Source of the DNA: Chloroflexota bacterium
Lineage (GTDB): Bacteria; Chloroflexota; Limnocylindria; Limnocylindrales; CSP1-4
Length of the DNA stretch: 33,604 bases
NCBI GenBank assembly: GCA_016875645.1
Contig: VGPE01000003.1
Span: 1 to 33,604, forward strand
Reading direction: 5' to 3'
Numbering within the stretch: position 1 is the first letter of the stretch; every line of letters begins with the position of its first letter. Under the pieces are notes generated by a model, which was given only the letters and a program-made list of their open reading frames with translations, made no database searches and was not told where the DNA came from. Position numbers and translations under genes: made by a program. Positions 1-33,604 of this stretch are shown one piece after another.

Positions 1-5
1 CCCGA

Positions 6-24
6 TACTCCGGGGGAGTACCAT
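6..24 (+). promoter_or_regulatory. CsoR/RcnR-type operator TACTCC-GGG-GGAGTA (6-20) overlapping a -10-like TACCAT (19-24)
   Basis: Perfect 6-bp inverted repeat around a G-tract, the TAC(T)...G-tract...(A)GTA architecture of CsoR/RcnR operators. It lies directly upstream of a CsoR-family gene, and the -10 sits 6 nt before the ATG (leaderless geometry). Confidence 0.75.
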
Positions 25-30
25 TCGAGC

Positions 31-378
31 ATGGTCATCGAGCACCGCCCGGACGAGCCCGGCGAGACGTTCCGGCATGCCTACACGAAGGACAAGTCGC
101 AGCTCCTGCGCCGCCTGAGCCGGATCGAGGGCCAGGTGCGCGGCATCGGCCGGATGATCGAGCGCGATGAGTACTGCGTCGACATCCTCCAGCAGACCTC
201 TGCGCTTCGAGCCGCCGTGGACGCTCTCGCCATCCTGGTGCTCGAGGATCACGTCCAGGGTTGCGTGCGGACGGCCGCCGAGCGCGGTGAAGCCGACGTG
301 TACGCGGCCGAGGTCCTCGATGTGGTGCGCCGGACGCTGGGACGCCCGACCCGAGGCGGAGGCCCACGGACCGGCTGA
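31..378 (+). CDS. csoR: CsoR/RcnR family metal-sensing transcriptional repressor
   Basis: RRLSRIEGQVRGIGRMIE..YCVDILQQ..LEDHVQGC: the Cys...His-x3-Cys ligand set of CsoR. Confidence 0.9.
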   Translation: MVIEHRPDEPGETFRHAYTKDKSQLLRRLSRIEGQVRGIGRMIERDEYCVDILQQTSALRAAVDALAILVLEDHVQGCVRTAAERGEADVYAAEVLDVVRRTLGRPTRGGGPRTG

Positions 379-392
379 TCGCCGGTCCTTCT
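368..392 (+). terminator. Hairpin overlapping the csoR stop (possible terminator)
   Basis: GGACCGGC-TGATC-GCCGGTCC, an 8-bp perfect stem followed by a weak TTCT tail. Confidence 0.4.
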
Positions 393-599
393 GCCGTGCA
401 AATCTCGGCAGGTCGGGTGAAGACGCATCGAACGATGGGCGGGGGGATCGGGCCCGTCCTGATCGCCGCCGGGGAGCGGATCGCGAGGCGTCGTTCCATG
501 CGCCTGCGCGCGATCACGGGTGGAGTGAGCGAAGCTCCCGGGCGCCGGTCGCCCTGACGAGGCGGAAGGCCGAGCACGGGTCGTGGAGAGGCCGCCGTG

Positions 600-640
600 T
601 TATCCACGATTTCCGGAAGTCCTCCACCGTTCGTGGATAA
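600..640. promoter_or_regulatory. Inverted pair of DnaA-box-like sites
   Basis: TTATCCACGA (600-609) and TCGTGGATAA (631-640) form a perfect 10-bp inverted repeat. Each matches TTATCCACA at 8/9. Confidence 0.55.
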
Positions 641-645
641 GGCCG

Positions 646-674
646 TTGACGCCGCCGGTGGCCGCTCGTAGCGT
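646..674 (+). promoter_or_regulatory. sigma70-type promoter upstream of rsmG
   Basis: TTGACG (646-651), 17-bp spacer, TAGCGT (669-674). Confidence 0.6.
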
Positions 675-851
675 CGCCCTTCCGCACGGCCCGCAGGGGA
701 ACCCGGGTAACGTGATCCGCCAGGGGTCCGGGGAAACCCGGCCACTTCGCACCGGACGGATCATGGAAAACCGCGATGTCGGCAGTGCGCAGCAGTCGAT
801 GACGGGAGCGGCTCGCGTCTCGGGTCCGGTCGTGACCTGGCGCACTGGCCG

Positions 852-1634
852 ATGATGACGCGCGACGAGCCGCTCCCGCCTCGCCCCGGGCGCATCGCGT
901 TGCCGGGATCTGTATCCGCCACACCTCCGTTGCCGGCCTCGACCCGGGCCCTGCTCGATTCGGGCCTCGAGCGTCTCGGCCTCGAATTGCCTGCCGGCGC
1001 TCGCGCGGCTCTGGAGGGCCACGCCCGGCTGCTGCTGGCCTGGACACCACACATCAACCTCACGGCGATCCGCGAGCCCGCCGACGTCGCCCGCGAGCAC
1101 CTGCTCGACTCACTCGCAGCCGTCGGGCTGCTGCGCTCGGGCGGCGTGCGCCGGCTGCTCGACCTGGGCAGCGGAGGCGGATTCCCTGGCATCCCGCTGG
1201 CGATCGCGCTGCCCGAGTCAACGGTGATCCTCGTGGAATCGATCGCAAAGAAGGCACGGTTCCTGGGGGTGGCGGTCGACGCACTCGGTCTGGGGGACCG
1301 GGTCGCGGTTCGAAACGCACGCGCCGAAGCCCTCGCCGCGTTGACCGGCTCCCCCGGCCTGCCCGTGGAGGCCGTCTGCGTCCGTGCCGTCGCCGGCCTC
1401 GGCGCCGTGGCCGGTCTCGCGGCACCCCTCCTGGCCCCCGGCGGCTGGCTCGTCGCATGGAAGCGCGGCGATGTCGCCGCGGAGATCGCGGCCGCCGGTC
1501 CGGACCTCGAGGCCAGCGGGTTCGGCCCGGCCCTCGCCCACACCGTTGACGTGGCGGGACTGGAAGACCATCGCCTCGTCGTCGCGACGCTGGTCCGCCC
1601 GCCTCCCCGGCGGGCTCATCGGCGGGCACGCTAG
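852..1634 (+). CDS. rsmG: 16S rRNA m7G527 methyltransferase RsmG (GidB)
   Basis: WTPHINLTAIR, HLLDSL, LLDLGSGGGFPGIPLAI, ESIAKKARFL, VRAVA, AWKRG motifs. Confidence 0.95.
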   Translation: MMTRDEPLPPRPGRIALPGSVSATPPLPASTRALLDSGLERLGLELPAGARAALEGHARLLLAWTPHINLTAIREPADVAREHLLDSLAAVGLLRSGGVRRLLDLGSGGGFPGIPLAIALPESTVILVESIAKKARFLGVAVDALGLGDRVAVRNARAEALAALTGSPGLPVEAVCVRAVAGLGAVAGLAAPLLAPGGWLVAWKRGDVAAEIAAAGPDLEASGFGPALAHTVDVAGLEDHRLVVATLVRPPPRRAHRRAR

Positions 1635-1674
1635 GCTCATCTCCATGCCCCTTCCGCCCCGGCTCCCCTGAAGC

Positions 1675-2397
1675 GTGCGGGTCCTGATCGTCTCGGACGT
1701 GCACGCGAACCTGCGTGCGCTCGACGCCGTCCTCGAAGCGGCCGGCTCCGTTGATGCTGTCTGGCATCTCGGCGACGTGGTCGGGTACGGCCCCGACCCG
1801 GACGCCGTGGTGGATCGACTCCGGTCGCGGGGAGCGGTCGGCGTTCGCGGCAACCACGATGCGGCGGCACTCGGCGGCCGTGAGATCGAGCAGTTCAACG
1901 CGTACGCGCGACGCGCGATGGAGTGGACGCGCGACGCGATCCGCGAGGAGACGCGCGCCTGGCTCGCGGATCTCCCAGAGCGACTGATGATCGGCCAGTT
2001 CACGTTGGTCCACGGCAGTCCACGAGACCCGATCTGGGAGTACATCAGCTCGGGCCCCGTGGCGCGCGCGAACCTCTCGGCCTTCGAAACCGCGTATTGC
2101 CTCCACGGGCATACACACGTGCCGGCGGCCTTCCGCGACGATGATGGGCGGCTCACGTCGATCGCGCCCGCGGGGGGCTCGTCGCTGGTGTTGGACTCGC
2201 GGCGGGTCCTGCTCAACCCGGGCAGCGTCGGCCAGCCCCGTGACGGGATCGCGACCGCGAGTTACCTCGTGCTGGACCTGGAACGACGTGAGACCCGTTG
2301 GCGACGGGCGGCCTACGACATCGGCGCCACCCAGGCGGCGATGACGGCGCTCGGCCTTCCGCCGCCGCTCGTGGCCCGCCTGAAACACGGCGTGTGA
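1675..2397 (+). CDS. Calcineurin-like metallophosphoesterase
   Basis: SDVHAN, GDVVGYG, GNHD, HGSP, HGHTH and NPGSVGQPRD motifs. Confidence 0.9.
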   Translation: MRVLIVSDVHANLRALDAVLEAAGSVDAVWHLGDVVGYGPDPDAVVDRLRSRGAVGVRGNHDAAALGGREIEQFNAYARRAMEWTRDAIREETRAWLADLPERLMIGQFTLVHGSPRDPIWEYISSGPVARANLSAFETAYCLHGHTHVPAAFRDDDGRLTSIAPAGGSSLVLDSRRVLLNPGSVGQPRDGIATASYLVLDLERRETRWRRAAYDIGATQAAMTALGLPPPLVARLKHGV

Positions 2398-2503
2398 TGA
2401 CGCGACCCCGTGATAGCCTCCGGCCGATGTCCAACCCGCCGCGAGGCCAGGGGGCGCGCGGCCACCCGGGTCCAGCCCTGCTGCGAAGGCGATTCCTGAG
2501 CCG

Positions 2504-4513
2504 GTGAGCGACCCAAGCCGACCCCTTCCGGGGCGCAAGATCGCCGATCGTCGTGTCCGCGTGGAGCGACCCCACGCGGCGTACTTCCGATACACCGGAC
2601 GAGGCCAGCTCAAGGCCAAGCCGGCGGCCAGTCTCCCCACCACCCCGGCCGGCCGCCTCGCGGCGCGCCTGAAGTCGATTGCCCTCGGGCGCCCCCTTGC
2701 CAACGAGGAGGAGGCCGGCGAGCGCCTGAGCAAGAAGAAGGCGCTCGCGATCTTCAGTTCCGACGCGATCTCGTCCTCGGCGTACGCGACCGAGGAGATC
2801 GTCCGCGTCCTCGTCCTGGGCGGAGTGGCAGCTCTGGCGCTGAGCCTGCCGGTCAGCATCGCCATCGCCCTCCTCCTGGGCGTCGTGGCGTTCAGCTACC
2901 GCCAGGTCTGCATCGCCTATCCGACGGGCGGTGGCTCCTACTCGGTCTCGAAGGCGAACTTCGGCAAGATCGCTTCACTCGTCGCCGCCTCGGCGCTCCT
3001 GATCGACTACACGCTCACGGTCGCCGTGTCGACGTCGTCGGCCGTGGAGCAGATCGTCTCGGCGGTCCCGAGCGTGGCGCCGATCGCCGTGCTGATCGGC
3101 GTCGGCGCGATTGCGCTGCTCACGATCGGCAACCTGCGCGGGCTGCGCGAGGCAGGGAACATCTTCGCGGTCCCGACGTACCTGTTCCTGGGCGCGGCGC
3201 TGCTCACGATCGTGCTCGGGGTCATCCAGGTCCTGGGCGGCGACCAGGCCGCCTACACGGCCGAGCAGCTTGCCCGTCAGCAGTCCTCGGTCGAGTCGTT
3301 GAGCATGATCCTCGTACTTCGGGCGTTCGCGTCGGGCGCGGTCGCGCTGACTGGCACCGAAGCGATCGCAACGGGCGTGCCCGCGTTCCAGCCACCCGAA
3401 TCAAGGAACGCTGCCACGACCCTTCTCGTGATGGGCGTGCTGCTGGCCACGCTGTTCATCGGCATCACGTTCCTCGCGGTGAACTTCGCGGTGCTGCCGA
3501 TCGAACAGTCGGCGCGCGAGACCGTGATCGCGCAGGTCGCGGCCCACGTCTACGGCGACGGCTCGATTCCATTCTTCCTGTTCCAGGCGTTCACCGCCCT
3601 GTTGCTGTTCCTGGCCGCGAACACGAGCTTTGCCGCGTTCCCGCGCCTCGCCGCGGTCCTCGCCCAGGACGGCTTCTTCCCCCGCCAGTTCTCGTTCCGC
3701 GGCGACCGGCTCGCGTTCTCGATGGGCATCGTGGTGCTGGGCGTCTTCGCCGCGGCCCTCGTGATCGCGGTCGGCGGCCACACCCACACGCTGATTCCCC
3801 TGTACGCGGTCGGGGTGTTCACCGATTTCACGATCAGCCAGGCGGGCATGATCCGCCACTGGCTGCGCGAGCGGCCGCCGGGCTGGCGCTATCGGCTGGC
3901 GATCAACGCGATCGGCTGCGTGGCCACCGCCGTTGTGGCGATCGTCGTCACCACCGTCAAGTTCGTGGACGGCGCGTGGCTGGTGATCCTGCTGATCCCG
4001 ACCTTCGTCGGGCTGATGATGTTCGTTCACCGCCAGTACGCCGAGCAGGCGCGCGAGCTGCATGTCCGCGACGACATCGTGATCCCGGGGCCGCATCGAT
4101 CGCAGCGCGTGGTGATCCCAGTGCCGGGCATCAACCGGGCCGTGGTGCAGGCGGTCAACTTCGCCCGGGCCATCGGGCCTGACATCCGGGGCGTCTACGT
4201 CACCGACGACATCGAGGGAGGCGAGGAACTGCGGCACCGGTGGGAGCGCCAGTTCCCGGAGGTGACCCTGGTGCTCGTCGAGTCGCCGTTTCGCGCGTTC
4301 ATCGGGCCCTTCGTGGCGTATCTCGACGTTCTCGACCGGGAGTGGCCCGCGGAACAGGAGGCGCCGATCACGATCGTGGTCCTGCCCGAGTACGTGGCAC
4401 GCCACTGGTGGGACCGGCTGCTCTACAACCAGACCGCCAAGCGGCTCAAGGCCACTCTCGTCGGCCGCGAGCACACGGTCATCGCGGACGTCCCGTACCG
4501 CCGCGACCACTGA
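2504..4513 (+). CDS. APC-superfamily transporter, KimA/YdaO-type (probable K+/H+ symporter)
   Basis: LAIFSSDAISSSAYATEEI, YPTGGGSY, ALTGTEAI, AANTSFAAFPRL, LIPLYAVGVF; about 12 TM segments plus a C-terminal cytosolic domain (SPFR, WWDRLLYNQTA). Adjacent to TrkA genes. Confidence 0.85.
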   Translation: MSDPSRPLPGRKIADRRVRVERPHAAYFRYTGRGQLKAKPAASLPTTPAGRLAARLKSIALGRPLANEEEAGERLSKKKALAIFSSDAISSSAYATEEIVRVLVLGGVAALALSLPVSIAIALLLGVVAFSYRQVCIAYPTGGGSYSVSKANFGKIASLVAASALLIDYTLTVAVSTSSAVEQIVSAVPSVAPIAVLIGVGAIALLTIGNLRGLREAGNIFAVPTYLFLGAALLTIVLGVIQVLGGDQAAYTAEQLARQQSSVESLSMILVLRAFASGAVALTGTEAIATGVPAFQPPESRNAATTLLVMGVLLATLFIGITFLAVNFAVLPIEQSARETVIAQVAAHVYGDGSIPFFLFQAFTALLLFLAANTSFAAFPRLAAVLAQDGFFPRQFSFRGDRLAFSMGIVVLGVFAAALVIAVGGHTHTLIPLYAVGVFTDFTISQAGMIRHWLRERPPGWRYRLAINAIGCVATAVVAIVVTTVKFVDGAWLVILLIPTFVGLMMFVHRQYAEQARELHVRDDIVIPGPHRSQRVVIPVPGINRAVVQAVNFARAIGPDIRGVYVTDDIEGGEELRHRWERQFPEVTLVLVESPFRAFIGPFVAYLDVLDREWPAEQEAPITIVVLPEYVARHWWDRLLYNQTAKRLKATLVGREHTVIADVPYRRDH

Positions 4514-4581
4514 CCGCCGCGGGTGGCGACGCCCGCCCTTCGGCCGGCGGCTGGCCGACCGCCGAGCGCACGTGCCGCCGG

Positions 4582-4590
4582 TGGTATCGT
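4582..4590 (+). promoter_or_regulatory. Possible extended -10 promoter (TGgTATCGT) for usp-trkA-trkA
   Basis: TGn-TATCGT within the intergenic gap upstream of the USP gene. Confidence 0.3.
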
Positions 4591-4680
4591 GACCACCGCG
4601 CGTTCCGGGCCGGCCGGGCGCGAGAGCCGACCGCATTCGTCGCCGGAAACCGCCGCAGACCGCGGCTCGGAGCTGACCCT

Positions 4681-5139
4681 TTGGCGGACGCCAATCACGC
4701 ACCGTTTCGGCGTGCCGTGCTGGCCGTGAACGGCGGGCCGACCGATCGCCAGATCGTGCGCCTGGCCTGCGACCTTGCGAAACCCTGGAAGTCGGAGATC
4801 GTGGCGGTCCACGTGGTGGAGATCGATTGGACGCTCCCGCTCGATGCCGACGTCGCCGGACGCTCGGAGGAGGCGCAGCGCGTGCTCGACTTCGCCGAGG
4901 CCGTGGCGGAGGAATCGAAGTACCGCGTCCAGGTCGTCCTGCTCCAGGCACGCGACGTGGGGGCGGCCCTCGTCGACGAGGCGAGTGAGCGCAACGCCGA
5001 CCTGGTGGTGCTCGGACTGCCGTATCGGACCAGGTTCGGCGGCGACTTCGAGATCGGCCGCACCATTCCGTACGTGCTCAAGAACACCCAGTGCAGCGTC
5101 TGGGTGGTCCGCCAAGCGATGCTCGAGGGTTCCCCATGA
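4681..5139 (+). CDS. Universal stress protein (USP) domain protein
   Basis: TTG start after GGAG. RRAVLAVNGG, IVAVHVVE, ADLVVLG, IGRTIPYVLKNTQCSVWVV match the USP fold. Stop overlaps the next start (ATGA). Confidence 0.85.
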   Translation: MADANHAPFRRAVLAVNGGPTDRQIVRLACDLAKPWKSEIVAVHVVEIDWTLPLDADVAGRSEEAQRVLDFAEAVAEESKYRVQVVLLQARDVGAALVDEASERNADLVVLGLPYRTRFGGDFEIGRTIPYVLKNTQCSVWVVRQAMLEGSP

Positions 5140-5654
5140 AGGTGGTCATCGTCGGTTGCGGGCGCGTCGGCGCGCTGCTGGCCGCCACGTTCGCGGCAGC
5201 CGGTCACAACGTCTCCATCATCGATACCTCGACGACGGCGTTCGAGCGGCTGCCGTCGTCGTTCCGGGGCGATGCGATCCGCGGCAACGGCACCGACGAG
5301 GCGGTCCTCCGGCGTGCCGGGGCGCAGGACTGCGATCTGTTCCTCGCACTCACAGAGGGTGACAATCGCAACGTGATGTCCGCCCAGCTCGCGGCCGAGG
5401 TGTTCGGCGCGCGCAAGTCCGTCGCCAAGCTCAACGACCCCGTGCGAGCGGAGGCCTACGCCGAGCTCGGAATCGCGACCATCTGCCGCACGTCGCTCAT
5501 GGCGGACGCCATCCTGGCCTTCGCCGGTCTGGCGGGCAGCGGGGCGCCGGTGATCCGGGTGCCCAGCGGCGGCCACGACGATGCGGCTCAGCTTCACGAC
5601 GCGCTCCTCCCGGAACCCGGGGCCGGCGCCGGCTCCACCACGCGAGGTCGGTGA
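5136..5654 (+). CDS. TrkA/KtrA-family RCK_N protein (short, lacks RCK_C)
   Basis: MKVVIVGCGRVG Rossmann motif, GNGTDEAVLRRAG, ALTEGDNRN. Confidence 0.85.
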   Translation: MKVVIVGCGRVGALLAATFAAAGHNVSIIDTSTTAFERLPSSFRGDAIRGNGTDEAVLRRAGAQDCDLFLALTEGDNRNVMSAQLAAEVFGARKSVAKLNDPVRAEAYAELGIATICRTSLMADAILAFAGLAGSGAPVIRVPSGGHDDAAQLHDALLPEPGAGAGSTTRGR

Positions 5655-5655
5655 C

Positions 5656-6339
5656 ATGTTCGTTCTGGTCGTCGGCGGAGGGCGCGTCGGCTACTACCTG
5701 ACGCGCGAGTTGATCCAGTCCGGTCATGAAGTTGTGCTGATGGAGAAGGACCGCGCGCGGGCAACGCAGATCGCCGACGAGATCGGCTCGATCGTCATCC
5801 CCCACGACGGCTGTGAGGGCAAGTACCTCGCCGAGGCCGGTGCGAACCGCGCCGACGTAGTGGCCGCCGTGACCGGCGACGACGAGGACAACCTGGTCAT
5901 CTGCCAGATGGCCAAGCACCACTTCGATGTGCCCAAGACGATCGCGCGCGTGAACAACCCGGCCAACGAGGCGCTCTTCGAGCACCTTGGCGTCGACGAT
6001 CAGATCTCGCCGACCCGGATGATCCTGGCGTCCATCGAGCAGGAGATCCCCGTCCGGGAGCTGCTCCACCTGGCGGCACTCGGCGGCGAGGGTGATCTCG
6101 AACTCATCGAGGCCCAGATCGACGACCGGTCACCGGCCATCGGCCGGGCTGCCCAGGACCTGGGCGTTCCGAACGGCTGCTCGCTGTTCGCCGTGATCCG
6201 CGGCGGCGTGGCGACACCCGTCGGCTCGGACACGGTGCTCCGTCAGGGCGACAAGGTCCTTGCGATCGGCCGCCGAGAGTGCGAAGCGGAGCTGCGCGAG
6301 CAGTTGATCGGGGCGGAGATCGGGGCTCCGGGTCTCTGA
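5656..6339 (+). CDS. trkA: TrkA/KtrA-family K+ transport regulatory protein (RCK_N + RCK_C)
   Basis: VVGGGRVG, AVTGDDEDNLVIC, IARVNNP; C-terminal SPAIGR..AVIRGG..TVLRQGDKV is RCK_C-like. Confidence 0.88.
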   Translation: MFVLVVGGGRVGYYLTRELIQSGHEVVLMEKDRARATQIADEIGSIVIPHDGCEGKYLAEAGANRADVVAAVTGDDEDNLVICQMAKHHFDVPKTIARVNNPANEALFEHLGVDDQISPTRMILASIEQEIPVRELLHLAALGGEGDLELIEAQIDDRSPAIGRAAQDLGVPNGCSLFAVIRGGVATPVGSDTVLRQGDKVLAIGRRECEAELREQLIGAEIGAPGL

Positions 6340-6461
6340 CGCCCGGCCGTCACGGCCGCGTCCCTCCTTCGCAGGCCGAGCGTATCCCCGTGACGGGTTC
6401 CGTGCCCGCCTGCCCGGAAGCTCCGGGCCCTCGTTGCCTGCCCGCACCACGCCCGCGACTC

Positions 6462-6491
6462 TTGACAATGATGTTGTCAATATTCTAGGAT
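6462..6491 (+). promoter_or_regulatory. Heat-shock operon promoter with palindromic operator TTGACA-N7-TGTCAA
   Basis: TTGACAAtgatgTTGTCAA (6462-6480) is a perfect 7-bp inverted repeat. Its left arm is a consensus -35, with TAGGAT (-10) 18 bp downstream. Confidence 0.75.
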
Positions 6492-6587
6492 GTGCCACAT
6501 CCGGTGCGAGGTGCATCGGACGGGCCCGCGGGTCCACCCCAGGCAACCCGGGCCGGGAGGTCCGGAGATCATTCCAGGAGGTTCGAG

Positions 6588-7109
6588 ATGACGATCGCAC
6601 GGCGGCCGTCGCCGTTCGGCGAGCTCGTTTCGCTCCGCCAGGCGATGGACCGGCTCTTCGAGGACAGCTTCGTTCGGCCCCGCATGTGGGCCGGTTCTGC
6701 ACTCGAGAGCTCCAGTCTCGCCCTCGATGCCAAGGTCACGGCGGACGAGCTGCTCGTCCGGGCGTCGCTCCCCGGGGTCAAGCCCGAGGACGTCGAGATC
6801 ACGATCGAGAACGGGACGTTGACCATCTCCGGCGAGTCCCGGAGCGAGACGAAGGAGGAGTCCGATCAGTACCTGCTGCAGGAGATCCGGCGCGGCACCT
6901 TCGCCCGCTCGGTGACTCTGCCCAACGGCCTCGAGGCGGACAAGGCCGCGGCCACGTTCGACAACGGCATCCTGACCCTGCGCATTCCGCGCGCGGAGCA
7001 GGTGAAGCCACGGACGATCCGGATCACCCCGACAAGCGATGGCTCCGCACGCGACATCAGCACCGCTGGCGCCGGCCACGCCACCGCTCGCATCGAACAG
7101 CCCGCCTGA
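6588..7109 (+). CDS. Hsp20/alpha-crystallin small heat-shock protein
   Basis: SD AGGAGG. LRQAMDRLFEDSF, ASLPGVKPEDVEITIENGTLTISGE, GTFARSVTLP, ATFDNGILTLRIPR. Confidence 0.95.
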   Translation: MTIARRPSPFGELVSLRQAMDRLFEDSFVRPRMWAGSALESSSLALDAKVTADELLVRASLPGVKPEDVEITIENGTLTISGESRSETKEESDQYLLQEIRRGTFARSVTLPNGLEADKAAATFDNGILTLRIPRAEQVKPRTIRITPTSDGSARDISTAGAGHATARIEQPA

Positions 7110-7110
7110 C

Positions 7111-7488
7111 GTGCACGGCCGCCCCGATCGTGACCCCACTCGCCCGGTCTACGTCATCAGCGTGGCCGCGAGCATCGTCAGCGTCCACCCGCGGACGTTG
7201 CGCATCTACGAGGATGAGGGGCTGATCGCGCCGGCTCGTACCCCCACCAACATCCGGCTCTATAGCGAGAACGACATCCGGCGGGTCCTGTGGATCCGCC
7301 ACCTCACCCAGGAACGAGGCGTCAATCTGGCCGGCATCCGCGTCCTCTTCAAGCTCGAAGAGCGCCTGGGGACGCGGATCCTGGAGCTCCTCTACGACGA
7401 GCGGGCGCGGGATCGCACGGGCGAGCCGGGCACAGCCACCGGCGACCGACCGGTCCGGGTCGGTTCGCGTCGAGGCTGCCAGCCGTGA
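7111..7488 (+). CDS. hspR: MerR-family heat-shock repressor, HspR-like
   Basis: PVYVISVAA..VHPRTLRIYEDEGLIAPART..RLYSENDI..GVNLAGI, typical of HspR. Lies in a chaperone/protease cluster. GTG start chosen just after the hsp20 stop. Confidence 0.8.
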   Translation: MHGRPDRDPTRPVYVISVAASIVSVHPRTLRIYEDEGLIAPARTPTNIRLYSENDIRRVLWIRHLTQERGVNLAGIRVLFKLEERLGTRILELLYDERARDRTGEPGTATGDRPVRVGSRRGCQP

Positions 7489-7575
7489 TCAGCGCCACCA
7501 CGTCACAGATCCGGACGACGGCCGCGATGGCGACGTTGCCCGCGCGCAAGCGAAGCCATCCCCAGAGGAGATTCC

Positions 7576-10089
7576 ATGGCGCCTGAAACGCCGAACGCCA
7601 AGCCGAAGAAGACGGCCGTGCCGACCCAGCCGGCCGGCACCGTTCGCGACCTGCCCCTTGTGGCACTGCGGGAGACGGTCATCTTCCCCGAGATGATCGT
7701 GCCCCTCCAGGTCGGCCGCGAGAAGAGCGTCGCCGCCCTGAACGCGGCCGTCGCGGAGAACGGGCCGATCGCGCTGGTCACCCAGCGGCAGGCTGACCAG
7801 GAGGACATCAACGACCCCTCCGAGCTCTACACCGTCGGGACGCTCGCCAAGATCGCCCAGATCGTCCAGCTCCAGGACGGGACGGTCCGCGCGATCGTCC
7901 AGGGCCAGGGCCGGCTCCGCGTCGAGGGGTTTTCCTCGACCTCGCCCCACCTGCGGGCCCGGATCGTGGATCTCGCCGACGAGACCCCGACGGGAGTCGA
8001 GGTCCAGGCGCTCATGCGCACGGTCCAGGCGCAGATCGAGCAGTACGTCGCCAACGGCGCACCGGTCCCGCCTGAGGCGGCGGTGGCCGCGCGCAACATC
8101 AGCGAGCCGGGGCTGCTGGCCGACATGGTCGCCTACAGCCCGGACATGACCACCGAGCAGCGCCAGGAGCTGCTCGAGACGGTCGACGTCATCGAGCGCC
8201 TCAAGCTGGTCTCGAACTTCCTGGCGCGCCAGATCGAGATCCTCGAGCTCAAGGGGAAGATCCAGTCCGAGGTCAAGTCCGAGATGGACAAGACCCAGCG
8301 GGAGTACATCCTCCGCGAGCAGCTCAAGGCCATCCAGCGCGAGCTGGGCGAGGACGACCCCCAGCAGGCCGAGATCAACGAGCTGCGCGACAAGGTTGAG
8401 GCCGCCGGCATGCCCGACGAGATCAAGGCCCGGGCGATCAAGGAGATCGACCGGATGAGCCGCATCCCGTCGGCGTCGCCGGAGGTGGGCGTCATCCGGA
8501 CGTACGTCGACTGGCTGGTCGGCCTGCCGTGGAACGTTGCAACCGAGGACCAGCTCGACATCAGGGAGGCCGCCAAGATCCTCGACGAGGACCACCACGG
8601 CCTCGAGAAGATCAAGGAGCGCATTCTCGAGTACCTCGCCGTCCGCGCCCTCGCCGACAAGATCCGCAGCCCCATCCTGGCGTTCGTCGGCCCGCCCGGT
8701 GTCGGCAAGACGTCCCTCGGCCGAAGCATCGCGCGGGCCATGGGCCGCAAGTTTGTGCGGATGAGCCTGGGCGGCATCCACGACGAGGCGGAGATCCGCG
8801 GCCATCGGCGCACCTACATCGGCGCGCTGCCCGGTCGTGTCATCCAGAACATCAAGACTGCCGGGTCGAACAACCCGGTCTTCATGCTCGACGAAGTCGA
8901 CAAGATCGGCATGGACTTCCGCGGCGACCCGTCCTCGGCGCTGCTCGAGGTGCTGGATCCGGAGCAGAACTTCAGCTTCCAGGACAACTACCTGGAGGTG
9001 CCGTTCGACCTCTCCCGGGTGCTCTTCGTTGCCACGGCCAACCTCCTCGACCCGATCCCGGCGCCGCTGCGCGACCGGATGGAGATCATCGCGCTCCCCG
9101 GATATACCCAGCAGGAGAAGATCGAGATCGGCAGGCGGTTCCTCATCCCCAAGCAGATGGAGAACCACGGCCTGACCCCGAAGAACATCGAGATCACCGA
9201 CGAGACCATGACCGAGCTCGTCCAGGCCTATACCAAGGAGGCCGGCGTCCGGAATCTCGAGCGCGAGATCGCCAACATCATGCGCAAGGTCGCCCGCACG
9301 GTGGCGGAGGGCCGCAAGCGCAAGACGGTGGTCGACCGGCGCAAGCTCGAGGAGTTCCTCGGGCCCCCGCGCTGGGAGTACGGCGAGCTCGAGGCCGAGG
9401 ATCAGACCGGTTCCGCCACCGGCCTTGTCGTCACCGAGGTCGGCGGCGATGTCGTCGCCGTCGAGGTCACGAAGATGGAGGGCAAGGAGGACTTCATCCT
9501 CACCGGCCAGCTCGGCGAGGTCATGCGGGAGTCCGCCCGGGCCGCCCTGTCCTGGATCCGTGCCAACGCGACCCAGCTCGGCATCTCGCGCGAGATCTTC
9601 GAGAAGAACACGCTTCACATCCACGTGCCCGCGGGCGCGATCCCCAAGGACGGCCCGTCGGCGGGCGTGACGATGGCGACCGCCATGGTCAGCGCGTTCA
9701 CCGGCATCGCTGTCCGCAAGGACGTCGCGATGACGGGCGAGATCACCCTGCGCGGGCGGGTGCTGCCCATCGGCGGGCTCAAGAGCAAGATCCTGGCGGC
9801 GCACCTCGCCGGGGCCAGGATCGTGGTCCTTCCCCGCAAGAACGAGAAGGACCTGCGCGACGTGCCCGACGAGATCCGCAAGTCGATCAAGCTGGTCCTC
9901 GCCGACTCCATGGAGCAGGTGCTCGAGGCGGCTCTCCGGCGCAAGCCGCGGCCGCTCCCCGCGGAGCCCCCGAAGCTGGTGGAGGGCGACAAGCCGCTCA
10001 AGCCAGAGCCCGAGAGCCGGGTTCGACGAACGACCTTCCCGCCGGCCGAGCAGCCGCCGGTGGTGGTTCAGCGGGCCACCCCGGACTGA
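7576..10089 (+). CDS. lon: ATP-dependent protease La (LonA)
   Basis: LON N-domain, Walker [24 protein letters not shown] (catalytic Ser), IGGLKSK (catalytic Lys). Confidence 0.97.
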
Positions 10090-10106
10090 GGCCGTCCGAT
10101 GCGAGG

Positions 10107-10143
10107 GAGCCCGGCTTGGTGATGAACCCTGCCGGGCTTCTTC
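10107..10143 (+). terminator. Weak hairpin between lon and the J-protein gene
   Basis: GAGCCCGGC...GCCGGGCTT with a 15-nt loop and a short pyrimidine tail. Confidence 0.25.
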
Positions 10144-10161
10144 GATCAGGGGACTGAATCG

Positions 10162-11211
10162 ATGGACTACAAGGACTACTACCAGGTCCTGGGCGTGCCC
10201 CGGACGGCAACGCAGGCTGACATTAAGAAGGCCTTCCGCAAGCTCGCCCGCCAGCACCACCCGGACCGCAACCAGGGCGACAAGGCCGCTGAACAGCGGT
10301 TCAAGGACCTCAACGAGGCCAACGAGGTCCTGTCAGATTCCGGGAAGCGCAAGCTCTACGACGAGCTGGGCTCCAACTGGGAGGCCTACTCGCGCGCCGG
10401 CTCGAGGCCGGGTGCCGGCGGCACCGGCGCTCCGTTCAGCGGGTTCTCCGGCTTCGGCGGGCAGGGTGCCAACGTCCGTTACGAGTTCCGGGGCAGCGGC
10501 GACGCCGGCGAGTTCAGCGACTTCTTCCGCATGTTCTTCGGCGGCGAGGAGTCAGCCGCCGGCGGTGCGAGCGGCCGGACCCGGACGCGGGCCCGCCAGG
10601 CGCGGGGAGCCGGGACACCCTCGATCGAGGACATGCTCGCCGGTCTGGGCGGGCCGGCGGCCGGCGGCTCCGCGCCGACCGCGGCCGACGGGCGCGCTCA
10701 AGGGCCCGACGCCCAGGCCGAGATCAGCCTCGAAGAGGCATTCACGGGGACGACACGCATCGTTGACGTTGACGGCAAGCGACTCGAGCTCAAGATCCCG
10801 GCCGGCGTCGACTCCGGAAGCCGGATCCGGATCGCGAGCAAGGGCGGCTCGGGGCCGGCGCGCGACGTGTTCATCGCGACGAGGCTGCGGCCGCATCCGG
10901 TGTTCAGCCGGAGCGGGGCCGACATCACGCGCGACCTGAAGGTGGCCCTGCGGGAGGCGCTCCTCGGCGCCGAGGTGCCGGTCGGAACCCTGACGGGCCG
11001 CGTGCTCCTGACGCTGCCGGCGGGCACTCAGAACGGCCGCACGTTCCGTCTGTCCGGCCAGGGCATGCCGCGTCTGAAGGGCGAAGGCCGAGGAGACCTG
11101 TACGTGAAGGTGCAGGTCATCCTGCCGACCGGCCTGTCGGAGGCTGCGAAGAGCGCCGCGGAGGCGTTCCTCAAGAAGGTCGATCAGCCGAACCCGCGGA
11201 GCGACGGGTAG
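10162..11211 (+). CDS. Class B J-domain protein (CbpA/DnaJ2-like, no zinc finger)
   Basis: [13 protein letters not shown] motif, G/F-rich region, DnaJ C-terminal domain, no CxxCxGxG repeats. Confidence 0.92.
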
Positions 11212-11339
11212 TCGCTCGGCCGAAGGCCGTCCCGCCGCGGCGAGAGACAGCGTCGATCAGGCTCGCGGGCGGCACGTCCGGGGGCGCTGCCGATCGGGGG
11301 ACCCGGGGCCTGCCCCGGGAAGACGTCGCCAACACCCCA

Positions 11340-11376
11340 TTTACAGTGGCAGCACACCTATCAATAATGCTGTCAA
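11340..11376 (+). promoter_or_regulatory. clpB promoter with a second copy of the heat-shock operator
   Basis: TTTACA (11340-11345), 17 bp, AATAAT (11363-11368). CTATCAATAATGCTGTCAA (11358-11376) matches the hsp20 palindrome at 14/19. Confidence 0.65.
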
Positions 11377-11415
11377 CTCTGCTCTCTGTTCCTCCCCTCG
11401 GAGGCTGACCCCACG

Positions 11416-14163
<2,748 letters not shown>

Positions 14164-14216
14164 TCCGACCGGCCGCACTCGCTCGTCCGCTTGCGTTGAA
14201 CGGGCATGCTCCGCGC

Positions 14217-14849
14217 ATGAAGTTCGACGCTGCCGTCGCGCGCCTGTCGCCGCTGCCAGCGCGCCTGCCGCCGGGACCCGCGAGGCTGACGCCCGTGATC
14301 CTGGAGGGACCCGCGCGGACACCGGTCCACTTCGACGCCAGTACATCGCGTCCCGCGGCCGTGCTGGTCCTCGTATACCCGGACGAATCGGGTGACGCGT
14401 GCGTGCTCCTGACGGAACGGGTCGTCGGTGGCGCCCATCACAGCGGCGAGGTCAGCTTCCCGGGCGGGAAGGCAGAGCCGCACGATGTGGACGCGGCCGC
14501 AACCGCGATCCGCGAATCCGAGGAGGAGGTCGGCCTCGACCCTTCCGCCGTCGGGCTGACGGTCGTGGGCGTACTGGACCCGGTCTGGATCCCGGTCAGC
14601 GGCTTCCGGCTGACGCCGGTCATGGCCCTGGCCGAACGGCGACCTGCCTATCGGGCGGAGCCGCGCGAAGTCAGCCGGATCCTTGAGCCGCCGCTCGCGG
14701 CCTTCGTGCCGCCCGCCCCGATCGAGATCGTCGAGCGGGCGTTCGGCGAGCGGCTGATCCGCTTCGGGGCCTACTCGCTCGACGGCCTGCTCGTCTGGGG
14801 GGCCACTGCGCGCGTCCTGGGCCAGGTCGGCGCGATCGTGGCGCGCTAG
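14217..14849 (+). CDS. Nudix hydrolase, CoA pyrophosphatase (NudL/YeaB-like)
   Basis: AAVLVLV, HSGEVSFPGGK..AIRESEEEVGL Nudix box, VWGATARVL. Confidence 0.88.
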   Translation: MKFDAAVARLSPLPARLPPGPARLTPVILEGPARTPVHFDASTSRPAAVLVLVYPDESGDACVLLTERVVGGAHHSGEVSFPGGKAEPHDVDAAATAIRESEEEVGLDPSAVGLTVVGVLDPVWIPVSGFRLTPVMALAERRPAYRAEPREVSRILEPPLAAFVPPAPIEIVERAFGERLIRFGAYSLDGLLVWGATARVLGQVGAIVAR

Positions 14850-16018
14850 ACGACCTCCCGCCGGATCGTCGCCCCGGCGAGCACCACGAACAGCACGGCC
14901 GTCCCAGCCAGGAACGCGAGGTCCAGCTGCAGGGTCCGCGACGCGAGGTCGGCGCCGCGCACCATCACCTCCCGCAATCCCTCCACCGCGTAGGTCAGGG
15001 GCATGACGCGCGCCACCGGCTGCAGGGCGGCCGGCAGCGATTCGATGGACCAGAAGACGCCGCCCAGCAGCCCCTGCGGCACGATCACCAGCGGAATGAA
15101 CTGGAGGATCTGCAACTCAGTCCGCGCGAAGGTCGAAAGGAAGATGCCCAGGTTCACCGAGCCCAGCGCGAAGAGCAGGACCACGAGGAACGCCAGCAGC
15201 GGACTGCCGGCCGACGGAATCCCGAGGCCGATCGCGACCCGAGGTCCGTCCCAGCCATCGGGCGTGGACCAGCCCGACAGGCTGAACGCCAGGATCAGTA
15301 CGACCTGGATTGTGGTGAAGATCGCGAACCCGAGTGAGTAGCCCGCCACGATCTCCGCGCGCCGGATCGGCGTCGCGAGCAGCCGCTCAAGCGTGCCGCC
15401 CACCCGCTCGCGCAGGAAGCTGATCGCGGTCAGGATGAAGACGAAGAAGAACCCGAAGTAGCCGATCAGCGCAGGCGCGAAGCTCGCCAGCGCGTCCGGC
15501 GGGCCGGCGATGAACGGCGGCCCGAAGACCGAGCGGCGCAGGATCGATGCGGTGCCCGGCGGCAGGGGCAGCGCTCCGGCCAGCTGGCGCAACACGACCT
15601 CCACCTGCGCGTTGTCGTCGGTGCCGCGCACGCCCTGGGTCACGATCACCAGCGGCGGGGGGTCGCCATCGGCCAATCCGGCACCGAAGCCGACCGGGAG
15701 CAGGATCACCACGTCGACCGCGCTCGCACGCAGCGCGGCGTCGGCCGCCGGTTCATCCGCTCCGACCTCGACCAGCGGCAGAGCGGCCTGGCGGATTGCC
15801 TCGGTCAGCGCGCCGCGCACCCGTTCGCTCGGCGCGGATGCGACGTCGAGGTTCACGATGGCGACCCGCGGCGACGGCGCCGACGAGTCGCGCAGCACCC
15901 AGCCCAGCAGCGCCATGATCACGAGCGGCGCGACGAAGATCAGGCCGAGCGAGCGATGGTCGCGCAGGAACTGGTCCACGATTCGCCGCGCGAGCGCCAC
16001 GACGCGCCAGGGGTTCAC
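14846..16018 (-). CDS. ABC-2 type exporter permease
   Basis: N-terminal TM, extracytoplasmic loop, LRERVGGTLERLLATP, multiple TMs, MPLTYAVEGLREVM. Confidence 0.9.
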   Translation of the reverse strand: MNPWRVVALARRIVDQFLRDHRSLGLIFVAPLVIMALLGWVLRDSSAPSPRVAIVNLDVASAPSERVRGALTEAIRQAALPLVEVGADEPAADAALRASAVDVVILLPVGFGAGLADGDPPPLVIVTQGVRGTDDNAQVEVVLRQLAGALPLPPGTASILRRSVFGPPFIAGPPDALASFAPALIGYFGFFFVFILTAISFLRERVGGTLERLLATPIRRAEIVAGYSLGFAIFTTIQVVLILAFSLSGWSTPDGWDGPRVAIGLGIPSAGSPLLAFLVVLLFALGSVNLGIFLSTFARTELQILQFIPLVIVPQGLLGGVFWSIESLPAALQPVARVMPLTYAVEGLREVMVRGADLASRTLQLDLAFLAGTAVLFVVLAGATIRREVV

Positions 16019-16803
16019 GGGACCGGCTCGCCGAGGCGCAGAAACGCCCCTTCGAGGTCAGGCGTGCCGGCCCGGTCGCGCAGCTCCGCTGCAGTCCCAC
16101 GCCCCAGCACGCGACCGGCTCGCAGCAGGACCAGCTCGTCGCAGCGGTCCGCCTCGTCCATGACGTGGCTCGAGACGATCAGCGTCCGCCCGGCGTCGGC
16201 CAATCGCCGGAAGTGGGCCCAGAACTGCACGCGCAGCGCCGGGTCCACGCCCACCGTCGGCTCGTCGAGAAAGATGACTGCAGGGTCGTGGACCAGGGCA
16301 CACGCCAGCGAGAGCCGGCGGCGCATCCCGCCCGACAGCTCGAGTGCCGGCGTTCCGCGCCGATCGGCCAGCTCCACGAGTTCCAGCACACGCTGGAGCG
16401 GGGCCGCGTCACGGACGCCGTAGAGCGCCGCGAGGAAGCGCAGGTTCTCCCACGCGGAGAGCTCGGCGTAGGTCCCGTCGCCCTGGGTCATGTACCCGAT
16501 CCGGGCGAGCAGGGTCCGAGACGGCATCGGGACGCCGAGCACGCGCACGCTGCCCTCCGTCGCGCGCGCGAGGCCGGTCATGAGGCGGATGAGCGTCGTC
16601 TTGCCGGAGCCGTTCGGGCCCAGGACCCCGTAGATGCGCCCGGGCGCCAGCGAGAGGTCGATGCCATCGACGGCGTGGATCGCGCCGAACCGCTTGACGA
16701 GGCCGACCGCCTCCATTGCGGGTGTCGTGCCCGTCGCGGGTTCCGGGATCGCGAACCCTCGCGACATCGGGGCCCTAGAAGGGTTCCCCCTCGGCGACGT
16801 CAT
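16015..16803 (-). CDS. ABC transporter ATP-binding protein (start uncertain, may be downstream)
   Basis: GPNGSGKTT, LSGGMRRR, FLDEPTVGVDP, SSHVMDE. Confidence 0.92.
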   Translation of the reverse strand: MTSPRGNPSRAPMSRGFAIPEPATGTTPAMEAVGLVKRFGAIHAVDGIDLSLAPGRIYGVLGPNGSGKTTLIRLMTGLARATEGSVRVLGVPMPSRTLLARIGYMTQGDGTYAELSAWENLRFLAALYGVRDAAPLQRVLELVELADRRGTPALELSGGMRRRLSLACALVHDPAVIFLDEPTVGVDPALRVQFWAHFRRLADAGRTLIVSSHVMDEADRCDELVLLRAGRVLGRGTAAELRDRAGTPDLEGAFLRLGEPVP

Positions 16804-17254
16804 ACCGGCTGGCCGGTCGTTCCAGGAGATGGCCGTACGCGCGCTGTGGGGGCGTCGGCGAACCGCCGGGCGCCGTGACGTCCCCGGCGGCGATCTCCCG
16901 CGCCGTGCCCTCGAGCACCCGCGACTCGACCAGCTCGGGCAGTTCCACCACGATCGCGCGCATCGGTGACTGGTCGGTCCACGCCGCGTGCACGACGTTG
17001 GCCGGCCAGAGGACCGCCTCGCCCGCGGCGACCCGCGACTGCTCGTCGTCGACCTGCACGAACCCGCCGCCCTCGATTACCACGAACCAGGTCGTGTTGG
17101 GGTTGCTGTGCGGTTCGATGCGACCCTGGCGGCCGAAGGCGAGCTCCGAGATCACGCCGTTCGCGTCGGAGTGGATGACCTGGCCCTGCAGGTTGCGCGA
17201 CCCCTTCGGGCCCTCGGCCCGCCGGTTGCCGACTCCGAAGCGAGCGATCTGCAC
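16775..17254 (-). CDS. Cupin-domain protein
   Basis: IEPHSNPNTTWFVVIEGGGFVQV and AGEAVLWPANVVHAAW cupin motifs 1 and 2. Confidence 0.8.
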   Translation of the reverse strand: MQIARFGVGNRRAEGPKGSRNLQGQVIHSDANGVISELAFGRQGRIEPHSNPNTTWFVVIEGGGFVQVDDEQSRVAAGEAVLWPANVVHAAWTDQSPMRAIVVELPELVESRVLEGTAREIAAGDVTAPGGSPTPPQRAYGHLLERPASRYDVAEGEPF

Positions 17255-17267
17255 AGCAGTGGCGCTG

Positions 17268-17699
17268 TCAGCGCCGGCGGCGGCGCCGGGCCGGCTTCGT
17301 GCGGATCGTGCTTTCGGGATGCGCGAACCGCGAGCGCGAGAAGTACCGCTGGCGAGCCAGTTTCTGCTCGTAGGCGGCCAGGATCGGCGGGAAGTGGATG
17401 AAGCGGATCCAGATGAACACGCCCAGCATGATCGGGATCGTGATGACCACGAACAGGAAATCGAAGACGAACAGCGCGTAGGTCACCAGGAGCCCGAACG
17501 AGATCACGCCCGTCCAGAGCAGCCACTCATACATCTCGAGATATGGCGCGTGTGTGCGCAGCTGCCGCGTCCGGACGTTGTAAAGGATCACGAGCGCGAT
17601 CAGGAGGACCAGCGAACTGCTCCAGATCGGGTTGAACAGGTCATGGAAGTTGAAGCTGTTGAAGGAAATGAACAGGTATTCCCAGGGCTCGTGCTTCAC
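17268..17699 (-). CDS. Hypothetical membrane protein (about 3 TM, basic C-terminus)
   Basis: GTG start after a GGGGAGA SD, three hydrophobic segments, ends RRRRRR. No family recognised. Confidence 0.75.
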   Translation of the reverse strand: MKHEPWEYLFISFNSFNFHDLFNPIWSSSLVLLIALVILYNVRTRQLRTHAPYLEMYEWLLWTGVISFGLLVTYALFVFDFLFVVITIPIMLGVFIWIRFIHFPPILAAYEQKLARQRYFSRSRFAHPESTIRTKPARRRRRR

Positions 17700-17858
17700 G
17701 GTTCTCCCCGTGCGTATGGGCGCCATTCGGGCGGCGATCCCCGCCGCAACTGCGCGCCACTCAACGGCCCGGGCGGACCCGGCCCGAGCGGCATCGACGC
17801 CGGCGGGCGCCCTCCATGGAGCACCGTCCGGCTGACCGAGTATGCCATGACCGCGCGC

Positions 17859-18009
17859 TATACTCGCCCTCCGGGAGACGCCGTCCGGAGCGACCGAAGG
17901 CGACTTCGGGCCGCGGCGGGCGGATCACGACCGATCCCGCTGCGGCGGACCGGCGGGTCGGCACCCGGCACCGCCCCGGACGGAGACCCACTGGACGGAG
18001 GCAGGCTGG
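17859..18009 (+). promoter_or_regulatory. -10 (TATACT) and structured 5' leader of purH
   Basis: TATACT at 17859-17864, followed by several nested stems (see findings). Confidence 0.45.
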
Positions 18010-19557
18010 GTGCGAGCCCTCATCTCGGTCGCCAATCGCGACGGCCTGGGGGCCCTCGCGCGGGAGCTGCGAAGTCTCGGGGTCGACATCTACGCCACCG
18101 ACGGCACGCGGGAGCACCTCGCCGGTGACGGCATCGATGTGGCGAGCGTCAGCGACCTGACCCTCGTGCCGCCCCTCGTCGGTGGCCAGGTCAAGACGTT
18201 CCACCCGGCGGTGTACGCGGGCATCCTCGCCCGGCGCGACGATCCCGGCCAACTCGCCGAACTCGTGGAACACGGCATCGCGCCGATCGACATCGTGGTC
18301 GTCAACGTCAAGCCGTTCGCGCCCGAAGTCGGCGCCGGCGTCCATCGGATCGATGAAGCGCTCGAGCTCGTGGACGTGGGCGGCGTCGCGCTGCTCGGCG
18401 CCGCGGCCCGTAACTGCGTGGCGGTGGCCGCTGTCTCGAGCCCGCATCACTACCCGCGTGTGATCCGGGAGCTGCGCGAGCTGGGCACCACCTCCGCCGA
18501 GCTGCGCCAGGCGCTGGCCGCCGAAGCCTTCGGCGCCATCGCCGCCTTCCACGCGGAAATCGCGGCGTACCTCCACCAGCTGACGGGAAACCTGTTCCCG
18601 CCCCGGCTCGCGCTGGTGCTCGAGAAAGTCGACGACCTTCGGTACGGCGAGAACCCGCACCAGCGAGCGGCCTTCTACCGCGAGACCACCCATCGCAGCG
18701 GCACGCTTGCCGATGCGACCCAGCTCCAGGGTGCGCCGCCCAGCTTCAACGACCTCATGGATCTCGACGCGGCGTACCGCATCGCGCGCGATTTCACATC
18801 GCCCGCGGTCGCGATCGTCAAGCACACCGAGCCGGTCGGCCTCGCGTCAAGCGATGAGCTGGCCGAGGCGTACCGCCGGGCGCTCGAGTGCGATACCGTC
18901 GCCGCGTTCGGCGGGATCGTGGCCGTGAACCGCCAGCTGGACGTGGCGACCGCGCGGGAGATCGCCGCCAACTCGTACGAGGCGGTGGTGGCCCCGTCGT
19001 ACAGCGACGCGGCGCTGGCCGTCCTGCGTGAGAAGGAGCAGCTCGAGATCCTGGCGGTGCCCGCTGACCCCACCGAAGGGATGCGCGACTACGGCATCGC
19101 CACGCTGGACTTCAAGCGCATCTCCGGCGGCCTGCTGGTCCAGACCCAGGACGATCTGGCGCTCGACCGCGGCCAGCTGCAGGTTGTCACCCAGCGGCGC
19201 CCCACACTCGAGGAGCTGACCGACCTGCTGTTCGCCTGGCGCGCCGTCCGCCACATCAGCTCCAATGCCATCGTGCTCGCCCGCAACGCGGCCACCGTGG
19301 GCATCGGGGCAGGGCAGGCCAGCCGCCAGGTCTCGGTGGAGATCGCGCTGCGCCGGGCGGGCGATCGGGCCAAGCTCGCCGTGATGGCGAGCGATGCGTA
19401 CTTCCCGTTCCCCGATGGCATCGCCATCGCCGCCAACGCGGGCGTGACTGCCATCATCCAGCCGGGCGGCTCTGTCCGGGACGAGATGGCCATCGAGGTC
19501 GCAAACCGCCACCATCTCGCCATGGTCTTCACCGGTCGCCGCCACTTCCGATCCTGA
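18010..19557 (+). CDS. purH: Bifunctional AICAR transformylase/IMP cyclohydrolase PurH (divergent)
   Basis: RALISV, VKTFHP, LRYGENPHQRAAFY, IVKH, AFGGIVA, SNAIV, ASDAYFPFPD, IIQPGGSVRD, FTGRRHFR. Confidence 0.9.
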   Translation: MRALISVANRDGLGALARELRSLGVDIYATDGTREHLAGDGIDVASVSDLTLVPPLVGGQVKTFHPAVYAGILARRDDPGQLAELVEHGIAPIDIVVVNVKPFAPEVGAGVHRIDEALELVDVGGVALLGAAARNCVAVAAVSSPHHYPRVIRELRELGTTSAELRQALAAEAFGAIAAFHAEIAAYLHQLTGNLFPPRLALVLEKVDDLRYGENPHQRAAFYRETTHRSGTLADATQLQGAPPSFNDLMDLDAAYRIARDFTSPAVAIVKHTEPVGLASSDELAEAYRRALECDTVAAFGGIVAVNRQLDVATAREIAANSYEAVVAPSYSDAALAVLREKEQLEILAVPADPTEGMRDYGIATLDFKRISGGLLVQTQDDLALDRGQLQVVTQRRPTLEELTDLLFAWRAVRHISSNAIVLARNAATVGIGAGQASRQVSVEIALRRAGDRAKLAVMASDAYFPFPDGIAIAANAGVTAIIQPGGSVRDEMAIEVANRHHLAMVFTGRRHFRS

Positions 19558-19584
19558 CGCACATCGCCTGGGAGGATTTGCCAC

Positions 19585-20601
19585 GTGACGACGGCTCAGC
19601 CTCGGAGTCCGATGGAAAAGCTGCTCGCGCTCGAGATGGTCCGGGTCACCGAGGCCGCGGCAATCGCGGCTGCGCGGTACATGGGCCGGGGCGACCGCCA
19701 CGAGGCAGACCGAGCCGCCACCGAGGCCATGCGCCGGACCATGGACGATATGGACATCGCGGCCACGATCGTCATCGGCGAGGGCGAGCGGGACGAAGCG
19801 CCGATGCTCTACATCGGGGAACGCCTGGGCCGGATGGAGGGTGAAGACGGCGCCACGCTCATGGAAGTGGACATCGCGGTCGATCCCCTCGAGGGCACCA
19901 ACCTGGTCGCAACCGGGTCCGGCAACGCGATCACGGTCCTCGCCGCAACGGAGCGCGGCGGCCTGCTGAATGCTCCCGATACGTACTTCGACAAGCTGGC
20001 GGTCGGGCCCCTCGCAGCCGGCAAGGTCGACATCCGGCTTTCGCCCACCGAGAACCTGCACCGGATTGCGGCCGCGCTCGGGCGCGGCGTCAACGACCTG
20101 ACGGTGATCATCCTGGACCGGCCGCGCCACGCGGACCTGATCCGCGAGGTCCGCGAGGCGGGTGCCCGCATCTCGCTCATATCGGACGGCGACGTGATCG
20201 CCGGGATCAGCACGGCGATTTCGGGCACGGGCGTGCATGCCCTGATGGGCATCGGGGCCGCCCCCGAGGGTGTGCTCACGGCCGCCGCGCTGCGCTGCCT
20301 GGGCGGCGAGATCCAGGCCCGATTCCGCTTTCGCAACGAATCCGACCGCGAACGGGCCAGGCGCATGTGCGGGATCGGTGACGAGGACTATGTCTTCAAG
20401 ACCGAGGAACTGGCCCGCGGCGAGCACCTGGTCTTCGCCGCCACCGGCGTCACCGACGGTGAGGTGCTCCAGGGCGTCCGCTTCTTCGGCGGCGGGGCGC
20501 GAACCCACTCGCTCGTCATGACCTACCGCAGCAAGACGATCCGCTTCGTCGATACGGTGCACATGTTCGACCGGAACCGGCCGCCGTCCGTCCGGCTGTA
20601 G
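19585..20601 (+). CDS. glpX: Class II fructose-1,6-bisphosphatase GlpX
   Basis: [65 protein letters not shown]. Confidence 0.96.
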
Positions 20602-20724
20602 GCCTCCGGCGAAGGCGCTTTCGCGGAAGGCCCCGCGGGGAGACCCCGCGACCCCGGGATGCCGTCGGCCCGTGCCCTCCGCGTCGCGACGGCGACCATC
20701 GCGGACATCCACCGCGCGCGCCGG

Positions 20725-20766
20725 GCGCGCCTTCCGGCGCGCTGGACGCGCCTTCCGGCGCGCTGG
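20725..20766. repeat. Tandem palindromic 20-bp repeat (REP-like) between convergent glpX and folK
   Basis: CGCGCCTTCCGGCGCGCTGG at 20726-20745 and 20747-20766. Each copy folds as CGCGCC-TTCC-GGCGCG. Confidence 0.6.
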
Positions 20767-20936
20767 TCGCCGTCCGGTCGGGATTCACGCTGTGAGCGCT
20801 CCGTCGAGCACTTCGACGATCGCAACCTGACCGGGCGTGTTCGGTGCCTGACGGTTTCACGCCGTGGGCGGGATTCGGGCATCCAGGCAGGTCGATCCGG
20901 CGCGATGTCCGCCCCGATGTGCGGGGGGTGCCGCCT

Positions 20937-21539
20937 TCAGCGTGAAGCGCGGCGCCAGCGGCCGGCGGCCGGGTCCCAGTCACCCGCGACCCTGACGGCG
21001 CCCGAGCCCTCCACGTGCTCCTGTCGGCGGCGCGCGGACCCGACCGTCTCGCCCCAGCCCGGCGGCACCAGTCCGGGCGCAAGGTCCGCCCACGGGGCAA
21101 GCACGAACAGACGCTCGCGGGCGGACGGGTGCGGCACGACCAGGAGCCGGACGCCCTTCACGGCGACGTCGCGCGACTGGCCGTCGGGCGGCCGGTCGAG
21201 CGAGAGGCGATGACGACCGAATGCCAGCAGATCGAGGTCGATCTCGCGTGGGCCCCAGCGGCCGCGGGCCCTGCGGCCGGCCGCTCGCTCAAGCGCCTTG
21301 AGGTGGACCAGCAGGTCGAGCGCTCCCTGCGCCGGGTCCGGGCCCGGGGGTACGTCCAGCGCGACGACCGCATTGCGGAAGTCCGGCTGATCGGCGACCC
21401 CCACCGGCCGTGTCACATAGAGTCGCGAGACGCCGACCACGCGCGTCCCGGGCAGCGCCGCCAGTGCGCCGACCGCGCCGGCCAGCGCTGCCTCGGCATC
21501 GCCGACGTTCGCCCCGAGCCCGATATACGCGCGTGTCAC
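20937..21539 (-). CDS. folK: 2-amino-4-hydroxy-6-hydroxymethyldihydropteridine diphosphokinase
   Basis: RAYIGLGANVG, SRLYVTRPVG..QPDFRNAV, RWGPREIDLDLL, VPHP..RERLFVLAP. GTG start at 21539. Confidence 0.93.
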   Translation of the reverse strand: MTRAYIGLGANVGDAEAALAGAVGALAALPGTRVVGVSRLYVTRPVGVADQPDFRNAVVALDVPPGPDPAQGALDLLVHLKALERAAGRRARGRWGPREIDLDLLAFGRHRLSLDRPPDGQSRDVAVKGVRLLVVPHPSARERLFVLAPWADLAPGLVPPGWGETVGSARRRQEHVEGSGAVRVAGDWDPAAGRWRRASR

Positions 21540-21581
21540 GATCGGGATCGTAGTCAAACCCCGCCGCCCTAGGATCGGCGG

Positions 21582-22856
21582 GTGCGCCCGGTCACGGTCC
21601 TGATCCTCCACCCGCCATCCCCCGCAGACGGTGGCGAGCCCGTCCGCTGGCTTGCGACCGCCCGCGAGGTCATCGCCGAGGGGCATCGCGCCGCCTTCGT
21701 GGCGGCCGGGGCGGAACACGTGCGCGTCGTGAGCCAGGATGGCGGGCCGCTCACGTTCGGCCAGCGACTGCGCTCCCTGGCGCGCGAGGTGGTCGAGGCG
21801 ACCCTGCCCGGCCGTCGCCATGGCCTCGTCGTCATCGGGTCGGGGGCGATGCCGCTGGCGCGCCGCTTGGACCTCGAGGAGTTCGTCAGGGTGGCCCGCA
21901 GTGTCGCGCGACGCCCGGTTGCGCTCGCCAACAGCTACTACTCGGCCGACGCCGTTGCGATCCCGGACGCGGCCATCCTCCTGGCCCTGCCGGACCTGCC
22001 GTCTGATAACGCGCTCCCGCGCTGGCTCGCGGAGCGGGCCGGCGTGCCCGTGCGCGATCGCCGGAACGTCTGGCGCCTCAGTGTCGACATCGACTCGCCA
22101 CTCGATGTGGTCCTGCTCGCCGGTGATCCCGGTTGTCCGCCGGCACTCCGCGCGCTCGCCCGCGAAATCGCGGCCGGTGCCCCCGAGTTCACCGACGCCC
22201 TGCGTGGCGTCGTGGCGGTGATGGCGGACCGGCGCTCTGAGCTCTTCGTGGCCGGCCGCTCGTCGTCACGGACCCTGCGCTGGCTCGAGACCCGTGTGGC
22301 CTGCCGCGTCCGCGCCCTCATCGAGGAGCGGGGCATGCGCTCTGGCACCGCCCTTGCGCTGGGGGACCTCGACGAGGAACGCGACCAGCCACCGGCCGTC
22401 CCGGCGGCCTCGGTCGAGCTCGCCCCGCCGCGATCGCTGCTGGCGCTGGCCCTTGACGAATCCGGCCCGCGACAATTGGCACCGCTGATCGGTCAGCTCT
22501 GCGACGCGGCGGTGCTCGACAGCCGGGTCCTGCTGGCGCACCGGCTCGGGAGCGACGAGCGGCGCTGGCCACCGCTGGCACAGCGGCTCGCGTCCGATCT
22601 CCTCCGCCCTGACGAGGTGCGCGATCCGTGGCTGCGCGAGCTGACGCGGCGGGCATTGGCCGCGCGCCGGCCGATCCTGCTGGGTGGGCACACCCTGGTG
22701 GGACCCGGGCTGCCCCTGATCCCCGGTGCCGTTCGCTGGTTGGATCAGCCGGAGGAGCCGGAGGAGCCGGAGAAGCCGGCCGCGCCGGAGCCGGAGGAGC
22801 CGGCCGCGCCGTCGGATGCGCGGCTGCGGCCGAGCCTCTGGGATGAGGCGACATGA
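21582..22856 (+). CDS. Hypothetical protein with a possible CofC/MobA-like nucleotidyltransferase N-domain
   Basis: LVVIGSGAMPL and LSVDIDSPLDV resemble the CofC/MobA DxP and DxDTxxD motifs. Family assignment is weak. Confidence 0.6.
   Translation: MRPVTVLILHPPSPADGGEPVRWLATAREVIAEGHRAAFVAAGAEHVRVVSQDGGPLTFGQRLRSLAREVVEATLPGRRHGLVVIGSGAMPLARRLDLEEFVRVARSVARRPVALANSYYSADAVAIPDAAILLALPDLPSDNALPRWLAERAGVPVRDRRNVWRLSVDIDSPLDVVLLAGDPGCPPALRALAREIAAGAPEFTDALRGVVAVMADRRSELFVAGRSSSRTLRWLETRVACRVRALIEERGMRSGTALALGDLDEERDQPPAVPAASVELAPPRSLLALALDESGPRQLAPLIGQLCDAAVLDSRVLLAHRLGSDERRWPPLAQRLASDLLRPDEVRDPWLRELTRRALAARRPILLGGHTLVGPGLPLIPGAVRWLDQPEEPEEPEKPAAPEPEEPAAPSDARLRPSLWDEAT
22749..22811 (+). repeat. 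In-frame 9-bp-unit tandem repeat encoding PEEPEEPEKPAAPEPEEPAAP
   Basis: CCGGAGGAG / CCGGAGAAG / CCGGCCGCG units near the 3' end of the CDS. Confidence 0.7.
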
Positions 22857-24010
22857 CGGCGCCCCTGTCCGATGCCGAGCTGGCCGAGATCATCGGGCGG
22901 GAGATCGACGGTGCGGGCGGGGCGATCCCGTTCGCCCGCTTCATGGAGCTTGCGCTCTATGACCCGGATCACGGGTACTACCTCCAGCCACGACCTGCCG
23001 CCGGCCGGCACGGCGCAGACTTCCTGACGGCGCCCGAGCTGCACCCGATCTTCGGCCAGGTGGTTGCCCGCCAGATCGCGGAGATGCGATCCCGCCTGGG
23101 CGAACCGCCCGACTTCACCATCCGGGAGTACGCGGCCGGCAGTGGCGCGCTGGCCGAGGCGATCCTGGGCGAGATGGGCGCGGACGTCCGCTACGAAGCG
23201 ATCGAGCTCAACCGGCATCGGCGTGCGGAGCTGGCAGCGCGCCTGCCCCTGGCGCGGGTCACGGCCGGCGCGTCCGACACCCCGATCACCGGGGTCGTCC
23301 TCGCCAACGAGCTGCTGGACGCTCTGCCCGTCCACCGCGTGGTGATGCGCGGCGGGCGCCTGCGGGAGGTCTACGTTCGACGAGGCGAAACCGCCCGGTC
23401 CTTCACCGACCAGGAGGGCGAGCCCTCCACGCCGGCCCTCGCGGCACGCCTGGCGGCCGAGGGCGTGGACCTTGCCGACGGTCAGCGGAGTGAAGTCAAC
23501 CTTGGCATCGAGGCGTGGCTGGCCGAAGCAGCCACGGGGCTGCACCGCGGCTACATGCTGATCGTCGACTACGGGTACCGGGCCGCGGACCTCTATTCCG
23601 AGCGCAGGGGGGCCGGCACGTTGCTGAGCTACTCGGGCCACCGCGTGGTCGACGATCCGTACGCCGACGTCGGACGGCAGGACCTCACCGCCCACGTGGA
23701 CTTCACGGCCGTGGAACGTGCCGCACGTCGAGCCGGCCTGACGCCCCTGGGCCTCACGAGCCAGGCGGAGTTCCTCGTCGGGGCCGGCGCGGAAACCGTC
23801 GTGGAGCGCGTCCGGACTGATCCCGCGACCGACCTGGCGGGTTGGGTTGCGCTCCGCTCCGCGCTCGGCCGGCTGCTGGATCCCCGTGCCATGGGCGCCT
23901 TCAAGGTGTGCGTGCTTGGCCGAGGGATCCCGATCGAGCCACCGCTGCAGGGTCTCGCGTACCGCATCGCGGGGCCACCGGCGGCGGCACCGGGCGGGGA
24001 CGCACAGTAG
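22853..24010 (+). CDS. SAM-dependent methyltransferase, MidA/NDUFAF7 family
   Basis: IPFARFMELALYDPDHGYY, DFLTAPELHPIFG, EYAAGSGALA, ANELLDALPVH, VDYG, GRQDLTAHVDF, MGAFKV. Confidence 0.9.
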   Translation: MTAPLSDAELAEIIGREIDGAGGAIPFARFMELALYDPDHGYYLQPRPAAGRHGADFLTAPELHPIFGQVVARQIAEMRSRLGEPPDFTIREYAAGSGALAEAILGEMGADVRYEAIELNRHRRAELAARLPLARVTAGASDTPITGVVLANELLDALPVHRVVMRGGRLREVYVRRGETARSFTDQEGEPSTPALAARLAAEGVDLADGQRSEVNLGIEAWLAEAATGLHRGYMLIVDYGYRAADLYSERRGAGTLLSYSGHRVVDDPYADVGRQDLTAHVDFTAVERAARRAGLTPLGLTSQAEFLVGAGAETVVERVRTDPATDLAGWVALRSALGRLLDPRAMGAFKVCVLGRGIPIEPPLQGLAYRIAGPPAAAPGGDAQ

Positions 24011-24131
24011 AATGCCCGTGGCGCCTCGGGTCCGATCGCCGCAGATTCACCTGCCCTTCACCGGGCGACCGCCGGACCGTTCAGCGGCGCTGCGTTCCGC
24101 CCGGGCAGGACGCATGAAACATGAGGTTGAC

Positions 24132-24488
24132 GTGACCGGCGTCTGGTACGTGCTGGGCTTCGCGTTCGCGGGGGTCTCGTTCGTGTTCCTGACGATCGGC
24201 GCGTCCTGGCTGCTCACCCACCGCAACAAGGGCGACCATCACAAGGGACTGCCCTACGAGAGCGGCATCGATACGTACGGCGACCCACACGCGCGGTTCG
24301 GCCTCTCGTTCTACATCTACGCTCTGCTCTTTGTCGCCTTCGACATTGAGGTCATCTTCATCTACCTCTGGGCGATCATCTTCAAGGACCTGTTGCTGGG
24401 CGGCTTCGTGAGCATGCTCATCTTCGTGGCCATCCTGATGCTGGGGCTCGCCTACGCCTGGCGGAAGGGAGTGCTCACGTGGCGCTGA
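24132..24488 (+). CDS. nuoA: NADH-quinone oxidoreductase subunit A
   Basis: [35 protein letters not shown] start after GAGGT. A TAGAAT -10 candidate lies at 24008-24013. Confidence 0.93.
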
Positions 24489-25240
24489 CTCCTGATGCGC
24501 CCGGTGCCCCCGGTGGCGCCGCCCCCGGCGACGTGACCGCAGGCGCCTCCGGGCAGGCCGGAACCATGCCGGTCGCCATGCCGGCGGATTCGTCGCGGGC
24601 GCTCACCGAGGCGATCGTCGTCCCCAATTCGCTGTGGACCTCGGCCAACCCGATTGCCTACAACGGCGGACGGCCCGCAGAGATCACGCACCTGCGCGAG
24701 TGGGCGCAGACCGAGGATGCTCGACGCGACAACGCCCGCTGGGGGGCGCTCGAGGTGATCCCGACCAAGGCGGACTACGTGCTGGACCTCATCCGCGCGA
24801 ACAGCCTCTGGCCGCTCCTGTCGGGACTGGCGTGCTGTGCCATCGAGATGATGTCGGCGGCCACCAGCAAGAACGATATGGACCGCTGGGGGATGTTCCC
24901 GTTCCGCGCCAGTCCCCGCCAGGCCGACGTGCTGATCGTGGCGGGAACCCTGACCACGAAGATGTCCGGCCCGCTGCTCCGGCTCTGGGAGCAGATGCCG
25001 GAGCCCAAGTGGTGCGTGGCGATGGGTGACTGCACCGTGTCGGGCGGCCGCTACAAGCGCAGCTACTCCACGGTCGAGGGAATCGACCGGATCATGCCGG
25101 TCGACGTGTACGTGCCCGGCTGTCCCCCGCGACCCGAGGGGCTGATCTTCGGGATGATGAAGCTGCAGCAGCTCGTCAAAGACCGCCGCGGCCACTGGCC
25201 CGAGCGGATGGTTGGGCCCAACGTGCCCGACGGCGTCTGA
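24479..25240 (+). CDS. nuoB: NADH-quinone oxidoreductase subunit B (start may be downstream)
   Basis: [38 protein letters not shown]; cluster N2 ligands intact. Confidence 0.95.
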
Positions 25241-25251
25241 GCGGGACGATC

Positions 25252-25803
25252 ATGGATCCAGCGTTCAAGCGGCGGCTCGAGACCCGCTTCCGCGGCGTTC
25301 TCCTGGGCCCGGTCCACCAGCGCCACGACGAGACCGAGATCCGGGTGGGCCCGGGCGATGTCTCCGCGGTCATGCGCGCCCTCCACGACGAGCCGACCTT
25401 TCGCTTCGAGTTCCTCTCGGACGTGTGTGGCGTGGACACCGGCGTCGTGATGCAGGTGGTCTACCACCTCTGGAGCGAGACGACCGCGGACTGGCTGCGG
25501 GTCATCGCGGACGGCCTGTCGCGCGACGATCCGCGGGTCCCATCACTCACCCCGTTGTGGCCGGGTGCGGAGTGGATGGAACGCGAGGCCTACGACATGT
25601 TCGGCATCACGTTCGAGGGGAACCGCGACCTGCGGCGCATCTACATGCCGCCTGACTACATGGCGTTTCCGCTCCGCAAGGACTTCTATCTGCCCGACGA
25701 TGCGGCCCGTTCGCCCGGGGCCGGCGTTCGGCATGTCGAGCAGTCGCACGCCCCGGTGAATGCCGACCCGTCGGTCACGGTCCGGACGGCCCGCGGAGCC
25801 TGA
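25252..25803 (+). CDS. nuoC: NADH-quinone oxidoreductase subunit C
   Basis: LSDVCGVD, VVYHLWS, WMEREAYDMFGITFEG, FPLRKDF. Confidence 0.93.
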   Translation: MDPAFKRRLETRFRGVLLGPVHQRHDETEIRVGPGDVSAVMRALHDEPTFRFEFLSDVCGVDTGVVMQVVYHLWSETTADWLRVIADGLSRDDPRVPSLTPLWPGAEWMEREAYDMFGITFEGNRDLRRIYMPPDYMAFPLRKDFYLPDDAARSPGAGVRHVEQSHAPVNADPSVTVRTARGA

Positions 25804-25804
25804 C

Positions 25805-27025
25805 ATGGTGACCCACAGCCGGCAACCTTCGGCCGACGACCCCCGCGTCCTGCTGGACCAGGAAATCGGCGTCTTCGAGCCGGTCCCGCCGTATCCCCCG
25901 CGCACGGAGCGCGAAGCCGAGTTCTACACCCTCGGCGACGGCGAGATGTTCGTGAACATGGGCCCCCAGCACCCGTCCACCCACGGTGTGTTGCGGATCG
26001 TGCTCAAGCTCAACGGCGAGCAGGTGGTCGACCTGGATCCGGTGCTCGGCTACCTCCACCGCGGCGTCGAGAAGATCTGTGAGAACAGCGACTACCACCA
26101 CATCGTCAACCAGCTGGACCCGCTCGAGTACATCTCGTCGCTGTTCATGGAGTGGCCCTACGTCCAGGCCGCGGAGAAGCTCCTGGACCTGGAGGTCCCC
26201 CGCCGCGCCGAATACATCCGTGTCCTGTCGGGCGAGCTCAACCGCATCGCCAGTCACGCGCTGTTCATGGGCTGGTTCGCACTGGACCTCGGCGGGCTGA
26301 CGCCGATCCTGTGGAGCTTCATCGAGCGCGACGAGATCGTGGAGATGCTCGGCGCGCTGACCGGCGCCCGGATGCTCTTCAACTACTTCCGGATCGGCGG
26401 CGTGAACGGCGACCTGAACCACGAGTTCATGAGCCGCCTCGGGTCCTGGATGAGCCGCGCCGCGACGCAGATCGAAGCCAACACAAAGCTTCTCAACGAG
26501 AACGAGATCTTCGTCCGGCGGGCCCGCGGCCTCGGCCGGATGGACCGCGAGATGGCCCTCCGGATGTGCGTCACCGGGCCGAACCTGCGCGCGACCGGCG
26601 TCCCGTTCGACGTCCGGCGTGCCCACCCCTATTCCATCTACCCGGAGCTGGACTTCGACGTCCCGACCCGCACGGAAGGCGACTCGCTGGCGCGGTACCT
26701 GCTCCGGGTCGACGAGGTGAAGCAGAGCCTGCGCATCATCGACCAGTGCCTGCACCAGATGCCCGACGGGCCGATCATGGCCCGCATCCCACGCCTGATC
26801 CGGCCGCGCCCGGGGCGTGCCTACGGGGCGGTCGAAAGCCCGCGCGGCCAGTACACCATGTACATGATCAGCGACGGAACCGACCAGCCCTTCCGGCTGC
26901 GGATCCACGATCCATCGTTTGTGCATCTCGGGTCGGTCGGTCGCCTGGTGCCGGGCAACCTGGTCGCCGACACCATGGCCATCATGGCGAGCCTCGACCC
27001 GGTCATGGGCGGCGTCGACAAGTGA
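25805..27025 (+). CDS. nuoD: NADH-quinone oxidoreductase subunit D
   Basis: NMGPQHPSTHGVLR, GYLHRGVEK, ELNRIASH, FRIGGV, VESPRG, SLDPVMGGVDK. No NiFe CxxC motifs, so not a hydrogenase large subunit. Confidence 0.95.
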   Translation: MVTHSRQPSADDPRVLLDQEIGVFEPVPPYPPRTEREAEFYTLGDGEMFVNMGPQHPSTHGVLRIVLKLNGEQVVDLDPVLGYLHRGVEKICENSDYHHIVNQLDPLEYISSLFMEWPYVQAAEKLLDLEVPRRAEYIRVLSGELNRIASHALFMGWFALDLGGLTPILWSFIERDEIVEMLGALTGARMLFNYFRIGGVNGDLNHEFMSRLGSWMSRAATQIEANTKLLNENEIFVRRARGLGRMDREMALRMCVTGPNLRATGVPFDVRRAHPYSIYPELDFDVPTRTEGDSLARYLLRVDEVKQSLRIIDQCLHQMPDGPIMARIPRLIRPRPGRAYGAVESPRGQYTMYMISDGTDQPFRLRIHDPSFVHLGSVGRLVPGNLVADTMAIMASLDPVMGGVDK

Positions 27026-27152
27026 ATGCGCCCGTGATGCGGCCGATGGCGGCGTCGTCGCCTGCGCGCGCTCGCTCACGCCTCGGGCGCTTCGCGCCTC
27101 CGCTTGCGCTCGCCTCGCCTAACGGGCGAACGGTCAGTTCGGTGGCCGCTCG

Positions 27153-28493
27153 ATGACCACCGTTTCGCGGGCGTGGGGCCGGCTGACGCTGCCCGGGAAG
27201 ATCTTCTTCACGGTCGTGCCGCTGCTGCTCGTGCTCGGGCTGGGCGGGCTGATCGCGATCATGCTGCTGGGGCCGCTCGTGCTCCAGATCCTCGGCGACA
27301 ACCTGCCGCTCGTGCGGTTCGTCATCGCTGCAACCGCGGTGCTGCTCGCCGCGATCCCGATCGCCTTCCTGAACATCTTCATGGAAATGAAGGTCATTGC
27401 CTTCATGAACCTGCGGATCGGCCCCGATCGGGTTGGTCCCTGGGGCACCCTCCTGTCGGTCGTCCACGGGCTCAAGGTGCTCGGCAAGGAAGACTTCACC
27501 CCGACCGGCGCCGACCGGACCATCTTCACCTTGGCGCCGGTGGTGGTCTTCCTGGGCACCGTGATGTCGTTCCTGGTCATCCCGTTTGCACCCGGGCTGT
27601 TTGGCCAGGACTTCAACATCGGGCTGCTGTACTTCTTCGCGGTCGGCGGCCTGACGGTGGTCGGGCTGATGATGGCCGGCTGGGCCAGCTTCAACAAGTA
27701 CTCGCTCCTGGGCGGGCTCCGCGCCGCGGCGCAGATCGTCTCGTACGAGATCCCGTTGACGCTTTCGGTCGTCGGCATCCTCATGCTGGCCGGCACGATG
27801 AGCCTCAACCAGATCGTGCTCAACCAGTCCGGCTCGTTCCTGGACTGGTACGTGTTCCAGCAGCCGCTGGGCGCATTGATCTTCCTGATCGCCATCACCG
27901 CCGAGGCCAATCGCGCCCCGTTCGACCTGACCGAAGCCGATTCGGAGATCGTGGCGGGCTTTGCAACCGAGTACTCGGGCATGCGCTTCGGCTTCCTGTT
28001 CTTCGCCGAGTACGTGAACATGTTCATCGTCTCGGCCCTCACCGTGACGCTGTTCTTCGGCGGCTGGAACGCGCCGTTCGACTGGCCGTTCCCGATCAGC
28101 GCGAACCTCGATCCGGCGAGCCTCGGAATCGGGCTGCTGATCCTGGTGGCGGTGGTCCCCCTGATCGGAACCCTCGCGCTGGCAGCGCCGTTCTGGCTCA
28201 TGCGCAGCTCCATGCCCACCTGGCAGGCACTCGTGATCGGGTTCGTGCTGTTCAACGTGCTGGCGGTCGCGGCGGTCCTCGGCTGGGCCTTCGTCAGCTG
28301 GGAGTGGGTCGTCGGATTGCTCTGGTCTATGATCAAGGCCTACGGGTTCGTGTTCTTCTTCGTCTGGCTGCGCGGTACGCTGCCCCGCGTCCGGATCGAT
28401 CAGCTGATGAATTTCGCGTGGAAGTGGCTGCTGCCCGCGGCGCTTCTGAACCTGTTCGTGACAGCGCTCGCGATCATCGTGCTGGGCCGCTGA
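27153..28493 (+). CDS. nuoH: NADH-quinone oxidoreductase subunit H (extended, 446 aa)
   Basis: RIGPDRVGPWG, NKYSLLGGLRAAAQIVSYEIP, AEANRAPFDLTEADSEIVAGFATEYSG, LPRVRIDQLM..WKWLLP. Confidence 0.94.
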   Translation: MTTVSRAWGRLTLPGKIFFTVVPLLLVLGLGGLIAIMLLGPLVLQILGDNLPLVRFVIAATAVLLAAIPIAFLNIFMEMKVIAFMNLRIGPDRVGPWGTLLSVVHGLKVLGKEDFTPTGADRTIFTLAPVVVFLGTVMSFLVIPFAPGLFGQDFNIGLLYFFAVGGLTVVGLMMAGWASFNKYSLLGGLRAAAQIVSYEIPLTLSVVGILMLAGTMSLNQIVLNQSGSFLDWYVFQQPLGALIFLIAITAEANRAPFDLTEADSEIVAGFATEYSGMRFGFLFFAEYVNMFIVSALTVTLFFGGWNAPFDWPFPISANLDPASLGIGLLILVAVVPLIGTLALAAPFWLMRSSMPTWQALVIGFVLFNVLAVAAVLGWAFVSWEWVVGLLWSMIKAYGFVFFFVWLRGTLPRVRIDQLMNFAWKWLLPAALLNLFVTALAIIVLGR

Positions 28494-28539
28494 TGACCCG
28501 CACGGCCAGCATCGCAACGAGCACTCGGAGCGTTCCTCG

Positions 28540-29373
28540 ATGAGCTTGCTGTCGGGCCTGGTGCCCGGTCTGGGCCTGGCGAAGGGCATGGCGCTGGGCC
28601 TCGTGCGCTTCTTCCAGCCCAAGGCCACGATCATGTACCCGGAGGCGGCGCCGGACGTCAGCCCGCGCTTCCGCGGCCGGCTGCAACTGCTGTACGACGA
28701 GTGGGGCACGCTCAAGTGCGAGACGTGCTTCCAGTGCGCCCAGGCCTGCCCGATCGAGTGCATCGACATGGGTGGCATCGACACCAAGGGCCGCTTCCAC
28801 GTCCACTGGGGCCCGCCCGAGACCTACGGCGAGCGACGCGAGGAATCTGCGCTGCGGCGCTCCGGCCGCCCGGTGCCCGACCGCGAGTACGAGCACTTCG
28901 AGCCGATTGATATGAGGGCGGTGGACGAGGCCCTCGCGCGCTACGACTACGACCCAAAGGAGATGCTGCGCATCCTGGAGGCCACGGACGCGGCGTACGG
29001 CTACCTGCCGGTCGCAGCGCTCAAGCGGATCAGCGACGCGACCGGCGCGTGGTACGCGATGCTCTACGGCACGGCGTCCTATTACCGCCATCTGCGCTTC
29101 GATCCGCCGGTTCGAGTCGTCGCGGTCTGTCGCTGCACGAGCTGCCTGATGGCCGGCGGCGGGCGTGTGCTCGAGGTGCTCGAAGCCTCGCTCGGAACCG
29201 AGATCGGGTCAGTGCCGACACATGGTGGTATCCGCATCGAACAGCTGGCGAGCCACATCCCCGGCGCGACCGCACCGCTCGTCACGTTCGACGGGACCAC
29301 CCAGGTGGGGCTCACCGTGGAGTCCGCTGCAGCCTGGGCGCGGACACTCTCGGGCATCGGCGCCAGGGTTTGA
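28540..29373 (+). CDS. Fusion: NuoI N-terminal half (one CxxCxxCxxxCP) + NuoE-like domain
   Basis: TIMYPE..SPRFRGRL..KCETCFQCAQACPIECI is the NuoI N-half. Then YGYLPVAALKRIS..GTASYY..VCRCTSC..LGTEIG..APLVTFDG is the NuoE fold. Confidence 0.85.
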   Translation: MSLLSGLVPGLGLAKGMALGLVRFFQPKATIMYPEAAPDVSPRFRGRLQLLYDEWGTLKCETCFQCAQACPIECIDMGGIDTKGRFHVHWGPPETYGERREESALRRSGRPVPDREYEHFEPIDMRAVDEALARYDYDPKEMLRILEATDAAYGYLPVAALKRISDATGAWYAMLYGTASYYRHLRFDPPVRVVAVCRCTSCLMAGGGRVLEVLEASLGTEIGSVPTHGGIRIEQLASHIPGATAPLVTFDGTTQVGLTVESAAAWARTLSGIGARV

Positions 29374-29377
29374 CCGG

Positions 29378-30727
29378 ATGACCCGATTGCTCGCCACTCC
29401 CGCCGAGTGGCCGCGGATCCTGCTCGCCCGCGCCGAACGGGACATCTCCGTCCCTGACCTGGCACCAGAGACGGGCCCCGACCTCGAGCGGGCCTTCACC
29501 CTCGGCGCGTTCGAGGGATTGCGACTCGCCATTGACGAGCTCGGGCCTGAGGGCGTCATCGGCGAGGTCGAGCGGGCGAACCTTCGGGGCCGCGGCGGCG
29601 CGGGGCACCCGGCGGCGGCCAAGTGGCGAGCGGCACGGGCCCAGGAGAGCAGCCGCCGGTTCGTCGTCGCGAACGGCTACGGCGCCGATCCCGCGTCGTT
29701 CACCGACATGATCCTGATGGAACGCGACCCCTGGGCCATTCTCGAAGGCATCGCGATCGTCGCCTACACGATCCGGGCGACCGAGGCGGTGATCGCGATC
29801 CGGGCCGAGTACACCGAGGCCATCCGCCGGCTCGACGAGGCCATCCTCGCCGCCGAGGAGGCCGGCTTCCTGGGCACCGACATCCTGGAGTCGGGCGTCA
29901 ACCTCACGGTCACGGTCCGGGTGGTGCAGGGTGCATACATGCTGGGCGAGGAGACCGTCCTGCTCAAGGCCCTCGAGGGCAAGCGCGGCCAGCCCGAGCA
30001 GCGGCCGCCCTACCCCGCGGCGCGCGGGCTCTTCGGCCAGCCGACGGTGGTCCACAACGTCGCGACTCTCGCCGCCGTGCCGTGGATCATCGCCAACGGC
30101 GCCGCAGCGTTCGCGGCCATCGGCTCGCCCGACGCACCGGGTACTGCTTTGGTCCAGGTCCGCGGCCTTGAAACGGAGGGCATCGCGGAGGTCCCGACGG
30201 GCACCCCGCTGCGCGAGATCGTTGGCCTAACGGCCGCGTTCGGCGGCGGCCGGAAGATCAAGGCGGTCCTCGTCGGCGGGCCGTCCGGCGGCCTGCTACC
30301 GGCCGACCTGCTCGACACCCCATATGCGTTCGAGGCGCTGCGGTCCGTCGGCGGCCATATCGGCTCGGGCTCCGTGGTCGTGGCCGACGAGCGCGCCTGT
30401 GTCGTGGACCTCGCCCGCCTCCTCACCCGGTTCTGCGCGGATGAAGCGTGCGGCAAGACAATCCCGTGCCGGATCGGCCTCAGACGCCTGGCGGAGATCG
30501 CCGAGCGCGCCACGAACGGCCACCCGCGGCCCACCGACGCCCAACTCATCAGCGACCTCTGCCACGATGTCTCCGAATCCGGGCTGTGCGACCACGAGCG
30601 CCTTGCGACCCTTCCGCTGACGACCGGGATGCGATACTTCCGCTCCGAACTCGACGATCACCTGCTCCGCGGGACGTGCCCTGCCGGCGTCTGCCGGCCG
30701 ATCGCCGTGAGCGGAGCGGCGCACTGA
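29378..30727 (+). CDS. nuoF: NuoF/HydB-like flavoprotein subunit (degenerate motifs)
   Basis: LRGRGGAGHP..KW, GAYMLGEETVLLKALEGKRGQP, GGPSGG, EACGKTIPCRIG, and C-terminal H..CPAGVC. Confidence 0.85.
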   Translation: MTRLLATPAEWPRILLARAERDISVPDLAPETGPDLERAFTLGAFEGLRLAIDELGPEGVIGEVERANLRGRGGAGHPAAAKWRAARAQESSRRFVVANGYGADPASFTDMILMERDPWAILEGIAIVAYTIRATEAVIAIRAEYTEAIRRLDEAILAAEEAGFLGTDILESGVNLTVTVRVVQGAYMLGEETVLLKALEGKRGQPEQRPPYPAARGLFGQPTVVHNVATLAAVPWIIANGAAAFAAIGSPDAPGTALVQVRGLETEGIAEVPTGTPLREIVGLTAAFGGGRKIKAVLVGGPSGGLLPADLLDTPYAFEALRSVGGHIGSGSVVVADERACVVDLARLLTRFCADEACGKTIPCRIGLRRLAEIAERATNGHPRPTDAQLISDLCHDVSESGLCDHERLATLPLTTGMRYFRSELDDHLLRGTCPAGVCRPIAVSGAAH

Positions 30728-30773
30728 TGACACTCTCGTCCCTCGCCCGCATCACCCACGCCCGCGAGATCCG

Positions 30774-33371
30774 ATGACCGACCTGATCGTCCGCCCGGAC
30801 GCCGACGCCACCGCCCTCGCCGAGACGCTGCTCACGATCCAGGCGCCGCAGCGCCCGGTGGCAACGCCGCGCATCCGGATCGAAGTGGACGGTCGCGTCG
30901 TGGAGGGATTCGAGGGCCAGACGATCCTCGAGGTCTGCCGCGACAACGGCATCGAGATCCCGACGCTCTGCTACGAGCCCAAGCTGCCGGGCTTCGGCGC
31001 CTGCCGGATGTGCGTCGTCGAGGTCGAGGGCGAGGACCACCCGCCGATTTCCTGTTCACGCTCGGCTGAGGCGGGCATGAAGGTCCAGACCCAGACCGAG
31101 GAGATGCGCCGGCTGCGCAGAACCAACCTCGAGCTGATCTTCAGCGACCACAACGCGTACTGCCTGCCGCCGTGCCAGAACAAGTGCCCGAGTCACATCG
31201 ACATCCCGGGCTTCCTCAAGATGAACGCCGAGACGAACTGGCGGGAATCCACGCGGATCTTCAAGCGCACGATCCCCTTCCCGTCGGTCCTCGGCCGGGT
31301 CTGCCCTGCCCCGTGCGAGGAGCACTGCCGGCGCGACGAGGTGGACGAGGCGATCGCGATCCGCGACTCGCACCGCTACGCCGGCGACCAGGTGCTCAAG
31401 CAGATGAACGACCAGGGCATCGACCCGCCCGTCCCGTTCGAGCTGCGCGAGAAGAGCGGGCGCCGGGTGGCGGTGATCGGATCCGGGCCCGCGGGCGCTG
31501 CCGCGGCGTACTACCTGCTCATCGTCGGCCACGACGTGACGATCTTCGAGCGTGACGCGGCTCCGGGCGGCATGCTCCGCTACGGCATCCCCCAGTACCG
31601 CCTGCCCAAGGTCGAGGTGCTCGAGGGCGAGTACGAGAGCATCACCCGCCTCGGCGGCCGCTTCGTGTGCAACCAGGGCCTGGGTCGCGACTTCACGCTC
31701 GACGACCTCCAGAACCAGGGCTACGACGCGGTCCTCGTCGCGATCGGGTGCTACGACACCAATAAGCTCGGGATCCCGGGTGAGGACGCCGACGGCGTCA
31801 TCGACGGACTCGAGTACCTGCGGACCGCGACGCTCGGCCTGGAGTACCCGGGCCACAAGGGCAGCCGGGTGGTCGTGATCGGCGGCGGCTTCACCTCGAT
31901 GGACTGCACGCGCACGTCCGTGCGCCAGGGTGCCGCCGACGTGACCCTCGTTTACCGGCGCGACATGAAGGACATGCCGGCGTCGAACGAGGTCCACGAG
32001 GCGATCGAGGAAGGCGCGACGGCGATCTTCCAGGCCGGCCCGGTCCGGGTCGTCACCGACGCGAATAACAAGGTGACCGGCGTTGAGTTCATCCGGATGC
32101 GCCTGGGCGAGCCCGACGCATCCGGCCGGCGACGCCCGGAACCGGCGGCCGGCACCGAGTTCACGCTGCCCTGCGACCGGGTGCTGCTGGCGATCGGCCA
32201 GGGCCCCGACCTGTCGTGGATCGGGCCCGGCAGCGAGGGCCCCAAGCCGAATCGCCAGCGCCGTCTGGCGGCTGACGCAGTCACCTTCGCCACCGGGCGG
32301 CCCGGCGTGTTCGGGACCGGCGACGTCCGCATCGGGTCCGCAACGGTCGTGGAAGCCGTCGCCGAGGGTCGGCGGGCCGCCTACGCGGCGGACGCCTACG
32401 TGCGCGGGATGGACCTCGATGCGATCCGGACGCGCCAGACCCTGGCCGAGCCGAAGCCGGAGTTCCTCTCGATCGTGCCGTTCACGAGCGAGGCCAAGGA
32501 GCCGCGCTACCGCATGACGGCCATGGAGCCCGAGGCGCGCAACACCAACTACATCGAGTACGAGATCCCGTATACCCGCGAGGCGGCCGTCGCCGAGTCC
32601 ACGCGCTGTCTCCAGTGCACGTGCGAGGCGATCGGGTTCTGCGACCTGCGGCGCCTGGGGATCGAGTACGGCACGACACTGCGCACCCTGGAGCCGCAGC
32701 ATCACAGTGGGGCGGGCCATCGCTCGGTGACCGAGAACCGGTTCACAGGCACCAATCACGACTACCTTCGCGACGACAGCCACGCCTTCATCCTGCGCGA
32801 GCCCTCGCGCTGCATCGACTGCGGACGCTGCGCCAACGTCTGTGCGGAGGTCGTTGGGGCCGCCTGCTACGACTTCATGCGGATCGGCTTCGACACGCTC
32901 GTGACGACGCCGCTCGACATGAGCCTCAACGACACCCCGTGCGTGTCCTGCGGCCGCTGTGCGGAGACGTGCCCGACCGGCGCCCTCATGCCCAAGCCCC
33001 GCGTCCTGCAGAAGTACGAGGTGGACGAGAGCCGCTGCATCCTGTGCGGCATCTGCGTGGATGCCTGCCCGTACGACGCGCTGCGCGACAGCACCGAGCT
33101 CGAGCTTGCGCACGACAGCCGTGTGCAGCCGATGATCGACCTGCTGGCGTATTCAGCCACGGCACGCGACACCGAGGTCAGCTACATCCGACGCGAGCGC
33201 GACTGGGCCGAACGGGCCATGGCCGAGGGCCGCCTGCTCGATCCCGGCCGCCTCCTGCCCGTCCTGCCCGCAACGATCGGTGCGCGCGTTCCCGGCGCCG
33301 GTGGCGAGGGCAACGGTCACGGCCATGGCAACGGCCACGGCTCGGCGTCACTGCCTGCCCATCACAAGTAA
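30774..33371 (+). CDS. Multidomain Fe-S flavoprotein: NuoG-like 2Fe-2S N-domain + GltD/NfnB-like FAD/NAD(P) domain + 2x[4Fe-4S] + NuoI C-terminal half
   Basis: IPTLCY..GACRMCVVEV; PCQNKCPSHIDIPG; GRVCPAPCEEHCRR; VAVIGSGPAG; VIGGGFTSMD; VYRR; RCIDCGRCANVC; CVSCGRCAETCPTGAL; YEVDESRCILCGICVDACPYDAL..ELA. Confidence 0.88.
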   Translation: MTDLIVRPDADATALAETLLTIQAPQRPVATPRIRIEVDGRVVEGFEGQTILEVCRDNGIEIPTLCYEPKLPGFGACRMCVVEVEGEDHPPISCSRSAEAGMKVQTQTEEMRRLRRTNLELIFSDHNAYCLPPCQNKCPSHIDIPGFLKMNAETNWRESTRIFKRTIPFPSVLGRVCPAPCEEHCRRDEVDEAIAIRDSHRYAGDQVLKQMNDQGIDPPVPFELREKSGRRVAVIGSGPAGAAAAYYLLIVGHDVTIFERDAAPGGMLRYGIPQYRLPKVEVLEGEYESITRLGGRFVCNQGLGRDFTLDDLQNQGYDAVLVAIGCYDTNKLGIPGEDADGVIDGLEYLRTATLGLEYPGHKGSRVVVIGGGFTSMDCTRTSVRQGAADVTLVYRRDMKDMPASNEVHEAIEEGATAIFQAGPVRVVTDANNKVTGVEFIRMRLGEPDASGRRRPEPAAGTEFTLPCDRVLLAIGQGPDLSWIGPGSEGPKPNRQRRLAADAVTFATGRPGVFGTGDVRIGSATVVEAVAEGRRAAYAADAYVRGMDLDAIRTRQTLAEPKPEFLSIVPFTSEAKEPRYRMTAMEPEARNTNYIEYEIPYTREAAVAESTRCLQCTCEAIGFCDLRRLGIEYGTTLRTLEPQHHSGAGHRSVTENRFTGTNHDYLRDDSHAFILREPSRCIDCGRCANVCAEVVGAACYDFMRIGFDTLVTTPLDMSLNDTPCVSCGRCAETCPTGALMPKPRVLQKYEVDESRCILCGICVDACPYDALRDSTELELAHDSRVQPMIDLLAYSATARDTEVSYIRRERDWAERAMAEGRLLDPGRLLPVLPATIGARVPGAGGEGNGHGHGNGHGSASLPAHHK

Positions 33372-33449
33372 CGGTCGAAGAGGGACTGGCCCGGGTCGGC
33401 TCGCAGGCCGGTCGCGGGTGCTGCCAGTCAAGGGAGCCAGAGGGAGTTC

Positions 33450-33604
33450 GTGGCGATACCGAACACGGTCCCGTTCATCGGGATCGGCTGGGACGACGTG
33501 CTGTTTCTGATCTTCGCGGCGGCGATGATCGGGACGGCCCTGCTCGTCGTCACGATGAAGGACATCATCCGCTGCGGCCTGGCCATGATCGCCTCCTTCG
33601 CCGC
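33450..33604 (+). CDS. nuoJ: NADH-quinone oxidoreductase subunit J (5' partial, runs off the window)
   Basis: GTG after GGGAG; ..VLFLIFAAAMIGTALLVVTMKDIIRCGLAMIASFA fits the NuoJ TM1-TM2 pattern, at the expected operon position. Confidence 0.75.
   Translation, partial: MAIPNTVPFIGIGWDDVLFLIFAAAMIGTALLVVTMKDIIRCGLAMIASFA

What the first reader, a model, noticed from the sequence alone, without database searches (positions are those of the whole stretch)
28540..33371. Split NuoI: an E/F/G-type input module appears inserted inside nuoI, tethering it to complex I
Seen: the gene after nuoH starts like NuoI (TIMYPE, PRFRG, CETCFQCAQACP at about aa 60-71). It has only one of NuoI's two ferredoxin motifs and continues into a NuoE-like domain. 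The missing NuoI C-half (YEVDESRCILCGICVDACPYDAL-x5-LELA, compare NuoI 'xIDxxRCIxCGxCxEACPxxAIx5FELA') sits at the end of the 865-aa protein (from about 33015), directly before nuoJ. The order H-I(N)...I(C)-J therefore brackets the three-gene module. Established: in 2x[4Fe-4S] ferredoxin folds such as NuoI, each cluster takes 3 Cys from one motif and 1 from the other. Inference: N6a/N6b would be ligated across two polypeptides, so the NuoI fold forms only when the E-like and G-like subunits assemble, clamping the input module onto NuoBCD. I do not know of this architecture being described, but could not check.
Basis: partly seen in the sequence, partly recalled or inferred. Interest (0 to 1): 0.92.

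Follow-up and report, generated by a model that had tools for sequence, protein, structure and literature searches.

The report
Split NuoI wiring Nfn-like module
In this lake Chloroflexota bacterium the iron-sulfur subunit NuoI of respiratory complex I is cut in two by three inserted genes for an NADH/NADPH-oxidising module, so that the electron entry part seems to be clamped onto the proton pump through a ferredoxin fold built from two proteins.

Summary
After nuoABCDH comes a 277-aa protein (P1) made of the NuoI N-half plus a NuoE-like domain. It is followed by a NuoF-like protein (P2). Then comes an 865-aa protein (P3) that ends in the NuoI C-half, directly before nuoJ. NuoI profiles give complementary half-hits. 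No intact nuoI is found in this 91%-complete MAG.

The arrangement is not an artefact:
- A contig from another study spans the whole locus without gaps.
- It is in 41 of 41 genomes of the order.
- All 33 sampled genomes of the class have half-hits only.

The insert is a trimmed NfnABC/Stn-type (Bfu family) module with a GltD-like FAD/NADPH domain. It lacks the parts that electron bifurcation needs.

My best reading is that both NADH and NADPH feed the quinone through N6a/N6b clusters ligated across P1 and P3. A complex prediction gave only weak support for the pairing (ipSAE 0.46, best control 0.00).

Some Dehalococcoidia carry a GltD-like domain inserted at the same NuoI loop within a single polypeptide.

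I found no published description.

The parts
22853..24010 (+). NDUFAF7/MidA-like SAM methyltransferase directly upstream of nuoA
   Evidence: Pfam PF02636 Methyltransf_28, 167.7 bits
24114..24488 (+). nuoA
   Evidence: PF00507 at aa 114-212 of ORF 23847-24488. Start MKHEV placed at 24114.
24479..25240 (+). nuoB (holds the tandem-Cys N2 motif GLACCAIEM)
   Evidence: PF01058; sequence
25252..25803 (+). nuoC
   Evidence: PF00329
25760..27025 (+). nuoD (true start may be 25805)
   Evidence: PF00346; alternative start found
27153..28493 (+). nuoH, with a lineage-specific insertion of about 75 aa (aa ~310-388)
   Evidence: PF00146. The alignment breaks there in 32 of 32 other NuoH and in 0 of 3 split-type relatives.
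28540..29373 (+). P1: NuoI N-half fused to a NuoE/NfnC-like domain (277 aa, TGA stop)
28573..28800 (+). NuoI N-half (aa 12-87), including the TIMYPE and PRFRG segments
   Evidence: NF004536 positions 15-87/180; TIGR01971 positions 1-63/121; own HMM positions 9-78; 7awt_I residues 19-88
28717..28752 (+). Ferredoxin motif 1: C60-x2-C63-x2-C66-x3-C70-P71
   Evidence: All four Cys and the Pro are invariant in 61 sequences. It is the only such motif in 120 of 120 listed homologues.
28801..28914 (+). Strongly conserved linker (HWG..E.Y.ERR.ES..RR.GR.V)
   Evidence: Invariant columns H89 to V112 in alignment A1. No family match.
28915..29334 (+). NuoE/NfnC-like domain. The second canonical Cys pair is replaced (S238, G242). 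C197, C199 and C202 are invariant; H239 is nearly so.
   Evidence: PF01257, 61.5 bits; alignment to 9bov_C; conservation
29378..30727 (+). P2: NuoF/NfnB-like FMN subunit (449 aa), without the N- and C-terminal Fe-S domains of NfnB
   Evidence: PF01512 and PF10589. 9bov_B scores 354 bits on residues 116-526 of 584, against 244-268 bits for canonical bacterial NuoF.
30774..33371 (+). P3: NfnA/StnA-like subunit ending in the NuoI C-half (865 aa)
   Evidence: 9bov_A scores 528 bits, aa 34-765 on residues 4-699
30870..31097 (+). [2Fe-2S] N-terminal domain (N1b/A1-like)
   Evidence: PF13510 at aa 33-108
31161..32408 (+). GltD/NfnL-like domain with FAD and NAD(P)H Rossmann folds and Fe-S ligands
   Evidence: PF14691 and PF07992; PRK12814 551 bits; invariant GxGxxG, GGGxxxxD and YRR
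32790..32987 (+). HydA/NuoG-type 2x[4Fe-4S] domain: motif A C680-C690 and motif B C723-P734
   Evidence: PF22117 at aa 673-738, 22.7 bits, below its 27-bit cut-off. It aligns to the same motifs of 9bov_A.
32997..33128 (+). NuoI C-half (aa 742-785)
   Evidence: TIGR01971 positions 71-113/121; own HMM positions 89-132; NuoI/TYKY C-halves at 42-48 bits
33036..33071 (+). Ferredoxin motif 2 of NuoI: C755-x2-C758-x2-C761-x3-C765-P766
   Evidence: Invariant in 48 sequences
33129..33368 (+). Conserved tail followed by a His/Gly/Asn-rich end
   Evidence: Invariant columns E801 to P832. No family match.
33450..33604 (+). Start of nuoJ (runs off the contig end)
   Evidence: Frame translation resembles the NuoJ of G025, which directly follows P3 there.

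Best explanation
This is the only complex I of a Limnocylindria (Chloroflexota) bacterium. It is an 11-subunit-type nuo operon (A B C D H ... J) in which nuoI is interrupted, at the loop between its two [4Fe-4S] motifs, by a trimmed nfnC-nfnB-nfnA-like operon.

Shown:
- P1 = NuoI N-half + NfnC/NuoE-like domain.
- P2 = NfnB/NuoF-like FMN subunit.
- P3 = NfnA-like subunit whose Fdh/NuoG-like C-terminal domain is replaced by the NuoI C-half. P3 holds a 2Fe-2S domain, a GltD-like FAD/NADPH domain and a 2x[4Fe-4S] domain.
- The three genes lie in three different reading frames, so they give three polypeptides.

Inferred:
- The orphan motif of P1 and the orphan motif of P3 assemble into one NuoI-type 2x[4Fe-4S] fold. 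Each of N6a and N6b takes three Cys from one protein and one from the other.
- This fold docks on NuoB/C/D as NuoI normally does.
- P1's NuoE-like N-terminal domain holds P2, as NfnC holds NfnB. P2 binds the N-terminus of P3. The input module therefore forms a closed loop anchored at both ends in NuoI.

Inferred electron path, by homology with the C. saccharolyticus NfnABC structure:
- NADH -> FMN -> B1/N3 -> A1 -> A2.
- NADPH -> FAD -> A7 -> A6 -> A3 -> A2.
- From A2 through A4, which is a dead-end branch in NfnA, into N6a/N6b -> N2 -> quinone.

The bifurcating branch of Bfu enzymes is gone, so the enzyme should be a plain, proton-pumping NAD(P)H:quinone oxidoreductase. That branch comprises the C1 cluster ligands and the NfnB C-terminal domain with B3/B4.
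For: Anatomy
- Complementary NuoI half-hits: (positions 1-63 and 71-113 of 121), and (own HMM, positions 9-78 and 89-132 of 166).
- The P3 segment is NuoI-specific per single domain.
- P3 motifs A and B align to the paired motifs of NfnA, which leaves motif C orphan.
- P1 has exactly one motif in 120 of 120 homologues. P3 has three in 120 of 120.
- All 8 NuoI Cys are invariant.
- The genes are in separate frames, with TGA stops for P1 and P2.

No other NuoI
- 0 of 6 matches in the MAG reach the cut-off.
- 33 of 33 sampled genomes of the class have half-hits only. By contrast, 206 of 301 Chloroflexota genomes have a full-length match over the cut-off.

Reality of the arrangement
- Run X2, from a study other than the possible source, has one 7733-base contig across 28300-33550 with 38 substitutions and 0 gaps.
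- 41 of 41 genomes of the order carry P1.
- In 5 of 5 genomes of the most distant family the halves lie 4.3-4.4 kb apart on one strand.
The best 80 carry Chloroflexota-type MAG titles, except one titled only 'uncultured bacterium'.

Origin of the module
- P3 best matches NfnA 9bov_A (528 bits), NfnA 9n5u_A and StnA 8oh5_C.
- P2 best matches NfnB (354 bits) and StnB (350 bits), against 244-268 bits for canonical bacterial NuoF.
- The NuoE-like part of P1 best matches NfnC 9bov_C.
- Cluster roles and the dead-end A2-A4-A5 branch come from passages of PMC11829005.

Loss of bifurcation parts
- P2 aligns to NfnB residues 116-526 of 584 only.
- P1 has lost 2 of the 4 canonical C1 Cys.
- In 4 of 4 inspected relatives the whole thioredoxin-like domain is missing.

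Pairing
- Complex prediction of P1 1-125 with P3 655-840 and four [4Fe-4S] clusters gave ipSAE 0.46 (runs 0.43-0.49); the best of 3 controls scored 0.00.
- The tool's verdict was 'weak support'. The mark was reached by 58 of 80 solved complexes and 2 of 110 mismatched pairs. Scores of 0.60 or under came from only 7 of those 80 and from both mismatches.
- The runs share at least 72% of contacts, and the partner's pLDDT is at least 62.
- Halves of a known fold may pass from memory.

Support by analogy
- In Dehalococcoidia a GltD-like domain sits at the same NuoI loop in one polypeptide, within nuoABCDH-x-JKLMN.
- Its AF2 model is confident (pLDDT 87.6), with beta-alpha-beta elements in both flanks.
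Against: - There is no experimental, proteomic or transcript evidence.
- The pairing rests on inference plus a weak model score. No contacts were returned.
- Neither half reaches the curated NuoI cut-off: 48.5 and 46.3 bits against 113.
- P2's N3/B1 motif is CGKTIPC in place of the CGKCxxC seen in NfnB 9bov_B. The middle Cys is lost in the window and in 17 of the 19 relatives' loci listed, so that cluster's state is uncertain.
- NADPH use is inferred only from conserved GltD motifs. The role of the YRR motif in 2'-phosphate binding is recalled, not tested.
- The P3 alignment is shallow (mean column identity 82%).
- The direction of electron flow in vivo is unknown.
Confidence: 0.7

Rival explanations
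1. The split and the pairing are as described, but the GltD-like domain is a structural relic. The enzyme is an NADH-only complex I, and NADPH is not a substrate.
For: Relic domains are known in this family. The A2-A4-A5 branch and the pterin-less Fdh-like domain of NfnA are called evolutionary remnants in PMC11829005. The NuoG C-terminal domain is likewise a relic (recalled).
Against: The FAD and NAD(P)H Rossmann motifs and the Fe-S Cys of the domain are invariant in 48 sequences. The Dehalococcoidia relatives keep only this domain as their input module. That makes little sense unless the domain is catalytic.
Confidence: 0.17
2. The module still works as an electron-bifurcating or confurcating Nfn/Stn transhydrogenase that merely sits on complex I. 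It would, for example, couple NADPH, NAD and the quinone or ferredoxin.
For: All three subunits are closest to bifurcating NfnABC/StnABC.
Against: The minimal bifurcation site is [B1-FMN-C1], with Fd reduction through B3/B4 (PMC11829005). Here 2 of the 4 canonical C1 Cys are missing, and the whole domain is absent in 4 of 4 inspected relatives. The NfnB C-terminal domain with B3/B4 is absent. The B1 motif is altered.
Confidence: 0.06
3. The two orphan motifs do not pair with each other. P1 and P3 are parts of a soluble enzyme encoded inside the nuo operon. The membrane complex then works without a NuoI-type connecting subunit or takes another partner.
For: The pairing is not shown experimentally. 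The model score is only weak.
Against: Both pieces are NuoI-specific rather than generic ferredoxin pieces. They co-occur in 33 of 33 sampled class genomes. All eight Cys are invariant. A single CxxCxxCxxxCP motif cannot complete a cluster by itself (established for 2x[4Fe-4S] ferredoxins). No other NuoI is available to link N2.
Confidence: 0.06
4. The arrangement is an assembly artefact, a chimera or a decaying pseudogene.
For: The window comes from a fragmented MAG (371 contigs).
Against: An independent contig from another study spans the locus without gaps. The same arrangement is in single-contig genomes (G002) and across a whole class, with P1 identity down to about 37%.
Confidence: 0.01

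Closest known systems
Canonical 14-subunit complex I (Nqo1-3/NuoEFG plus Nqo9/NuoI; T. thermophilus, E. coli)
   Same: It has the same core (NuoA, B, C, D, H, J...), the NuoB tandem-Cys N2 motif, and NuoI sequence features in both halves. It also has an FMN subunit with a 2Fe-2S/4Fe-4S chain leading to NuoI.
   Different: NuoI is two polypeptides here. nuoE/F/G-like genes lie inside nuoI rather than between nuoD and nuoH. There is no NuoG C-terminal domain, and an extra GltD-like FAD domain is present. The N1a ligands are incomplete. P2 and P3 score below the NuoF and NuoG cut-offs.
NfnABC / StnABC electron-bifurcating transhydrogenases (Bfu family; PDB 9BOV, 9N5U, 8OH5)
   Same: These are the best sequence relatives of all three inserted parts. 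P3 shares their domain order: 2Fe-2S, NfnL/GltD-like insert, 2x[4Fe-4S].
   Different: The module here lacks the Fdh-like domain and cluster A5, the NfnB N- and C-terminal Fe-S/Zn domains (B3, B4), and 2 of the 4 canonical C1 Cys. It is fused at both ends to NuoI halves and encoded inside a nuo operon. The soluble Nfn/Stn enzymes have no membrane partner.
NuoI with a GltD-like domain inserted between its two motifs
   Same: NuoI is interrupted at the same loop. The NADPH-type flavoprotein domain is of the same kind (39% identity to P3 133-615). The operon frame is the same, nuoABCDH-x-JKLMN. In the NuoH tree it groups with the split type at 97/89 support.
   Different: It is one polypeptide. 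It has no NuoE-like or NuoF-like parts, no 2Fe-2S domain and no HydA-type 2x[4Fe-4S] domain. It would therefore be an NADPH-only input.
Mbx-like complexes in which a GltD-related flavoprotein takes the place of NuoI (Degli Esposti 2015, PMC4758237; passages read)
   Same: A GltD-type NAD(P)H module is attached at the NuoI position of a complex I relative.
   Different: There the flavoprotein is said to substitute for NuoI. Here NuoI's two motifs are kept and split. I did not examine those operons.
FpoF/FpoI of F420H2 dehydrogenase, and the ferredoxin-accepting NdhS/NdhI side of cyanobacterial NDH-1 (recalled)
   Same: These are alternative input modules docking at the NuoI homologue of an 11-subunit core.
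   Different: There the input subunit is a separate protein and NuoI/FpoI/NdhI stays intact. Not tested here.

Membership tests
NuoI (TIGR01971 / NF004536) | One polypeptide that matches the whole model above the curated cut-off | tested here: not met
   P1 scores 48.5 bits and P3 46.3 bits against a cut-off of 113.05. Genome-wide, 0 of 6 matches are over the cut-off.
NuoI (TIGR01971 / NF004536) | Two CxxCxxCxxxCP motifs forming a 2x[4Fe-4S] ferredoxin fold | tested here: inconclusive
   There is one motif in P1 and one orphan motif in P3, and all 8 Cys are invariant. Whether they fold together got only weak model support: 0.46 against a best control of 0.00.
NuoI (TIGR01971 / NF004536) | NuoI-specific sequence outside the Cys motifs: the N-terminal segment before motif 1 and the FELA-type segment after motif 2 | tested here: met
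   P1 12-81 lies on HMM positions 9-78, and P3 742-785 on positions 89-132. The best single-domain PDB hits are NuoI/TYKY.
NuoI (TIGR01971 / NF004536) | Gene position between nuoH and nuoJ | tested here: met
   The N-half directly follows nuoH and the C-half directly precedes nuoJ.
NuoE / NfnC (PF01257) | Thioredoxin-like fold above the Pfam cut-off | tested here: met
   61.5 bits against a cut-off of 24.8.
NuoE / NfnC (PF01257) | Four Cys ligands of the [2Fe-2S] cluster (Cx4C ... Cx3C) | tested here: not met
   The second pair is S238 and G242 in the alignment to 9bov_C. C199 (invariant) and H239 (nearly invariant) are conserved extras.
NuoF (TIGR01959) | Match above the equivalog cut-off | tested here: not met
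   342.8 bits against a cut-off of 558.65. Pfam Complex1_51K and NADH_4Fe-4S are met.
NuoG (TIGR01973) | Full-length NuoG with the molybdopterin-like C-terminal domain | tested here: not met
   97.2 bits against a cut-off of 470. Only the N-terminal ~100 residues match.
BfuABC (NfnABC/Stn) bifurcating enzymes | A subunit with a 2Fe-2S N-terminal domain, an NfnL/GltD-like domain and a ferredoxin-like domain | tested here: met
   P3 34-765 aligns to 9bov_A residues 4-699 at 528 bits.
BfuABC (NfnABC/Stn) bifurcating enzymes | Flavobicluster [B1-FMN-C1] plus the B3/B4 clusters in the NfnB C-terminal domain for ferredoxin reduction (PMC11829005) | tested here: not met
   The C1 ligands are incomplete. 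P2 ends before the NfnB C-terminal domain. The B1 motif lacks its middle Cys.
BfuABC (NfnABC/Stn) bifurcating enzymes | Fdh/NuoG-like C-terminal domain of the A subunit with cluster A5 | tested here: not met
   The alignment to 9bov_A (1178 aa) ends at its residue 699. P3 continues as the NuoI C-half.

The most novel reading that the evidence does not exclude
A whole bacterial class (Limnocylindria, hundreds of species in lakes, soils and fens) respires with a complex I whose connecting subunit NuoI is assembled from two polypeptides. Clusters N6a and N6b are each ligated across the interface. The N-module is a domesticated Nfn/Stn transhydrogenase, which makes the pump a dual NADH- and NADPH:quinone oxidoreductase. 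With the Dehalococcoidia form (GltD inserted in NuoI), it would define a lineage of complex I in which input modules are exchanged by insertion into one loop of NuoI. The single-polypeptide form possibly arose from the split form by deletions.
Probability: 0.4. Interest if true: 0.9.

Novelty: new variant of a known kind. Interest (0 to 1): 0.8.

Why it matters
How complex I acquired its electron-input modules is a long-standing question. The accepted picture is that separate subunits dock onto an 11-subunit core. Here an input operon is written into the gene of the connecting subunit itself. That gives a natural case of:
- Fe-S clusters shared between two polypeptides in the main electron wire;
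- a complex I that probably accepts NADPH;
- a bifurcating enzyme family turned into a plain dehydrogenase.

It also bears on annotation. Standard pipelines call these proteins 'NAD(P)H-dependent oxidoreductase subunit E' and 'FAD-dependent oxidoreductase', and the NuoI model stays below its cut-off on both halves. Metabolic reconstructions of abundant freshwater and soil Chloroflexota may therefore score complex I as incomplete.

Tried and rejected
- The search of protein representatives was meant to list other architectures that carry a NuoI N-half. It was not accepting jobs. I retried once after twenty other calls, as its message allowed, and then dropped it.
- The long open frames (681-924 aa) suggested NuoI-N/E/F fusions. 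Inspection showed them to be stop-free upstream frames of high-GC DNA, not fusions.
- Short open frames around the C-half in G049 and G062 suggested a further split of P3. tblastn showed frame switches at arbitrary points in P2 and P3. I read these as indel errors or decay, not as an architecture, and left the point undecided.
- The search with the Dehalococcoidia NuoI::GltD protein over 121 genomes of its class was swamped by GltD paralogues. Only G048 matched over its full length (1-627); five genomes of family f19 (G061, G073, G097, G109, G135) matched over most of it. The f19 example I opened, G073 (L059), is not in a nuo operon and lacks the NuoI N-terminus. No distribution count is claimed from that call.
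The short 'joints' have sides of 20-23 letters, and I take them as matches from other organisms.
- The AF2 model of L057 returns no coordinates. Contact between its N- and C-terminal motifs could not be measured. Foldseek reports only the GltD-like body.
- Papers. Searches, and passages read, found no description of a split NuoI or of a GltD insertion in NuoI.
  - In one search only 25 of 142 papers were listed, and none of those 25 held a Bfu/NfnABC term.
Supplementary figure S2 of PMC4758237 shows variant nuo clusters and could bear on novelty.
  - Subscription-only papers are not in the library.
- Unpublished genomes. G262 contributes one row (L021) to my NuoI HMM and to the NuoH tree. G262, G078, G306, G209 and G182 are among the 301 genomes counted.

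Full report
WHAT IS THERE

The window is a whole contig of a 2.85-Mb MAG (91% complete, 371 contigs). Its near homologues are titled Candidatus Limnocylindrales, Limnocylindria or Chloroflexota. On the + strand lie, in order:
- an NDUFAF7-like methyltransferase;
- nuoA, nuoB, nuoC, nuoD and nuoH;
- P1 (28540-29373, 277 aa);
- P2 (29378-30727, 449 aa);
- P3 (30774-33371, 865 aa);
- the start of nuoJ at about 33450.

The three inserted genes sit in three different frames. P1 and P2 end in TGA, and the spacers P1-P2 and P2-P3 are 4 and 46 nt. They are therefore three polypeptides. In relatives with longer contigs the operon continues J K L M N (L018 from G025).

P1 has one CxxCxxCxxxCP motif (C60-P71). 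Its residues 15-86 match NuoI models over their first half only: NF004536 positions 15-87/180 and TIGR01971 positions 1-63/121. P3 residues 743-785 match TIGR01971 positions 71-113/121.

I built an HMM from 30 intact NuoI of other Chloroflexota. It gave P1 12-81 on positions 9-78 (53.7 bits) and P3 742-785 on positions 89-132 (31.7 bits). Against E. coli NuoI the pieces tile residues 19-88 and 92-127.

It fails to refute. Searched alone, P3 738-805 has its best single stretches on the C-halves of NuoI/TYKY/NDUFS8 (42-48 bits). Polyferredoxins reach at most about 23 bits per domain and rank higher only by adding many repeats.

P3 holds three Cys motifs. Motifs A (C680-C690) and B (C723-P734) align to the paired motifs of the HydA/NuoG-type domain of NfnA. 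Motif C (C755-P766) is therefore left without a partner inside P3, just as the single motif of P1 has none inside P1.

IT IS REAL AND OLD

- A contig of 7733 bases from a lake metagenome of another study covers 28300-33550 in one piece, with 38 substitutions and no gaps (run X2).
- P1 is in 41 of 41 genomes of the order, including a single-contig genome.
- With the NuoI model, all 33 sampled genomes of the class have only half-hits (best E from 3e-16 to 2e-12, none over the cut-off). Overall, 206 of 301 Chloroflexota genomes have a full-length NuoI over the cut-off.
- In 5 of 5 genomes of the most distant family the two halves lie 4.3-4.4 kb apart on one strand, as in the window. P1 identity there is only about 37%.
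- Two P1 peptide patterns hit at least 599 stretches in species-representative genomes, and 576 of them encode a relative. The 80 best carry Chloroflexota-type MAG titles, except one titled only 'uncultured bacterium'.
- All eight NuoI Cys and both Pro are invariant (61 and 48 sequences).
- 120 of 120 listed P1 homologues have exactly one motif, and 120 of 120 P3 homologues have three.
- No intact nuoI exists elsewhere in the MAG.

WHAT THE INSERT IS

It is not a standard NuoEFG.
- P3's best solved relatives are NfnA of C. saccharolyticus (9bov_A, 528 bits, aa 34-765 on residues 4-699 of 1178), the Thermococcus NfnA (9n5u_A) and StnA (8oh5_C). The entries were identified.
- P2's best relatives are NfnB (354 bits), StnB (350) and HydB (about 333). 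Canonical bacterial NuoF scores 244-268 bits. P2 covers only NfnB residues 116-526 of 584.
- The NuoE-like part of P1 is closest to NfnC.

The insert is therefore an nfnC-nfnB-nfnA-like operon of the Bfu family, including the GltD/NfnL-like FAD domain (Pfam and NCBIfam).

According to passages of PMC11829005:
- bifurcation needs the flavobicluster [B1-FMN-C1] and the B3/B4 clusters of the NfnB C-terminal domain;
- electrons from NADPH run FAD-A7-A6-A3-A2-A1 to B1/FMN;
- A2-A4-A5 is a dead-end branch into a pterin-less Fdh-like domain.

In the window the following differ:
- The Fdh-like domain and A5 are gone. The NuoI C-half starts about 8 residues after motif B.
- The NfnB C-terminal domain is gone.
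- Two of the four canonical C1 Cys are replaced (S238, G242).
- In 4 of 4 inspected relatives (G011-G014) P1 lacks the whole thioredoxin-like domain and keeps only the helical N-terminal part. 12 of the 41 rows end at query residue 229 or earlier.

In NfnABC that N-terminal part anchors NfnC between NfnA and NfnB. This fits a tethering role here.

HOW IT MOST LIKELY WORKS

Shown: the domain content and the homologies.

Inferred: P1's motif and P3's motif C build one NuoI-type 2x[4Fe-4S] fold. By the established 3+1 rule of such ferredoxins, N6a and N6b would then each be ligated by both proteins. The fold sits on NuoB/C/D. NuoB keeps the tandem-Cys N2 motif.

NADH would enter at the FMN of P2 and NADPH at the FAD of P3. 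Both chains meet at A2. The former dead-end branch A2-A4 now leads to N6a/N6b, then N2, then the quinone. Without the C1/B3/B4 branch the enzyme should not bifurcate.

A complex prediction gave ipSAE 0.46 (0.43-0.49) against 0.00 for three controls. It used P1 1-125, P3 655-840 (which includes the competing motifs A and B) and four [4Fe-4S] clusters. The tool calls this weak support:
- The mark was reached by 58 of 80 solved complexes and 2 of 110 mismatched pairs.
- Scores of 0.60 or under came from only 7 of those 80 and from both mismatches.
- The runs agree in at least 72% of contacts, and the partner's pLDDT is at least 62.
- No contacts were given.

Because NuoI structures are known, such a pass may reflect likeness only.

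A SIBLING ARCHITECTURE

While checking Chloroflexota with weak NuoI scores I found a second form in two Dehalococcoidia-type genomes (G048, G162). Their operon is nuoA-B-C-D-H, then a 627/628-aa protein, then J-K-L-M-N.

That protein is one polypeptide with three parts: a NuoI N-half (about 10-75), a GltD-like domain (about 80-545) and a NuoI C-half (about 548-601).

- The family is common in Dehalococcoidia MAGs, where it is named only 'FAD-dependent oxidoreductase'. In 110 of 116 homologues of 600-660 aa, drawn from the 120 best hits listed, both motifs are present.
- Its GltD part is 39% identical to P3 133-615.
- Its AF2 model is confident (pLDDT 87.6, pTM 0.84), with beta-alpha-beta elements at 45-72 and 549-578. 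Its best fold matches are NfnA and StnA.
- In a NuoH tree of 34 rows, the 4 split-type and 2 insertion-type rows form one group (97/89 support) apart from 28 rows of operons with intact NuoI.

The tree has caveats. The 28 rows are those with the top NuoI scores, branches are long, the root is unknown, and one row comes from an unpublished genome.

The same NuoI loop thus carries an input module in two ways in one phylum. This supports the functional reading. It also hints at a common origin, whose direction I cannot decide.

OPEN POINTS

- The N3/B1 motif of P2 reads CGKTIPC, where NfnB 9bov_B has CGKCxxC. In the window (its own locus L007) and in 17 of the 19 relatives' loci listed the middle Cys is lost. 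An upstream Cys appears instead (FCADEAC) in 14 of those 17, but not in G017, G049 or G062. Two genera (G005, G007) keep CGKC.
- P1's NuoE-like domain conserves C197, C199, C202 and H239. This could be an unusual ligand set or nothing.
- NuoH of the split type has an insertion of about 75 aa with two hydrophobic stretches. It is present in 4 of 4 split-type NuoH and in 0 of 32 others.

KNOWN OR NEW

Seven full-text searches and passages of six papers gave no description of either architecture (searches; passages). The nearest statement is that in mbx-like operons a GltD-related flavoprotein substitutes for NuoI (PMC4758237). Supplements and subscription journals could not be searched.

I rate this a new variant of a known kind. 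The parts are all known families. The split of NuoI, the shared clusters it implies, and an Nfn-derived N-module as the sole complex I of a class are new as far as I could check.

VERDICT

Confidence in the overall explanation is 0.7. Interest is 0.8.

Noticed in passing
L057:7930-9813 (-) from G048; L058:8202-10088 (-) from G162: In these Dehalococcoidia-type genomes nuoI is a 627/628-aa gene. A GltD-like FAD/NADPH domain is inserted between the two NuoI ferredoxin motifs, inside nuoABCDH-x-JKLMN. The family is widespread in MAGs and named only 'FAD-dependent oxidoreductase'.
   Followed up: partly
window 28080-28316 (NuoH aa ~310-388): NuoH of the split-NuoI lineage has an insertion of about 75 aa with two hydrophobic stretches, probably two extra membrane helices. 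It is present in 4 of 4 split-type NuoH and in 0 of 32 other Chloroflexota NuoH compared.
   Followed up: partly
window 30434-30469 (P2 aa ~353-364): The N3/B1 cluster motif of the NuoF-like subunit reads FCADEACGKTIPC. The middle Cys of CxxCxxC is Thr, and a new Cys lies 5 residues upstream. Two genera keep CGKC and lack the upstream Cys. G017 and the distant family f3 have neither.
   Followed up: partly
window 29128-29334 (P1 aa ~197-265); L050-L052 and L055: The NuoE-like domain has lost two canonical [2Fe-2S] Cys but conserves C197, C199, C202 and H239. In 4 of 4 inspected relatives (G011-G014) the whole thioredoxin-like half is missing and only the helical N-terminal half remains.
   Followed up: partly
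window 22853-24010: An NDUFAF7/MidA-like SAM methyltransferase (PF02636) lies directly upstream of nuoA. The same neighbourhood is reported for an actinobacterial 11-subunit operon in bioRxiv 10.1101/2021.02.01.429150 (passages).
   Followed up: no
window 33300-33368 (P3 C-terminus): P3 ends in a His/Gly/Asn-rich tail (GNGHGHGNGHG...). The tail is present but variable in homologues (consensus).
   Followed up: no
L004 (G000:C307:969-2730): The same MAG holds a second NuoF/HydB-like gene with the canonical CGQCxPC motif and a C-terminal ferredoxin-type stretch. It may belong to a soluble Bfu/Hox-type enzyme.
   Followed up: no
L059:6849-8651 (-) from G073: A 600-aa protein has one ferredoxin motif, a GltD-like domain, a second ferredoxin motif and a hydrophobic C-terminus. 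It lies outside any nuo operon and lacks the NuoI N-terminus. Interrupting a ferredoxin domain with GltD is therefore not restricted to NuoI.
   Followed up: no
L140 (G049) and L141 (G062): The P2 and P3 homologues switch reading frame at arbitrary points. This is probably indel error in few-contig assemblies, but real decay is not excluded.
   Followed up: partly

What the first reader, a model, noticed from the sequence alone, without database searches (positions are those of the whole stretch)
30774..33000. Complex I electron input through a GltD/NfnB-type FAD domain: candidate NADPH-linked or NfnABC-like complex I
Seen: in place of NuoG's large molybdopterin-fold C-domain, this subunit carries a glutamate-synthase-beta/NfnB-like unit (PCxxxCPxxIDIPG, GRVCPAPCE, GSGPAG, GGGFTSMD, VYRR). 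Established: the YRR motif after the second Rossmann fold marks NADP(H) binding in the GltD family. NuoG-N/GltD hybrids partnered with NuoE/F-like subunits are known as soluble enzymes (Thermococcales Nso/NfnABC-type, Bfu family). Inference: such a module is wired here to a quinone-reducing, ion-pumping arm. That could give an NADPH:quinone oxidoreductase, or reverse-electron-flow NADP+ reduction.
Basis: partly seen in the sequence, partly recalled or inferred. Interest (0 to 1): 0.85.

Follow-up and report, generated by a model that had tools for sequence, protein, structure and literature searches.

The report
Complex I with transhydrogenase-type input module
This bacterium's only respiratory complex I takes in electrons through a module borrowed from an NADPH-handling enzyme, and that module's three genes sit inside a split complex I gene, which suggests a way of burning NADPH directly in respiration.

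Summary
ORF 30774-33371 (865 aa) has a NuoG-type [2Fe-2S] domain, a GltD/NfnB-type FAD/NAD(P)H unit, and a 2x[4Fe-4S] domain. It has no molybdopterin-like domain. Its best solved relatives are NfnA and StnC of the NfnABC (Bfu) transhydrogenases, and the neighbouring NuoF matches NfnB better than complex I NuoF.

New here: nuoI is split. Its first half is fused to the NuoE-like protein (28540-29373). Its second half is the C-terminus of the GltD subunit. The operon reads nuoA-B-C-D-H-[I'-E]-F-[G'(GltD)-I'']-J, and K-L-M-N lie on another contig. No intact nuoI or second complex I was found in the genome.

The layout is conserved in all sampled genomes of the same class (relatives are titled Limnocylindria, Chloroflexota). 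It also occurs in a lineage named Thermoleophilia, where the module keeps every Bfu bifurcation cofactor site. The window's version lacks those sites, so it is probably a non-bifurcating NAD(P)H:quinone oxidoreductase with an NADPH entry (FAD) and an NADH entry (FMN).

NADPH use, subunit contacts and proton pumping are inferred, not shown. I class it as a new variant of a known kind, next to the predicted "Nuo-Bfu" complexes.

The parts
22853..24010 (+). Methyltransf_28 (PF02636) gene directly upstream of nuoA. I recall this as the NDUFAF7/MidA family. It may be an accessory gene and is not part of the core finding.
   Evidence: Pfam E 4.2e-49. It lies just upstream of nuoA in 59 of 64 related loci that hold nuoA.
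24108..24488 (+). nuoA
   Evidence: Pfam Oxidored_q4, E 1.8e-31.
24479..25240 (+). nuoB. Cys119, 120, 185 and 215 fit the cluster N2 ligand pattern, which I recall rather than tested.
   Evidence: Pfam Oxidored_q6, E 4.4e-26. Cys positions.
25252..25803 (+). nuoC
   Evidence: Pfam Complex1_30kDa, E 9e-39.
25760..27025 (+). nuoD (start codon uncertain). The motifs HPSTHG and GYLHRGVEK are present; I recall these as quinone-site motifs.
   Evidence: Pfam Complex1_49kDa, E 7.1e-85. Motifs.
27153..28493 (+). nuoH
   Evidence: Pfam NADHdh, E 1.1e-105.
28573..28800 (+). First half of NuoI (residues 12-87 of ORF 28540-29373), with one CxxCxxCxxxCP motif (Cys60, 63, 66, 70).
   Evidence: It matches NCBIfam NuoI positions 1-63 of 121 and PDB NuoI 7awt_I residues 19-88 of 180 at E 1.2e-10. 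The four Cys are present in 79 of 79 relatives.
28897..29349 (+). NuoE-like thioredoxin-type domain of the same ORF (residues about 120-270). The canonical second Cys pair is missing. Cys197, 199, 202 and His239 are conserved only in the closest subgroup.
   Evidence: Pfam 2Fe-2S_thioredx, E 1e-16. Conservation.
29375..30727 (+). NuoF/NfnB-like FMN subunit (450 aa). It has no N-terminal [2Fe-2S]-like domain and no C-terminal 2x[4Fe-4S] domain. The second Cys of the N3/B1 motif is Thr362.
   Evidence: Pfam Complex1_51K (1.5e-39) and NADH_4Fe-4S (9e-20) only. Best PDB match is Csac NfnB 9bov_B at 1.1e-104. Motif columns.
30870..31097 (+). NuoG-type [2Fe-2S] domain of G' (residues 33-108).
   Evidence: Pfam Fer2_4, E 3.5e-20. 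Cys66, 77, 80 and 94 are present in 89 of 89 relatives.
31161..32408 (+). GltD/NfnB-type unit (residues 130-545): two [4Fe-4S] sites, an FAD fold (GSGPAG) and an NAD(P)H fold (GGGFTSMD ... VYRR).
   Evidence: Pfam Fer4_20 and Pyr_redox_2. Alignment to NfnA 9bov_A and 9n5u_A. The motifs are invariant or nearly so in alignment A2.
32607..32987 (+). Rest of the His-ligated cluster site (Cys612-623) and the 2x[4Fe-4S] domain (motif A at Cys680-690, motif B at Cys723-733).
   Evidence: Pfam Fer4_Nqo3 at 673-738. Alignment to NfnA through motif B. All Cys are present in 89 of 89 relatives.
33006..33149 (+). Second half of NuoI (residues 745-792 of G'), with a lone third CxxCxxCxxxCP motif (Cys755, 758, 761, 765).
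   Evidence: It matches PDB NuoI 8qby_I residues 93-140 of 163 at E 9.9e-11 and NCBIfam NuoI positions 71-113 of 121. The Cys are present in 89 of 89 relatives.
33285..33368 (+). Gly/His/Asn-rich C-terminal tail of G' (GNGHGHGNGHG...). It varies among relatives.
   Evidence: Translation and column counts.
33450..33604 (+). Start of nuoJ (GTG with GGAG upstream). It runs off the contig end. The C-terminal part of J and nuoK, L, M, N are on contig C181.
   Evidence: PF00361 matches three times on C181.

Best explanation
The 865-aa protein is the NuoG-equivalent subunit (G') of this organism's only complex I, and it is of the NfnA/StnC type. It has a [2Fe-2S] domain. A GltD/NfnB-type unit (FAD plus two [4Fe-4S] clusters) is inserted into the His-ligated cluster site, and a 2x[4Fe-4S] domain follows. 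There is no Fdh-like domain.

Together with an NfnB-like NuoF and a NuoE-like protein, it forms a three-gene cassette that lies inside a split nuoI. The first NuoI half, with one Cys motif, is the N-terminus of the NuoE-like protein. The second half, with the other motif, is the C-terminus of G'.

Proposed working, all inferred:
- The two halves assemble into one NuoI-like 2x[4Fe-4S] unit (N6a/N6b) on NuoH/B/D. This ties the input module to the Q-module in place of the missing NuoG C-domain.
- NADPH is oxidised at the FAD. Electrons pass through the two GltD clusters to the His-ligated cluster (N5/A3), then N6a, N6b, N2 and quinone. Pumping is by NuoL/M/N.
- NuoF's FMN gives a second entry for NADH through N3, N1b and N4. 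The same chain could also carry electrons between the two nucleotide sites.
- The enzyme does not bifurcate, because the Bfu sites B3, B4 and B5 are absent and the C1 and B1 ligands are altered.

Shown: the domain content, the split, the operon, the conservation and the kinship to NfnABC. Inferred: the subunit contacts, the cofactors, the nucleotide preference, the electron path and the pumping.
For: Domains: Pfam and NCBIfam.

Kinship to NfnABC:
- G' best matches 9bov_A (3.9e-157), NfnA 9n5u_A (4e-143) and StnC 8oh5_C (5.8e-141). Stand-alone NfnB/GltD chains score 2e-79 to 7.5e-66.
- F best matches NfnB 9bov_B (1.1e-104) and 8oh5_B (2.4e-103). Complex I NuoF chains score 1e-79 to 4e-73.

Split NuoI:
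- The two halves match complementary parts of solved NuoI: residues 18-81 and 93-140 of 8qby_I.
- They also match NCBIfam NuoI positions 1-63 and 71-113.
- No NuoI match over the cut-off was found in the own genome. None was found in 5 of 5 well-assembled genomes of the class, each of which shows the same two half matches 4.2-4.4 kb apart.
- Motifs A and B of G' align with the A2/A4 dicluster of NfnA. The third motif therefore has no partner within G'.
- All 4+4 Cys of the two halves are invariant, in 79 of 79 and 89 of 89 relatives.
- The first half lies upstream of the second half on the same strand in 69/69, 10/10 and 30/31 loci with room.

Operon:
- The order is A-B-C-D-H-IE-F-G'-J. The genome holds one set of A, B, C, D, H.
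- The rest of J and K-L-M-N are on C181.
- Relatives are collinear.
- The first-half fusion is found in 23/23, 4/4, 16/16 and 2/2 genomes of the four families of the class in a 401-genome phylum sample.

Not bifurcating: F has only two Pfam domains and a C-terminal tail of 6 aa or less. PMC11829005 (introduction and passages read) states that B3/B4 are essential and that non-bifurcating homologues lack B2-B5.

FAD route: PMC11829005 gives the NfnA path FAD-A7-A6-A3-A2-A1-B1, so the GltD clusters feed the N5-equivalent cluster directly.

Faster change in E and F: they are the least conserved peripheral subunits. Medians are 68.5% (over 46% of the length) for E and 64.9% for F, against 76-81% for B, C, D and the first NuoI half. 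E is truncated in many relatives.

Nucleotide motifs: FAD and NAD(P)H motifs including Y394-R395-R396 are conserved and shared with the NADPH-oxidising NfnA proteins.

Complex prediction of the two NuoI halves gave weak support. The score was 0.34 and the best of 3 controls 0.00. The mark was reached by 58 of 80 solved complexes and 2 of 110 mismatched pairs, but at 0.60 or under by only 7 of those 80 and by both mismatches that passed. The runs agree in at least 81% of contacts, and the partner's pLDDT is at least 56. The pass may come from memory of solved NuoI.
Against: - There are no biochemical or structural data.
- NADPH preference rests on homology alone. That YRR marks NADP(H) binding is recalled, not tested.
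- NuoF keeps its glycine-rich loop and GEET motifs. This is the only complex I found, so NADH must be a major substrate unless another NADH dehydrogenase exists, which I did not search for.
- A PntB transhydrogenase gene is present, so respiring NADPH directly is not a necessity.
- The low conservation of E and F was measured on loci picked for likeness to G'. The high G' values are therefore biased, although the comparison of E and F with B, C and D is not.
- The Thr/Ser in place of the second N3 Cys could either weaken the FMN branch or be harmless.
- The complex prediction gave only weak support.
- The genome is a MAG (371 contigs, 91% complete, 4.5% contamination).
Confidence: 0.6

Rival explanations
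1. The enzyme works mainly the other way round. Electrons enter at FMN (NADH) or from quinol, driven by the proton motive force, and leave at the FAD to make NADPH. That is a complex I with a built-in NADP+ reductase or transhydrogenase branch.
For: The cofactor chain FMN-B1-A1-A2-A3-A6-A7-FAD is the one NfnABC/Stn use between NAD(H) and NADP(H), according to passages of PMC11829005 and PMC10482914. Those enzymes make NADPH in vivo according to the same papers. Both nucleotide sites are kept.
Against: A PntB gene already provides energy-linked transhydrogenation. NADH to NADP+ without coupling is not favoured, and no coupling device (B3/B4, ferredoxin site) is left. E and F evolve fastest and E is often truncated. 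That fits poorly with FMN being the obligatory entry.
Confidence: 0.15
2. The enzyme is an NADH-only complex I. The GltD unit is a structural or electron-storage leftover of the Nfn ancestor, or it binds NADH, and it contributes no separate substrate.
For: NuoF's FMN/NADH motifs are intact. Only one complex I was found in the genome. Off-path clusters are tolerated in related enzymes: passages of PMC10482914 describe C1/C2 of StnC as a non-functional branch.
Against: The GltD unit is among the best conserved parts (median 84% identity, with the selection caveat). Its FAD and NAD(P)H motifs and all cluster Cys are invariant or nearly so. E and F, not G', show decay.
Confidence: 0.13
3. The enzyme is a true Bfu-type bifurcating or confurcating complex I, in which NADPH, NAD(H) and ferredoxin are coupled at the FMN 'flavobicluster'.
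For: F and G' are closest to bifurcating NfnABC. In the lineage named Thermoleophilia, the same operon has an F of about 660 aa with an N-terminal [2Fe-2S]-like domain, a canonical CxxCxxC motif and a C-terminal Fer4 dicluster, and an E with all four Cys.
Against: In the window, F has no B3/B4 or B5 domain. The C1 site lacks its second Cys pair. B1 has Thr for a Cys. PMC11829005 (passages) reports that deleting B3/B4 abolishes bifurcation.
Confidence: 0.03
4. The three genes encode a separate soluble enzyme that merely sits in the nuo operon. The NuoI-like ends are ordinary ferredoxin motifs and do not join.
For: In other Chloroflexota classes, a 4-gene cluster B-IE-F-G' stands apart from membrane-subunit genes. 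The complex prediction gave only weak support.
Against: The complex would then have no NuoI at all. The two ends match complementary halves of NuoI, not just Fer4 motifs. Each end carries a single motif and cannot form a dicluster domain alone. Even the stand-alone clusters start with nuoB. Two relatives have G' fused to NuoJ.
Confidence: 0.05

Closest known systems
NfnABC / StnABC (Nfn-Bfu) electron-bifurcating transhydrogenase (Caldicellulosiruptor saccharolyticus 9bov, Sporomusa ovata 8oh5, archaeal 9n5u)
   Same: It has the same three subunit types. G' shares with NfnA/StnC the [2Fe-2S] domain, the GltD insertion with FAD and two clusters, the His-ligated cluster and the dicluster domain. 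F is closest to NfnB/StnB.
   Different: NfnABC is soluble. NfnA keeps an Fdh-like C-domain that mediates tetramer formation (PMC10482914, passages). NfnB has B3/B4 plus the B2/B5 sites, and NfnC has a four-Cys C1 cluster. Here the C-domain is replaced by half of NuoI, B3/B4/B5 are absent, C1 and B1 are altered, and the genes lie inside a nuo operon.
Predicted 'Nuo-Bfu' complex I (Schut et al. 2022, PMC9304861; Deferribacteres, Proteobacteria, Planctomycetes, Nitrospirae)
   Same: It is a complex I whose input module comes from the Bfu family rather than canonical NuoEFG, and it is encoded within the nuo operon.
   Different: According to the passages read, Nuo-Bfu has a BfuB with the B2-B5 sites and its BfuABC genes in the middle of a 14-gene A-N cluster. 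Those passages mention no GltD/NADP(H) unit and no split NuoI. The window has a GltD unit, a split NuoI, and no B3-B5. The supplementary tables, which may list more cluster types, could not be read.
Canonical 14-subunit complex I (NuoA-N; for example Thermus, E. coli, Paracoccus structures)
   Same: All membrane and Q-module subunits are present. NuoB Cys and NuoD motifs are kept. NuoF has FMN and N3 domains, and G' has N1b/N5/N4-type sites.
   Different: The gene order differs: E-F-G lie after H and inside I. There is no NuoG molybdopterin-like domain. NuoI is made of two polypeptides. An extra FAD/NAD(P)H site and an extra cluster are present. The NuoE cluster site is degenerate.
Mbx-like operons in which a gltD-like flavoprotein takes the place of NuoI (Degli Esposti 2015, PMC4758237, passages)
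   Same: A GltD-family NAD(P)H flavoprotein is joined to a complex-I-related membrane module at the NuoI position.
   Different: There the flavoprotein is said to substitute for NuoI in an Mrp/Mbx-type, hydrogenase-like complex that reduces NAD(P)+. Here NuoI is kept but split, NuoE and NuoF are also present, and the membrane arm is a full NuoH/J/K/L/M/N complex I.
11-subunit complex I-like enzymes without an N-module (cyanobacterial NDH-1 and the like; PMC3144371, search listing only)
   Same: The backbone A-B-C-D-H-I-J-K-L-M-N, with the cassette removed, has the gene order of such enzymes.
   Different: Those enzymes have an intact NuoI and take electrons from ferredoxin or other carriers (recalled). 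Here an NAD(P)H module is built in.

Membership tests
Respiratory complex I (NuoA-N) | Genes for the 11 core subunits A, B, C, D, H, I, J, K, L, M, N | tested here: met
   A, B, C, D and H were found by Pfam. I is present as two halves. J starts at 33450 and continues on C181 with K, L, M, N. Relatives are contiguous.
Respiratory complex I (NuoA-N) | N2 ligands in NuoB and quinone-site motifs in NuoD | tested here: met
   NuoB has Cys119/120/185/215. NuoD has HPSTHG and GYLHRGVEK. Which residues define these sites is recalled.
Respiratory complex I (NuoA-N) | NuoI as one 2x[4Fe-4S] polypeptide | tested here: not met
   Only half matches were found, and none was over the NCBIfam cut-off, in the own genome and in 5 of 5 class genomes.
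Respiratory complex I (NuoA-N) | NuoG with a molybdopterin-like C-domain | tested here: not met
   Pfam finds no such domain in P0001. TIGR01973 matches only positions 1-98 and 116-217.
Respiratory complex I (NuoA-N) | NADH:quinone activity coupled to proton pumping | not testable with these tools
   This needs biochemistry.
Bfu family, Nfn-Bfu (NfnABC/StnABC) | BfuA with a [2Fe-2S] domain, an inserted GltD-type FAD/NADP(H) unit and A2-A4 clusters | tested here: met
   G' aligns to 9bov_A, 9n5u_A and 8oh5_C. All cluster Cys are invariant.
Bfu family, Nfn-Bfu (NfnABC/StnABC) | BfuB with B3/B4 [4Fe-4S] clusters (essential for bifurcation) and B2/B5 sites | tested here: not met
   F is 450 aa and has only Complex1_51K and NADH_4Fe-4S. 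Its match to NfnB ends at residue 526 of 584, and it lacks NfnB's first 115 residues. Family tails are 6 aa or less. A Cys435/Cys440/His429 group remains in 68 of 84 relatives.
Bfu family, Nfn-Bfu (NfnABC/StnABC) | BfuC with a four-Cys [2Fe-2S] C1 cluster | tested here: not met
   The second Cys pair is absent. The Cys are not conserved across 79 relatives, and the domain is often truncated. The closest 57 relatives keep Cys197/199/202 and His239, so an unusual cluster is not excluded.
Bfu family, Nfn-Bfu (NfnABC/StnABC) | Fdh-like C-domain of NfnA/StnC | tested here: not met
   The second half of NuoI follows motif B instead.
GltD/NfnB family NAD(P)H-FAD unit | Fer4_20 two-cluster domain, FAD GxGxxG fold, and a second Rossmann fold with GGGxxxxD and YRR | tested here: met
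   Pfam. NCBIfam PRK12814 scores 551 bits, which is below its 916-bit cut-off. The motifs are invariant or nearly so. That YRR marks NADP(H) is recalled.
GltD/NfnB family NAD(P)H-FAD unit | NADPH rather than NADH as substrate | not testable with these tools
   The only support is likeness to the NADPH-oxidising NfnA/StnC (PMC11829005 and PMC10482914, passages).
Predicted Nuo-Bfu (PMC9304861) | Complex I operon whose E/F/G-equivalents are BfuC/B/A, with the full BfuBC cofactor set | tested here: not met
   The window lacks B3-B5 and the C1 ligands. The related lineage named Thermoleophilia does have them.

The most novel reading that the evidence does not exclude
An NfnABC transhydrogenase cassette was spliced once into the nuoI gene of an 11-subunit complex I. 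That gave a second, independent kind of nucleotide-linked complex I, whose N6a/N6b subunit is assembled from two polypeptides.

In the Thermoleophilia-type form, the module still has every Bfu bifurcation site. That form could couple NADPH, NAD(H) and ferredoxin to quinone reduction and the proton motive force. In the window's class (relatives titled Limnocylindria, abundant in soils and lakes) it has been pared down to an enzyme whose main physiological entry is NADPH at the GltD FAD. The FMN branch is secondary or decaying. If so, these bacteria respire NADPH directly through their only complex I.
Probability: 0.3. Interest if true: 0.9.

Novelty: new variant of a known kind. Interest (0 to 1): 0.75.

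Why it matters
Complex I is taken to be an NADH enzyme, and NADPH normally reaches the respiratory chain only through transhydrogenases. This complex I has a built-in GltD-type NAD(P)H site. By homology with solved NfnA, that site feeds the cluster just before NuoI, so the enzyme could be a proton-pumping NADPH:quinone oxidoreductase. It is the only complex I found in a whole class of widespread soil and freshwater bacteria.

The split of NuoI by a three-gene cassette is a clear natural example of modular evolution. It records how an input module was recruited to an 11-subunit core, and how gene fusions can replace the docking role of NuoG's C-domain.

The related version with a full Bfu cofactor set offers a testable case of a possibly bifurcating module on a pumping complex. 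Both forms are good targets for cryo-EM and enzymology.

Tried and rejected
- Alternative motif pairing. I considered that motifs B and C of G' form an ordinary ferredoxin domain; polyferredoxins top. I rejected this because motifs A and B align with the dicluster domain of solved NfnA, which leaves motif C alone.
- Bifurcating reading for the window. Rejected.
- Assembly artefact. Rejected.
- Complex prediction gave only weak support. No interface was reported, so no contact claim is made.
- Expression. The RNA runs X17 and X18 gave only short contigs (130-230 bases, 82-90% alike) from relatives, in libraries that may contain DNA. This is not evidence that the gene is transcribed.
I draw no habitat claim from them.
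- My nuoK query was in the wrong frame. It was corrected.
- My label 'NuoI-C tail' was wrong for P0377, which carries a TPP_enzyme_C domain after the third motif. So 14 tailed proteins and one fragment, not 15, support the clade.
- The tree is a FastTree tree rooted at the midpoint only and built from unnamed representatives. It shows one clade but no direction of change.
PDB E-values stand in for it.
- I did not search for NDH-2 or other NADH dehydrogenases.
- Literature. Searches found no description of a GltD-bearing NuoG with a split NuoI, nor of the complex I of Limnocylindria. That claim rests on those searches only. Supplementary tables of PMC9304861, which may list such clusters, are closed.
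- The tallies include four unpublished genomes (G038, G145, G272, G173).
- One search left 192 matches unlisted, so 'no full-length fusion outside the class' holds only for the listed rows.

Full report
**Setting.** The window is the whole of contig C3 of a metagenome-assembled genome with 371 contigs, 2.85 Mb, 91% completeness and 4.5% contamination. It is about 70% G+C. The genome itself is unnamed. Related loci and proteins carry titles such as Chloroflexota bacterium, Candidatus Limnocylindrales or Limnocylindria. A few bear odd labels (Saccharimonadales, Vitreimonas) that look like binning errors. The first 24 kb hold housekeeping genes: an amino-acid permease, Lon, DnaJ, ClpB, an ABC-2 transporter, PurH, GlpX and HPPK.

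**The observation.** Pfam finds these domains:
- a NuoG-type [2Fe-2S] domain at 33-108;
- the two-cluster Fer4_20 domain of the GltD/dihydropyrimidine dehydrogenase family at 130-209;
- a pyridine-nucleotide-disulphide oxidoreductase fold at 231-532;
- the Nqo3-type ferredoxin domain at 673-738;
- Fer4 dicluster matches up to residue 771;
- no molybdopterin domain.

The best solved relatives by sequence are:
- 9bov_A, E 3.9e-157. Its deposited name is 'Molybdopterin oxidoreductase'; it is the NfnA of the Caldicellulosiruptor NfnABC structure described in PMC11829005.
- NfnA 9n5u_A, E 4e-143.
- 8oh5_C, the StnC of Sporomusa ovata, E 5.8e-141.

Stand-alone NfnB/GltD chains score far lower, from 2e-79 to 7.5e-66. 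The alignment shows that the GltD unit is an insertion after the His-x3-Cys of the His-ligated cluster site, as PMC10482914 (passages) describes for StnC. It is not a replacement of the C-domain. NfnA and StnC keep an Fdh-like C-domain, and P0001 does not.

**What stands at the C-terminus instead.** P0001 has three CxxCxxCxxxC motifs, at residues 680, 723 and 755.
- The first two align with the dicluster domain of NfnA.
- The third, and the 30 residues after it, match the second half of NuoI. The match is to P. denitrificans NuoI 8qby_I residues 93-140 of 163 at E 9.9e-11, and to NCBIfam TIGR01971 positions 71-113 of 121.

The ORF two genes upstream (28540-29373, 277 aa) begins with the first half of NuoI. 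Residues 13-87 match 8qby_I 18-81 and E. coli NuoI 7awt_I 19-88 at E about 1e-10, and TIGR01971 positions 1-63. It then continues as a NuoE-like thioredoxin-type domain (Pfam E 1e-16). The two pieces are thus complementary halves of one NuoI, cut in the loop between its two Cys motifs.

**The operon.** On the + strand the order is nuoA, B, C, D, H, [I'-E], F, [G'-I''], then the start of nuoJ at 33450, which runs off the contig.
- Contig C181 starts with the end of NuoJ and carries nuoK, L, M and N.
- tblastn with the window's proteins finds one set of nuoA, B, C, D and H in the genome. It also finds a second NuoF-like plus NuoG-N-like pair on C307 and an ordinary GltD on C212.
- The NuoI model finds only the two halves, and nothing passes its cut-off.
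- In five well-assembled genomes of the same class (2-30 contigs), 5 of 5 show the same picture: two half matches 4.2-4.4 kb apart and no intact NuoI.
- No full NuoG is present.

**Is it real and conserved?**
- P0001 has thousands of relatives: 7514 of the 8000 scored have E <= 0.001. The best 120 are 863-893 aa long and 80-87% identical.
- The I'-E protein has 2856 relatives, and the best 120 cover it fully.
The best 80 loci are collinear A-B-C-D-H-IE-F-G'-J-K-L-M-N wherever the contig reaches. The individual segments were found in 65 to 80 of the 80 loci.
- An independent lake metagenome has one 7733-base contig that spans 28400-33604 with 37 differences and no gaps.
- A 401-genome sample of the phylum was searched with the I'-E protein. 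Full-length fusion matches appear in 23/23, 4/4 and 16/16 genomes of three families of the class, and partial matches in 2/2 of a fourth. Among the listed rows outside the class, only NuoE-only or NuoI-type matches were seen. In that one search matches were unlisted, and four unpublished genomes are included in the tallies.

**Cofactor ligands**.
- The four Cys of the first NuoI half are present in 79 of 79 relatives.
- All cluster Cys of G', including the lone third motif, are present in 89 of 89.
- The NuoE-like domain is different. Its canonical second Cys pair is absent in the window. Across loci its Cys are not conserved, and many relatives have a truncated domain (ORFs of 217-245 aa). 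Some have I'-E-F in one ORF.
- The 57 closest full-length relatives do keep Cys197, 199, 202 and His239, so an unusual cluster cannot be excluded there.
- NuoF keeps the glycine-rich loop and the GEET motif, but the second Cys of the N3/B1 motif is replaced: Thr in 52, Ser in 24, Ala in 2 and Cys in only 5 of 84.
- NuoF has no extra domains. Its best solved relatives are NfnB 9bov_B (1.1e-104) and StnB 8oh5_B. Those align from their residue 116 or 88 to about 526 of 584. The window's protein therefore lacks both the N-terminal part and the C-terminal 2x[4Fe-4S] part of a Bfu B subunit.

**Relatives elsewhere**.
- In the fourth family of the class, the genes are in two loci: B-D-IE-F-G' and A-C-H-J-K-L-M-N. 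Each genome has one NuoB, one NuoD and one NuoH.
- In three genomes of other Chloroflexota classes, a four-gene cluster B-IE-F-G' and a separate four-gene cluster A-C-D-H each stand among unrelated genes. These genomes also have canonical nuo operons.
- A more distant lineage is 44% identical to P0001. NCBI names 6 of its 7 named members Thermoleophilia and 1 Actinobacteria, among the 120 listed. It has the full single operon in all 29 of 29 loci of 12 kb or more.
- In three loci of that lineage that I read, NuoE has all four Cys, and F is about 650-700 aa with an N-terminal [2Fe-2S]-like part, a canonical CxxCxxC and a C-terminal Fer4 dicluster. That is a complete Bfu-type B subunit. Pfam was run on one of them, L126.
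- Two proteins of that lineage have G' fused to NuoJ (Oxidored_q3). If these are not sequencing errors, they tie G' directly to the membrane arm.
- In a FastTree of 145 G'-like proteins, the 14 NuoI-tailed ones, one fragment and P0377 form one clade (support 98). P0377 carries a TPP domain instead of the NuoI tail. The clade lies next to four Fdh-type proteins and apart from the other 125. The root is at the midpoint only.
- The first NuoI half lies 4.1-5.0 kb upstream of the second half on the same strand in 69/69, 10/10 and 30/31 loci with room.

**How it probably works.** PMC11829005 (introduction and passages read) gives the NfnA path as FAD-A7-A6-A3-A2-A1-B1. It also states that B3/B4 are essential for bifurcation and that non-bifurcating homologues such as complex I lack B2-B5. 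A3 is the His-ligated cluster. I recall that this corresponds to N5 of complex I, the cluster that hands electrons to NuoI.

I therefore read the window's enzyme as a non-bifurcating complex I with two entries:
- NADPH at the FAD, which reaches N5 directly and goes on through the two-piece NuoI to N2 and quinone.
- NADH at the FMN, through N3, N1b and N4.

The fusions of the NuoI halves to E and to G' would hold the module on the Q-module in the absence of NuoG's C-domain.

In line with an FAD route that does not need E and F, those two are the least conserved peripheral subunits. Medians are 68.5% (over 46% of the length) for E and 64.9% for F, against 76-81% for B, C, D and I'. The high values for G' are inflated, because the loci were chosen by likeness to G'.

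A complex prediction of the two NuoI halves with four clusters gave weak support. The score was 0.34 and the best of 3 controls 0.00. The mark was reached by 58 of 80 solved complexes and 2 of 110 mismatches, but at 0.60 or under by only 7 of the 80 and by both mismatches that passed. Contact agreement was at least 81% and partner pLDDT at least 56. Memory of solved NuoI is possible.

**Against the NADPH emphasis.**
- The preference is inferred from homology only.
- NuoF looks competent for NADH, and this is the only complex I found.
- A PntB gene exists.

The rivals are a reverse or transhydrogenase role, an NADH-only enzyme, true bifurcation, and an unattached soluble enzyme. They are weighed in their own sections.

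**Comparison with what is known.**
- The module is a member of the Bfu lineage by descent, but it fails the features that define a bifurcating Bfu enzyme.
- The whole enzyme is a complex I by subunit content, but it fails two canonical features: a one-piece NuoI and NuoG's C-domain.
- Schut et al. (PMC9304861, passages) predicted 'Nuo-Bfu' complexes and describe soluble Nfn-Bfu. In the passages I saw, they do not join the two or mention a split NuoI.
- Degli Esposti (PMC4758237, passages) noted gltD-like proteins in place of NuoI in mbx-like operons.
- My seven literature searches found no description of this arrangement. Supplements were closed.

I therefore class it as a new variant of a known kind.

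**Verdict.** The architecture, the split and the conservation are well supported (about 0.9). The specific mechanism, with NADPH as a physiological donor, is plausible but untested. Overall confidence is 0.6.

Noticed in passing
window 22853-24010 (+): A Methyltransf_28 (PF02636) gene lies directly upstream of nuoA. I recall this as the family of the complex I assembly factor NDUFAF7/MidA. It has the same position in 59 of 64 related loci that hold nuoA, and it is absent upstream of nuoA in the 25 Thermoleophilia-type loci.
   Followed up: partly
window 30458-30460 (NuoF residue 362): The second Cys of the N3/B1 CxxCxxC motif is Thr here. Across 84 relatives it is Thr in 52, Ser in 24, Ala in 2 and Cys in 5. 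Cys appears only in family f4 and in other Chloroflexota classes. This may mean a cluster with an oxygen ligand or an altered cluster.
   Followed up: partly
window 28897-29349 and related loci L006-L085: The NuoE-like domain is decaying in this lineage. The canonical second Cys pair is lost. The domain is truncated in many relatives (ORFs of 217-245 aa). I'-E-F are fused into one ORF of about 660-730 aa in others. Yet Cys197/199/202 and His239 are invariant in the 57 closest full-length relatives.
   Followed up: partly
loci L102, L103, L107 (B-IE-F-G') and L108-L110 (A-C-D-H): Three genomes of other Chloroflexota classes carry two isolated four-gene clusters. Together these give A, B, C, D, H, split I, E', F and G', but no J, K, L, M or N beside them. 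These genomes also have canonical nuo operons. This may be a non-pumping or shared-arm form.
   Followed up: partly
loci L100/L101 and L111/L112 (family f4 of the same class): The same complex I is encoded in two loci, B-D-IE-F-G' and A-C-H-J-K-L-M-N. Each genome has a single NuoB, NuoD and NuoH.
   Followed up: yes
metagenome loci L114-L193; proteins P0259, P0437, P0479: A lineage named Thermoleophilia or Actinobacteria has the same operon but with a complete Bfu-type B subunit and a four-Cys NuoE. Two of its proteins have G' fused to NuoJ.
   Followed up: partly
protein P0377: A relative of G' (1049 aa) carries a TPP_enzyme_C domain after its third ferredoxin motif, where the others have the NuoI tail. 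This suggests a link to a 2-oxoacid oxidoreductase.
   Followed up: no
proteins P0253, P0274, P0280, P0314, P0338, P0341: Several GltD-inserted FdhA-like relatives of about 812-853 aa all end at '...DHCARL'. They look like gene calls cut at an in-frame selenocysteine TGA of a formate-dehydrogenase-type domain. The Sec reading is from recall.
   Followed up: no
own genome, contigs C307:559-2726 and C149:4403-5677: There is a second NuoF homologue (42% identical) followed by a NuoG-N-like protein. On another contig there is a molybdopterin protein with one in-frame TGA. Together these may be an NAD-linked formate dehydrogenase.
   Followed up: no
window 28801-28896 (IE residues 88-118): The linker between the NuoI half and the NuoE-like domain is highly conserved. 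H89, W90, G91, E94, E98, R99, R100, S103, A104, R106, G109, R110 and V112 are invariant in 57 sequences. Its role is unknown.
   Followed up: no
window 33285-33368: G' ends in a Gly/His/Asn-rich tail (GNGHGHGNGHG) whose length varies among relatives. It might bind a metal or be a disordered spacer before nuoJ.
   Followed up: no
own genome, contig C90:6173-7555: A PntB (membrane transhydrogenase beta) gene is present (572 bits). The organism therefore has a separate NADH/NADPH link.
   Followed up: no
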